A DNA stretch of 64,000 nt from Rhizodiscina lignyota (lineage: Eukaryota). Position numbers and translations under genes: made by a program. Numbering within the stretch: position 1 is the first letter of the stretch; the number at the start of each line of letters is the position of its first letter. Below the pieces are notes generated by a model that did no database searches, had not been told where the DNA came from, and saw nothing but the letters and a program-made list of their open reading frames with translations. Positions 1 through 64,000 of this stretch are shown here, in pieces. Location of the stretch: NCBI GenBank assembly GCA_010015805.1, contig ML978121.1, positions 1,488,001-1,552,000 of the forward strand, written 5' to 3'.

Positions 1-116
1 AGACCAAGTAGAGTGATGATGCTTGCAGAGAAGTAATACGAGAGTATGAGGGGACAATGGAGGAATGATGGTTAGGGGCACGAATCTAAACGGCTATGTC
101 TATGCCATCCATGTCT

Positions 117-316
117 ATGAAGAGCACTCTCTCGGCTCCTTCGGACAACAATCAACGCCAATCTCATGAAGAGCATACTCCTCCCGGCTCTTTCGGCTGC
201 AATGCGACATGAGGAAATGATGGACAATGAACGCCAACCCAATGAAGAGCATACTCCTCTCGGCTCTTTCGGATGCAACGCGACATGAGAAATGCTGGAC
301 AATTAACGCCAAACCA
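117..316. repeat. Degenerate tandem repeat with a 76-bp period: two near-complete copies plus one shortened copy
   Basis: ATGAAGAGCATACTCCTC(C/T)CGGCTCTTTCGG...GCGACATGAG...TGGACAAT.AACGCCAA.CCA starts at 166 and 242. A truncated variant starts at 117. Confidence 0.85.
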
Positions 317-819
317 ATGCAATCGTGACTTTCATGTGTAGCTTAGAACGACCATGACTCCAAGGAAGACCTCAACGCACCGTTTGCAACGTCGCTTGCA
401 TCTTCCTTTCCTTCCTCTAGCCCATCGGGAGGAAGCTCTAAGCTCCCACCCCTCTGAAAGCTCTTCCTCATTCCTGCCGTGCCAGCCGTCGTCACGCTCC
501 CATTTCTCGATGGTCCAGTTGTGACACTGCCCGCACGACTGGGCATTCTGCTTCCCATCGGACTGTACATGCTCTGATGCGACCTTCGCCGCCACGCTTT
601 TGCGAACGAGAATGCTTCAAGATGCTCCTTGTGTTCTTTGGCGACAGGTCGCCGGTATTTTAACGGCGGCATCTTCTCTCCCGGCTTATAAACATTTGGA
701 TTTGTACGGTAGTCGAGGGTGGTGCCATTGGTGTTGGTTTTGGAGAGCGAGGAGGTATCGGAGTTGCCGCTGGAGGAGTTGCGGGAGAATGTCTTCCTCA
801 GGCGCTCGCGGAAAGGCAT
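303..819 (-). CDS. Conserved fungal hypothetical Ser/Arg-rich protein; 3' exon uncertain
   Basis: ORF 343-819 (MPFRERLRKTFSR...YKPGEKMPPLKYRRPVAKEHKEHLEAFSF...SMYSPMGSRMPSR). GTGCGT donor at 380 after DVAN. A possible acceptor at 329 gives a stop at 303, but the true last exon may lie left of the window. Confidence 0.7.
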
Positions 820-2522
820 GGTGGCTGAATTGGATATTTATTTCGAGAATATTAGAATGGAAGAATATTTAATTGAAGGCCAATTGATCGCTAAAATATG
901 GCGTTTGACGTTATGGAGGCGGAGATTAGCGGCCTGACGATTGGTGGTCGAGGCGTGGCGGCGTCATGCACGCGATAGGGATCGCGTCGATAAGGTGACG
1001 TTCTGGAAGACGGTTCGATGCAGGCTGTGCCAGCGTTATAAGAGAGACATATCTACCTGCGGTTTCAGGTTCGGAGATGAAGAGATATCCAAAGCACCGC
1101 GAGACATGTGAGAAGGCGGCGTACGTACGCACGTCGAGAGGTCGAGCGGATATTTTAAATACGCCTCATGCCTGGCGATTCTCCCGCCGCCCGCAAGGTG
1201 GCATCCGAATCGTGGGTGCGTGTTTGGGGTGTGATGGGGACGGGGGATGCTCCTTGGGGCAAAACCGGGGCTTGCGGGAGGTTGCGGCTCCTTAGCTTGA
1301 ACATGCTTCGCTGAGCTTTTCCTCGCCTTCGCGACGCTGCTGGGATGGCATGCTCTGCACGGCTAAACGTTGGGCGGAGCTCGTTGGTCGTTCAGGAAGG
1401 TGGCCGGACAAGCTCCTGAAAGCGTTGGGGAAGGCTGACTGCTGCTTTCTTGGTCGCTGAAGCTTTGATGCTTTTGGGGACTGCCAATTCGTATCTGGCA
1501 CACATCCTGCATGGTGTTGCATCTCTGCTCGTTAGGAGGCTGACAGTTGTTTGGCATGGTCCCTCTCGTCTTACGGGGGTCTATTACGATACGCAGATTT
1601 GATCAACCCACGATCTTCCAGCGTGCTCTCGGTGCCTCGCGGATTCGCGCTGTCGTTTACCATGTTTCGATTGTGGCGAGCGCTTTGTCGGGAAAGAACC
1701 GGATCAACGGTTGTCTTACGACCCCCACTGATAGCATATTTGCCTGTAAAAGGGAGGCAGGTCTTACTAGAGATAGCAGAAGGGTCGAGGGATACTTGGG
1801 TACTTCGCCCCATGTCAGAGAAGGAATTCAGCCGTCGGATGCGGCCGAGCATGGTGGGATTATTGCAGCCACAGCCAGCCACTTCGTAGTTCGTAATGCT
1901 GTCCAGAGCGACGAGCAACCTGGAAGAGTGCATTCAGCTCGGGGCTGCGCAGAACACGAGTTCACGAGACGTGCGGAGCCTGATTGAGGCAGGCATAGCA
2001 GGCCTGGCTATTGCCAGACTATCGAGTGTGGGGAAGCCCCGCCAGTTTGGTAGGTACCTGTGAATTGGATGATCGTCGGATCGCCTGGCGTGGTTCGCGA
2101 CCAAGGTAGGCCGCCTGCGAAATTACGTCAGTGCCTTCCGCAGCTCAATTCCCTGCTCTTGGGCGACTTTTCGATCGAGCTCTCTCTGGCAAGCCGATCT
2201 CGACACTCGATTGGAATTGGTGTGGTCCAGCCGCGGGAAAGCTCTTCTTTCAGTTCCTCGTTTGTTGCTAGCCAGCGGCTCGTTGCAACTGTGCGCGCTA
2301 CAGACAATCTCCCAGCCGTGCGCAATTGAGACTCGTTGACGTAACTGAGCGTAGCCACGCTTTCATATGAAGGCGCCAACCACCACATCCACTGTTTGAC
2401 CTCTTGACCGTTTGTCTGCTCTATAATCTCCATATTCACCTACGACGTACAAGTTGTGCTGGAATCTTGGTCTAAATCCCAAATCTCCGCAGCCAAGTTT
2501 CAAGCAAACCAGGCCTTTCACG

Positions 2523-5500
2523 ATGGATAAGCTAAAGAAGATTCTGTGAGTGGAATCATCACGTTTGAATTCGGTTCCTAACTAGCACTGTCTAGCAAAC
2601 CCGGTGGCCGTACCGACGACGAAGTTCTCTACAGCTCCAATCGCCCAGAGAATAAAAATCCGCAACCCTCCTCTTCCCCCAAGGCTGAGAGAGACTCTGG
2701 CATGAAGGCACAAATACCGTTCGTGCTATAACCCTGGTATCATCTGCAAATTGCTGAATCATAGCTTCAGGAACTCAGAAGGCAGTAACTATGATGAGAA
2801 TCGCTTCACAAACACTGCCGCCGAGAATAACCCGATCGCGTATGACGAGAGCCAATATGGCACTGCCGGAGCCACCACCGCCACACAGCAAGAAGAGCAG
2901 GGAGCTGCAGCAACAGGTCCTCAAGAAGATGCTGCTACAGCTACTGGAGGTGCGTACCATCAATAAACTTCCTCATATTCCTCTCCGACCCAGAGCAACG
3001 AAGAGCCAGTCTGCCACTGTGCGCATTTGAGGCCGTGCCAAAATATTTGTTTTGCGCCTTTCAGTCATTCGCTAGTTATATTTAAAGATTTTCACCTGCA
3101 TCTTTGGATATGTGTCAGTATGGATCATGTAAATTAGAAGATGTATTTCCTTGTTAAGCTGCCAAAGCTATGAACCTGTCACTTTACATTTGAAGGCTCG
3201 AATCGTTGCTCTATATCGGAATTCCAGTAAAAGTATCGTCAATTTCACCTTGTTCATGGTGTTTCATTGTATCTTCCTTTGCTGCTATCAAAATCTGCAT
3301 ACTCGAGTCGCTTCTGAGTCGCTGACAATATCATCATCGCGTAGGTAGTGCATCATCCATGCCATCCTACCTCAGACCATCACAACCCGCCGATGGTGTA
3401 AGTCAAGCAAGCATCAAATCGGGCATAATCGGCCATCACTCCGAAGCCCAATCTTCACCACTTCAACAGACAAGCGCCACAGAACCACAATCGGAACAGC
3501 AACCACCCTTGGGTGATCAACATAATCAGTACGGAAGAGACGCAGCCATTGCGGGTGGTGCTGCCGCTATGGCAGACAGAGCATATGATGCAAGGCGACC
3601 TGAGGATCCCTCTGCCACACCAGGATCGCCGGGAAGTGGTTCTGAACATCATGACGGCTATGCTCACGTCCAACCCACAAGGTGAGTTCCTTTCACATGA
3701 CCAGGTAATGACGTGCTTATGGTTCCCAGCACTGCTCGAAAGTTCTCCCTAGGAGGCTCAAAACGGCCGGAAAACCTGCAACCTGCTACTACGGAGACAT
3801 CGCCAATGCCTCAGCATCATTATGGTTATGATGCAGCTGTGGCAGGAGCAAGTGGAGCAGCTGGAGCTGGAGCATACCAGGCCTCGCGTGGTGACCAACA
3901 GCCGGAACCCAGCATGGCCTCCGCCTCAACCACACAGCCAAATCCTTCCGCAGTAGCTGCTGCAAGGACTGCTGCCGGTAAACAGCCAGATACTTCTGTA
4001 GACTCAACGCAACAACAACACCACTACGGCCGGGATGCTGCCATAGCTGGAGCAGGCACAGCAGCAGCGGCTGGTGCGTACGAATACGGCCATGAGCGTA
4101 ATGACAGTAAGGTGGAGAGCGGACCAGCTTCTCACACAATTGGCCCTCACAAATCCGATACAATGAACGTCTTTGATCCTCGTGTCCAACCAGAACCAGA
4201 GAAAATGAAGAGTGGGCGAGCCGGCCCAACGGAGACGGATCCCGCGCCACATACTATAGGCCCGCACAAGTCTGATACTCTCAACGTTCTTGACCCACGT
4301 GTGCTGCCTCAGCCTGCAAAAATGAAAGATACCAGCGTACAGTCTACTAAGGAAGATCCTGCCCCTCGAACTGCCGGGCCGCACAAAAGCGACACGCTTA
4401 ATGTGCTAGACCCACGTGCGCAGCCTCAGCCGGACAAGATGAAAGGATCCCGTGGTAATGATGCTGCTGCCGCTGCTGCTGCCACGGCAGTAGGCGTAGG
4501 TGCATACGAAGGTGGCAAACGTGATGAGACTAGAACTTCAGAGGCAATGACTGAGGATCGCCCAGCGCCAAAGATGGAACCTCGCGCTGCAGGAACCGGA
4601 GCCCCGGCCCTCAGGAAGAATGATAGTGTTCAAAGCTATCAAGATCATGGTCCGCTTTCGGACGTGAAAACTGAATCTTCTTACAGAGGGTGGCGCAATC
4701 CTTACTCGAGTGCCGCACTAGATCCAAGAGTCGATGGCATGCCGGGAGCTTTTCCAGTAACTCCGGGTGAAGAGCGAGACGAACCTCAAGCAGAGCATAA
4801 AGATTATGCTGCAGCTGTTGGGGGTGCCGGTGTCGGTGCAGCTGGCTTGGGAGCGTATGAGGCTCGCAGAGATAATAAAGAGAAGGCTCCAGAGCTTGCG
4901 GCTTCGGATTTCGGTGCTCGACAGGACCGACCTGAGACAATTGGCACTGCCATTACAACGGACGAGCCTGTACCATCGCCAACGAGACCTCAAGTTTCCC
5001 GTAAGGCGGTTGGGGAGACAGCTGAACCAGCTGAATCAAAGCACGACTTTGCTAGAGACGCAGCGCTCGGTGCTGGTGTCGGTATCGGTGCCGGTAGCCT
5101 TGGTGCATATGAAGCCACCAAGGACCCTCCTCAGTCCACAGTACCAACATCCACGAAGGATGTTTACCCCGACGAGCTAACGTCACCTCATTATCACCAG
5201 CCAACTTCAGCAACAACAGCCGGCGGACTGCAGCCCGATTCTGCTACAGGAGATATTGATCAGAACGCTCAAGCACCCTCCCATCACTATGGCAGGGATG
5301 CTGCTGTTGCAGGAGGAGTAGCTGCAGCTGGTGCGGGAGCCTATGGAATAGGAGAGCACTATGCAGGAGATCAGAATCAAACTCCCATTCCAACTACTCT
5401 CCCCCAGAGCAATTACCCAGATCAGCTCAAGGAGCCACATCATCATCAGCCGACATCTGCTGCCACGGCTGGTGGCCTACAACCTGACTCCTCTACCGGC

Positions 5501-7144
5501 GAGGTTCCGCAAAGAGAGCAAGAACATCACTACGGAAGGGATGCAGCATTGGCAGGAGGTGCTGCTGCAACTGGTGCTGGCGTTTACGAGACAGAGAAGC
5601 ACTATGACCAGCAAGAGCCGGCCCGAGTCAAGTCGGTGAAGCAGATCTACCCGGAAGACATGACAAAGACCCATCATCACCAGCCCACATCCGCCGCCAC
5701 AGCTGGTGGACTCAAACCAGATTCTGACACCGGTGAGGTACAGCCCAATGTATCTGAGCATCATTATGGAAGAGACGCCGCTCTCTCAGGAGGCGCTGCC
5801 ACTGCTGGCGTAGGTGCATATGAAGCAGAAAAACAATACGGCGAATCCAAACCAGCCAGAGCTAAGTCGACGAAAGAAATCTACGCTGATGACTTGAGGA
5901 AGCCGCATCATCATCAGCCCACATCCGCTACTACAGCTGGCGGAGTCAACCCAGATTCTGACACTGGTGAAGCACAGCCCAGGGAAACTGAGCATCACTA
6001 TGGAAGAGACGCTGCTCTTGCAGGGGGCGCTGTTGCTGCTGGCGCCGGTGCTTATGAAGCAGAAAAGCAGTACGACCAAAATGACCTGGCAAGAACCACG
6101 TCAGTGAAAGAAATCTATCCTGAGGATGTGACGGAGCCACATCATCACCAGCCCACGAGTGCCCAAACAGCAGGGGGTGTCCGTCCAGACTCTTACACCG
6201 GAGAACCCACAACCCGACCTCATCAAGCCGGTTATCAGTCTCAATATAAAGAGCACTTCAGCAGTCATAGTGATGTCGCTCTGCCCTCGGATGACCCTTT
6301 CGCAGCGGCTGGAGTCGGTACAGCATCGTACGATTATGCTGAGCGCCATCAGCCCACAGCTGCGCAGCGCGATCCCGCCGAAGCTCTTGCCGCTGCCGTG
6401 ACGCGAGGGTACGATGATCAACGCGCGGTGCCGCATACTGTTGGTGGTGCCGATTTTGATCCTGTCCGAGGCGGAACGTTGGATGGAAGCGGTGTGAGCG
6501 TCCCTCATGCGCACACGCATCCGGAATACCAGCAATACGAACAGCCACATGAGACGGAGCAACAGCATCACTATGGCAGGGATGCTGCGGCGGTGGGAGC
6601 CGTGGGTGGCGCAGCGTACGGAGCACAAGAGATGCACAAGCATGATACTCCTGTCAGCCCTGTGAGGGCGAACAGGGACAGCATGGGCTCCAGCCGATAT
6701 AGCGACGACCACGTCCATCACGAGAATGACGGAAGTGGAAGTGGAAGCCCAACGAGTGAGAAGAAGCGCAAGCACAAGATCCTCACATTTCTGAATAAGG
6801 ACAAAGACAAGAATGAAAAGACTTCCGCGCCTGGAAGTCCGAACGAGAGCCGAGTGATGCGCGACCCGGCGTCGGAGCACCGTCAGGAGAGGGAAGATCG
6901 CGAGAAGCTGATCAATCCTGCTGGAGGCCCGGAGAGTGGCGAAGTGCAGGACTTTAGTGGCGACGGGCATGGAATGGCGGATAGTAAGGGAAGTATGGAG
7001 CAGGACATGATGACTGGCACGAGTAGTGGGGTGTTGGGACAGGTGGGTGATAGGGGTGGTAGTTTGAGGAGTAAGGCCGGCTCGACCAGGAATAAGTTGC
7101 ATAAGGAGCCTCCCACGGGTTGGGGAAGTCCGAGGATTGATTGA
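2523..7144 (+). CDS. Large hydrophilic repeat protein with fungal dehydrin-like DPR motifs and HHYGRDAA repeats, 5 exons
   Basis: Phase-consistent exons 2523-2545, 2596-2718, 2765-2949, 3345-3681, 3730-7144 (MDKLKKILKPGGRTDDEVLY...). Three GPHKSDT(M/L)NV(F/L)DPR motifs, many HHYGRDAA(L/V)AGG units and five YP.D...HHHQPTSA.TAGG..PDS.TGE units. Confidence 0.85.
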
Positions 7145-7583
7145 AGAATGCGTAGAACGAGATAAAGTACAGGAAGCTGGTTTGGTGATGGAGGGGGGTG
7201 GAGTGAGCAAAACTGGTATAGCATATGGGGACTGATTTTTCCTTTCTCACTTTTGCAAGCACATAAGATACCACACTGTACGACTAGGGGTTTTGCTTTC
7301 AATGGGATATCGTGTTTGAAATCGTTTCGCTTTGGGTATCTCACATTGTAATGGCAGCATCTGGTCCCACTCTTGAAGCCGCCACTTTGCCTCGGCAGCC
7401 CACGCGTTTCAATGCAATCCATCTGACTATTGCGGCCGATCGGTCGTCATCATTGCACGGATGCCTCCTGAAGCTTTTGCGAATCTGCGCGCAGTTCTAT
7501 GTAACAGCCGAGACCTGCCAGACCAGCGCGCCCTGGGAGCGCTTGTATTCTTTTTGATTGTATGAATCGCAACGGCCTCTGCT

Positions 7584-8135
7584 CTACCCTAACTGCACCT
7601 CCTCTTCCTCTTCCAAGAAGGGGTTCGCAATCTCTTCGCTTCCGTCGACAGGTGCGATGGTAACGAGAAGGGTGCCGCGCGCAACGAGGAGGCCGAGTGA
7701 GCGATGTGATGTGTTGCCTTCGTCATCTACGCGACTAAATTAGCACAAGACTGATCTTGCGATAACCCAGAAATCCACCAGAGGCACACAGACGTACCGC
7801 GCATGACCTCTTTGACCTCATCCAAGACGAGATTCATCAATTGATCGTAGCCCTTCAAGAGCCCAGTGACTGCAGCATCCCAATCAGCAAACCACCTTGG
7901 AATCACAGAGCAGCAATCCACTCCGCTCCTTCGGCTTCAAGGACTCACCTTCCCGGCCTCCGTTGAACTTGACTCGAATCTCTTTGTCCATGTACTTCGC
8001 CAGATCCAGTATATTTTCCTTCTTGGGCTTCTCTTGCTGTCCCGCTGCGCCGCCACCGCGTCCACCGCGCCCTCCTCTGTCGCCGTGGCCGCCTCGACCT
8101 CTTGGTCCGCCGCGGAAATGGCCTCGTTCAGACAT
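7584..8135 (-). CDS. LSM7: U6 snRNA-associated Sm-like protein LSm7
   Basis: RGG-rich N-terminus, KPKKENILDLAKYMDKEIRVKFNGGRE|VTGLLKGYDQLMNLVLDEV|...RSLGLLVARGTLLVTIAPVDGSEEIANPF. Introns 7948-7870 and 7797-7727. Confidence 0.95.
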
Positions 8136-8873
8136 TTTGGATTCGATATGTGCGAGAATATGGTTGCTTTAGCTTGAGCGGAGCTTGAATTTGTGGTGGT
8201 GGAGTGGAAGCTTCAGCCAATGAGGGGTGGGGAAGTTCTGCCAAGTTGGCTAGGGTTGGGGTTCTTCGTTCTGCCCTTTCTTCACAGCCTTTCCGTCTGG
8301 TCCCTCTCCTGATGAAAAGTAGTACATACTCTCTGAGAATATCACACAGTATGTTTCTCGCTTTATCATGTATTTCTGCTGTTTATCTACCATTCTGTGT
8401 CCGCTCATGGCTCGTTTATCTGCCCTTTGTGACCGTCACTGGTACGAACTGAGATGACCCTCCTCTCCTGAACTATCCAACGCATATTTCATCACCAGCG
8501 ACAACGATATATGATCATCAGCATGCAATTAAGATGCTTTTTGACTCGTATGATGCGTTGATTCATTCAATGCACGCCGTAGACGTGTAATTCTACGTTC
8601 ATTCGCCAATAGAGCAGAATGTAGCGTGTCATGAAGTCATCGTTCCTCCACGACTTCAAGCTTGTTGTACGTCACGATATATGCTTGGAGGACAGCGGGA
8701 GCACCCATTTATCACATCCAGCCCCTTTCCTCGTAAACAATATTCCAATATCTCTTTGTATTAGCCGATATTCAGGCACGTTCTGCAACGCAAGACCGGT
8801 CTTGAAATTCCTATCTCTTTCAGCTCAACGCCCACTCAGTAGAACTCACAGTGCCGCAATAACGGTCCGCAGA

Positions 8874-9637
8874 ATGTCATCTGTTCCTGGGGAAAAGTTT
8901 GAGCCGCGTCAGACGGCTACGAGTCCGGATTACACCCCTGATCCCTCAAACTCCGTGCACTTAGATCCGGCGAGGTACGCCATAAAGAGATTCAACTTTC
9001 GAGACCCAGCTGAATCTGAACATCGAACAGACAAGCACTTGTGGACGATATTATTGCACTGTACAGTTGTCAGCCAACTGTCCAACGCGTAAAGCGCTAC
9101 ACGCCAGATTGCGTTTACGACGACCAGTTCGTGTACGCGAATGACCGCTATAAGATGGCAGGCCAATGGTTCGCGCTGCCGAAATTGTTCAAGTCAAGCG
9201 TCAACGAAGGATATCAAGTCACCAGAAGTGATGATGAGATGATTCAGTTCAAGAACAAGCAGGCCTGGACTTTCAAGATTATCCCCAAGACTGCAACAAT
9301 CACCGGTCTTGTGACCCTGATGCTCGACCCGGATACTTTGAAATCGGACTTCATCCAGGTCAAGTACCATAAGGATCAAGCGAACGATAAGGACTATTCT
9401 CATGAGGGTCTTGGATTCACTTTTAAAAAGTGGCAGGCTGGTATGTGCGGTCGGGTGATGTTTTAGGTCATGGAAGACTAATGCATACTTGTGGCAGACA
9501 ACGTGGCAAAGTACATGGACAGTCCTGAAGTTGCTGAGTTTGCAGCCGATAAGAACGCCGCAAAGGAGCATGTCAGCAAGTACGATACAGGCACGAAGGA
9601 CGGCAATGCTCCAGAGCACGACTTTCAGTCCACGTAG
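8874..9637 (+). CDS. Conserved fungal hypothetical protein, possibly NTF2/SnoaL-like fold
   Basis: Three exons (introns about 8975-9031 and 9441-9497). DDIIALYSCQPT...YTPDCVYDDQFVYANDRYKMAGQWFALPKLF...VKYHKDQ resembles the SnoaL-like 'a.y.D....f' pattern. The fold is an inference. Confidence 0.75.
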
Positions 9638-9889
9638 GAAAACTATTGCAGCAATTAGGGCGGCCGCAAAAAACTTCCGCCCAACCCTCCGCTATTCATG
9701 ACCCGCAAATGCTCCGAACGCTCGTCGTTGGATTAAACCCTTGACATGCCATTGATCTCCTAGATAAGCAACGTCAGAGGCTAAGTATTTGCCCTTTTCA
9801 GCGGGCCTCGCTCTCAGATCGTCAACATTCTCTTGCAAGCTAGCCCAAATCTTTCACTTTAATGTCACTTACCGTTCATCTCTACACCG

Positions 9890-10806
9890 TAATGATATCG
9901 TTGTTGACTTGGGAGATCACCCCTCCGTGCCGATATACGTCTCGCTCAGTGACAACAACACGTTTGATGCAGTGATGCGCAATCCCACTGCAATTGCTGA
10001 TCAACTGGGCTTATGGAAGTCTGGCAAGGGCATCCTTGTCGATCCTCCGGCGTCAACGATAGGGTTTTTGCGCCTCTCTAAGGACAGCTAGGTCTTGAAG
10101 CAATTCGGAGATCCATCGTGTGGTCCTACGTGACCTCACACAGAGATGATATTTGTGGATGGATTTGTGCCTTTTGGGAGTATCCCACCATCAGAAAAAC
10201 GAGACATATATGGCACTATTGGCGGCAGTTGTTAGCCCAATGTCCAGTAAGGCTATATCACCTATCCCTGAGTGGCATTGAGCTGCTGACAATATCTTCA
10301 AGCCGGTTCTGTTCACATATATACCACCGATCCATCCGAGCAGCCGCTCATAGACCCAGCTTGGCTAGGGTCCGAATTCGATCAGCAGCTTGCATTGGAG
10401 ACTATCCGGAACGCCGTGACTTTAGTGACTTCTTCCCCACTCGACAGCTTCACCATTGGGCCTTTTGGGGATTTTGCTACCGCGCTGGCCGCAGAAACTG
10501 ACGAGGCTTTGCTGTCGTACATGCGTTCCCAAGGGACAACGATTTGGCATGCATTTTCGAATACGCGCATGAGTCCGTATGGTACTGATTACGGTGTCGT
10601 CAATCCCGACTTCGCGGTGAAGGGTATCAAAGGGTTGAGGATCCTTGATGCCGGCGTTTTCGTGAGTCTTGCTTATTCGTATTTAAATCTCGTTAGCTGA
10701 CTGGACATAGCCGACGCTTCCCACATGCCATCCGATGGGCGTTGTATGGGTTTTTGCTGAGCGCGCAGCAGATTTGATTAAACGAAAGTACGGTAACGAT
10801 CCTTAA
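9890..10806 (+). pseudogene. GMC oxidoreductase (aryl-alcohol oxidase/AA3_2-like), C-terminal half only, pseudogene
   Basis: Motifs DHP, DPSCGPT*PHTEMIF, AVVSPMS|TGSV...PLIDPAWL, TIWH..., GVVNPDFAVKGIKGLRILDAGVF|PTLPTCHPMGVVWVFAERAADLIK. In-frame stops at 10089 and 10131, a frameshift near 10195-10199, and no GxGxxG N-terminal FAD domain upstream. Confidence 0.85.
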
Positions 10807-11137
10807 AGAGCGCGGACTAAGGACCTATAGTCGGAGAAGCAAACCATACATAACTATTTCGTCTGGGTTGATCCGACATAAAGTCCTGTTGAACAACACT
10901 GCTAATGCTCAAAAGTCCTCAACGAGCATCTCTAAGCATTTTCTTTCCTCTTTTATTTGCTGGGAACTCGGGTGTTATGCGACCAAAGGACGTTCTGCTA
11001 AAGAATCAATCAGTTATGGTGACTAAAATCCACCGCGACACTGGACAGATATTTAGGGAGACGACGGGCGTAACTATCAGTGTGTGGTGCTATTTTTCAT
11101 GATGACTATATAATTAAAGTAAGTTTTCCTTACCATC

Positions 11138-11334
11138 GCCTTCGGGCATCGTGGGGTAATCGGTACAGAGATTAAACTGAAAAGAACGGGTACGGTTAAC
11201 ATGTTGCAGGGCGGTTCGATCCCCGAAGGGATCAAAATACTAACATTTAGGCGCTCAGTAACGGACAGCACCTTCTCGTGGTACTGGGTGTGAGTAATCT
11301 TAAAGATGAAACTAAGACTGTCCATTATTTTTTT
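11138..11334 (+). ncRNA. Candidate Pol III-type structured ncRNA with a U6-like 5' end and a U2 snRNA-complementary tract
   Basis: TATATAATTAAA at 11107-11118 (-31); GCC-TTCG-GGC hairpin 11138-11147; A box TGGGGTAATCGG 11152-11163; ACAGAGA 11165-11171; B box GGTTCGATCCC 11213-11223; GATCCC-CGAA-GGGATC hairpin 11218-11233; TACTAAC..TAG 11238-11250; GGACAG/CTGTCC stem 11263-11268/11318-11323; T7 and T8 runs at 11328 and 11339. Confidence 0.55.
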
Positions 11335-11346
11335 GGCCTTTTTTTT
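11328..11346 (+). terminator. Putative RNA polymerase III terminator (T7-GGCC-T8)
   Basis: Two oligo-T runs immediately after the 3' stem of the candidate ncRNA. Confidence 0.5.
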
Positions 11347-11512
11347 AAAATTTTCTATCCAGCTGTTAAGTGGTAGAGGCCCACTACGAGTCTCTCTTCG
11401 AAAACTACTATCATCAGCATGTCAAGCCTTTTTTTTCTTTTCTATCTAGCTGTCAAGTGGTAGAGGCCCACCACGAGTCTCTCTTCAAAAAATACTGTCA
11501 TCAGCATGTCGA
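11336..11512. repeat. Direct tandem duplication with an 87-bp period; differences are mostly transitions
   Basis: TTCTATC(C/T)AGCTGT(T/C)AAGTGGTAGAGGCCCAC(T/C)ACGAGTCTCTCTTC(G/A)AAAA.TACT(A/G)TCATCAGCATGTC(A/G)A. TAGAGGCCCAC occurs at 11374 and 11461. Confidence 0.9.
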
Positions 11513-11865
11513 ACGATACCATGGCACATGTTGTTTGGATACACGAGGTGACGTATTGTTTACTAGCCTCGAGGCACCCGCGGCAGACATCACGTCACGT
11601 GGCCTATCTGTGTTGAGCAGGTATTTATTCTTCCCAACCTCCACAAACTTTCAATTTTTTCAACAGCGCACAACCAAACCCCACACAACCAACCCGCGCA
11701 CAACCAGATCTCGCACGTACAAACCTCACACGTACAAACCACTCTTCACACAGGCATGGCGAATCTCCGTCAGTCCCACGGCAAGTATGAACTATACACC
11801 TCATTGACCATGGCAGAACAACTTCGATTAAAGCCGCAGAGCGTGCTATCGATCTTCTCAACACC

Positions 11866-12328
11866 ATGGCCCCCGACCTCCACTCCCTGCCCGCCGAGCT
11901 GCAGTACGAGATGATCAGCAACCTGACAGGGCTCAGCCGTTACTTCTTGAGCGAAACGTGTCAATACTACCGCAACACTCTCGGAGCTTTCAACATGCCG
12001 CAACTAGTAGACGCCGAAGTGGAGTGGAACCAGATGGTTATCGATCGTCATGTCGGACGTAGGGCATACGGATGTCGCGAGTGCCTTCGTTTGAGGGGGG
12101 GAAGAAGAGTTTTCGATCGCTATGGCAGTGCGGGATGGTGATAAGCGATTTACGAGAATCTGCATCGAATGTGGAGTGAGGACGGGGTTCTACAAACCCG
12201 GAACGATGCTAGAGTACCGGCGCGCAACCCATTGCGTGTGCCTGGTGTGCAACAGACTGAAGAATGCCGAGGCGGAAGATACCCGTCGCCGTCGGGCGAT
12301 GTGCCGTGATTGCGGTCCATCGAACTAG
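11866..12328 (+). pseudogene. F-box-like, Cys-rich protein split by a +1 frameshift in a G7 run (pseudogene or assembly error)
   Basis: N-terminal LHSLPAELQYEMISNL...LSETCQYYR is F-box-like. CRECLRLR is followed in another frame by RICIECG...CVCLVC...CRDC. Removing one G from 12095-12101 gives a continuous CRECLRLRGEEEFSIAMAVRDGDKRFTRICIECG. Confidence 0.7.
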
Positions 12329-12499
12329 TGAAAAAGATAGAAGTCGACTGTGTTGAACGTTCACGAAGATAGCTACAATACTATGGTTGTCCTGAGTAAA
12401 TACATGCGGTTCCCAATACAAATGAAAGTCACCAAGTTCCGACAGTTAGATAGAGGAGGGTTCTTTGAAGCTTCAATGCATACATACGCCACGTTTCAG

Positions 12500-13330
12500 G
12501 CAGCAGAAATAGCTTCTTCTACTTGGTGAAACCATTCAGTAAAAGTATTGGTTGCTTGTACTTGATAATAGATCTTAGAGTGCAGCTGTAGTGAAGCGGA
12601 ACCGCTTGAACCCCCTCGACGGTGACAATAAAACTGGCCGCGGCTTTCAAGACACAGAACATTATAACTCTGTAACCTGTATACGTAGTAAGAGGTACAA
12701 GTTTCTCAATGGTCTAATATTGTTTAGTATACTCTAAAGAACGTATAACTAAGCTTTAAGAGATAGTCCTACTTGGCTTGAAGTGTAAGAGCCGTTCGCC
12801 CTTGGATGTTACAGCTTCTTAGCAGCCGACTATTTTGTCATCCTCGAGATGGCTCGGTCTAACATTATAACTCCTGTCCCTACGAAAGAAGGTCCGGCTG
12901 TGGTTACTACGGAGCTAGTTTCTCGTGAGCGTATGAGACTAGCAACGACGTCTCTTTTCCGCGATAACGAGAAGTAAATCCTCTAAGGCAGGCTAAGTAA
13001 GCTACTCTACGATAATGTTAAATATAAACTTACTAATATATAGAAGTCTCTCATAAGTACTGAAGAAGACTGTAATAGAAAGGCTCTCTGCACTGTTCAC
13101 TCGCGGGAAATACATAGCTCCTTGTATATTGTCGTTGTTCCACTACACTACCCATGCTAGACTTGGTACATGTCGAAAGTAAGTTATAAGTTACTTTTGG
13201 TATAGTTTCACCAAGTTCAAGGAGAGACTCCTTCCGCTCAAACTGTAGTATACCCAAGCGTTAGCATATAGGAGAAGCCAGGTCAAATGTCCCTCAACGA
13301 TTGATTGATATGCACTTATGTTAACTACTA
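12500..13330. other. AT- and TpA-rich tract without long ORFs, probably a RIP-degraded repeat or transposon relic
   Basis: Visibly enriched in TA, TAG and CTA (e.g. TCTAATATTGTTTAGTATACTCTAAAG, TTAAATATAAACTTACTAATATATAG) compared with the flanks. No recognisable protein motif. Confidence 0.45.
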
Positions 13331-13456
13331 GCTGCATTGAATCGGCGCTATCTTGACATTATAACGACTACCAGAACATCCATGACCCCAGCAGAACTTG
13401 ATCTCAATGCAATCTGCGATTCCTATTCAACGCAGGAGTATCCACACAGCGCGATT

Positions 13457-14533
13457 ATGTCAACGGCAACGGAACAAATCGCCTCTGCAGGGCCACGCAA
13501 TGCGAAACTCCTATCTGTCCTTGCGGAGACAGACTATGCTCCTGCCGCGTTGAAACAACAAATCGCGTTCATCAAGGATCTCCAGGCTTCCCTGAAACAG
13601 ACGGACGCGCACATTGCTAAGCTAAACCAGAGCGTACAAAAAGAGCTCAAAGACCATGAAAAGTACCGGGACTCGACCGTAAAACGCTTCGCTTACCGCA
13701 TCGGTGGTAAGAAGGAGAAGTTTGAAGAGAAGGCTTCGAAGGAAGAGCGGGAGTACTTCGAGGCTGTCATAGCCCAGAAAGCGGCCGAAGATGAGCGAAC
13801 TATGCTCCGAGGCCAGTTAGAGGAGGCACAGAAGGTCAAGACGCAGTTCGAGAGCGCCGTCGAGACGCATCGACAGGCCCAAGAGGAGTTAAGCGAGCTC
13901 TATGAAGGCATCTTTGCTGGACCGACTCCGGATTTCCCGGAAGAAGACGCCAAGGAGCTCCCCGTGTACGAAGCAGAAAGACGACGCGATGAGATACAGA
14001 CGAAGCTTACCAGAGTCTCTCAGGCGGTCAACGTCCTCCAGGAAGCGCAGAGGGCAATGCTGGTGTGCAGGGATCAGATGCTCACGGCGTTGGACTACTC
14101 AACCTACGACATCTTCGGCGGCGGCACCTTTGCCGATCTGGCAGAACGCAACGCGTTGAGTAGAGCAACAACCGCGGCTGCGCGCGCGATGGGGCTCGTG
14201 CAACAAGCACGAAGGCTCGACAGCAACGTCCAGCCGTTCGGCCCGTTGCAAATTGCCCAGGGAAATTTCCTCAGCGACGTAGTGTTTGACAATATCTTCA
14301 CGGACCTGGCGTTCCACGACAAGATCAAGGAGTCGGCAGCCGATGTAGAGCGGGCCTCCTCGCGTCTGACGCAGCAGAACAAGCAAGCGCTCCAGCGGCA
14401 AGAGGGACTACGGAAAGATATGCAGGCTTCGGAGAAGGAGTTGAAGAGGGCGAGAGACGAGCTGCAGAAGGTCCGGCAAGATGCCTTTGAGAAAGTGGCG
14501 GCGAGCCACCCTCCGCCGTACTCTGAGGAGTGA
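13457..14533 (+). CDS. Conserved fungal coiled-coil protein of unknown function with a C-terminal PPPY motif
   Basis: Intronless 358-codon ORF from ATG 13457. Helical E/K/Q/A-rich sequence with motifs IFAGPTPDFPEED, YDIFGGGTFAD and DVVFDNIFTD; ends HPPPYSEE. Confidence 0.85.
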   Translation: MSTATEQIASAGPRNAKLLSVLAETDYAPAALKQQIAFIKDLQASLKQTDAHIAKLNQSVQKELKDHEKYRDSTVKRFAYRIGGKKEKFEEKASKEEREYFEAVIAQKAAEDERTMLRGQLEEAQKVKTQFESAVETHRQAQEELSELYEGIFAGPTPDFPEEDAKELPVYEAERRRDEIQTKLTRVSQAVNVLQEAQRAMLVCRDQMLTALDYSTYDIFGGGTFADLAERNALSRATTAAARAMGLVQQARRLDSNVQPFGPLQIAQGNFLSDVVFDNIFTDLAFHDKIKESAADVERASSRLTQQNKQALQRQEGLRKDMQASEKELKRARDELQKVRQDAFEKVAASHPPPYSEE

Positions 14534-17500
14534 GTGCGTTTCTTTCTTTTTTTGGGACTGTGTTACGTTCGGCACGATGTTACGATGGTGGCAATGACGA
14601 CTTTGCTCATGAGTATAGGATTTCATTTATCAGGCGGAGAGCAAGGCGTTTCGCGGTATATATCGCGAAGAGGGCCTCTAAACTCCCAGGAGAGGAGATA
14701 CTGTCCTGGGACATTCCGCCGGTGACGAGGAAAGTAATTCGTTGTATTTATATTGGAACAGCATAAAAAAGGGCCCTGATCTTCAGTCTCAATGTGTTGA
14801 TACCTCTGATGTTCTTGCCTCGTTGTCAGAAATGATCCCACAGATATATTTGAACGAAACCTGAGAATACCCTGCGGGAGTCGCAAAGATATGTCATTCC
14901 ATATTTCCAATTCACGATTATAATGGTTGGGCTGTTGCGAAGGAGCTAAAGGACCGCACCTCGCCCGCTCGAAGGCTGAATATTTCACCCACCTCAAATT
15001 TAGCCTCAGATTGGCCAGATAGTAGGCCAAGTGGTTATATCATTAAAGGTCGTTACTCGATTCACGATTCATACAATGATAGATTGGTCCAGTCTAGTAA
15101 TTCTTAGTTTCACTGTTGGTCGTCCTTACTCCGCAAAAGTCACTGAAACACTCCCAACCCGCTTAATACCATTGCGCCATGTGCCGGTGCTATGGCGCTC
15201 GCGTGGCGCAGGACCATCGGTTTCAAAAGGAGAGTTTTGGAATCGAGCGAGAAAATCCCTAGCGCCAACGGAGTACTCCATACACAATCGGAAGCTTTCA
15301 CCAGCGTCCTTCGCCGTGTCCGCCGACGTCCGATGATGGTGGAAGATGACGGGCGCCGTGGAAAGCAAATTTCAAGTTTCCAGAAAGCGGAGAGAGGCCC
15401 AGAGATGAACCGTGAACACCTTGGCGTTGTGATGATGGCCACGGCGGAGGATGCCTGCGTGCCACGTTGACGCTTGCAACGACGCATGAGACAAAAATGC
15501 AGAAGTGGTGCACCGGAATCGCGTTGTGGAGAGCCAAATGCAACGGAAGATCGCCGACGCTGCAGGACGACCGTTGTCGGCGGCGTCGCAGACGTTGGCT
15601 TGAATTAAAGTTGTGCATCGTTCAACGGCCAGGGACTCGAAGGATTGCTCCAAGTCGTGGAGCATGCCACCACAGCGAGCAGCAGAGAATCGGAGAAAGC
15701 GGACACGGATTTACGGCAGCATCGTGGCTGTGAAGGAGGGAAGCAAGAATGCCGTGGAGAATCTATTGAAGAATGACATATTGCTCGTCCAGATCTAGCC
15801 TCTTCTCCAGATTTCATCTCGGCCGGCTTTCCGATAACGTAGCGGGGCATAAAAGGGGAAGCTGAGCATGCGATGGTGGTCCTTGCACCTCAGTGCCATG
15901 CTCGCTTTCTGCCACATGCTCGGAACGTATTTTGCGAGGCCCGAATTCCTTTGTGCCTTTTCTCGCTTCTCGCTCGACTGCTGATTGCTGAGAGCTCGAT
16001 CGTCGACGCCGAGATTGTTGCTGTGCTGACTGCTGTCGAGCAACGGTGGCTTGTCGTGGAATGCCGTACCTTGCAGCGGATTCTCGCAGTGCACGCAGAT
16101 GCTGCGCCTGGGTTCGCGCTTGCTGACAAGCGTACCAGCTTTCGAGCTGCCTTTACGACACCCATTATACGCCCGCACAATCCGGTGCTCAGGGGCGCTC
16201 CGGAGCATGAGAGATGCACGAAGGCGGCACGAGAGCGTCACGCATAAGCTGGCGTGGAGCAGCGCAGGATGGGCTATTTGCCGTGTTCGCTCTTGCTCTA
16301 ATGGCCGCCAAATCATAGATCCGCAAGGGCTGAAGGTGCAATGCAGGAGGACGCAGGGTTGCCACTTGAAATGGCGATAAGCGCCAGTTCAGCAGGCGGC
16401 CGACGCCTGTCCAATTGGCTGAATATACGCTTCGGCCTCTGCACGCTGCTAACAAGCAACGAGAGAGAACAGCGGAAGAACCGACGGCCTGGTCGAGAGA
16501 GGGCGATGATAGGGCGGTGATGAGCGGCTGGGGTGCCTGGACAGAAGTGGAAGTGCGGCACGTTGATTTTTTGCATTCTGCTCTCGTGGGAGTTCTGCAT
16601 GCAGAATCTCGAGCAGACGTTGTCAGCAGGACCGTAATTAAAGCATGTCGCCATGTACGCATTTCATGCATGCCCGCGCAGCCAGTGACAGCATCAGCAG
16701 CACTCCGAGCTGCAGACGGGCATACGGTAGGCTAAAATTGTGGATGAACTTGGAAGTGCGTGTCGACTTTTCCGCTGGGGATCCCTATACGCACAAGTTA
16801 CAGCATCATCCCACCGAGGGAGCGCTTGCTCGAACTGCCTGCCGCCGCCTGCTGCACGACGGCTGGCGAATGACTGCTTCGTCCCATAGTCTGAATGAAT
16901 ACAAGCCGATCGTCTGCTCGAAAGGCGACCTGCCCTTCCAAGCATCTCATCTCAATATTAATCCTCCGTCCTAACCACCGCCCGCGCCCTGGCCAAGTCC
17001 GGGAACGCCATTGACCACACGAAGCGTACCTTGCACCAACCGCTCCCTCTAAACCTCCCCTGCCAATAGTGCTCTCTGCGTCATCCCCGCTGCCGTCCTT
17101 TCAGCCCGTCTGTGTATAGCCCAGCATGCTCCGCTGAAGTGGGCAAAGTGGGCCAGACCAGCTGTTCAAGCTCAGGAGAGCAAACGACGTCGGACTGCTC
17201 AGTCGCAGACGGCCGCCGGCATGCTCTAATGACATCTTCGGTGCGTTTGATTTTATTACTCTCCATCCATGGTTGCGGAAAGAGCCACAGTCCAGTCCCT
17301 GCCGAGAAAAGGAGCCTCACTCACACATGTCGTTGTGCATAGGAAGGGATAGATCCAGTTACCACGACGCTCCACTCCTCCATTCCTTCAGCCCTCGAAT
17401 GCACGTCAATCCATCCTCTCGGACTCCTCACTCCATTCGCCTATGACCTTAGAAGCTTCAACCAGAAATTGCCGCCTCTCACTGCTTCCCTCTCTCGACC

Positions 17501-17835
17501 GCTTGACCGACATCTCTCCGCCTCAATCGTCCCTCGACTCCGAATTGCCTATTACATCCGAGCCTGCTGCAGGTACCCTATTTTTTGCTGACGGACCCCT
17601 ACGTCGTCGTTTGGAACAACTGCCGGACCGGAAACAATTCAGAGGGTTTAGACTATTGCTATGACAGCGGAATCTCAAATATATGGGTATGATATGCTCC
17701 GGATTCTTCCTCCGCATGTCGTTCTGTGTGACATGATATACCACATTGTCCTTGTACAAGCTTTTGTCGGATTTCGGGCATGAAAAGTTCCATTGCTGCC
17801 TCTCTTCTAGGCAGCAGACCTCATTCCATTTGTCA

Positions 17836-20356
17836 ATGGCTCGAGCTCATGAAGTCTCTGAACAAGGGTCACCAAGGCAAGATCTCAAAATCGGACAATT
17901 CCTGTCTCCATATCTTCACTATTAAACCAAGCTGATACCATGTCACTGACATATCCTGCTTCACAGATATACTGACTGGCGCCTTCCGAGCCCCTCTTCG
18001 ACACCTAAGGCACCTAACCTTACGTCACCTTCACTGAAGACACCCAAATCGGCCGGTTCTCCGTCGTATTTTCTTGACGCTTTTTCGACACCGCGGCCAA
18101 ATGGACACACGACACCTGCACAGACACCGTTGTATGGTACCTTCACAGTGGTAGAGCGGCCTGCGAGCCCCAAGCTGCGCGGGCCACCAAGACCAGAAGA
18201 TCCTGAATTTCACGTCAATCATCCGTCAACAACGCCACACCTCCAACTCCCACCGGTATCACCAACGCGACGACTTTCATCGTCACCTGACCTCTCCTCG
18301 TCCTTCTCGAACGCCCATCAACAGGACACTCCAACTATAGGATTGGCCGTACACTCCAAAAGCAAAAGTCCAATGGATCCATATCAGATGCAGACACCTC
18401 CCCCGACAAGGGACGCTTCGTCTCGGAGGAAAATGCTTCCTCCACAGATGGGCATTTCGAGCACCCCATCTACTCTCGCACCGCACCCTATAGGGACACC
18501 GATGGGTTCGCATCTGACGCAGCCTCCACAAGGCCCTCAAGGCCTGAATATACAAACGCCCTTCCAGTACCATACACTACAATTCTCGCCAGAGAACTTC
18601 CAATTCCCAGGGGGTGGGCCAGCATCTGCACCTGTGTACCCCCAGTCGAGATTGTTTTGGGATCCAAATAGCCCAAACAACGCAGCTGGGATTGATATGG
18701 GAGCGTCGTTAAATGATCCCTTTGGTCCAAGCCCTCAGGTATCTCACGGTCTCCCTGTTTGGCCGACTTTCGATCAGCAAGCAAGACCAACAACTGCTCC
18801 TTTCAACCCATCTTCTCAGCCACAGATGCAGACTAATCAGCACCTATGGTCCCCTGGCGATGTTTTGCCTCAGAATGTAGCGCCTTTCCCTCAATCGTCA
18901 CAACCTCCTGCAACCACCGGTGTGAATCCGAACATGCTGGCCAGCTTCTCCAGTCCGGCGCCTCACAATTCGATCACTATTCAACCACAGCAAACGCAGA
19001 TCTCACACCCTCAAGGAATGAGGCAGCCCTATGAGCATCAGATGGAGGAATCCAAGAGAGAACAAGATATTGCTCGACGGGTTAAACAGCAGCATTCTCG
19101 CCCTACCTCGTCGTCTGCTAACGTTCCATCCCTGAATGCGAAGCCTGGATTGCATCGCAGCAACACGGATAGTGGATTCCGTAGGAAACAGAACCAATCC
19201 GTTGATTCCCGACTGTCTACACAGAGTAACGAGCAAGCGATACCGCGCAAGCCTTCGCCTCTCAAGCGTCACAGTCAGCAGGGGCCAGTGTCATTAACTG
19301 CGATACCTGAAGCGGTTCGCACTCGGCCACGGACACGGCTGGTTATTGGCGAGGACGGGCGAGCACGAACAGAGACAGAGCCCGCGGAAGACGACGTAGA
19401 CAACCGACCACACTCTCGGCTATGGGCAACAATCGACAGTGACTCTGAGAGTGAAGCTGAAGACGCTGTGCCCAGTCAGCGTTCTTCGTTCATCTTCTCG
19501 TCCGACAGCTTTCGTCGGTCCTCGAAACATGCTCGTATCGATAGCACCGCTGAGCCAGCGAAAGTCACTAGATCTTCATCATCTGGGTCACTTAGCAATC
19601 TTTCGCTCGGAATTCGGAGATCAGCTAGCTCTTCATCACGGAGAAGTCATACTAAGATCGACCCTAGGCGCTTCAGCATAGCAAGCTTCGGTGCTGGATC
19701 GTTCACGTCAGACGGTGCAGAGCGCAATTCAGGGACGTGGGAGATGGAAGGCGTTGAGGAGGGAGACGCTCAGCTTGCCCTAAAGAAAGTCGTCGAAGAT
19801 CGACATAGGCGGCAAGGTACGTCTCCAAATTCCAACGCATCGTTTCTCCCTCGCCTAACGAGCCACAGAGCAAACAAGCCCTGAAGCCATCCTCAAAGCA
19901 CATAACCAACGTTGGTCGCTCGCATCTACGGATGCTGCAAAGCTCCAACCTTTTGTCATAGATCCTCCGACCTCTACTCCATCTGGCTCCACCTCTTCGT
20001 ACCATATGCATCACACCATCTCACCATCTGCTTTCACCGATGCTGGTATGAACAACCTCACACCGCAGACAGACCGAACGTCACTCTCGCAAGAAAATAT
20101 TCGATGTCTCTGCAACATTCCAGAGGATGACGGGACGCAGATGATACAATGTGAAAGCTGCATAAAATGGTTGCACGTCCGCTGTGTTGGCTTGAATAGC
20201 CATAACCTACCTCCAGTGTTCGTGTGCGTCTATTGTACAGGCCATACGCCGCTGGTCAGAGGCGGGAGAGTGCGGGAGCCGATGAGGATAATGCCTCAGC
20301 AGCAGCAAAATTTTGCATCACCACTGGCTGGAAGAGGCCGGAATCCATTCGGATGA
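17836..20356 (+). CDS. PHD-finger protein with a long Ser/Pro/Gln-rich disordered region
   Basis: Main exon 17967-19816 (YTDWRLPSPSSTPK...QMQTPPPTRD...RTRLVIGEDGRARTETE...GDAQLALKKV) and an intron from 19817. C-terminal C4HC3: CLC...MIQCESCIKWLHVRCVG...VFVCVYC. The start exon (17836-17876) is tentative. Confidence 0.85.
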
Positions 20357-22422
20357 TAGATGCCCTTGTGTTCATTCGTCTACATCGGATCAGTTTGATA
20401 CCCAAATTTCCTAGCAACGTCTGGCCTCGGGCACGTATCGCCTTTTCATTTGTTCGCGTGGATCTATCAGATACCCCTTCTTTTTCCAAAACATGTAGAT
20501 CGGGTTTCTTCATTGGCTTTGCATAGCGTTTGGGAACGACCAGGAGCTTGGCTCTCCTGTCACGGTTTCGTTTGTGCTTTTGATCACCGTAATCTCCACA
20601 CTTGCCTCCTCGGCGATCACAGAATGTCGCGATACTCCATCCACACTACATCTCCTTGATCACTCCAACCCTGATCTCGTCACCTTTCCTACACCGTCTC
20701 TACCGCACATAATGTAATGTTTTCCATCACTGCTTACATCGTCCACTGCATCTGCTATTGGTCCGGGCATACCGTTGGGCCCCTTCACACAGCAACAGCG
20801 AGGTGCATCTTATGAGTTTGATTCAATACGCAATGTTGAGCGATTTGCTTCTGATTACTAGTTATGATCGTCGAGGCTTGGTGTACACAAGTTGCGCATG
20901 CGGGAAGCAGACCCAAGATAGTACGCGTCCGCGAGATACGGGACCAAAGAATACAGAGATTAAGATGGAGCGTTCGAGTACTCATGCTTTGGTGATGGAG
21001 CTGAAGTGTGAATGCCGCCGCGTCGTACGGCACTCGATCCGGTCACTCCAGATGTTTTACTTTACCCCACACAGACGGTACTTGGGAATCGATCCCTCTG
21101 GATTCCATGCATGGTGCGACTAGAATCGAGTTTGTCTTTGACCTATGAGCGCCGTAGAAGGAACAAACTCCGCGCAAGATGTTGGGGGAGGCTTGGGGAT
21201 GGCTCGACGAAGGCTGCTCTGCAGCGCATCTCGACAGAATTACTTGTCTTGTCATCACTGGGGATGGTTCGAGGCCCGGTCTCATGCTAAGCCACGTGAC
21301 AACGGAGCTCTGCCCGGAAATCTTCCAGGGTTCTTCTTATGGAGCTCCCAACTCCATGTCACTGTATTTAAACTTCGTAGATCAGCGTCGCTTTCTTCAT
21401 AACGTGTACTCCATTCCGCTCGTGTCTTGATGCTCCTTCGCGATTCCAATTTTATGCGGAGTTTCGGCTTCACAGTTTCTCTAACTCTTTCAACTTACTC
21501 CGCAGATCAGATGCAGTTCCTTTAGAGTTTCGAGCTTACATAATAAGCTCAGTGCGCAATTGCTCTCGCTATCACAATTGCCTTGAAACTACCTTATTGC
21601 TCTTGCTCCGAAGCGGTTGCAATACTGCGGCGCTCGGTGTCCAATATCAAGCTGTGCCACGACGGAGTTGCTCTGCCCGTGGTCGCAGCGGTGATGGTGG
21701 AGGAGGGCGGCGAATGATTGGTCGGGCTCCGCGCGGGATGACATTTTGGGGTGGAACGAGGAGCGGAGCGTCGGAGAAGCATCCTGGAAGGGTCTGTGCT
21801 GTCCGCCGGCGTCGCGACCGAGAAGCTGGAAGAGGGCCAAGCGATAGGGCTCGCGGCACTTCTGAGCGCAAAGAACAATCATGCAAACGCCGGCAATATA
21901 CGAGGGATCGAAGGGCGCCCTCAGTATTCGACCACAGTCGCACTGCTCAAGCCACGAGTTGCTGAGGCATCACTTCAGCGCGGGGAATAGGGGGGCAGAC
22001 CTGAGGATGACGACGACAGTCAGGATTTCACGCCGGGCAGACGCACGGGGAGCGGCTCAGCCGGCACCCGCTGTCCCGCGGTGCTTAAAAGCCTCAGAGA
22101 TCGCCTCAGCGCTCCCACCCTCCGCTCGCGCTCCGCCCTCTCTCATCCTCCCTCATCCTCCCCTCTTACTCACCATCCCGATCAGCGTTGCGAGCCCAAA
22201 CACCCAATATAGCTCGCTAACACCATTTGTTAGCATTTCTCCAGCTAGGGCCTCTTTGTACACCCGTGTCTCCATAGTACCTGTGCCTCCGAAGTTCCAT
22301 TTGCGATATAATAACTCCCCGCCCTCCTTGTGAATGCAAGGAACGTCCGCTTAACGGCCCGATCGCGTATAAACTTCCAGAGCAAAGGCGGTGGAGCATT
22401 GTGGGATGGTAAAGAGTCGAGC

Positions 22423-24779
22423 ATGGAAACTCCAGCGCAAACTGAGATAGCACTCGCCATGTCTTCCTCATCGGAATTGAAGCGGAAGCGCAGTCCCTCA
22501 AACGATGTCCACGGCCAGTCCGCCGCACCTCCACCGAAAGCTCCGAAGACGCACAACCACCTGCAGATAAACTATCTTGCACGACAAAACAAAGAAGACC
22601 TTGCGCTGGCGTCGACGCAGGATACCATGCCCGAGATAATTGAGTTGCTTGCGCAGTACCATGGTGTATTGGAGCGTCATGAAAGCCTGGCTTGCAATCT
22701 TGGCGCAAGACCTCTGGGGCCGATTCTCATCAAGAGGTTCGAACGTCTTTTCGATGGTCCTCCAAAGGTGGTGAAGTCGCATGGCAAAGAGGGATCGAAT
22801 ATCACCTGGCTGGACGTCGTCGAGTTCGCGCGCAACAAGCCAGAGCAATTCACACTGGGCCAGATGAGTGAGGGGCTGAAGGTCTGCCAGTTCTACACGA
22901 AGCAGTGTCGCGTGCAGATTTCTGAAGAGGATTTTGTGTTGATTGAGAGTGGCATACCGCAGAAGATGATTCCGCCGCAACCAATCGTGGAGGACGAAGA
23001 GAAAGAGTTGGGGACCCTGGAGATTTTGGAAGAGAAGCTAGCGAAGATCTGCTCATTAGCTGATCAAGGTCCGCCACTTATTATCTGCTAGTTATGGTTG
23101 AACGATATGCTAACACACCTTATGTAGTCGCCGCGCGCACTCGCCAACTCAATCACCGAATCAAGGGCCGGAAGCAAGCCATCCTCGATCGCCGTGCGAC
23201 TGAGCCTTCCATAAGTGTGCGCCAGACTTCGCCGTCGAATGTCGCGCTCATGAATGGCAACAACCAGGGAGCAGCGGCCCCAGCAGGCTTTGTTGCGGTC
23301 AACGCCCGTCCCCAAGCGGAGTCAAATGGCGCGGAATACAGTAAGACGGGTGCTTCGTCAGCTACACGATCAGAGCTGCTCGGTCGCTTTACCACGTTGA
23401 TCGATCGAAAAGTAGGCAAAGCGACCAATGACACTGCACCGCATCGTGGTTCGATATCCGCGCCAGCGCAAGGCGGCCCCGCTGGCGCCGTCCAACACCC
23501 AGGAACGGATTCGGAACTGGCTGCGCTACTTCTTGCCTCGAACAATGCATCGTCGCATCAACCATCCTCGTATTCCGCTGCCGCATCTGTGGCGCTCCCT
23601 AGCACACCATCAACTGCTGCACCCGCTGCATCACAATATCATCATCATGGAGGTTCTCCGTCTGCCCAACAAGTACCGCCGACGCATTCTCATTCTGGTT
23701 CCCGCCAATCAGTCTCCGCCGAAAAGGAGAAACCAGACGATGGCCCTTTCAAGGCTGAAATGGTCTCGCGAATGGAGGGCCTTGGCAAAGGCGAGCGTGT
23801 TCTACCGCCGTGCGATCGGTGCAGGAGATTGCACATGGACTGCCTCAAGAACCTCACCGCATGCATGGGTTGTACGAAGAAGCACGCCAAGTGCAGCTGG
23901 CGCGAAGTCAGAGAAGATGAGCTCCTGAGGACTGCAGCACCTGTTCGATCAGCTTCGAATGTCGGACTTGGTGACCAGCCATACCACGGTATACCAATGG
24001 ACCCGAGCATCCATTCACCTGTCTACGATCAATCTTATAGGCCAGTTATGACGACCAGCGCTGCATCGATGGGCTCTGCACCAGCTTACGCTTACAGTCA
24101 TGCTGCGCCTAACACGACAGAAGGAGATGCCGGTAGCGTTGACGCTTCGCTGCATGAGCTTGCGGGTTTCGCGGAGGCCGAAGCCGCAATCTCCGCTGCG
24201 AGACGCGCCAGGGAGCACCGTGGCTCCATCGGTGAGCTCAATGAGCAGGCAGACTCGACACGAGACCATTACGAACATATGTTTCGCGCCGGCCCGACCG
24301 AGGAGGAGCAGGCGCGCGACCCAGGACGCGCAGCGTATCTGGAGCAGCTGTCCAACTTGCCCGAACAGCACCAAGCAAGGTTGGCAAACCACCACGATAA
24401 CCCTCAATACCCGCCTCTGCCCCATGCCGATACGCACCGGCATGATGCACCTGGAAAGTTTGAGGACATGAATGCAAGGCGGCACAGCGGCCAGGAACAG
24501 GGCGTCGACATGATGAGCGTTGACAAAGACCACAAGGACCTCATTCAGCGCAGGCTGGCGCGCATGCAGCAGGATTCTCCGGACTCAGAGGTCCATGCCG
24601 ATGTAGTGCAGCGAGCGGGGATCAGTCCCCGGACGCAGACGTACGATACGGAGAGTAGAGCAACTACGGAGAGGAAGTCGCCTACCGAGTCCTCTGCACC
24701 TCCTGTGTCTGTAAGTTTGGGGACCGGCGCGGCTGGAGCGGCTGAGGCGGCTGTCAGAGAGCATGTTGCTGCTGTGTGA
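22423..24779 (+). CDS. Zn(II)2Cys6 binuclear-cluster transcription factor-like protein
   Basis: CDRCRRLHMDCLKNLTACMGCTKKHAKC (Cx2Cx6Cx6Cx2Cx6C) from 23811. Conserved N-terminal block HLQINYLARQ...LERHESLACNLGARPLGPILIKRFERLF and NLS-like KRKRS. Intron 23069-23127; start at 22423 or 22459. Confidence 0.85.
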
Positions 24780-25590
24780 CCTGATACCGGGAGTTACGTT
24801 ACTGCGAAGGGGATATGATACCACGACGACATACGATAATGGTTTTGTTACTTTTGTACGATCTTCCTGAAGGGATGGGCACGGATACCAGTTACGCATG
24901 CGAGGCCACGTAGATGCAGGTGATGGCAGATTAATTCGTGTAGCAATACATTAATGCGACCGACAACGATCTCAACATAATATGTGTTCACTCCAAAGAG
25001 CATAGAATTACACTTGTAGGGCTTCACTAGTGAGCAAGTATCTTTCATGGGGTGGATTTTCGCGTAAAAGTGGTAGGGTTAGGGTAAAGCTCAGCTCCCA
25101 AAAGAGCTCCAAAAGTCTTACAACAACTTTATTTCGATTTCAGCTTGCGCGCATTTTATACCCAACCGTCGAGGCGCTTTCAGCCACGGTCTTCTGGTTG
25201 CAGTATTGACGCACCCCAGGCTTTCCAGTCCGTATTTACCAGTGCAGCGAGTCAATGAAAGTAGTCCCTTCTCCCGATCCGCCACCGAGCTGCTCACCTC
25301 CGGCTACATTCTCCCCACTCCACTCTGCGCACGTGGTGTGGAATGGCATCGTGGCGGAGCGCAGTTTGATAAAGCTCATCCTTTTACTCCGTCCTCCGCG
25401 TTCACTTCACAAGGCCATACTTGCGCAGATTGTTACAAAGCAATGAGCGGGAGGGCTGGTGCAGAATGGGCGAATCGGCGCCCTTCTCGATGGATAGATA
25501 CCCAATTGGGGAGACGACTCCACTATTACTCTCAGCAGTTCTTGTGCCGCAAGTGTGGGAACAGCAACACAACAGAATAGCAACAACAGA

Positions 25591-25640
25591 CAACAATATA
25601 CAACAATATAGAGCAATATACAACAATATACAGCAATATA
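25591..25640. repeat. 10-bp minisatellite, five copies of (CAACAATATA)-like units
   Basis: caacaatata caacaatata gagcaatata caacaatata cagcaatata. Confidence 0.9.
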
Positions 25641-26018
25641 AGAACACTAACACAAGAAGTAATCTCGGAATTAGTCGCTCCGCTAGCCAAAGGTAGGTTA
25701 GCAGATATTATCGAATTCGAAGTTGATTCAGTCCTGTTTGTAGTAATATGAACTTCAACTTGGTAGGCTGGCACTCTGGAAGCCAGTTCGCGCGAGAGTA
25801 AGCGTCATTAAGGCAGTCAAAACACGGTACTATCATTGGAGCTGCTGAGCCTGTTTGCGGTGTAGCTAGTGTATCCATTACAGCGAGACCCGCCAAAGCA
25901 AACACGGAATGGATAGAACAAACAAGGAATAATAGGCTACCTACGTCGCTAAAGCTATGGCACAGAGAAGATTGCTTTGGTTCCCAAAGAAATGAAATGA
26001 AAAGCGATCTAACCCCTC

Positions 26019-29000
26019 TCAAATTGGCTCCTCCCTCGGTTCAATTAGCACTTCATTAACCGCAACATGCTCCGGCTGCTTCAAAGCATAGATGATGCTG
26101 GCTGCCACGTCCTCCGGATCCAGAATCTTTGCGCCCGACGGCTCGCCATACTTCTTGATAGCCTCCTTATCCGTCGACATTCCCAGCAGATCAGTAGCGA
26201 CATTCCCAGGCTGCACGCTGGTAACTCGTAAACCCGATCCAGCGGTCTCGAGACGTAGACTCTGGAGCGTGGCTTCGACGAAGAACTTGCTTGCGGAGTA
26301 CACACCTAGGCCTGGGAAGACTTTCCTTCCAGCATCAGAGGAGATGGCGACAATGTGGCCGCGGCCTTGTGAGAGCATTGACGGAACGGTGGAAGATAGA
26401 CAGTGAAGAAGACCCTTGCAGTTGACGTCGACGGTGCGATCCCACTCTTCAACCTGCGTGTTTGCCATCATGGTGAAGTACATGACGCCAGCACAAGAAA
26501 CCAGAATGTCAACGGGGCCGAGTTCAGCGCTGGCATCGCGCATGAGCGACTGGACCTGTGCCCTGTCCGTCACGTCTGTCTTTCGGATGATGATTTTGCT
26601 GCTGCCACTGCGGGCCATCTTGCTCTTGACCGCTTCGAGAGCATCAGTACGTCGTGCGGCGAGAGCTACATGGGCACCTTCCCTCGCCAGAGCCGTGGCG
26701 ACGGCTGCACCAATGCCGGATGATGCTCCTGTAATGACTGCCACACGGCCGAACAGCGACCCTCTCTTGAGGCTTGGTGCATACTCGCTGGGTCTGGTTC
26801 CAGTAGAGGGAGGTCGAGGCAGCCAGCCTCTGGAGTACCAGTGTCGCGCATACGTCTCGAGAAGTCGAATATCCATTTGAGGTCTCTTGATAGCCTCGAG
26901 CCAAGGAGTGGTCGCGCCGTCGGTGAGCACGATAGGATATTTTAAAAAGTCGACTGTTGGCATGCCTGTTCACGGTCAGTCAGGTAGAAATTCAAAGGTG
27001 TACCTAGAGCAACCTACCACTGCGAAGAACATCAACGGTAAAGGCACCATCTCCTCCTTTGGCGGAACTCCTCTTCTCCTCCCAAAGAGCAACCCACTCA
27101 TCCCATCCAAGTCGCTGCGTCGGGAAGCCGAGTTTGGCAAGGTCATCGAAAAGTGCATTGGTATCCACAGGATCGGCGTTCCCGAGGTGGAATACAAGCT
27201 GGCGCGTCTGAGTGTTGTCGGAGAGGGCAACGATGGCCTTGCTGATGAAGTCTACTGGAGTCATCTCAGCACGCCAACCCGCAATGTTGGGCGCATATCC
27301 TATTTGGAGCGATTCGACGATCAGCGCAGTGAGAAGATCCCAAGGGTTTGTCGCTCCTGAAACACTGTCTCCACTCAGGGTACCAAGTCGATGTACTCTT
27401 GTGGGGAGGCCGCGCCGACCCGCCTCGTAGACCAGACGCTCAGCGACCCACTTTGTCTGACCATAGCCATCCACCAATTTTTCCGCCACGGAGATAGAGT
27501 CAACCATCGCACTTTCCGGCCAGGGTTCTTTGGACGCCGGGAGCACCCCGTTCGTGGATACGTATTGTAAAGTTGCGCCGCCACGGCAGGCTAGACGCAG
27601 GATCTCTCTTGTGCCGCCGACGTTAGCATTTCGCAGCGCCGCATAAGGGTATACAAGGTTGACAGTGGCACCAGCGTGAAAAATAACTTGAACACGCTCG
27701 GCAAGCTCCTTGAAGGCATCGGACGAAAGGCCCAGTCGTCGTTGGGAGAGGTTTCCAGGAATTATCTCCACGCGTTCCATGACAGAGTCATGCCACAGTC
27801 CCAAATCAAGGAGATTCTTTCGCAGTCTCGCTATTCCGGCCGCCGCTCGATCAGTTTCTGCGAGATCATCAAGACGCACTAGGCACAGAATCTTCGCGGA
27901 AGTGCTTTCCATAAGCTCTCTGAGCAGGAAGGCGCCTAAGAAACCAGTGGCACCAGTAAGCAGCACCGTGCTTGCTTCACTCAGCGGGCACATTGTCGCC
28001 TTCGATGGCTGGATTTCCGGAGAAAGAAGCGAGTCGGCGCGCAGGATGGCCGGTAGATCTGCTTGCACCGCAGCTGTATGCCCATCACGCGTTGATCGTA
28101 CCACTTCCAGATGGCCCTCGAGAGTTGGGTTCTCCGCGAGTCGGCCGATTGGAATGGGAAAGCCGAATTTCTTAGTTAGCCTGTTGGCGAGATCTGCAAG
28201 TGTCAACGAGTGTCCTCCGAGATCGAAGAAATCGATATCCTCAGTCACGGCACTGGGCGACGTCTTCAGTGATTGAGCCCAGACCTCAGCGATGTCTTCA
28301 AGTTTTACTTTCTCGCCATTTTCCCCGGCGGTACCATTAGCAGCTCGTGCTTTGCCTGGCATTGTCGGAGGAGGAAGGCTCTTGAGGTCAACCTTGCCAG
28401 ATACACCATGGGTAGGCAGCGCAGGTAGTTCAACCCATAGAGTCGGAATCATGTACTGTGCCAAAGATGCCGAAAGTGTTCGCCGGGCCGTCGGGCTATA
28501 TCCATTCTCGGACATCTCTGGAACAACACGATCTCCTGGGTCCTCATTTTCGCGCACAAAGTATGCAACCAGTCGGCGTTCAAGTCCATCACCTTGAGCG
28601 ACGACAGCACAATGGCTGACAGCCAATTGCTTGAGAATGACGCTCTCAACCTTGCCGGGAACAATGCTATAGCCTCTGATTTTGACCATGCCCCCAACTC
28701 GTCCGGTGATCTCGATGCAGCCGGATGGGAGCATTCTAGCCTCATCTCCAGTGCCGTACATGATGGCTCCGGGCGTTGGGTTGAAAGTATCCGGCTTGAA
28801 AGCCTTTGCTGTGGCATCTGGAAGATTCAAGTAACCTCGAGCTAATAGAGAACCACCAACGAACAGCTCTCCACACACACCGGTGTCAACCTTTTCCCCG
28901 TTTCCGTTGAGGATGTATGTGCGCTTTGGATCCATTGGCGGTCCGACGGGACAAAAAGAAGCTTCGTCGTCGATCATATCCCGAATGTCTCCACAGCAAA

Positions 29001-29937
29001 TCTCATGGGTCTCACTTGCGCTATAGCAATTGAGCAAGCGGGTCATGGGAAGTGATTTCATTGCTCGACGAGCGAGATCGGTAGTAACTACCTCGCCATT
29101 GAGCCACAGCGTACGCAAGTGCGGAAGTCGAGTCTCAATCTGCGTATGCCGCAAGAGGACCGTAGCCAGCAGCGTCGGCGTCATGAGAGTCTCGGTAATG
29201 CGCTTAGAAGAGAGCAAATCGATGAGCGCAACAGGATCATAGCTTGCCTCGTCAGGAACACAGACGACCGTCGCCCCTCGTAAGAGTGGACGTATCATTT
29301 CCCAAACGAAGAATGCATTGCAGGCGACGCGGTCGCCAGGTAGAACATCATTGAGACGGAATCGAAGGTCATAAGAGAGTACCGCTGCCCGATGCGGATT
29401 CAAAATTCCCTTTGGACGCCCGGTGGTGCCAGACGTGTAGCACACGAAAGCCAGTCGTTCTTGGTCATTTTCAATGGCTTCAGAGGACTCTGTCGCGTCT
29501 CCATTAGATGATGTCGACCCGTTAACTCCGTTGGCTGCTGTCCCTGGTTCGTCCAGAATTATCAAAGGGATGTCGGCCTTGATCTGATCCGCCTGCTCCG
29601 TATGTGTGATCACTACAGCCGGGCTTGCGTCTTTGAGGACGTCGGCCAGAAGATCAGCAGGATATGCAAGCTCAAGGACCAGAAATGCGCCTCCAGCGCG
29701 AAGTGCTGCGAGACAGGCGATCACATAGTCAGCACTGCGGCCCATAAGCACGCCAACAAGACTGTCGCGCTTCACTCCATATTTGTGGAGGCGATGAGCG
29801 AGAACATCGACTTTGTGGTCTAGCTCCGCATAAGTCAAGCTGGTAGTGGTGTCCTCTAGGGCGACAGCATCGGGCGTGGCCCGTACCTGTTGACTGAACA
29901 GTGCCGACAGGTCTTTCGTGATGTCAATAACCGGCAT
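26019..29937 (-). CDS. ATRR: NRPS-like A-T-R-R enzyme, glycine betaine reductase (choline synthesis)
   Basis: A domain (YTSGTTGRPKG, YGTGD, VKIRGYSI), T domain (FFDLGGHSL), thioester reductase (LLTGATGFLG, GYGQTKWVAE), then an SDR (VITGASSGIG, YSASK, NEVLIEPREEP). Intron 27017-26966. The architecture matches the described fungal ATRR. Confidence 0.93.
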
Positions 29938-31029
29938 TGTTCTTGTTTCCGAGCGTTTGTGGTGTTTCTCGTCCAGCGTGTCTTGAGGGGTTCCTAACGC
30001 CATTTTATTGTGCGAATGGCACGGGTGAACAAGCAGTGATAGAGAGAATCCCACACCGCTATCCGCATTGACGCTGTGTTATCGCTGCGTTGTGCAATGC
30101 ACGGATCCGCACGAGGAAGCCGCAACCGCAGATATGTACGTGACAGAAGGATGTCTCCGCCGGAGCGTGGGCTTCTACGCCTCCATATTATGTCTGGGGC
30201 CTGGCCAAGCATGCTGTAAAAACTTTCCAGGTATGTTGGGACGTCATCTACCGCAATAGTGCCGGTTCTGACGTATCAACGTCCAGCAAGCGCGAACGTT
30301 GAACGGGTCGACCACGAACTACGCCGGCGCTGGCCCATGAGGCCCGTCTCCACACATGCGGAGGTAAGTCCTTACGAAGTCAGTTCTTGTTCGCATCACG
30401 AGGAAGTGCCAGATTTGACAAATCCCACCCTGAGTGTGGGATATCGTCGAATATACGCATCTTGGGCGTTGCGATAAACTCGTCGCCCCTTGAACGATCT
30501 GTTCCGTCGATGTGGCTTCGAAGGATCTCAGATGTGGGGCGGAGATCTAATCTAATCTCGATCTCGAATTTTATTCCCGAAAGACCTCTACAAACTCACT
30601 CGTGTCGTCTTTCTCGCTCATGCCTCACCTCGAAGTCAACATCTCTCTTTTTCACGGTCCATGAAGTCGAGAACTAACCCGGCTCGGGCCGGAAGCTTGA
30701 TTGGAGCTCCATTTGAGCCACCTTGACGGCATTGGACGCCTTGCCTTGTCTGACGTGGGGAGAGAGGGTAGGTGGTCGCGTGCCTTTAGTGATTGCGTGG
30801 GGAGTACGTGGAGGTTGTGTAACGAATGAGATGTCAGCAAACCTTCTGTTGCCCTCACCGTCTTGCTAGCATGAGTCTTGGATAGTGGCCAGAATGCTTT
30901 GGCTGCAGAGTGGTCCAGTGGATGGCGCAGAACGACTCACCTCCCTAGGTGGGAATGTCGATTTCAATACTGCCACGCTGCAGTGTCTTTTCTTTAGGCA
31001 GTTGAACAGCGCTTACAGAGTGTTACTGT

Positions 31030-31086
31030 CCATCATGGAATGAATACCATCATGGAATGAATACCATCATGGAATGAATACCATCA
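31030..31086. repeat. Perfect 17-bp tandem repeat, 3.3 copies
   Basis: CCATCATGGAATGAATA at 31030, 31047 and 31064, plus a partial copy. Confidence 0.95.
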
Positions 31087-31328
31087 CTGTAGATTGTGAC
31101 AGACAACGACACAATGTTGGCACTTTTTCACCTTGCAACACCATGTTGTTTCTATTCTGCTCTTTTAAATTTCACAGCTTCCATTCCATGGCTTCTATTC
31201 TCCTCTCCATTTCTAAAACTAACGAGGCTATCAAACACTCTGCTCAGCTACCGTCTTCCGACATTTATACGGCATTGTGGAAGATCCGATTCTCGACTTG
31301 GCGGTTCTTGTCACCTGCTCTCGACAGA

Positions 31329-32414
31329 ATGAGCGACCTCCTTCGGCTTGCCAAAGCTATTGCAGCCACAACCGTAAGTTGATAGCCACCCGGTCGATGC
31401 TTGAACGGCACTACTAATGCATCGAAGGTGGCAGGTGGCATCAAATCGCGCAAGAATTTCAAGGAGCCTGGGAACTCGCAGTCCCTCGAAACGACCGAAC
31501 CAAGTATTCAGGAGCAGACCGAGTCAAATATCCAGGAGCAAACCGAGTCAAACATCCAAGAGCAGACCGACCCAGGTGTGCAGGAGCGTAGCGAGTTGCA
31601 GTCTTTCCCTGAGCGTCTTTCGCTCCTGTAAGTAGAAGGATTCTCATTTAGCTTCGATATTTGATCTCGGAGGCTGACCAACCGCAGTGGACTCCCGGGT
31701 GAACTCCGTAATAAAATCTACGAATATGTTTTTCGCCCGCTCGGGTTAGACCTGGATCCAGAGTGCTGGTACGGATACGTGTATCCGAACTACAACTGGG
31801 ACAAGTTCAACCGTACGCCTCGATTCTGCCCTGGGATATTACAGTCGAATCGGCAGATTCGGAATGAGGCTTACAGTATCGCTTACAAGCGCATGGTTTT
31901 CCATGTGTATGAGCAGCGCCTCATGCTCAAATTCTTGATCTCCACCTCGGCCCAGTCTCGCGGCTATATTCGACACCTGCGAGTCCGCTGTTTTATGCGG
32001 TATTATACGGACACGTTATACATTGAGCTGCTCGCGGGGTGCAAGGATTTGGAGACCGTGTTCATCGAGTTGGACTTCTATCACGCTCGTTGTTTTGCTT
32101 TCGAGAAAGAGGCCGTGCAGCTTGCACCGCTGCTCAAGGCTTTGCTTGACCTTGACAAGCCGCAAGTGTACTTTCGGTGTTACAATCACAAAAGCTGCAC
32201 GACGCTCAAGGATTGCTTTGATGATGTTATCTTAGATGTCGTACGAAGGTTTGCAGATGAAGCGGAGGGCCTTTCAACCACGGTTCGGAATCGGTTCCAT
32301 TATGTCGACTATCTCTGCTGGGAGGATCGACTCAAAGTTGAGAATGTCTGCTTGGACAAGCACGATGACCGTCATCCTTGCTGGAAACGAAGACACGGAC
32401 ATGAAGGATCCTAG
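31329..32414 (+). CDS. Hypothetical protein with an F-box-like/2EXR-type 'LPGELRNKIY' motif and IQEQTESN repeats
   Basis: Exons 31329-31373, 31428-31627, 31688-32414. SLLGLPGELRNKIYEYVF...GILQSNRQIRNEAYSIAY; 24-bp coding repeats at about 31494-31585. Confidence 0.75.
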
Positions 32415-32783
32415 TGATGTCATAGGTTGGGAGGCCTCTATTGATCTCGTGCACCGTATCGATGGCGTGGTACGGCGGTTGTGTTTCTCGATCTGGGTTT
32501 ATTTTCTTTCTTTCTTTCTGTTATTACCACTCAATTGACCATTTGCAGCCATATTCGGAGTTGTCAAGAGGAACGAGGCCCACGACGAAAGTACTTCAAA
32601 AGACCAACACCTAGTGTTGAAAAGGACGGTAAATTCTACAATATAACGAAAGAGTTCGTAAGATAGCTGCTTTCTAGGCTCCTTTCGGGCCCAGCATTAA
32701 CAACTGCAAACAACATCGTCTCTGAAAGTTCATGCATCGCTGCACTTCTAAGGACAGACCTTAACCTCTCCCCAACGACTCAA

Positions 32784-33674
32784 TCATTTGCTGAATGCAC
32801 CATTGCACATCGCCTCCTCATACTCGAGATCCGGCTGGAATTCCCAGTACAGCGTCTCGGGATCACTCGCCATATCGAACGTATACTTCGCCGCGTCGTC
32901 AGGCACGTAAACTTTCGGAATACCATTCGCTGCTGCTGCCTCAGCCAACAACTGCACTTCGCAGCTCCTCTCCATGAGCGTGTGAAGGTACGCTGCTTCG
33001 TCTACAGTCGATCCTATGGTAAGCAGTCCATGGTTCCTGAGAATCAAGCCTTTGGCGTTTGGTCCCAGAGCAGCGGCAAGGCGCTTGCCCTGCACCTCCT
33101 CCATGACAACGCCATCGAAGTCCTTATACACAGCCTGGGCATCGCCGTAGAAGTAGCATACGTCTTGGTTGAGCATCTCCAATGGGCGGCAGAATGACGA
33201 CCACGTCTTGCCGTACTTTGAGTGGGTGTGGCACGCCGCAATGACGTCCGGTCTGGCCTTGTGCAACGCGCCGTGGATCTGGAAGCCAGCAGCATTGGCT
33301 GGCCTGCTCATGTTTCCGCCAATTGGCTTGCCGCTGTAGTCGATGAGGATCATGTCGGACGCGCAGAGCAGGCCGAAGTGGCGGCCCAGAGGATTTGTCC
33401 AGAAGGTGTGAGGGTTCTCAGGATCGCGGACAGAAATATGCCCACTCATGCCCTCTGTGTAACCTTTGCGGGCGAAGACTCTGAAAGCACCGGCCATGTG
33501 AGAGAGAATGAAGGCCCGCTGCTTGTCAATGTCGCTGTAGAGTGGAATCCCAGGCAGGCTCACGCCCTGAGAGATGGCCTCCAAAGGCGACTTCTTCTTC
33601 TGTGCGACCGTGACAGTCTTGACTGACGGGGCAGTTGGGATGTCCTCGACATCTTTGAGAGCAGTTGGTGCCAT
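32784..33674 (-). CDS. Class II aldolase/adducin family protein
   Basis: EGMSGHISVRDPE, FWTNPLGRHF, ANAAGFQIHGALHKARPDVIAACHTHS and LILRNHGLLTIG with the metal-binding His residues. Intronless, 296 aa. Confidence 0.92.
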   Translation of the reverse strand: MAPTALKDVEDIPTAPSVKTVTVAQKKKSPLEAISQGVSLPGIPLYSDIDKQRAFILSHMAGAFRVFARKGYTEGMSGHISVRDPENPHTFWTNPLGRHFGLLCASDMILIDYSGKPIGGNMSRPANAAGFQIHGALHKARPDVIAACHTHSKYGKTWSSFCRPLEMLNQDVCYFYGDAQAVYKDFDGVVMEEVQGKRLAAALGPNAKGLILRNHGLLTIGSTVDEAAYLHTLMERSCEVQLLAEAAAANGIPKVYVPDDAAKYTFDMASDPETLYWEFQPDLEYEEAMCNGAFSK

Positions 33675-34062
33675 TGTGAATAGAATTATGAATGTACAAG
33701 CTGATGTCGAATACTCAAAGCAATGGTCGAAGAGGAAAAAAAGTTACCTAGTAGTACATATCCTAGTGCGGGGTGTATGAGGTGTATAAGATATTTAAAG
33801 GGCTGGAACCTGCTCCTGCGCCGAATTGATAAGATTTACGTCGGTTAGAGCGGACCGTTATCGTGCACGCCTTCTAGTCAGTGAAGCTTTCAACAGAGTA
33901 CCTAATACGCTGGACTGTGGTGGATCACGTCACGCCAGCTCGATCGGGAAAAAGAGCCCCGAAGGAACCGAGCAATATCAACTCCGTGTCAGGGGTGTCC
34001 GGCGTGTATAACAAAATCAACCTTTCGCCAGCCTGAATTGCACTCCCGTATCGCATGCCCTA

Positions 34063-35223
34063 ATGGAGTGCTTAAGGACTCAACTGATGAGCGCCCGCGC
34101 ATGCACAAGAAGTGCTAGACGATTGCGCCATTCCTTTCAATTACACACCGTCGCTCCTCAATCCGCAAGCCCGGTTCCACATCCGTCAGTCGCTGGACCT
34201 CCTCCTCCACCACCTACCCCGGATGTGGCCCAACCTGAGGATCGCGTAGCCAGGAAGAGGAAGCAGGCAGAATTGTTGCAGAGGGGGCTGTCATTACGGC
34301 CGAATCCTGCAAAGCCAGCCACGGCACTTCAAAAAAGATTTTGGAAAGCAGTCTCGATAAAGGAGACTCCAGGTTCGGCCTCAGAACTATATAAAATGCA
34401 ATCTACGAATTTTAACAAGTACCTAGATGGCCATCAGATATTTCTGGATAGCAGACCTGTCCGCACAGCCTCGAAAAATGTCCTCACCCTACCTCTGAAT
34501 AAGTCGCAACTGGCCGCCGCAATTGCGCTTGAATGGGATCTACTCGTCACGGCGCAACAGGCACTAAAACATCACTACATTCCCCTCACCTCCTTTACGT
34601 CTCGGGCCGTGGATATTACAAATGCAGATCTCCAAGGGAATCAGACCGTTCGGGAGGACATTGTGACGATGGTCATGCGGTACCTGGATACGGACACGCT
34701 TCTATGCTGGGCCCCGGAGCAGAATAGGCACACTGGGAAGGCAGAGCAGCGCGAAGAGGGCAGTGAGTCATTACGTTCAATGCAGGAGCGGACAGCACAG
34801 CCTATTATCGCATATCTCACGACGACCGTATGGCCTGGCGCTGAAATTCAGCCATCGCTCAGCGAAGATAGCATCCTGCCGACACCTCAACCTCAAGTAA
34901 CGATGGATATAATCAGAGGATGGATATCGGGACTACAACCATTCGACCTAGCTGGCCTGGAGCGAGCTGTACTGGCGACCAAGAGCTTGCTGGTAGCGTC
35001 CAGATTGCTCGTCGAATGGAGTCACAATTTTCAGCACTTACGGGACCAGAAGCCGGACGCGCCAAGATTTGGAATCGAGCAAGCTGCCGAAGCAGCAAGT
35101 ATAGAAGTGCGATGGCAAACTGGAATGTGGGGAGAAGTAGAAGACACGCATGATGTCGAGAAGGAGGATATGAAGAGACAGTTAGGCAGTGTTATTCTAA
35201 TGGTGCATGGCGACGCTAGATAG
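34063..35223 (+). CDS. ATP12: Mitochondrial F1-ATPase assembly chaperone Atp12
   Basis: Presequence-like N-terminus, KRFWKAV, LDSRPVRT, AIALEWD, RYLDTDTLLCW, EVRWQTGMWGEVEDTHDV. Probable in-frame intron 34373-34426. Confidence 0.93.
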   Translation: MECLRTQLMSARACTRSARRLRHSFQLHTVAPQSASPVPHPSVAGPPPPPPTPDVAQPEDRVARKRKQAELLQRGLSLRPNPAKPATALQKRFWKAVSIKETPGSASELYKMQSTNFNKYLDGHQIFLDSRPVRTASKNVLTLPLNKSQLAAAIALEWDLLVTAQQALKHHYIPLTSFTSRAVDITNADLQGNQTVREDIVTMVMRYLDTDTLLCWAPEQNRHTGKAEQREEGSESLRSMQERTAQPIIAYLTTTVWPGAEIQPSLSEDSILPTPQPQVTMDIIRGWISGLQPFDLAGLERAVLATKSLLVASRLLVEWSHNFQHLRDQKPDAPRFGIEQAAEAASIEVRWQTGMWGEVEDTHDVEKEDMKRQLGSVILMVHGDAR

Positions 35224-35627
35224 AGTTGCCATGTATGTATCTTACAAATGCATATGTAAACTATCGTAATTCTGCCGGCACACTATCATTCGCCAAAGTT
35301 GCCCTCGCGCCGTACTCGCACGAGACAGGAAGCTTTGGCGACATTCACGATAAAGCGGGTGCGGGAAGGTGTTCAGCTTTGTCTGTTGTCCCGCTCTGTC
35401 GTCATTGGGAAAGTTGCAACCAGACCTACGGAGGTTAGGGTTAGGGTCAGCACTTGAAGCTCTGGACTTCCCATTTAATCAATTGTTCGCGGCAAAACTT
35501 GGTTCGATCGTGATAACCCAAACCCCAAACTTTCTTCTCCTCCCTCTCGTCCACATTCTGCGCTTCGTTTAGTGTGTCGCTCGCACAGCTCAGCCCTCTT
35601 GACTCCACCTCGACACTACTTCCCGCC

Positions 35628-38600
35628 ATGGCGGCCGATCCCCACAAGCGCACCAAGTCTGGCATTGCTCGATCGCTACTATCGCGGGTGAGTAGCAAGA
35701 CGGACGTGGCGAACGACGACGACATGGAGGCTTTATCCCACACCTCCTCTGCTCCACCCACAACTTCTCCGTCGGTCACATCCTCGCAGCCGAATGCCTC
35801 TGCACCATCATTAGGTCCCAGATCCTCTTCTACTCGCCACCGGCCCCACCTCTCGACGACCATGTCACCAACCGAGCAGTCGTACTCGCATTCGAGTCTA
35901 CAAGTACCAATGTCACCCCCTTCGCCGGCTGGAGCCTCGATAGAGCAATCCGTGAAGCTCTTCCGCCTGTTCGAAGCGTTGCGTAGCGGCGACACGGCAG
36001 TGATATCAAAGGCGATTCGAGAGCAGAGCGCAAATGGCAATGCTGAAGGAGAGGATGCACAGACACGTTTGGAAGGGAAAACCATACTCCACCTGGCCAT
36101 ACAATGTGCTGAGCTGCCAGTGGTCGAGTTCATCCTTTCTGCGGCTGGCACTGCAGACAGTGCCCTGGATGTGAACGGACGAGACCGTGATGGGAATACA
36201 CCACTGCACGTTGCTTCGATGCTGGGACGAGCACCAGTTGTGCGCATGCTGCTCGACAATGGCAACGTGAACGATTCCATTATGAACTATCAAGGGCAAA
36301 CGGCACTTGACCTTGCGCGAACGCCCGAAATATTCCAACAACTGCAGCTGTCACGGAACGTGTTCATCGATGCGACAGTTAGGAAGGTTCAAGACTATGT
36401 AGCCAAAGGGGACTATGCGAATCTGGAGAAGCTTTTACAAGACCCTCGAATCAAGGCAACGCTGGACGTCAATGGCTCAGAGTTGGCCACGGAACCGAGC
36501 ACCGTGGAGTCTGGAGGAACTCTGATGCATGAGGCGGCTCGGAAGAGAGACACAAAGCTCATCCAGCTTCTGCTGCTGAATGGAGCGGATCCGTTTAGGA
36601 GAGATCGCAAGGGCAAGCTGCCTCAAGATGTCACGAAAGACGACCGTACAAGAGCAATCATCAAGAAATCGCCAGCTGCAGCGGCAGCGCAACGTGGCAT
36701 TCAAGAGAGGACGATTCTTGGAGGTGCGGCTCAGGCGGTCGCTGGCCCGGCAGCAACGGAAGTTGGGCCTGGAAGCAAGGAGGGCAGGGAGATGAAAGGC
36801 TATCTTAAGAAGTGGACAAACTACACGAGCGGATGGAAGCTGAGATGGTTCGTTCTTGAGGATGGCGTTTTGAGCTACTACAAGCATCAAGGTAAGAGTT
36901 ACAGAGTGACACCGGAAGGCTCCAGCTGACATGTCCCAGATGATGCTGGTTCTGCATGTCGAGGTGCGATCAACATGAAGATAGCAAAGCTTCACATGGA
37001 TCCACAAGACAAGCTTCGCTTTGAGATTCACGGCAAATCTTCAGTCAAGTATCATCTGAGAGCAAACCATCAGGTCGAAGCTAAGAGGTGGTATTGGGCA
37101 TTAAACAATGCCATTCAATGGGCAAAGGATGAGGCTCGGGAAGAAGAGAGAAGGCATAAACGCGAGGATGAAGTGATGAGGCAGATGAGGAATGAGCAAA
37201 CAGATAAGAAACGAGATGGCGACGATTCCAGCTTGCATAGTTCCCAGGCTGGCTCGAAGAGATTCCCCCCGCCGCCGAGCAGTGAGTTAATCATGATCAT
37301 TCTCTCAGTTCCTTGCTAATATGACCCCGTAGCTCACTTAGGCGATGACGATCCAAGCATTATGGACGACCCTAGTGCAAGCGGTGCAGATCTGAATCGC
37401 TTTACGAGTAATATGGCAACGACTGCAGTTGATGACGAAGATGAGGACGCTGAGTACGGAGGTGACGATGCAAGCAGTCACGAACTTGCTCCTGCGAGTA
37501 GAGACGCCTTCAATATCACTGCTCAGTCAGCAAAACTACAACTTGACCTCCTTGGACAGGTCTCTGGAGCACTGCATGCCGAGCAAGCTAAGAACCCGGA
37601 TCTAAAGCTTTCGGATCCCTTGGCGATGCAAGCTCTTAATTCATACGAGGCTGCGGTAGGCAATCTCAAGGGGCTTGTTGGCGATCTTCTCCGTATTTCA
37701 AGAGACAGGGACGCGTATTGGCAATACCGCCTTGACCGTGAAGCAAACATCCGCCGACTATGGGAGGAGAGCATGGCTAAGGTGGCAAAGGAGCAAGAGG
37801 AGATGCAAGAGAAGATGGGAGAATCGGAAGCTAAGCGAAAGAAGACGAAGCGTGCATTGCGAGATGCACTTGAAGGATTATCTGTTGCAGATAGTCGTCC
37901 AGAGACGCCGAACCGAGGATCGCAAGTCTATGAAGATGCGGGCGCAATATGCGACCAAGAGCAGGGCGAGACTCTTCAACTTCCAAGAACAAGCATCAGC
38001 TCGCCTGTCCGACGCAGAGCCACAGTCATTGACCTTGACCTTTCAGACTCAGAGTCTGAGGATGAAGAGTTCTTCGACGCTGTTGGCGCGGGAGAAGTTG
38101 AAGTGGTCGAAGCCCTACCAGCAACGAGTCCGCCTCCGACTGCCAAAGGAGAAGAGCCACCTCCAATATACGACGGGGAGACCGATCTCGTTGCAAAGAT
38201 TGCTCCCTCGTTCAGAGGTTATGAGGATCCTGTACGAGATCGTCTGAAGATGGATGCCGACGACCGACCAAAGATATCGCTTTGGGTCAGTAGACCAAAC
38301 ATTGTCATGGAGAATCATGTACTGACGTCTTGCAGGGTATTCTGAAATCCATGATCGGGAAAGACATGACTAAGATGACTCTTCCTGTTTCTTTTAATGA
38401 GCCGACTTCACTTTTACAGCGTGTCGCCGAGGACATGGAGTACACCGATTTACTTGACACTGCAGCTGAGCGAGCGGACCCGACGGAGCGAATGGTCTAT
38501 GTGGCTGCTTTTGCAGCAAGTGAATATGCGTCCACCATTGGACGTGTCGCCAAACCATTCAATCCTCTCCTGGGCGAGACTTACGAGTATTGCCGTCCTG

Positions 38601-39561
38601 ACAAAGGCTTCCGTTTCTTTATCGAGCAAGTCAGTCACCATCCGCCGGTCGGCGCTGCGTATGCAGAGTCGCCCAAGTGGGAATACTATGTAAGTGCTTG
38701 TTGCATGGTTCATGGTCCGCGTACACTAACCCATAGTTTAAGGGCGAGTCGGCAGTCAAGTCAAAGTTTTACGGCAAGTCATTCGACATCAATCCACTTG
38801 GCACTTGGTTCCTGCGCCTGCGCCCCTGTTCAGGCAAGCCTGAATTGTACACATGGAAGAAAGTCACTTCTTCTGTAATCGGCATCATTACAGGCAACCC
38901 TACCGTCGACAACTACGGACCAATGGAAGTCAAGAACTGGACCACTGGCGAAACCTGTATTCTCGACTTCAAACCCCGTGGCTGGAAGGCGTCCAGCGCC
39001 TACATAGTTACTGGTCGCGTCAACGACGCCGAAGGCAAGACACGCTGGAGCATCGGTGGGCGGTGGAACAACAAACTGTATGCCCGGCTCACGCCTGGTT
39101 ACGAGGATACGGTCGAACCTCCGACTATGAGTGGGTTCGCGCATGGCCCCCTTAGGCAGGACACCATGTCGAACCAGGCGTTCTTGATCTGGGAGGCTCA
39201 CACCCGACCCACCGGCATCCCGTTCAACCTGACGCCCTTCGTGCTCACGCTCAATGCTCTTCCTGAGAAGCTTCGGCCGCATGTCGCCCCGACGGACACC
39301 AGACTGCGTCCAGATCAGCGTGCGATGGAGGATGGAGAGTACGATCTTGCGGCAACTGAGAAGAACAGGGTAGAGGAGAAGCAGCGCGCGCACAGGCGTT
39401 TGAGAGAGGCAAAGGGCGAGGAGTTTGTGCCGAAGTGGTTCAGCAAGAGCAAGCACCCGGAGACTGGAGAAGAGTATTGGCAGTTCAATGGAGAGTACTG
39501 GAAGATGAGAGAGGATGTGGCGAAGGGTGGACAATGGGAAGGCTTGGAGGATATCTTCTAA
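35628..39561 (+). CDS. OSH1: Oxysterol-binding protein of the Osh1/Osh2 (Swh1) type: ankyrin repeats, PH, FFAT and ORD
   Basis: Ankyrin [91 protein letters not shown]. Four introns (donors near 36892, 37282, 38286 and 38690). Confidence 0.93.
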
Positions 39562-39825
39562 ACAGCACATCCTTATGCGCGGATCCCTTGCAACGGCTGT
39601 ACAAACAAAAATTGGAAAATTCAAGTGTAAAGTATAGTATATTTTACTCTTCCCGATCAGTATGAATACAATCGATAAATCTATCTTTTCGCTCAAAAGT
39701 ACAGGACGAAAGTGAAGTAAAACTAGACAGCCCAGAATGCAAACGTCGCTATACACAAAACGCTACAAAAAACATCCAATACAAACGATTTCGCCTTGTT
39801 CAAATCTTGCTGCCAATTCTATGTT

Positions 39826-40738
39826 CTATGCAGAAGTCTTTTTTGATGTACTTCCCACCTCCGCGGTCTCGGCCGCAAAGAGTGAGAGGTAGATATTCCA
39901 GCACAATCCCACAAACGCCAAGAATACAATCCTTTTCTCCGCTGGAATCCAAATGAAGTTGAAGAGCGAAGCCGGGGCCCAGAGAATGTAGCTTGGGAGA
40001 AACAACGGGATGAAGTCCTGGTTTGACAGTTAAACCACTACTCTCTACCATCCGTAAGAGTAGACGCAGAGGAAGGAGAGCAGGGACCCTTCCATCCGTA
40101 CAAGTAGACACTGAGGGTGAAAAAGAATGAGACGAGATACGTACTCTGAGTAGAGCATGCCAAACCGCAACCGGACCATGCAGCCTGAAAAGCTCAAGCA
40201 AAACAATAAACACAACCGTGAACCACAGCGCGCCGAGCGAGTTGTCGAGCCACCACTTGATCCACACATTCCGCCACACGAGCCCCTTCTTCGTCGACGT
40301 CGTAGTCGCCGGGCCCGTCTTCTCCGCCGCCTCCACATCCGCATTCCCACTCTCCAGCTCTTCACCAGCCGCGCCGCTCACGCGCCTGTGCGACGCAATC
40401 GAGCGCCTGTGCGACGCCATCGACTCCAGCGAGTCGCGCGCGAAGTCGCCCAGCTCAAAGTCCTGCGGCACCGCGACGTACTCCTCCATGCCCTTGCTGG
40501 GCAGCACGGTGCCGGGCCAGTTGGCCTCCATCCACATCTGCCAGTAGAACAGCGGCGGCTGCAGCAGCGCCTGCACCGCCACGAAGCGGACAAACTCCAC
40601 GATGTGGAAGGTCACGGGGAGCGACTTCAGCCACGGGTCAATGAGCTGGGCGATGATGTTTGAGAGCGCGCTGAGCGCCGTGCCTTGCAGCGAGGCGGTC
40701 GCCATAAGCTGGAGATGCCATTGGGGAGCTTTGAACAT
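39826..40738 (-). CDS. Mpv17/PMP22 family membrane protein
   Basis: LQGTALSALSNIIAQLI...FVRFV...PPLFYWQMWME..PG and WRNVWIKWWLDNSLGA. Last exon LWAPASLFNFIWIPAEKRIVFLAFVGLCWNIYLSL. Exact 3' intron structure unresolved. Confidence 0.85.
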
Positions 40739-41715
40739 GGTGGATGTCCGGATAGGGGGCTTGGAACCTGGAGGTTCCTTGGGTGTCACCGCGCCGGAGG
40801 GGCCGGCGAGGATGACTGAGTGATGGGATATATGGGGAGGTGAGAATGACGGATCATGTGGAACAGGTTCAGATGGTGTTCTCTGGCACTTGTGAGGGGT
40901 ACATTGAGATGTTAAAGCCGGAGAGTTTGTAGATATCGCGCAGTTCCGAAAGGATCCTAAAAGCCAAGGAGGTTTCAAGTGGAGCCTCCCGGTTTCGGAA
41001 AAGAGTCACGTGATATGGGTTAGACAAAGCACTTTGCCGAGATTAAAAGAAGGACATTGAGATGGGAGTGCTTGGAATTTAGGGACAGATATGGTTGGCA
41101 TGGACTGCGCACTGGTGGTGGAGGTCGAGGCACGCCTAACTTTGATAAGGCCTCACGCTAAGCTCGAACGGGAGCGCGCAATAAGACAAACGCCATTGAA
41201 TATAATGGAATTGGAATTTCGTGTATTTATCTACTGACTGAACTTGAGTGGGTATGTAAACACTTTCCATCGAAATCCACATCGAATCGCTTCCGCCGCC
41301 TACCGCCGCCGGGTTCGCAGCCGAAGGAGGCAGCTGATGCCAATGTGTCGCTGCTGCTCGCAAGCGTCCGTCGCCATGCAAGATTAGGGGGGATCCAAGC
41401 CACAACCCACCGAACCGGAGAATTCCAGAAAGGAAAAAAAGGGAAGAGAAGGAGAAAAGTAAAGCAACCCCCGAAACGTAAGAGAGGCATAAGTCGTTCG
41501 TTATCGTCAGTCTTCGTGAATCCTCAGTCGTCACGGTTGGTCGTGAGAGCCAACAGAGCGAGAGCAACTCGTTGAAAGAAAGTGGTAGTCAATCTAGGGG
41601 AAAGAGAATTTGCAGCCGCGTGCTCGCTCGCTCAATTGCAAGTCATTGAATCAGCCGTATTCTTCGTTCGTGTTCGCAAAACGCGCATGATTTCGTCGTG
41701 CGTTCCGGTGTGTTT

Positions 41716-44118
41716 TTAACGAGCGCGCCTCCTCTCATAGATCACATCTCGCTCGTATTCGATTGGGGGGCGTGGGACACGTTCGATGACCTCGCGCTCA
41801 TACTCGATCTCCTTGACGCGACGGCGGCGCTCGCGACGTATGTGATCGCTCATTTCGACAAGCTGAAGGACATCCTCATAGCGAAGATAATCCTGCGGAA
41901 ATGTTAGTGGAATAGCAAGTGAATCCAACTGGAAGTTACGAACCATAACGTAGAAGTAGTACTCCGTTTCCTCGTAACCATAACCCATTTGGTCAATTGC
42001 TTCTGTATTTAACATTAGCATCTGTACTATCTTGAATTGCTCAGCTCTGCTCACCCTTGATGACCAAATCTTTGGTGATCTCTGTCCACATCTCCTTTGG
42101 CTTCTTCTCCCTCTTCACAATCTCCGTACTTGAAGAACCTCCGCGGTCACGCTCCTTGATCGAGATCTCTAATGACGTCGACTTCTCTTCCCTTGCCGGT
42201 GGGGCAGGTTCTGGCTCTGGAGCTGGCGGCGGTGGAGGAGGCAAGCTCTGCTGACGCGGACGATCATCGAAATCGGGATAAGCGACAAAGTCTTGTCCAT
42301 CAGCAATGAAGCGGCTGCGGCGCGCGCCATTATATCGCTGCCAAGTGACTTCTTGTGCGCCGCCACCAATGCCGTCCATTCTAACCTTGGATGTTCCAGG
42401 CGGGATATCGACGAGGCCTGCAAGGATTACGTTAGCGCAACTATATCTCTATGATGGCACCAGTCCGTACCCCAATCACGCGTAGCCCCATTATATGCTT
42501 CACCGATGGCTGCGCGGTCAAGAGCCTTACGGTTGTAGAATTCGGCCTCGCCCGCAAGATCATAATCGTCAGCGGGAGCAGTTAGAGCAGTTCGACTGCT
42601 GCGAGCTGGCGAGACGGAACGACCGCGACGGATAGAGACCTGGGTCTCCTCAAACTCTTCGCGTTTTGGTGATGGCGCTCGAGACTTGGCCTTCCTCCTG
42701 GGCTTCCGGTGACGAGAGCTGTCACGCTCGAAGATGACTTCTTCATCCGTTTCGCCTCCACCGTCTCTGTTTGTACATGTTCGTCAATGGATGTTACGCA
42801 AGGGAACGCTTCACGATAAGAGATGGGATAACGTGTGTGCAAGGCGGGAAAAGTGGTATCACTTACCGTCGGCGAATCGAAACTTCCAGCTTCTCGTCCC
42901 TCTGCTCAGGTTCTGGAGGTGGGGGTGGAGGAGGCGTTGGCTCACGTCGGATGATTTCAACACCTGTATGCGGCATTAGTATATAGATTAGGAATATGGG
43001 CGTTATTCAATGGCCATACCATGATCGAAGTTTCTGTGGTGCGTGATAATTTCGCGATGAATCTCCTCGCGGATGATTGGCCGACGGATCACGGGAGGCT
43101 CGAAAACCTCTGGCTCTGGTTCTGGGATAGGTGGTGCAGGGGGCGGGGGTGTAGGAGAGCGCTCTGTACGCCGAATAATGATCTCCTCCTTGACTTGATC
43201 TCGTGGAGCTGGTGGAGGAGATGGAGACGGAGACGGAGGAGATGGCCTGCGGCGCCTCACAATGAACTCTTCGCGCTCCCTGGCCACCAATTGGTCCTTT
43301 GGAGGAGGCAGGCTGCGCTCACGAGGGCGGAAGATGACGCGTTCGCTCACAGAAGATTCGCGATGGCGCCTTGGAGGTGGGGATGGAGAGCGAGAGGACG
43401 AAGAAGAACTGCGTCCTCGGCGGATAATGACCTCTTCCTTCTCTACCTCGCGTGCTGGTGGTGGGCGTGGCCTACGTTCGACCTCGCCGCGCCTGAACAC
43501 AATATCCTCGCGGTCTACCACAGATCTTGGTCTATCGGTTTCCGATCGGCGTATGATGACCTCGTCGCCAACAACGTCCCTCGGGTCTTGATTGCGGACT
43601 CTCGGGCGCTCAGGTTGGCGCTCAGGTTCTCGCTCAGGTCCTCGCTCAGGTCCTCGCTCATCGCGGGTTATCTTTATCTCAATATCGTCCCTCGATCGCT
43701 CTTCGCTTCTCGGCCGAGGGCGGGGTCGCTCAGTGCGTTCGGTGCGAGTGGTGCGACCGCTGCGAACACTTCGCACATCCTCGTCTACGACAGAGCGCGG
43801 CCTCGGCGGCGGCACGAACTTCTTCTCGTCTCGAATGATGATTTCCTCTTTTTCTTCGCGGCCTGGTCTCCTGCGGGGCCTCTCGACATACTCATCCTCC
43901 TCAACACGCACCAGCGGGCCGGCAGAGGTGCGACCGTAGTCCTCGCGCAGGAAATCGGGCACGCTGCGAGCGGGGCGGGTGCTTCGAACGGTCTCGACGT
44001 CGACTTCTTGATAGTCTCGCCGGCTGCTGCTGCGCCGGCTGGGTGCATAGACGGACTGCTCGTCACGCTCCTCGTAGTAGGCCGAGTTGCCCCACCCGCC
44101 TGTGCCGCCGCTCGACAT
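41716..44118 (-). CDS. Conserved fungal Arg/Glu/Pro-rich multi-exon protein
   Basis: Repeated EEIIIRR motifs, EIITHHR..DHG, AEAEFYNR, and C-terminal MWTEITKDLVIK|EAIDQMGYGYEETEYYFYVM|DYLRYEDVLQLVEMS. Several introns. Confidence 0.85.
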
Positions 44119-45787
44119 TGTGGTGATAAGGCGGCGGATTGGGCGTTGCGGGAGCTGTAAGTGAGGACGAGGTGGTCGCACGCGGCTGCAGTGTCGAGCT
44201 CGAGCAGAGGGTCGAGGCAGGCAGCGTGCGAGGAGGTTGAAAATTGAGGAGCAAGCTTCGCGTGATGACGAAGTCACAAGCGCGGGAGGGCAGCCGGGCT
44301 TGAAACGGCTGGTGTAGCTGGATCCGGTTTAGCAGGCTGAGCGTGCAGTGGCCGGTCAGTGAGTTGGCGCTGAGTCGCCCAACGTCATGCCGCATGCAAA
44401 GAACGCACGAGTAGCTGTTCCCAGTGGACGCTGCGCTGCGAGAGCGAGAGGCGATGCGGGAGGCTGGCGTGGTGATGTGATAAATGAGGTGGGTGGGTAT
44501 GCTCTGTTTCGATGAGCTGACCAGCCCAGCTCGCACTTCCAAGGCCGACTGCCTCCGCGGAAAGCAAGGATGGGTTCGTGCCCAATTGTGCGCGCCTCGC
44601 GAATGGGCAGGGCGATATATGTGAATTGCTCAACCTCCTTCGCCCCGTTCCGCGCAATACTCGGTAACGCCCGTAGTTGATCCGCTACTGTCTAGCTCTC
44701 CCGCCCACTGTGACCAGCATGTCCTCTCCAGACACCCGATCGCCTCGCACTCCTAGCCATGCTACTTCTCTACTTCTCCTCCGTTATCGACGCTGTGTCA
44801 ACAGATGTTTCACTTATCACTCCACTCGGCCTGCGTGTCTGCAGTTTATGCCCGGCCTCGACGTCCATTGGGCTGCCATTGCTGATGACGTCAATTTCTT
44901 GCATCGGAGATCTCAGAATAGCGCTTTGAAGATGTCGCGCAGATGACAGCTGGCAGTGAGATCCGGTCGTGTGATGGCCAAATATCCTCAACTGCATTCC
45001 CATCACATTTAAGACTGTTCCTTTTTGCTATTTTGGCGCTGATCTAGGCCATCCATGTGGTGTATTTCTCCTTTTCTCGACTTCTGCATTCGAGCTAACG
45101 CATTATGATATTCCATATCTGAGATCCTTCCACTTTGCGACCCTCAATTCCTCCTCGTTTCATGTTGCATCGACGAGATTTGCCCCTAGATTTAGCTCTC
45201 CCTTCAGCAATTTTCGGCAATTCCTACTATGCTTGCCAGCACACGTCTTTGGACCCTCACGGATATTGAGAAGACCTCATTCTTTGGCGGATACCAGCAT
45301 ACGTGCGGAATTCATCACATGGCCAGCGCAATGGCGGCTATATCAATCCTTGACTAGAGTCTCAATATACATGCGATAATTGCTTAGAGCAGCTTGGGAT
45401 CTCCTAAAGCTATCAAGGAGCCTTAACGACACGATGTCGGTCACTGGGGCTTTAGAAATGCACTGCTACTCCGTCTCCAGCCATGGCATACCTCTCCCTC
45501 AGCCTCTACCTTCTCAGCCGTACCGTTACGCCCAAATAATGCTCAAGCAGCCCACACAATTCAAGTTCCTGCTATGCTTCGAGCAACAGTACCAGCACTG
45601 TCATATGCCGCCTGGATTCACAGGTGAGGGCGTGGAAGTTCCATTTTGATAGCCTTCATTTCATAGCGCGTGTCATTACGTGGATGCGAAAGCTACCTCA
45701 ACAATCGAACGGATACTTATACAAGTCGAAACCCGAGGACGCGCGTCTGCCGCTTCACCAAGACCGGACCGGCGACTGCGGCATTCC

Positions 45788-47878
45788 TTACGGCAGCTCC
45801 AAAGCAATTTTCTTCAGCTTCTCAAAGTTCGGCGTCCCAAGACCAGTGACTGGATCCCAGCCCGGCACTGCATTGAAGCCGCCTGTTCCACAGCCTGCGT
45901 TATTCCCGATAGTGATATCGTTGAATGCCTCCGGATGCTTATAGAACATCGGATTCAAGAACCCTACCGGCCTCTTGCCCACCGCTAAGCGCGCCTCATT
46001 GAGCAACGTGACAATACCTGCAACGATAGGGGCGCTGAAGCTCGTGCCACTAACGGCAAAGGATTCCCCATTGAAGATAATAGGGCCGTTGAGGCCTATG
46101 GCAGAGACGTCAGGGAAGCCACGGGCTTTGCCGGTATCGTTATACACATTGGCTCCGTAGTTAGGCGCGAACTCTCTCATGTACTTTCTGACGGCCGATG
46201 CTTGGTATGATGGCAGTGCAAAGTAGTTGGAGAACCCTCCACCAGAGATAGCGCCAAGCTCATCACTGGCTTTCTCGCCGTCAGCCGTATTGTTGCTGAT
46301 GAAAGCCGTACTTCCAACTGGCAATGTTGGTTAGTCGCGCTCGTTCAATCAAGAGGGAGCTGCAAGTGCACACACGAACTTACCCGCAGTTATATAAGGG
46401 CAGTTGACTGGGAAACTAGGCGCATAACGTGTGCCATTAACATCGAAATAGTCGTCATGGGCATTGAGACATGCCGATGGGAATTCTTCATTGTATTGAT
46501 TGGCAACCCCGGTATCACCGGTTGCGAACAGGACGCTGACGCCTTGCAGACCGAGCTTCATCCATTCGTGGCATTGGCGGTGCTGATAAAAGATGGGAAG
46601 CGCCCCTTCGATTTGACCGTACGAGACGGATATTACGTTTGACTTAGGAGCGCCGCCGCATTGCAACGGTCCGTTATATGCGCCCAAAGCGTCCTCGGAG
46701 TCTCCGTCGTCGTTGGGATCTGGATATACGGGGTCGACATAGGGTTGGTCGCCCCCCTTGTACGTACAGTACGACTCATCGAGCGCATCAAGGAAGATGT
46801 TGAAGGTCCCAGAACTGTCTATATTGACACCATCACCAACCACGTAAACATTTATGTTCTGTGGGTGAATAATCGAGTATGCTGTTTGCACATCCAAAGC
46901 TGCTTCTAACCCTAGGTTCCCAGCAACAGTCGTCTTATTCGCAGTTTTGCCTCCGTCGATAGAGATGATTTCTGGTTTCGTGTTGCCTGGAATTTGTGGT
47001 CTAGTGAAGTTCTTGAAGAAGAGTGGGAGGTCCGGCTCGTTCAGGTAGCTTACCCACTCGCCAATGCCCATTTCGTTGCCTCGGGCAGCCGTATGGCTCT
47101 CGGGGATTTTGTAGAGCTTGCGCAGACAGTCGATCGTCGTCAAGACACCGCAGGGCTCCGAGCCCAATTTTGCACCGTTCGGAAGCGGCCCGTCGAGGAT
47201 TCCCGACACACGGGGAACTGGTCTGAGGCCGTCCAATTGAATCGTCGGCATGACGAAGTCAATATGCCTCTGCACATGCTGAGGGAGGCTATAAGAATCA
47301 CAGGCCATGCGATATCCACCAGACTCGTGCATGTAGTGCCAGTATTCAGTCGCAAGGATACGTTCAGCCTCATCTACAGTACTATGAAATTGTACCCAAT
47401 TATGTCCTGGGTATGATTAGCACAGGCGATGTAAAAATAAGCTCGATATACTCACCGGTCGAGTACGAAATGCGAGAACGGTCAATACCAGATTCGATCA
47501 ACCAATTGGTCACAGCATCTTTCGTTTCCGGGTGAGGAGCAAACGTATTAGCGACCTGTTCGGCACTCCAGTGCTTGCCTATCGTAATATGTCAATAAGA
47601 CTCTCGTCTCCTTATACAATAGTAAAGTACCAACCAAAGTTTGGCGAATCTGGATCGGCGATGTCGCGAATATATCTCTCTGCATGCTCGAGATTCCTCT
47701 GGCGAAGACCAATTCGAATTGGCAGCTTTGCATGGCTATATGCGCGGTCACGCTTCTGCCATTGATGAGGTACACCATCACGCTTCTCATGGAGGGCGTG
47801 ATTCGCATGATTCAATTGTGGTGCTGCGGAGCAGAGAGAAAGGAGAAGGGCTGTCGTCACTGCTCCTAGGAACCGCAT
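45788..47878 (-). CDS. Secreted sedolisin / tripeptidyl-peptidase (S53) with prodomain
   Basis: Signal peptide MRFLGAVTTALLLSLCSA; prodomain IRIGLRQRNL..DPDSPNFG.HW..YSLPQHVQRHIDFVMP. Catalytic GLEAALD, ATGDTG and GTSFSAP; Ca-binding DITIGNN..GWDPVTGLGTPNF. Confidence 0.93.
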
Positions 47879-48837
47879 ATTGAGAACCGCAGCTGGCAAT
47901 GTTGAATCTGAGGTCCGAGACAACAGGCTGCTATAGCAGCCGGTGTAAGGAGTTTTAAGCTCATCCTGAACAATGAAATTCGATTGTCCAAGGCATCTGC
48001 ATTGTGCGTAAACAGCAGGTGGGCTGACTTCGTTACGGTCAGCCCCCAGACTGTTGTCGTTGCGAAGGAGCTATCTCCCACAGCGAGGGAGTAAACGCTT
48101 GTACATATCGCCGCCAAACTCCGGCGTAGCGTTTACTTCCTGGATACTAGCTCCTTTATAGACCGTCCCTTTGAGGATACTGCTACTCTGTGATCTGTGC
48201 CGTGGCATTTAGCTACCCATCGCTGCGTGCATTATCGTAACTCCTGGCTCAGCAGGCACCGCGCTAGAGAGCGCCGCATGTGAGCAATCATCTCATTTAG
48301 TTAGTACAAAGAGCATTTGCTAATTTACCTAACCGTAGATGGCTTAGAAAGTGCAGGGAGGGCAGCGAGGTTAAAGATCCTCCTCGCCGTGAGAGGTGGA
48401 TGAGTTCTGCTTTGGGAACCTTGTGAAAGGATGCGGAGACATGCGTGTGGTAAGGTATGTAAGCTGAGCGGTTGAGGAGTTTCCTTTAGCCTAGTCTTTA
48501 ATTTTCGTTGTGATGACAACTTTCGCGGCCCTGAAATGCCCCCTTCACACGCAGATCGGGATACTGAAGAGCAGGACAAAACGTGTCCGGATGCCGTTCA
48601 TATCCAAGGTCGAGAAGAAGCATGAAGTAGGTACCTGGATACCTCCTATCCCAAACAGGCAATCCGAAGCCTTAACCGAACGGCAAGCGACTCCGAGCCG
48701 CAAGTCGGCGCGGGTGGCTAGAGATCGATAAGGAAAATCCCCCAAATCCCGAAGAGGCGTCCGTTCTGATGACTACCACGCCATGCGATGGCTCATAAAG
48801 AGCCTTCCGATACACCCCTTCGACTCCTCAACATGCA

Positions 48838-49786
48838 ATGACACTCACACAGTTCGCGCGCCCGGTCACCGTGGGCGTGCTTGCGCTCCAGGGCGCTTTT
48901 GCAGAGCACATTCTGCTGCTGAGACAGGCGGCTAATGTACTTGCGAATGGCGGGATACGCAGAGATGCGCAGTGGGAGTTTGTGGAGGTTCGGACGAGAG
49001 GAGAGCTGGAGAGATGTGATGCGCTGATTATACCTGGTGGTGAGAGTACGACGATGTCGCTGGTGGCGAGTCGTTCGGGCATGTTGGAGCCATTGAGAGA
49101 GTTTGTCAAGTTCGTCGCTCCTGCAATTCATACTTGAGCACGTGGAGACTGATGAGTTCGGCAGAGTGCAGCGAAAGCCAGTCTGGGGAACATGCGCGGG
49201 CCTCATCCTCCTCTCCGAGTCAGCGAATCGCACGAAGAAGGGCGGGCAAGAGCTCATCGGCGGATTGGACGTTCGAGTCAATCGAAACCATTTCGGGAGA
49301 CAAGTCGAGAGTTTCGAGGCCGACCTGGATTTGCCATTCTTATCCGACCACACTCAGAAAACAGCAGCCAACGAGAACGGACACACAGAAACTAAATCTA
49401 CCCCCTTCCACACAATCTTTATCCGCGCTCCTGTGGTCGAGCGCATCCTCCAGCACCAACCTGGCGCGCAGCTGGAAGAAGCGTCCAAAGATGATACGGT
49501 CGTTGCACCATCTCGCGAGCCGGCGAGTCTCTCCGCAAAAGCAGCGATGGTGAGCGAAGTCGAGATCCTGACTCGTCTGCCCCCTTCAGCGCCGAGCCTC
49601 GACCGCCAGGGCATTACAGCAAAGGATGTAGGCGAAGACGGAGACATTGTAGCTGTGAGGCAGGGAAATTGCTTTGGGACAGCATTTCATCCGGAGTTGA
49701 CGGGCGATGCCCGGATACACGTTTGGTGGTTGGGAGAGGTGCTGGAGTCCGTGGAGAGGAGAGAGGGAGAACGACAAATATCATGA
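48838..49786 (+). CDS. PDX2: PLP synthase glutaminase subunit (PdxT/SNO)
   Basis: VGVLALQGAF, LIIPGGEST, PVWGTCAGLI, RNHFGRQ, FIRAP, FHPELT. Intron 49110-49164. Confidence 0.95.
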
Positions 49787-50726
49787 ATAAAGACTTTTAG
49801 AATATATTACGGCATATGGCGAGATGGTAACTAGAGCATGAGAGGGCGTCTGGTATCTGGATTCGTGCCAACAAGTGCGTTGAGTGTGGAGAATCTCCAA
49901 GCTCCTCGAAGATAGCAGCTCGGACAAGGTCGCATCTGACAATGTCAAATCCAAGGCTGCGAGCCAGTTTGATCTTCTCCAGGCCTTCTGTAATATTTTC
50001 GCAGACTGCGGACACTGCTCTTTCGATTAGATAGTCTACTTCGCAAACACCAAGCATCTTGATTCTCCACGAACGTGTCAGCTCCAATGCCGTTGCTCCT
50101 GACACCGTCAAATCTATCACTGCAAATGCATTTGCTCAGTTCTGCCCCATCTTCAAAGCTCTCGCGACGTAGAACAGCCGATCACCTGCTCTGTTCAACG
50201 ACTTGCCTTAATCAGCCTTAACTGGTGATGAAATCGTTTTCATAATGGCTCTCTCTTGCAGCACTGCTGCGTTGTTTGCCTGCGATAACTCTTATCAAGA
50301 GATCAACGTTCAACAGAGATGGGTTGTCAAAACTTTGATATTGAATTGCCATATCCTTAGCGTACACTTCAATTTGGTAGATGAATCATGGATTCTCATC
50401 TTGACTTTTACAATCAAAACAGCCGCCCAATGCTCCAGCGGAATATCATCAAAACGCCGCAACGCTATGCCGTAACGCGCCAATGTAACAAGAGAAAATA
50501 CGCAGATGGCTGGCCACATGAAATGGGCCAATTAAACGTGTGTGAGAAAACGAAAGAATGCGTCTGGATCTAGGTTTTGAGGGTATTTGCGAAAGTCGCT
50601 ATGCCATGTGCGTAGAAAGTATCAAAGAAAACAGAATCAATAGTCCCGCCCAAGCCAACAAAATCAAATCAAGGTCATACAATAACGAAGGTTAAGGATG
50701 CGAGTTCAGGTCGATCGCTAGTGGAA

Positions 50727-52809
50727 TCACCAAGTTTCCTAATGGATATGTTAGCATAGTGCATCTCCCAAGTCAGCTAATGAACAACTTACAGCAATGT
50801 ACTGTCCACTATCTGCTTTCTGCTTCCAAAAGAGTTGAGCTTCCTCCCTGCTCAGTCCGCCTTTCTCCATGGCGACATCAACAAGTGCTGCCTCCACCCC
50901 CTCTCCCATCCCATGGCTACTTCCACAGACAAAGACACGGCCGTCGATAGCATTGATGACGAACCAGACGACATCAGCCTGCTGCCTAAGCTCGTCTTGT
51001 ACATACTTCGGGTCGCCCGCCCTGCGATCCTTCTTCCTGCTCTGCACAACGTGCTTGATCTCGCTCTCGTGGTCACCAAGCTCGCCAGAATAGATCTCGT
51101 CGAGTTTCGAGTCACGAACGCCTTGGACGAGCCAAACCTTGTTCGCACAGTTTGCGTTCTTCAGGCGGTTCAAGATGAAACCACGGAAAGGAGCCATGCC
51201 GACGCCGGCACCAATGAGCAGCATTGGTCCATCCTTCACAAACTCCCTCGACAGCGGGTTTGCCATCAGGCCGCGGAACATTGGAATCTTGAGGTCGAGT
51301 ATATCCTGCGATGCCGGACCACCTGTCCTTGCAGACAAACCTGAAGCCTCTGCTTCCATGAATTTGTGCGCGACACGCTCAAGGTAGCCGGAACCAACGC
51401 CGGTGCGCTTTTCGCCATGCCAATCGGGTGTATCATGAACGGAAACGGCCAGTTCGATTAGCCGGCGACCAGCAAGACCCTCACGAGTGGAGGAGATGTG
51501 TGGATCGTTCGAAAGCGAGTAGAAGCGAGGCATCAGTTGCTGGAGGACAGAGAGGAGGGCGGGAAGAGGTGGTCGAGCGGAGGGGAAGGCGTGAAGTAGT
51601 TGCGCGAGGGTGACGTGAGGTCCGGTTCGAAGACTGTCTAATTTAGCATCATAACTATGAAAATGTGTGATTGGAGAGGAAGACTTACTCGCAGAAAGAT
51701 GCCTGGCCTTGGGCAGACGACAGATACATGAGAATCTTCTTCTCGTTCTTTGCATCGGCATGCTCAGCCAACAGTCGAAGAAGCGGCTTGGTTGGTGGGC
51801 TGCTCTGGATATCGGTGCACCAGGTCAGAAGCTCACGACGGGTAGTGACAAGCTCGCGAGGTTGCTCATCGCCCCAGATTGTTGGCCATCGTCCACCGCT
51901 CGTCTTCATCAGAATTGGCTTGTCTCGAACGAAGTTCGGAATACCGAGAGCATCGAAGATATCGTCCACCATCGCACCGTCATTGGGAGGAGTTATGCCA
52001 ATGGCGCCACCGACTTTGAAGTCGATCTCACCGCTTTCCACGGGATAGTCGGTGACGTCTATGTCAAAGTGGAACGTCCTCTTGTCTGCTCCAGGCTTTG
52101 TGAGTTCTCGGGCGCCATAGACGGGGCAAGGGACGACGTGGTAGGGTGGATGAGGCTGGACAAAGGTCGGTGGCTCGGTGTGGACGGTTGTAACATGCTT
52201 GGGCGTCGTCTTTGGGACAGGATCGAAGAGTATCGTCGACTCTGGTAGCGGCGCAACGCTGGTAAGTTCCGTGTCAAGACTGAACGGGCCGAGCTTGAGC
52301 TGGAGACTTCTGAAAGCAGCATTGTCAGGGATGACGACAGGGACAAAGTCCTCCTTGGTCGTGTCTGGAGGTAAAGTCGGTAGTAGACAACAGCCACCAC
52401 CACAGCAATACTTCTCGATGAGCTGTGTGCCTGTCTCGCCTTCACCCAGGAGTCGCCGAATGTCGCGCGTATTTTCGGCAATCAGGGTTGTGCTAGCACG
52501 TCTTTTCTTCGAAGTAGGCTGTGATGTGACCTTGAGAGCTGCTGCCGGCAATTCCTCGAGTTTATCGACTACCTCGCCGACCTGTGGATCGGTGCGGGGT
52601 GTCGAGACGATGCTGGAGTCTGACGATTCGTTGCCGCTCCATGCTGCCGATTCTTCCGACGAGCGTGGTGAATTGCCGGGACGTGTCGTTGGAGCGGGAA
52701 TCTTGACTTCGAATTCGGGCAAAGCCGGTGTAGGACGCGGCTCGCGAGGTATTGGGTCGTTAGGATGCGATGTGGAGGTTGTGGGTATGGATGCTGTGGG
52801 TTGCTGCAT
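50727..52809 (-). CDS. FAD/NADPH-binding diflavin-reductase-like protein (methionine synthase reductase/CPR-like) lacking a flavodoxin domain
   Basis: FKVGGAIGITPPND, LMPRFYSLS, GVGSGYL, MLLIGAGVGMAPFRGF, KYVQD, VFVCG, and C-terminal YIA|ETW*. CCGGGCC sits in the N-terminal part. Introns near 51688-51639 and 50791-50739. Confidence 0.88.
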
Positions 52810-55268
52810 TGTGCGAAGGGATGTGGCAAACGTCGCCCTGGGCCCGTTTGCGAGCTGGACTGTGCATTGTCAAATTTTGTTGACCGCCAGTTTCGACGCG
52901 TCGACAGCAGAATAGGGGAGAGAAGGGCGAGATATTAGCAGGATGAGGATTGCGAATTGGATTTACGTCGATGACGCGATGCAGCGGGATGGACAGATTG
53001 ATAATGATGGAGGGGTTTGATGGCGACTCACTTGATCTAATCGTATCTGATCGGCCTGCTAACGCGGATACAAATGGAAATCGTGGGCGGCGCGAGAGCG
53101 CGAACAGCCTCGTGAATGTCGACACGGTGGAGGTTGGTGTTAGAAGTGCCAATTGATGGATTGTCGACGGGGCAGCATGGCAATATAGTGGTAGGAGTGA
53201 CGGTTTGGGGGCGTTGAATGAAGACGGAGCGGCTCAAGAGCGAGCGATGAAATCAACGCTGTTTTAGGGCCGGCGTCGCACATCGGCTACGTCCAACCCG
53301 CACTCACCTCACTGCCAACTGCACGCTGCCTTTCCGCACCTGACAATACTTTTGTCAACTCTGATCTAAGCGCCCAGCGGCTTGATTTCTCGGCTGATTT
53401 GTTATGTGCTGCTGCGAAAGCTCTCTTCCACCCCTTTCTTTGATGGCCTGTGTTGTTCGTCTCTCTCCACCGCCGTTGGAGGCCACGCAAGGCACAATTT
53501 CGTCCCAACCATCATTTTGCTTGCCATGAATGCCTTGGCCTGCCGACGTCGGCGTGCTCGAGCTCTCATCAGCCCTACATTGCTACATTGCTTCCCGAGA
53601 ACAGAAGTGCCGCCCGCTTCTGCTCAGCTGCCTCCACGTTGCGCTGCATGCCGGCTGTTCGGGCAATCACATCCTCTCTATTCCTCCCTTATCAGATGCT
53701 AGGTCCAGTTATCCGCATCCACCAGCAATCAATCAACAATGAGACCCCTGTCAACTGAGTGGAGTGAGCAAACGAGATCTAAAAAGCGTTTCAAACGTTT
53801 TCGTTTCCCCGAGCAATTTGCTTCTTCGGCTCCCTCTCTGTGGGTATGACTAAGGCAGGAACTGAAATATTTCGAGTCGCGCTTCTTTCCGAATTCCCCT
53901 CGCCCTTTTCCGAATGAATACCCTTCGGAGGCGCCCCCTTCGGAGGCGCCGGTCAGCGATCGGAACTGAGCGTCGACGATGGAGAGACGCGCGGAATTCG
54001 AAGCAAATGGAATTCTGCAACTGTTCGATTCATCTCTCCTCGATGACATTCATCTTATCAATATTATCAGATTAATCTCAACGTGGGGTCGAGTGGGTCC
54101 CTCGTGGGCGTTAAACGGGCAGGAATCTTTCGTATTGAAGCACCGACCGTCCACTGCCATGGCTTCGGTGACTGTTCATTTGTCAATCGGGCGACACGTT
54201 TCCGGTCTGCGTTTTATCTCACCACCCCGTCGAATGCCTGTAGTTTCGCCGGAAAACTGGCGATCCATAGAGACGGTGACGCCCCGCCTCATCGTACCAT
54301 CACGTGTCTATCATATTGACCGTGTCTTGGACAATTGAGACTTCATATATGAAGTTGTACTCGGTGCTTTTTGCCCAGTCCAAGTCTCTAACTGGTTCCA
54401 TCTTACAGCTAAGTACAGTATATCGCCCTTATCGCTTGTCACCACTTTTCGACATCCTTTGGATGCCTTGTTATCTATTCTACTTCCGTCGTCAATCTTC
54501 GATCCGATGCAGATAGACTGTGACGTCAAGAGTTAGCTCCGCACCATCACAACGCAACCACGGAGGCATTTACCTTGCACATGACATAGCGTTTCCCACA
54601 GGTGGGCTGTTCCCTGCTGGTGCCACGCAAAGTAGCAGGCCTCCAGCTCCGCCGCGTCGGATACTGGAATCCACCCACTATGGCAGGGAATTGTTTGAGG
54701 AGGGGAAGAGGATCATCGTGGAGTGCTCCATATGATGGGGAAATAGGGATGGGGAAAAGAATTCGATCTTACTGCTTGCTCAGGTACCATGCAAGTCAGA
54801 GCATCGTCGGAGATCGTCAGACTTAAAGCGTGAAGTGATACGCTTGTAAGTTGTAGATGAACGCCACGATTACCAAATTCTGTTTCCCCAGAGCTGCCAA
54901 GTTGAGCACGGACAATGAATCTGGGAGGTTTCATCCAGATTCGGCAGTCAGAGGTGCTTCGCGATCATATTAGCCGAAAGCAGGCCATGTACACGACACG
55001 AAACCGGAGGATTCTTGACACTTCCATGCATGTACACTAGTAGAAAAAAGAAATGCTACATCTTCAATATCGATCTCACTTGACGGTATTCTACGCGCTC
55101 GTGAACCGTATTACGTACACATGTAGTATTTTGCGGACTATTAGCTACGGCAAGGAATTATAATTCGAAGGGCAATTTAGTAAGTCAACTTTTACGAAAA
55201 TTCTGTACTTTGGCATTCTTTTCCCGCTGGTATCATTGTGTCATGAAATTCGAAGCTGAACCTCGCCG

Positions 55269-56237
55269 CTACTCGTTATAAGGCCCACCGCCCATTTTGA
55301 CCCTTCCAGCATTCTCATTTTCCGTCTTCGACCTTCTCGACCATTCTGGCGCCTCGTCAACGCCATCGTCTTCCTCCTTATCCCCCTCCTCCTTCGTCTT
55401 GTGCACCGTCTGGCTGTTGTGCTCCGCCGGGCTGTACACGGTGACCAATTCCAGCGGTTTGTCCCCAGTATTCACGAACTGATGCTGTGTGCCTGCGGGA
55501 ACGATGACGACGTCGCCAGCTTTGAGATCCTGGTTCCGGCCAGCAATCTCCGCGCGCCCTACGCCGGAGGTGAAGATGAGGATCTGGTCGACTGTGTGAA
55601 CCTGGAGATAATACGTCAGCATGTTGTGCAGCAAGGATTGGACGTGATATGCACGTGCTCGTGGGAGGCCGCTCCCGATGTATCATCTCATCATATTAAC
55701 GGCCGCGCCGTCTCACATCAAAGACAATGGCATCAAGACGGTCGCCGTTCCGTGGAAAGCCTGGAGCTGAGCTGATTCGCACTTGTTCTGACCTACCTCA
55801 TCACCGATGTCTCCACCAACAGGCACTTCCATTGTCACGAGCTGTGAATATAGTCCGGTATGTAGCACTTTTCTGAAGTTCCCCGACGCGATTCCGGTCG
55901 ACGTGATCAGGCCGGGGAAATACACCATCTGGTGCTTCGGCGGCCCAGCCGGCATGTTGGCGTCTTTGTAGAGGTTACGAGCGGACGCCGAGAAAGCTCG
56001 ATAGGACGCTGCTGAAGGATTGAGGATGCGGAAGCCGAGATACGCCGCCGTTGGAGGTGCTCTCGGCCCGCCAGCTCTTTGATTGCGTGAGTTCGACGTA
56101 GTGAAAGCGGTGGAGGCGCTGTATGCACGATTCGCGCGCCTGTACAGCTGCTGACGGAGAGATGGAGCGCGGGGACTAGTAGAAATGAAAGTGGCCGGCG
56201 TGAAAAGACGGTAGACAGGTACTGAAGTCACGCCCAT
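55269..56237 (-). CDS. Cupin-2 (RmlC-like) protein with a possible N-terminal mitochondrial extension
   Basis: NFRKVLHTGLYSQLVTMEVPVGGDIGDE|VHTVDQILIFTSG...LKAGDVVIVPAGTQHQFVNTG..PLELVTVYSPAEH. Intron 55796-55602; starts at ATG 56237 or 55955. Confidence 0.88.
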
Positions 56238-58386
56238 TTTATAACAAGAGAGAGATCTCAGAAGGAACCCCAGATCTGTGCCGGCGCCGAGACACTGGAA
56301 ATAGCGGGATGTATTACATGAATCAAACACATCTAGAAGCCCTGGACTCTCCAGCTGCAAGAGAAAGAAGGGTTTGCTACGCGTTCACCTAAAATTTCGC
56401 GCCGCCGCCCATGCCGCAGACGCAGACGCGGACGGGATATACCTCCTTAGTACAAGGTGGACGCTTGACGCTTTTGAATGCCTGACGTCACGGGGCGCGC
56501 CTGTTTTTGCGGCTGGTGCGACCGACAGAGGTGGAAGGAGAATAGTATTAGATACTGCATTCGTCCAGTTGGCGGTATGATGATTGATGCATAAGCACAG
56601 GGCGCCTCATCGAAGTTCCTTGCAAACGTCGAGGGGCGGGAGTGTGCGGCCCACGCCAGCACTGGTGCGGTGACCACGGGGTTGCTTCGGAGCAGGGGCA
56701 TTGAGGTTACAAGAACGAGCGAGACGAGCAAAACGTTCATGTTCGTACGAGACCTCACACGACCGTTTCATTGCGCCTGCGATTGCTTTTCAAGGGGCAT
56801 GGTTTGATAGATCGACGGGTTCGATGAGCGGTTGTCATTAGTGGCGCGATTACATCTACAATTGGTTGGATGCTCTGGATATCTGCAAACCAACACCGCT
56901 ATGAAAACATCTCTAGATATGACTGAGTGGGGGTTGGAGGCTGTGCAGCATGCGTGAGTTGAGACTGAAACAAGACATGCAGAATGCTGATCGAAGCATA
57001 TCTCCGTCGTTCTACAGCGCATTTCAGCTCTCGTCTATTCCATGTAAAGGTCGATTGGCGCTGCCCTGACAAGGACGTGGATGTGCTCGATCAGCTTGAC
57101 GCTCTGAAGCCTTGCCAGTTCATGAACCAAAGCACTCTTTCTTCCCTCGCCTCGTAAGCTGCCATCACGCCACTCTCCTTCAATCTCCACGCGGAGAAGC
57201 TGCCCACAAGTGCTTCTATCAGCTCTCGGGAAGCGGATGTTACTTCTCCAGTTCCTAGATTAGTCTAGATCGGCGTCTTCAATCAGATAACGAGCTGATG
57301 GATGCCAGGCTCGAAACCATAATGGCCAATTGTTCGTGAGAGACACAAAATCCCAGGATCAGCAAACGGTGGAGAATCATCATAAGCATATTTCGGAGTT
57401 TCTTGGACTTCAGCTCTCTTTTTCTTCCTCCACGGCTTGCACGACCGGGAAAGGAGTCCTTTCAGCCTGACCAGGAGGAAGTAGTCGGTTGTAGTTCCGT
57501 ACTTTGCAACAGCTCCCAAGCTCCAGGCGAGACACTGGCGGGGTTGATAAGAAGTGTGTTTGAATCTCTCCAGTCAGTTGTCACGAACGATGCGTTGGAT
57601 ATCAGTTCAATTATGGCGATGGGAATCAAACTCCTTCATACACAAAATGTGGTGGTCAGAAGGGTTTCCAGGGTCCAGTTTGAAGGGTCCAGTCTGAAAG
57701 GCAGTGGGTTACCAAAGATCAAAAGTAGCGGTAGAATGAATCCTGTACGCGGATTAATATCCGCAGGGGAGATTCGATACCAGGAAATAGTGATGGCTGT
57801 GACCGGATATTCGAGCTTGAGATTGAATGATAGGAGAATAGAAAGGAGAAAGAAGCGACCAAAGCTAGGGGAGAAGAAGTTGTGGTCGCATGACCGCCTG
57901 ACTCCCAACTTTTGCAGGCTTGTCTATGTGAGAGGCAATGAGAGATGCGGTGTGTCGTGCTCTACGGCATGCATAAGGAGAAATATCAACAGGGAGCATT
58001 GTAGATTTGGAGGCGGTGAAGTCCAAGAACGTCCCTGATTTATGTCATATTAATAAACGGTTAGAGTACTTCAAAGGAATCAAAATATAAGGAATAATGA
58101 AGAAGAGGAAAAGTGTCATTGACACTGAGGAAAGAGTTGGTGATGGCGGAGTGGAATTGCTTGCCGATTCAGGTTCCCAGCTCCGGAGTGCGCACGGCTG
58201 TAACTCGGCACGCTCCCATCAAAATGGTAGCTCCGCGTGCCCTATTATCGGATGCGTTCCGCGCCATTGTTGTTGAGAAGCGCACTTTGAACAGTTTCCA
58301 TTAATTCTCGGAGATCTGCTTCAAGCTTCCAGGCCCCTCATATTTACGAATCTCGTGAAACCCATCAGTAGCGCTCCGAATCCACA

Positions 58387-59525
58387 ATGGCGACTCCCCA
58401 CAAGCACAAGCCGGTGTCGGTTACAGACCCGCAGTTTGTCCACGGCGTATACATTCCCTCAGCACTCCTCATGGTGGGCACATTGATTGTCAAGAAGGAA
58501 TGGTGGCCATTCGCTCTGCTAGTCGTCGTTGTTCTGGGGGGATGGAAGCTCTACAGCAGCCGTAAGCTTCAACAGTTCAGTCAATTTCACGGTCACCACT
58601 AACATTGGCAATATCCAGAGGCACGAAAGGTCCTAAAGCCAAACGAGTTCCAAGAGTTCGAGTTGAAGGAGAAGACTGTACTCTCTCACAATACAGCCAT
58701 GTACGCATCTGCCTCTAAGAATCAGAAAATACCCAATCCAGCAGATAGATGCTGACCCTTAACAAACGCAGCTACTCATTCAAACTTCCACGTCCCACCG
58801 ATATCCTTGGCCTTCCAATCGGCCAGCACATGTCTCTCGCAGCGACCATCGATGGCAAAGAAGTGGTCCGCTCCTACACTCCCATCTCCTCCGACGAACA
58901 AGTCGGCTCCTTCGACCTCCTCATCAAATCCTACCCAACTGGCAACATCTCCAAGCACATGGCATCTCTCATGGTGGGACAGACTATGAAGGTTAGAGGA
59001 CCAAAGGGCGCCATGGTGTATACCCCAAATATGGTCAAGAGATTTGGCATGATCGCCGGTGGAACTGGAATTACCCCAATGCTCCAGGTCATTAGGGCGA
59101 TTATTCGTGGCAGGCCAAGAAATGGCGGAACAGACGAGACGGTAGTCAACCTGATATTCGCGAATGTGAACGAAGAGGATATCCTGCTGAGAGAGGACCT
59201 GGATGCTCTGGCGAAGGAGGATGACAAGTTCAATGTCCATTACGTCCTGAACAACCCGCCAGAGAAGTGGACAGGAGGTGTGGGATTCGTAACCGCGGAC
59301 ATGATCAAGGTGAGTGGGAGTCTTTTAGCGCGTGGAGTCACTCCATACGAAACAAATCTAATTTTGGACCTCCAGGAACAATGCCCACCTCCAGGCAATG
59401 ATATGAAGATACTCATCTGCGGGCCACCGCCTATGGTCAGCGCAATGAAGAAGGCGACCGAATCGCTGGGATATACGAAGGCGAGACCTGTGAGCAAGCT
59501 CGAAGATCAAGTCTTCTGCTTCTAA
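58387..59525 (+). CDS. CBR1: NADH-cytochrome b5 reductase 1
   Basis: N-terminal membrane anchor, [60 protein letters not shown]. Introns near 58562, 58701 and 59310. Confidence 0.95.
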
Positions 59526-60085
59526 AATCGTCCATCGGAATCCACAACCTACTACTGTGGGCAAAAAAGCGTCACATACTCACATTCTAGCATTGCTTTG
59601 CATTTGCATACGTATAGACAAGAGAACGATACGTACGATCGATGAATTCTACCTAGCGATTTAATGCATGTCGGTCTTCATCGGATTCCGCTTAAAAGGG
59701 CTATCGTGTTTTCATCCTGAATCCCGATTGTCTGTCTTGGCCTTGGCAATCCGGATCATCAATTTCAATTCCGATAGAGGACTTTAGTCAGCTACCTTGC
59801 CTGTTTTCATCGTATTCAACTACTCCGAATGAGGTAGGCGGATAGGCAGCGTTGTAGAGAGTAGCCATCGTTGGCACGGCAGCTCCGTGACTCAAAAAAT
59901 ATCTGCGTATATATCTACGCGCGTCACACTACGCGTCGATTCAATTGAAACCATTGCATACAGTTGTCCTCTCTATCCTATAAAGTGACGCACTTGTGCT
60001 TGCCATACTTTATTTCTTTAATTTCGCTATTCTCAACCGTCGATTACAACGAGTGTACTTGCCTTCCTCATTCACTTCAGACATA

Positions 60086-60995
60086 ATGGGCATCAAGTAC
60101 AAAATCATACCTGCATCTGCATCCAAGCACACCCTCCCCATCATGACGGCCGGCAGCCGTGCATTCAAGGATGACCCCCTCGCTGCTGCACTCTTTCCAT
60201 CACGATTGAAGAGCCCCGACGACCCTGATGTAGAGTACCGCTTTCGTTTGCAGAGGCTCAAAGACCGCTTTGCCACCAAAGGCGCGCATCTAATGGTTGC
60301 CGTTCCTGAGGATGAAGAGAACGAACTCGTTGTAGACGGGGAGGAGAAGGGCGATGGCAAGGGCCAAATGGTGCTAGGATATTCGGGGTGGTATGAGCCG
60401 AATCCAGAGTTTAATCAAGCGAGATTAATGATGGGGCTATCTTCGCAGTCAGAAGAGAAGAATGGAAAGGAAGTGCAGCAGAATGGCGATGTAGCAGGGG
60501 AGAAAGAAGAGCGTGGAGGTTGGGTAGATGATGGGCATGGAGGAAAGAGAGGGGATGGGAAGACATTCTCGTCGAGCTTAGACGTCGGATTCAAGCAACG
60601 AGTCGGTCAATTACTGGAAGAAACAAAGAAAGAGGTATTGGGCGATGACGAGAACAGAGTGTGGTGTAAGAAATCCTTGTTCTATTCAACATTTTTGCCC
60701 GCAAATCATTCCCGAAATTCAAAAGCACCTGATTCAATCTCTAGACCTTGTCTCCCTCGCCGTGGATCCCTCGTATACCGGACAGGGGATCGCAAGCCGG
60801 CTTGTAGAATGGGGTGTTGATAAGGCCGCAGAGGAGGGTCTATCAGCCTATACAGAGTCCACACCCGCTGGGGTTGGGGTGTATAGAAAACTCGGCTTTA
60901 CTGAGGTGAAGAAAATAAGGCCGTTAGAAGAGGATGGCGACCATGCTCTGACCGTCTTCGTTAAACGGCCACAAGAGTCAGAGTCGAAGCCATGA
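60086..60995 (+). CDS. GNAT family N-acetyltransferase
   Basis: LAVDPSYTGQGIASRLVEWG, AYTESTPAGVGVYRKLGF. Intron about 60666-60744. Confidence 0.88.
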
Positions 60996-61003
60996 TATCA
61001 TAC

Positions 61004-61690
61004 TCATTCAATGCGGAGACTTTCCAGTCCTTGACCAAGTAGCTCGGCGCCTCGTCGCTTGGCCTTGATAGCTTCCCTCAACTCTTCGATAATCTCCTCG
61101 CTGACTCGACGATCGCCCGAGGCGGTGGCACCCTGAGTGATTTTGATCTCGCCCTTGACTTTCATACCCTTCCAGAGCCTCAGTGCTTCGAGAGTATTGT
61201 CAGTAACGACTCCACCCGTGCCATTTATCGTGATTGTGAAGGTATCAAGGCCCGCACCTCGGTCGATGGCGAATGCAATATCCTCGACGACGTGTCTTGC
61301 TTCCAGCAACCGGACTTCAGTACCAAAGCTGCTGGACAGTTCAACGGCGAAGTTCCGCACGCGAGTGGCGAGTTTCCGCAAGGCTACCAGCTGGCGGGGA
61401 CCGAGATGCTGCCAAATGACCCGGTGGGCGTAGCAGTGAAACACCACGTTGCTGTTCTCCCAGTGGATGTGCTCGGCCTCGAGTTTGGCCTTCTTGCAAG
61501 AGAAAATGATGCCCGCTCCATGAGTCTTCGATTGCCAGTAGCGTCTTGCGTAGTCTTTGTAGGTAGCTTCTGCGAGGTCAACGTCAAGGCCAGGCAGTGC
61601 GAGGTTGTAAACATGAGTGCGAATCTCCGATGGCAACTTGAAGAAAGGACTGTCGGTTTGAGGGTTGACATTGGCCATTTTTGCATCCAT
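61004..61690 (-). CDS. Hypothetical protein with an F-box-like N-terminal motif
   Basis: 228-aa ORF with QTDSPFFKLPSEIRTHVYNLAL and GIIFSCKKAKLEA. Confidence 0.75.
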   Translation of the reverse strand: MDAKMANVNPQTDSPFFKLPSEIRTHVYNLALPGLDVDLAEATYKDYARRYWQSKTHGAGIIFSCKKAKLEAEHIHWENSNVVFHCYAHRVIWQHLGPRQLVALRKLATRVRNFAVELSSSFGTEVRLLEARHVVEDIAFAIDRGAGLDTFTITINGTGGVVTDNTLEALRLWKGMKVKGEIKITQGATASGDRRVSEEIIEELREAIKAKRRGAELLGQGLESLRIE

Positions 61691-62937
61691 AGTGTCAAAG
61701 CTTGTATCTGTGAAAGAGTGCGCAGTTGAGGAAGTGTATGTTGAGGAGTAGAAGAGTTCGATGCAGCAATCGGAGTATGAGAGCCGGTTCTGACGTAGAT
61801 GCGTTGGCAGTGGCGGTTATCACGCATTGAAGTAAACCTGACCGTGACAATAGCATTTTATATGTACCACTGCCTGTAAAAAGCGCATGTGAAGCCTTCT
61901 GATCCGTTAGCGCTACCAGTACGAACCATTACGAGGACTGCTATGCTCTTTGCGATAGGATAACATGAATCGAACTGAAGGGAAAATTTGCAGGCTAAAC
62001 AAGTAGGAGAGCATTCTTCCATCATCACGCTGTATGTGATGATGCGTTCAAGCATAATGAGAGCGACCTTAAAAGACGCGTCTAGGGAGATCCATTGTTC
62101 CAAGTCTACTCGCCGATTCCTGGATTACCAGATCGTCGCTATTATAGACTTTCCAAAAAGCTCTTTCATCTCTTGCCTACAACATATACGAACTCTGACA
62201 TTCAACTGTTATCTCCAACCACGAGCTTCGCATCGATGATTGTTCGACCATGTTCATACAGCTCTGGAACTTGTGTAGTTTCCTCAGGCTGTCGGTGCCT
62301 GCCTGCGTCACTGGAATGCGGATGTCCGGGACAGCGTCCTCGCAAGACTATCGTCAGGTTTGATGGAACATGTTGAACGTTCCTACCTCCTTTCAAGAGA
62401 TTTGGAGATGGCGTTCGCTTAAAAAGTGGGCCACAGCTGGGTACGCGACCTCGGCTGCCAGGTGCTGCCCGTGACAAGTCTACGTGATTCGTGAGAGACT
62501 CATCTCCGACCTTCAGAGCTTCCTCTGGACCCAATTGCAGCAGCAACAAGACTTATCGCCTTCATGGCAAGAAGATTTGATGCTAACTTCGCCGTCAGAG
62601 TTCATAGTGGGGTCCACGCACGGGCTGTACCTTCGTCTCTTCCCGACCTTCCGTGAATGGCACGAGCCGCTCTTAGTCTCATCTCCGTCAGAATCTCTTT
62701 CCTCCAATCGCATCATGAAGCAGCTCCTCCGTGGTCATGACTTTCCTAAATGACTGCTTGATCTTCGACAAGTAACTGCCACAAAGGACAGTGTCACAGC
62801 TGCCATGTGTATCAAACAACGCGTCATGCGCTCTCTGCTGATTAGAGCGGCCGAGACGTGCATGTGGATACAGAAGACATGTAAAACATCGAGGCATCCT
62901 CTCTTCCAGTTTCTTGCCTCAGCGTTTCTTAAGCACA

Positions 62938-64000
62938 ATGGCCTGGCGTCGTCAGTTTCAGCAGTTCCTTTTGTCTCTTAATGTCGTGCTCCATGTTTCT
63001 TATGCTCAAGCGCCGACCCCGTATGCCACTCCGACTGGCCTCGCGAGTGACATTACCTCATACCTTGAAGCATCGAGCTCCTCCGAAGCTGGCCTGGCAA
63101 AAACCTTGATGTTTGCAAACATTGACGTCGATAATTCAGCAAACGGCACGGTTATCGCGGCACAATCGTACTCCAACCCCAATTATGCATACAATTGGGT
63201 CCGAGATGCGTCTCTCACGATGGACGTGGTGCAAAGCTTGTACGCTGCAGCAACCTCGGACGCGGCCAGAGATAACTACGCCAACATTCTGTTCGCGTAC
63301 GCAGGAGCCCGGACAGCAGAGCAGAACGATCCAGATTTGCAGACAGGCCTCGGAGAGCCAAAGTTCAATCTGAACAACACCGTGTTCACTGGACCGTGGG
63401 GCAGGCCCCAAAATGATGGCCCTGCGACGTCAGCGACCACGTTGATGCAGTTTGCGACAGCATACATGAATAACGGCGGCTCTCAGGACACTGTCAACGA
63501 TCAGATCTACCAGGCCCCAGTGAAAGCTGACTTGTTGTTCGTGGCATCGAATTGGTCCTCGCCGAGCTTTGATATCTGGGAAGAAGAATCCTCGAACCAC
63601 TTCTACAATCGTCTGGTCTCACACCGGGCTCTAGTCTTGGGTGCTGCATTTGCTACGAAGATGGGGGACGACTCTACAAGCTCAACTCTAAGTTCAGCAG
63701 CTAGCGACGTCGCAAACTCACTGTCTGTATTCTGGGATGCTGATCTTGGCATCATTAAGTACGAAGATGGCCCAGTGCTCAACAACAAGAACTCATACCA
63801 AGACATTGCCGTCATTTTAGGTGTCATCCATGGATACAACGACGATGGAGTCTTCTCGTACTCGAATGACCAAGTTCTCTCAACTGCCTATCACTTGGCC
63901 ATAAGTTTCCTCGACGCATATCCCATCGCTGCAAACCAACACACGGATAGCAGTGGTGCAAGTCTCGGCATTCCAATTGGGTGAGCAAAGTCCGTGTTCT
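62938..64000 (+). CDS. Glucoamylase, GH15 (5' part; truncated by the window end)
   Basis: Signal peptide, YNWVRDA, GLGEPKFN, WGRPQNDGPA, FDIWEE. Intron donor at about 63981 before the expected RYPED motif. Confidence 0.93.

Follow-up and report, generated by a model that had tools for sequence, protein, structure and literature searches.

Classical U2 retropseudogenes, known from mammals, are 5′ fragments of U2 with target-site duplications, and fungal U6 genes are laid out with a TATA-like box, ACAGAGA and a terminal T-run. In crocodilians, the short mobile repeats called SINEU contain U2 or U1 snRNA sequence, for which template switching has been proposed (PMC4494074). In the literature searched, SINEU is the documented case of snRNA pieces in short mobile elements, and the parts of that literature drawn on here describe none for fungi and none in inverted orientation. 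Fungal SINEs are short (140–493 bp) and low-copy, with degenerate A and B boxes and an oligo-T tract (PMC5063351). The transposons Utopia and Keno target U2 genes, leaving U2 from nucleotide 39 at their 3′ junction, and the sections of that paper used here name no fungal family of Utopia (PMC4640811). Introner-like elements are near-identical introns present in multiple copies in Dothideomycetes (PMC4457414).

Here we analysed a locus in a 64-kb stretch of DNA, the whole of which we call the window, that an earlier note had interpreted as a single structured ncRNA gene with U6-like Pol III architecture and a long antisense tract to U2. At its largest extent, as given by the ends of contig alignments in the public sequencing run X1, the element occupies 11080–11346 of the plus strand. 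We observed that it is a repeat, that its tract originates from U2 and that it matches no U6, U2 or tRNA family.

A dispersed repeat with truncated and internally deleted members

We aligned contigs of X1, the sole public run containing the stretch, to positions 10950–11550 at 80% identity or more. This DNA-like run comprises some 34 Mb of contigs and probably represents the very sample behind the window; what it shows concerns that sample and not conservation in other species. The alignment returned 31 contig pieces with 80–100% identity (9 at 99% or above, 8 at 95–99%, 9 at 90–95% and 5 below 90%), 17 of which aligned only in part, and the details of individual copies come from the best 8 of 33 pieces. 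Summed contig depth, which is not equivalent to copy number, was 148 in both flanks and 650–3228 within 11097–11348. Contigs of 87, 14, 60 and 69 kb from other loci ended inside the element with 3–16 differences and continued into unlike flanks. Of the contigs carrying the window's own flanks, the left one stopped at 11109 and the right one started at 11308; from this, identity with the nearest other copy spans roughly 11080–11337.

The ends of these copies were not uniform. Among the loose ends listed (6 of 13), those on the 5′ side lay at 11080, 11089, 11103 (four times) and 11108, and those on the 3′ side at 11337 and 11346 (four times); most other copies start at 11103 and end at 11346, and the flanks beyond these two positions agreed with each other only at 0.63 and 0.53. 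Depth also divided the plus-strand unit into three modules. The 5′ module, with a TATA-like box and a UUCG hairpin (11103–11159), was covered by many contigs (summed depth 1126–2172 over 11097–11159); the middle module, with the U2 piece and a B box (11160–11243), by few (650–995); and the 3′ module, which ends in T7-GGCC-T8 (11244–11346), was the most heavily covered part (1314–3228 over 11244–11348). Two copies had internal deletions, one of 11155–11237 and the other of 11188–11267. Within the middle module, the bin 11202–11222 was covered by a single 146-nt unitig at a depth of 649, approximately 4.4-fold that of the flanks, a figure that points to some four or five nearly identical copies of this module. 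At 11119, six contigs holding most of the depth there read A and not G. C-to-T or G-to-A changes accounted for 2 of 14 differences between copies, with no RIP-like pattern. A BLASTN search of 11060–11380 against the window found no second copy, only an adjacent tandem duplicate of the last ~45 nt.

The stretch therefore belongs, as a single copy, to a dispersed repeat family in which other members are truncated or have lost internal parts. The description of the locus as a single ncRNA gene does not survive this result, and a small RNA that binds U2 as a chaperone, guide or regulator becomes less likely because the locus is a repeat. The locus is thus better annotated as a repeat than as an ncRNA gene, and it should be treated as belonging to a new short repeat family with an inverted U2 fragment.

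Upstream of the element, an open reading frame encoding a GMC oxidoreductase C-terminal domain ends near 10700 (Pfam, E = 5.1e-21); downstream, the next long plus-strand open reading frames begin from about 11790. An 87-nt tandem duplication adjoins the element at 11336–11510 (11342–11423 against 11429–11510, 88% identity). Both of its units are preceded by GCCTTTTTTTT (11336–11346 and 11426–11436) and each contains a GTGGT..ACCAC/ACTAC hairpin. From the shared GCCTTTTTTTT, the duplication seems to take in the last 11 letters of the element and to be younger than its insertion. Just upstream of the next open reading frame, 11666–11740 holds four copies of a 15-nt CA-rich direct repeat (GCGCACAACCAAACC-like), an array with the look of a promoter or 5′-UTR microsatellite.

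The complement of U2 snRNA and the signals around it

A 22-mer of fungal U2 genes has its exact reverse complement on the plus strand at 11166–11187. The earlier note had assigned this sequence to U2, and correctly so: an exact-match scan of metagenome contigs found the 22-mer in at least 117 fungal loci of U2 type, and 19 of the 20 loci submitted to Rfam scored at or above the U2 gathering threshold (70–158 bits). On the U2 sense strand, GTATCT stands directly upstream of the 22-mer in 114 of the 117 loci listed, and the downstream sequence is U2-like in all of them. A U2 profile of 198 positions, built from 44 intron-less loci, was matched over at least 170 positions in 100 of the 117 listed loci; the remaining 17 were mostly cut by contig ends or introns, one (L076) being an isolated fragment.

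When the window was searched with this profile by nhmmer, there was one match, on the minus strand at 11193–11152 (profile positions 36–74; 21.1 bits, E = 5.6e-6). With up to three mismatches allowed, the 22-mer occurred once in the window and in 0 of 100 shuffles. The Rfam U2 model (RF00004) scored 8.8 bits on the minus strand against a gathering threshold of 46, over model positions 36–82. Directly 3′ of the 22-mer on the plus strand lies GGGTAC (11188–11193); read in the U2 sense, the window has GTACCC here, where 114 of the 117 listed loci read GTATCT. The tract, which appears as antisense when read on the plus strand, thus extends over 11166–11193 (minus strand) and is a real, non-chance complement of U2 nucleotides 36–63. 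The minus strand holds this segment and no other part of U2, and the earlier statement that it is not a plain U2 copy was borne out by the low covariance score and by the lack of a U2 5′ end or Sm site. The flanks of the 22-mer in the window (GTACCC upstream, TACCG downstream) occurred in 0 of the 117 listed loci in the exact-match scan.

These absences from known families and from the listed loci could point to a unique, degenerate chimeric snRNA pseudogene or a chance mosaic of short motifs, as could the existence elsewhere of another isolated U2 fragment (L076, profile positions 30–76). We give this explanation almost no credence: it is contradicted by the multi-copy state with different flanks in X1.

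Several features of the metagenome U2 loci were observed along the way. In one of the 117 listed loci, L104, the 22-mer is preceded by GTACCT and not by GTATCT, which is one of the two differences seen in the tract; the tract might therefore agree better with the species' own U2 than with the common fungal form. A second isolated piece from this part of U2 is L076 (661–707), which lies below the Rfam U2 gathering threshold and is surrounded by purine-rich sequence that is not U2. Many of the fungal U2 genes are apparently interrupted by spliceosomal-type introns (L009, L062, L066, L056, L071, L083, L018, L022, L053, L034, L001 and others), at sites just before the branch-point-recognition region (..CTAAC..AG|) and just after the 22-mer (CTCTGAAAC|GTAAGT or CTCTGA|GTATGT). 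Rfam matches in these loci span 228–267 nt, against about 192. The intron positions bracket nearly exactly the U2 segment that is present in the window element.

We checked the positions of motifs around the tract by reading 10800–11700 and by scripted location of strings. The letters described earlier were all in place. TATATAA (11107–11113) lies 31 nt before G11138, inside the repeat unit and 4 nt from its commonest 5′ end; G11138 begins a GCC-UUCG-GGC hairpin (11138–11147; fold and string location), and the core of this hairpin, CCTTCGGG (11139–11146), is the reverse complement of CCCGAAGG at 11222–11229. The B box, GGTTCGATCCC, at 11213–11223 is a perfect match to the consensus in a pattern search, and it overlaps a palindromic hairpin, GATCCC-CGAA-GGGATC (11218–11233), in which the UUCG loop belongs to the minus strand. 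T-runs of seven (11328–11334) and eight (11339–11346) close the unit, and the plus strand has no run of four or more T residues in 11138–11327. Two further motifs fared less well. The 12 letters proposed as an A box at +15, TGGGGTAATCGG (11152–11163), are present and only weakly A-box-like by eye; ACAGAGA, at +28 (11165–11171), is also present but is not an independent U6-like signal, because six of its seven letters sit in the U2 complement.

Read from the letters, the plus strand carries a putative Pol III-like signal set, consisting of the TATA-like box, the B box and the terminal T-runs. The B-box pattern GGTTCGANNCC occurred twice in the 64 kb, where 0.5 occurrences were expected, and two or more were present in 11 of 100 shuffles; the B box alone is unusual for a 250-nt stretch, yet not decisive. 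The second exact match to this pattern, GGTTCGAGGCC, lies on the plus strand at 21266–21276.

The element may resemble the 5′ end of U6 and tRNA. At gathering thresholds, Rfam reported 0 families in the whole 64-kb window, snoRNA, U6 and U2 included. At E ≤ 10, there was no match to U6, tRNA, 5S, 7SL or snoRNA in 10900–11600, 11130–11215 or 11132–11248 (701, 86 and 117 bases). The view that this is not a canonical U6 was upheld: U6 (RF00026) was rejected for want of a covariance-model match, and, by reading, ACAGAGA is followed by the U2 complement and not by an AGC triad and internal stem-loop. ARAGORN found no tRNA anywhere in the window and none in 60 of the 117 listed U2 loci. Among 2750 scripted deletion variants of the element, 0 were called at the default and 90% thresholds; 122 were called at 80%, against 0–1097 in 12 control regions, 3 of which equalled or nearly equalled the element. 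Because the deletion scan was not above controls and neither ARAGORN nor Rfam gave a match, we rejected a tRNA ancestry of the element.

Three other candidates were set aside. A minus-strand U2 gene containing introns was considered by reading and rejected. A box C/D guide for U2 could be drawn with ATGATGA (11099–11105) and CTGA (11177–11180), but its C box straddles the commonest boundary, 11103, the complementarity does not stop at CTGA but extends beyond it, and Rfam gave no match to a snoRNA family. A 114-aa stop-to-stop frame across the element on the minus strand had no Pfam family and no relatives at E ≤ 10 (2 candidates), and it was rejected as a gene.

The locus had also been called structured. 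Its plus strand folds no better than dinucleotide shuffles (minimum free energy −51.3 kcal/mol against a mean of −52.1; z = 0.20), which does not support that description; the minus strand gave z = −1.37.

Origin of the element and of its U2 piece

The explanation that we favour, with modest confidence, is that the locus is a copy of a short dispersed repeat that has captured an inverted piece of U2; this repeat would most likely be SINE-like and non-autonomous and carry signals of Pol III type. The repeat unit would measure about 244–267 bp and belong to a family of a Dothideomycete-like fungus, its candidate plus-strand signals being the TATA-like box, the weak A box, the perfect B box and the terminal T7 and T8. 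The U2 piece, of 22–28 nt from nucleotides 36–63, would lie backwards in the middle module of a young subfamily only, with about four or five near-identical copies. Its probable source is U2 RNA or DNA, with filler insertion or template switching as the route of capture, and it probably did not evolve for U2 binding. Its sharp-edged identity over 22–28 nt, its place in a young-subfamily module and the 5-nt direct repeat around it make a captured fragment of an abundant RNA or its gene the simplest account, for which SINEU of crocodilians and isolated U2 fragments such as L076 are precedents. This direct repeat, GGTAC, stands on both sides of the tract (11162–11166 and 11189–11193), as would be expected after an insertion. 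Relative to the Pol III-like signals, the piece unusually runs in the inverse direction, and we can only guess at a twin-priming-type inversion or DNA-level filler as the cause.

Several observations are consistent with a SINE-like element. Dispersed copies have unrelated flanks in the X1 contigs, and their 5′ ends vary more than their 3′ ends, as in 5′-truncating retroelements. The perfect B box, the T-run end and the short, low-copy unit point the same way; the A box is only A-box-like by eye, however, and most aligned copies apparently lack the B-box module. Against this reading, neither ARAGORN nor Rfam detected a tRNA-, 5S- or 7SL-like head, BLASTN found no partner LINE or related sequence in the window, and the tail is T-rich with no poly(A). 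In this copy, no direct repeat of 8 nt or more that could be a target-site duplication abuts the ends; the sole 7-mer direct repeat, TATTTTT, lies in the T-run and is adjacent to neither end. The TATA-like box inside the unit also counts against a retrocopy, because a transcript starting 31 nt downstream would not carry it. A unit running from just before the TATA-like box to a T-run terminator would fit a dispersed family of Pol III genes as well.

The missing target-site duplication and tRNA-like head would also fit the remnant of a non-autonomous DNA transposon, which might be Helitron-like or derive by deletion from a larger element, with conserved end modules and a variable interior that picked up host fragments, the U2 piece among them. 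We consider this explanation considerably less likely. DNA transposons of this kind typically capture host fragments in either orientation. The end modules are covered far more than the middle, and interiors and deletions differ between copies, as is usual for internally deleted elements. However, the B box and the terminal T-runs would then be a coincidence, and variable 5′ ends with a nearly fixed 3′ end fit retroposition better. By reading, the ends are neither TG..CA nor TC..CTRR, and the element is without terminal inverted repeats, as 10000–12500 contained no inverted pair of at least 14 nt. A terminal-inverted-repeat element was rejected on the same count, as was a solo LTR on its lack of TG..CA ends by reading.

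It is doubtful that the copies are true small-RNA genes of Pol III, scattered as a family through the genome, which would be the proposal of the earlier note in multi-copy form. The full-length members would then produce an RNA of ~190 nt that pairs with 28 nt of U2, across stem IIa and adjacent to the branch-point-recognition sequence, and acts as a decoy, chaperone or regulator. Dispersed small-RNA genes have a precedent in the 5S genes of filamentous fungi. The commonest boundaries, 11103 and 11346, bracket the TATA-like box at 11107 and the T8 run nearly exactly, the B box is perfect, and the plus strand has no internal run of four or more T residues. The predicted duplex between the tract and metagenome U2 reached −43.7 kcal/mol, compared with −14.5 ± 3.2 for 200 shuffles, and in the centroid fold most of the tract is left unpaired; the global duplex of the whole element with U2 (−73.6 against a shuffle mean of −80.4) is uninformative. 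The two positions that are not identical would form G–U pairs if the RNA is the plus strand. The earlier note had drawn on these pairs for a six-nucleotide extension of the duplex, and GGGTAC is indeed present and able to pair in this way. However, with only two transitions among the six letters, the case for selection on wobble pairs is weak, and since GGTAC flanks the tract on both sides, the six letters may be a junction duplication that is not derived from U2. Members are truncated and deleted, and at 80% identity or more, most aligned copies apparently have neither the U2 tract nor the B box; this looks like decay and speaks against a maintained gene family, as do the absence of a fold signal and of an Rfam family and the absence of the tract's flanks from the listed 22-mer loci.

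A mobile element and a U2-binding RNA might also be one and the same. On this model, which we regard as very improbable, the few full-length copies would be live Pol III units whose RNA of ~190 nt docks on U2 through the 28-nt tract. Such a transposon-borne decoy would either perturb splicing or ride the spliceosome, and its own TACTAAC/TAG and GT sites would allow removal of inserted copies by splicing, through which new introns might arise.

The element does contain look-alikes of splicing signals in order: GTAAGT (11119–11124) and GTACGG (11190–11195) on the plus strand as candidate 5′ splice sites, a perfect TACTAAC at 11238 and TAG and CAG at 11248 and 11256, with TACTAAC and the TAG after it (11238–11250, plus strand) resembling a branch point and 3′ splice site at the start of the 3′ module. 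These could belong to an Introner-like element of Dothideomycetes whose copy landed outside a gene or in an untranslated region, and Dothideomycetes are among the closest named relatives of a neighbouring protein (59% Rhizodiscina, 52% Coniosporium), which places the fungus in a thinly sampled lineage in or close to this class. We nonetheless consider this origin very improbable. The boundaries 11103 and 11346 match no GT..AG pair (GT at 11119 and 11190; AG at 11250 and 11258), the A at 11119 destroys the first GT in most copies, and the copy looks intergenic, ~400 nt after the GMC oxidoreductase open reading frame and ~450 nt before the next long one.

As to class, our own preference is for a SINE-like retroelement over a deletion-derivative DNA element or a dispersed Pol III gene family. 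We infer that the element has been mobile, that Pol III transcribes it and that its tract arose by capture. The RNA of full-length copies, if transcribed, could pair with U2. An expressed family would then amount to a natural U2 antisense: a repeated, possibly Pol III-driven unit with a 28-nt near-perfect complement of a critical part of U2.

Relation to known systems

With Introner-like elements the element shares multiple copies, short length, splice-site and branch-point signals and a fungal class (PMC4457414), but its unit boundaries are not GT..AG and most copies are without the first GT. It resembles a U6 gene in a TATA-like box ~30 nt before a purine start, in the letters ACAGAGA and in a T-run, whereas it is multi-copy with deletions and has no covariance-model match. 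Truncated U2 retropseudogenes are, like the element, short dead pieces of U2 away from U2 genes; the window piece differs in being internal (nucleotides 36–63), in lying inside a repeat and in having at most the 5-nt GGTAC on its flanks. The junction of Utopia and Keno at U2 nucleotide 39 is close to the start of the window fragment, but those transposons are inserted in U2 genes and flanked by them, whereas here it is a repeat that encloses 28 nt of U2. In SINEU, as far as the source describes it, the snRNA part is in the sense orientation at the 5′ head, followed by a poly(A) tail, and is confined to crocodilians (PMC4494074); the window piece is internal, 28 nt long, inverted and fungal.

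Fungal SINEs, of which the element is at most a candidate member, share several features with it. AfuSINE2 and AfuSINE3 of Aspergillus fumigatus and Mg-SINE of Magnaporthe are, like the element, short, dispersed and low-copy, with oligo-T on their 3′ side; to their degenerate A box and better B box the weak A-box-like motif and the perfect B box of the element may correspond, and the heads of fungal SINEs often do not fold as tRNA, at least in those that the source treats (PMC5063351). Compared with them, the element has no detectable tRNA or 5S similarity and no target-site duplication, it encloses a TATA-like box within the unit, and it carries an inverted piece of U2 between its A- and B-box-like motifs.

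Follow-up and report, generated by a model that had tools for sequence, protein, structure and literature searches.

Candidate intron-mimicking antisense RNAs against U2 snRNA in the genome of Rhizodiscina lignyota

The question raised by this locus is what spliceosomal intron signals of near-perfect sequence are doing in DNA where no coding exons flank them. The locus lies within 64,000 nucleotides of Rhizodiscina lignyota contig ML978121.1 (hereafter the window, meaning the whole stretch that was analysed). The original prediction recognised a branch site TACTAAC at 11238-11244 followed by TAG at 11248-11250, and two candidate donors, GTAAGT at 11119 and GTACGG at 11190, which would define introns of 132 and 61 nt; additionally, CTTACC at 11129-11134 was proposed to imitate the 5' end of U1 and to fold back on the first donor. 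All of these letters, and both intron lengths, were found in place, and TACTAAC occurs once on each strand of the window. The extended helix that had been suggested between the branch region and U2 is also feasible, as inspection against the genome's own U2 gives pairing over 11237-11247/8 with A11243 bulged.

Promoter anatomy and genomic copies

The locus is a small gene with predicted Pol III-type anatomy and belongs to a multicopy family dispersed in the R. lignyota genome, which was searched over its 33.4 Mb (33 contigs). The general direction of the original prediction, a Pol III-type non-coding gene with conserved intron signals, thus appears to have been right, and the features that go beyond it are a 28-bp anti-U2 element, a mini-intron at 11163-11209, an HDV-like ribozyme and the multicopy nature of the gene. 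Within the window, Rfam gave no match at gathering score and ARAGORN no tRNA gene; by E-value, 10900-11500 gave only four weak Rfam matches, including the HDV-like drz-agam-1 at E 6.7. The predicted features are the following.

11107-11113, + strand: TATA element, similar in sequence and in its spacing to the head to that of the genome's U6 gene
11138-11149, + strand: U6-like 5' head, a small hairpin
11152-11163, + strand: A-box-like sequence, weak by itself (57 matches to the loose consensus in the window)
11163-11168, + strand: family-wide 5' splice-site position, with the weak form GTACAG in the window copy
11166-11193, + strand: antisense element to U2 snRNA nt 36-63, with 26 Watson-Crick and 2 G-U pairs
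11190-11195, + strand: second, subfamily-specific donor GTACGG, overlapping the end of the anti-U2 element
11195-11209, + strand: first branch-like hexamer GTTAAC (A 11199) and CAG acceptor (11207-11209), the 3' end of a 47-nt mini-intron
11210-11222, + strand: B box (11213-11222), the single occurrence of the consensus on both strands of the window together, overlapping a second, weaker U2-pairing segment (U2 nt 25-35)
11238-11250, + strand: second branch site TACTAAC (A 11243) and TAG acceptor, the signals flagged originally
11253-11323, + strand: HDV-like self-cleaving ribozyme of the fungal variant type, predicted from covariation
11328-11346, + strand: two T runs (7 and 8 T), predicted from the sequence as Pol III terminators

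On one side the locus is flanked by a fragment of a GMC oxidoreductase (PF05199, E 5e-21, 10290-10697, + strand), and on the other by short open frames without Pfam match. The fragment is C-terminal and, with short frames from 9768 onwards, looks like a broken gene just upstream of the element. Right behind the terminator, a direct duplication of about 75 nt (11351-11429 and 11440-11510) can be seen by inspection.

The order of TATA, A box, B box and T-run terminator is that of a U6 gene. Because the genome's U6 gene has the same 31-nt spacing from TATA to head and the same first 12 nt, we infer that transcription starts at about 11138. An 18-nt pattern of the TATA region had 11 matches genome-wide versus 0 for the control; a 10-nt sequence of the head was found in 10 of 13 ribozyme-bearing copies, and a run of at least 4 T lies downstream in 23 of 24 copies examined. 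With this start, GTAAGT at 11119 and CTTACC at 11129 fall in a spacer predicted to be untranscribed. Among the ribozyme-bearing copies, GTAAGT precedes the head in 1 of 13 and CTTACC is kept in 2 of 13; since both motifs are rare among the copies and lie upstream of the predicted start, the 132-nt intron and the U1-like fold-back found no support.

The locus thus shares with the fungal U6 gene its TATA region, first 12 nt, A box, B box and T-run terminator, but it has no U6 body, and it would pair with U2 nt 36-63 instead of forming the U2/U6 helices. A U6 paralogue was rejected, there being no RF00026 match at the locus (ACAGAGA box context, AGC triad, internal stem-loop), and a tRNA fold was rejected as well. 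The U6 of Schizosaccharomyces pombe reportedly bears an intron with its B box between the donor and the branch/acceptor, which is the arrangement seen here and the parallel that had been drawn; however, the single U6 gene of R. lignyota (the only U6 match genome-wide) is intronless, so the B-box intron was not inherited from U6.

A genome search with 11050-11360 returned 14 matches at 13 places, and their alignment revealed similarity from the TATA region to the T runs. When the anti-U2 core was traced genome-wide, 25 copies were identified, which we grouped into subfamilies A (13 copies, with the ribozyme), B (6, with a tRNA-like head), C (4, with a U6 head and the second acceptor absent) and E (2 others); all of them come from this one genome. 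A core pattern had 38 genome matches, namely 8 U2 genes, 24 elements (one copy, L011, escapes the pattern) and 6 sequences without the anatomy, and the reversed control pattern had 21. Heads and tails differ among the four subfamilies, while the donor, the anti-U2 core, the branch and the YAG are kept, and promoters of U6 type, tRNA-like type and U2 type have been exchanged around this kept core. The U2-type promoter is that of L013 (C9:865948-866130), where it replaces the U6-type head; the complement of this copy fits U2 variants carrying T53G slightly better. The B box is located downstream in some copies. In L009, L010 and L011, a fragment resembling a tRNA variable loop and T arm (by inspection) just after the ribozyme provides a B box where the internal one has decayed.

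Dispersed short sequences of this kind could be a selfish or neutral repeat, one put together from U6, tRNA, inverted U2 and ribozyme sequences and spread by duplication and gene conversion without any effect on U2, an explanation that we consider quite unlikely. It is consistent with the scattered copies, among which there are 7 near-identical young ones, degenerate ones (L011, L012 and L069) and a tandem pair in L045, and also with the lack of any relative found outside this genome. The latter result comes from one metagenome scan, in a collection thin in fungi, with one anti-U2-plus-branch pattern: 12 matches were obtained, about 11 being expected by chance on a rough estimate, and by inspection none of the 12 combined TATA, head, acceptor and ribozyme. 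On the other hand, target-site duplications were absent from 13 copies, the mean longest repeat being 6.7 nt versus 6.5 nt in mismatched pairs, and the TATA element, which lies outside the predicted transcript, was kept or swapped for another snRNA promoter. Similarity begins upstream of the transcription start, in the shared TATA region, and some pairs of copies share further upstream or downstream flank.

SINEs and ribozyme-bearing non-autonomous repeats are likewise short and dispersed, with an internal Pol III promoter and heads derived from small RNA genes. The locus differs from SINEs in the absent target-site duplications, the conserved upstream TATA, the flanks shared between some copies and the lack of a visible LINE-like tail, and a classic SINE was rejected on these grounds. 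As judged from the sequences, there appears to be selection on expression and on the core.

The anti-U2 element and the family-wide mini-intron

The most conspicuous part of the core is the antisense element. Segment 11166-11193 and nt 36-63 of the genome's own U2 (numbering anchored on G33 of the branch-recognition sequence) form a duplex of 28 uninterrupted pairs, which covers the 3' half of the branch-recognition sequence and the 5' strand and loop of stem IIa. The next best U2-pairing stretch in the window has 18 pairs, and 100 dinucleotide-shuffled U2 sequences gave 16-22 pairs, with none reaching 28. Directly after the mini-intron acceptor, the complement resumes at U2 nt 27-35: in 13 of the 25 copies, at least 8 positions of this 9-nt segment can pair, to a large extent through G-U (chance 0.002 per 9-mer). 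In the window copy, where it doubles as the B box, 5 of 9 positions pair without a bulge. By its complementarity, the RNA can therefore span approximately nt 27-63 of U2 if the branch and acceptor form a loop. Opposite U2 nt 41-49, all changes away from Watson-Crick pairing are G-U (2 distinct changes in 9 copies), and opposite nt 50-52 three distinct changes, in up to 7 copies, break the pairing; the copies being related, these counts overstate independence. Far fewer bases pair with U2 in subfamilies B, C and E than in the window copy.

The targeted part of U2 is heavily modified, and a long complement to it would also suit an RNA that acts as a guide or chaperone of U2, either as a scaRNA-like modification guide or as a U4-like store of inactive U2 in biogenesis or recycling. 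U4 snRNA and the scaRNA guides are indeed small RNAs with long complementarity to another snRNA and are able to hold it unfolded. Besides this likeness, the snRNA-type promoters and a CTGA inside the element in 17 of 25 copies agree with such a role; however, the CTGA belongs to the U2 complement and is missing from the remaining 8, and no box C was found in the 120 nt examined in any of the 25 copies, on which account a box C/D guide was rejected. As for H/ACA, the loose H-box pattern matches everything, and no Rfam family was matched at gathering score, the four weak E-value matches aside. Folding energies of the whole RNA, in a model that leaves out pseudoknots, are ordinary (z -0.72 for 11136-11252, no better than shuffles, and 0.25). 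Moreover, a housekeeping guide would be expected to be single-copy and conserved across fungi, whereas the locus is multicopy and fast-evolving, and its splice signals and ribozyme would be left unexplained. We therefore regard a guide or chaperone as very improbable.

The second part of the core is a set of intron signals. Just before the anti-U2 element, a hexamer of the form GT-R-N-G is present in 18 of 18 diverged copies, in six different versions (6.7% at random positions), and the 7 young copies, that of the window included, have weak donor forms. Every one of the 25 copies has a YAG and all but one a branch-like hexamer, and the intron length is 44-52 nt in 24 of 25 (random 0.04%). Hence the donor, branch and YAG of a U2-type intron are conserved at workable spacing over 11163-11209. 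A survey of branch-to-acceptor distances in the window gave 7 candidates, too few to use. Identity between families is 0.70 in the mini-intron, as compared with 0.50 and 0.47 in the 40 nt flanking it on either side. Neither the six consensus-fitting donors at one position nor the changes that preserve pairing as G-U would be expected of a neutral repeat.

The motifs that had been pointed out in this locus are real, but the family-wide intron is 11163-11209 and not 11190-11250. For the latter, the branch and acceptor are conserved in the ribozyme-bearing copies (RCTAAC in 11 of 13, AG in 13 of 13), whereas its donor GTACGG is found in 7 of 13, all belonging to one near-identical young subfamily; the other ribozyme-bearing copies have ATACGG (4), GCACGG (1) or GTCTCC (1) at this position. 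Outside family A, the second branch and acceptor are present in 5 of 6 copies of B and in 0 of 6 of C and E.

Taken at face value, these signals would mean that the Pol III transcript of the locus is spliced and that its anti-U2 segment promotes removal of 11163-11209 or 11190-11250 by bringing U2 snRNP to an RNA without a cap, the spliced RNA or a stable lariat being the functional product. The conserved donor, branch and YAG at intron-like spacing are in line with this, and so is the fact that the pairing prolongs the natural branch helix. In the subfamily of the window, splicing of 11190-11250 combined with ribozyme cleavage would yield a 54-nt RNA with 24 nt of U2 complement. Nevertheless, the exons are unconserved between subfamilies, with the flanking identities given above, and therefore no common spliced product is to be expected; the anti-U2 element would be intronic in 18 copies and mostly exonic in the other 7 if the donor at 11190 is used; and the pairing crosses stem IIa, which the spliceosome needs intact according to the accessible text of PMC8516221. 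We consider a functional spliced RNA unlikely. A joint from 11187 to 11268, with a 23-nt side, was seen in one contig of one sequencing run and was interpreted as an artefact of the repeats; at the locus, contigs of the same run also show variant letters that belong to other copies.

The conservation of the mini-intron as the best-kept part, behind several different heads, could also be expected of a mobile spliceosomal intron that clamps U2 in order to stay in the intron-lariat spliceosome and reverse-splices into other RNAs. However, none of the 38 core-pattern matches is an intron inside an unrelated gene, and the U2 complement runs on into the next exon, so that this explanation seems far-fetched to us.

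A predicted HDV-like ribozyme behind the second acceptor

The sequence downstream of the second acceptor can be drawn as a nested double pseudoknot with the following parts.

5' of 11253, + strand: predicted cut, 2 nt past the AG flagged originally and 9 nt past branch A11243
11253-59/11283-89, + strand: P1 of the ribozyme model
11263-68/11318-23, + strand: P2 of the ribozyme model
11269, + strand: extra C between P2 and P3, present in all 14 rows
11270-72/11280-82, + strand: P3 of the ribozyme model
11275/11290, + strand: P1.1 of the ribozyme model
11293-96/11308-10, + strand: loop E, AGTA/GAA in the window and most copies
11297-301/11303-07, + strand: P4 of the ribozyme model
11312, + strand: predicted catalytic C in J4/2, C in 13 of 14 rows and T in L011

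The alignment comprised 14 copies (13 distinct), namely the 13 full elements and the head-less L017; the head-less L018, which is degenerate, was left out. In this structure, 97.6% of 286 cells are paired, and 5 of 22 pairs have changed on both sides. Only 0-1 of 500 shuffles reach the observed value on four of five measures and 43 of 500 on the fifth, and slid controls are 35-40% paired; the structure was drawn from the same sequences and P2 is invariant, so that its support comes from P1 and P4. The assignment of the catalytic C presumably follows HDV numbering. At the cleavage site, the pair in the chosen register is G-U in 13 of 13 distinct rows, and one base outward, copies with a C at 11252 could form a C-G pair. 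The compensatory changes in the ribozyme speak against a neutral repeat.

According to the accessible text of Li and Breaker (2017, PMC5640933), fungal HDV variants were shown to cleave and are distinguished by an extra C between P2 and P3, a loop E in P4 and, at the cleavage site, a C-G pair. The ribozyme shares with them the nested double pseudoknot, the extra C, the loop E replacing part of P4 and the occurrence of several copies per genome, and on its covariation it is a member of this published type. It differs in the pair at the cleavage site, which in our model is G-U unless the cut lies 1 nt further 5'. Furthermore, the accessible text of PMC5640933 describes "widely variable gene associations" and mentions neither a Pol III unit upstream nor splice signals or a complement to U2, a comparison that rests on its descriptions, since its 230 ribozyme examples may include such loci. 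By analogy with these tested homologues, we infer that the RNA of the locus cleaves itself.

It follows that the stable spliced RNA of about 135 nt that had been proposed is unlikely: its 3' exon is the predicted ribozyme, and the cut just past the acceptor would leave pieces of about 54 and 80 nt. The ribozyme is carried by 13 of the 25 anti-U2 copies. Two fungal-type HDV ribozymes occur without an anti-U2 unit, one at L017:1628-1710, with compensatory changes in P1 and P4, and one at L018:1665-1755, which looks degenerate; both have long ORFs beside them. Of four extra matches to a 13-mer of the ribozyme, two (L015 and L016) were attributed to chance and dropped. A general ribozyme pattern had 4 matches in viral contigs, none with an anti-U2 element in the 200 nt upstream. 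HDV-like motifs found behind tRNA-like sequences are known from theta ribozymes. In two viral contigs (L041:401-450 and L044:401-450), an HDV-like motif lies right behind tRNA-like sequences.

Capture of U2 and the expansion of U2 genes

The reading that we favour, at a probability of roughly 55%, is that the RNAs of this family are intron-mimicking antisense RNAs that capture U2 snRNP. According to the promoter anatomy, Pol III would start near 11138 and stop at the T runs, giving an RNA of about 200 nt directed at the best-conserved part of U2. Cutting 5' of 11253, the ribozyme would then leave a 115-nt product that starts with the U6-like hairpin and ends in a 2',3'-cyclic phosphate. The donor and the branch/acceptor signals would pull this RNA into spliceosome assembly, and once U2 opens for branch reading, the antisense element would lengthen the duplex to take in U2 nt 36-63, and 27-35 as well in many copies. 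With such pairing, U2 could form neither its branch-interacting stem-loop nor stems IIa and IIc, on which the spliceosome depends one after another (PMC8516221, accessible text). The U2 snRNP would thereby be held in a dead-end complex, and the second branch site, with 9 nt left after the cut, would stall the spliceosome before Prp2 acts. The net effect would be a sequence-specific sink for canonical U2. Trapping of U2 snRNP, which had been suggested as one function of the intron, thus becomes the leading idea, but the strongest U2 contact is the upstream 28-bp antisense element and not the branch helix.

Stable yeast introns are known to titrate spliceosomes. A short 3' tail after the branch and a proposed sequestration are common to the present locus, to those introns and to truncated pre-mRNA stalled at Bact (PMC4285774, accessible text); in comparison with that pre-mRNA, the tail would here be made by a ribozyme in a dedicated gene and the U2 pairing would be hyper-extended. 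In yeast, as stated in the same accessible text, a stretch of about 25 nt behind the branch A is required for Prp2, and tails of 5-6 nt stall at Bact. After the cut, 53 nt would still follow the first branch A, so the Prp2 argument is limited to the second branch; splicing at the first could either release a U2-paired lariat or destroy the inhibitor, which would make it a switch. The accessible text of PMC8516221 indicates that stem IIa is kept from the 17S U2 snRNP to Bact, excludes stem IIc and is protein-protected in the snRNP, and because of this protection the invasion of U2 may fail. Counting for the sink are the 28-bp duplex beyond all shuffles, the core kept in four subfamilies, the G-U changes, a second anti-U2 family and the U2 gene expansion; counting against it are the weak family-wide donor of the window copy, its second U2 segment at 5 of 9 and the presence of the ribozyme in only 13 of 25 copies.

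The second Pol III-type family was found via the TATA search and has 11 matches (L057-L067, e.g. C8:1390929-1391199). In 7 of the 11, a branch site with a bulged A lies inside a near-perfect complement of U2 from about nt 15 to 43, so that the target is on the other side of the branch helix from that of the first family. A bulged-A complement is not expected from plain inversion, which bears against the repeat explanation. In 10 of the 11, a short segment similar to U4 stem I is able to pair with the U6 region bound by U4, and the family also has a long conserved hairpin at the 3' end and a hairpin containing a donor-like hexamer.

U2 itself has 17 matches in the genome, 15 of them over the Rfam cut-off, as compared with 1 for U6 and 2 plus a fragment for U4. 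Differences from the canonical copy in nt 27-66 were found in 11 of the 15 U2 genes, several with compensatory changes in stem IIa. Five of them form a clade with a rewritten branch-recognition sequence (C24:136764, C6:1596496, C6:1619154, C6:1672302 and C6:1635451; L026-L030), four lying within 80 kb on C6; stem-loop potential is retained, stem IIa is fully compensated in four, and promoter-like flanks and Sm-like sites can be recognised by inspection. A sixth U2 gene, at C6:1601015, carries a different change. A stretch of 1.6 kb at C17:255277-256820 (L031 and L098) contains a U4 fragment together with two U2 sequences that are fragments or pseudogenes. Pairing of the window segment is predicted at -47.8 kcal/mol for 4 canonical U2 genes; it is weaker for the variant clade of five (-34 to -39), and lies at -42 to -44 for three further genes and at -45.9 for another variant.

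These observations suggest a larger picture, which we put forward tentatively and hold to be possible but doubtful: an RNA-only anti-spliceosome, in which two Pol III families clamp U2 on either side of the branch helix, one of them being a ribozyme-armed dead-end substrate, and in which the 15 U2 genes, with their rewritten clade, would stand for escape (or orthogonal splicing) in an arms race or a developmental switch. The purpose of the first family might be that of a splicing brake or switch, or that of a poison in a genetic conflict that drives the expansion and divergence of the U2 genes. Variant U2s as escape partners do not make a tidy story, as neither an antisense partner nor an enriched branch motif was found for them. 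A genome search for antisense RNAs against the variant U2s gave 8 matches, which were 3 variant U2 genes and 5 unrelated sequences, and their predicted branch 10-mer was not enriched (27 matches versus 27 for the control; 2 of 27 intron-like), without a matching intron class. Pairing of the variant U2s with the donor region of the elements was weak and without a consistent site, and was rejected. In a classic poison-antidote pair the two genes are tightly linked, which is not the case for the anti-U2 genes and the U2 variants.

In the literature covered, which includes subscription journals to a limited extent, neither a multicopy anti-U2 RNA or such a composite nor a fungal U2 clade with a changed branch-recognition sequence was found. 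We know of no natural gene whose RNA inhibits a core spliceosomal snRNA by antisense pairing, and the composite appears to be categorically new, its ribozyme being of a known type. Engineered orthogonal U2 systems have been described (PMC13019295, accessible text), of which the variant U2s would be natural counterparts. If the RNAs of this family are made and bind U2, they would add a new way of controlling splicing globally or a new form of genetic conflict; they would also offer a possible role for some orphan fungal HDV ribozymes and a reason for the diversification of snRNA genes.
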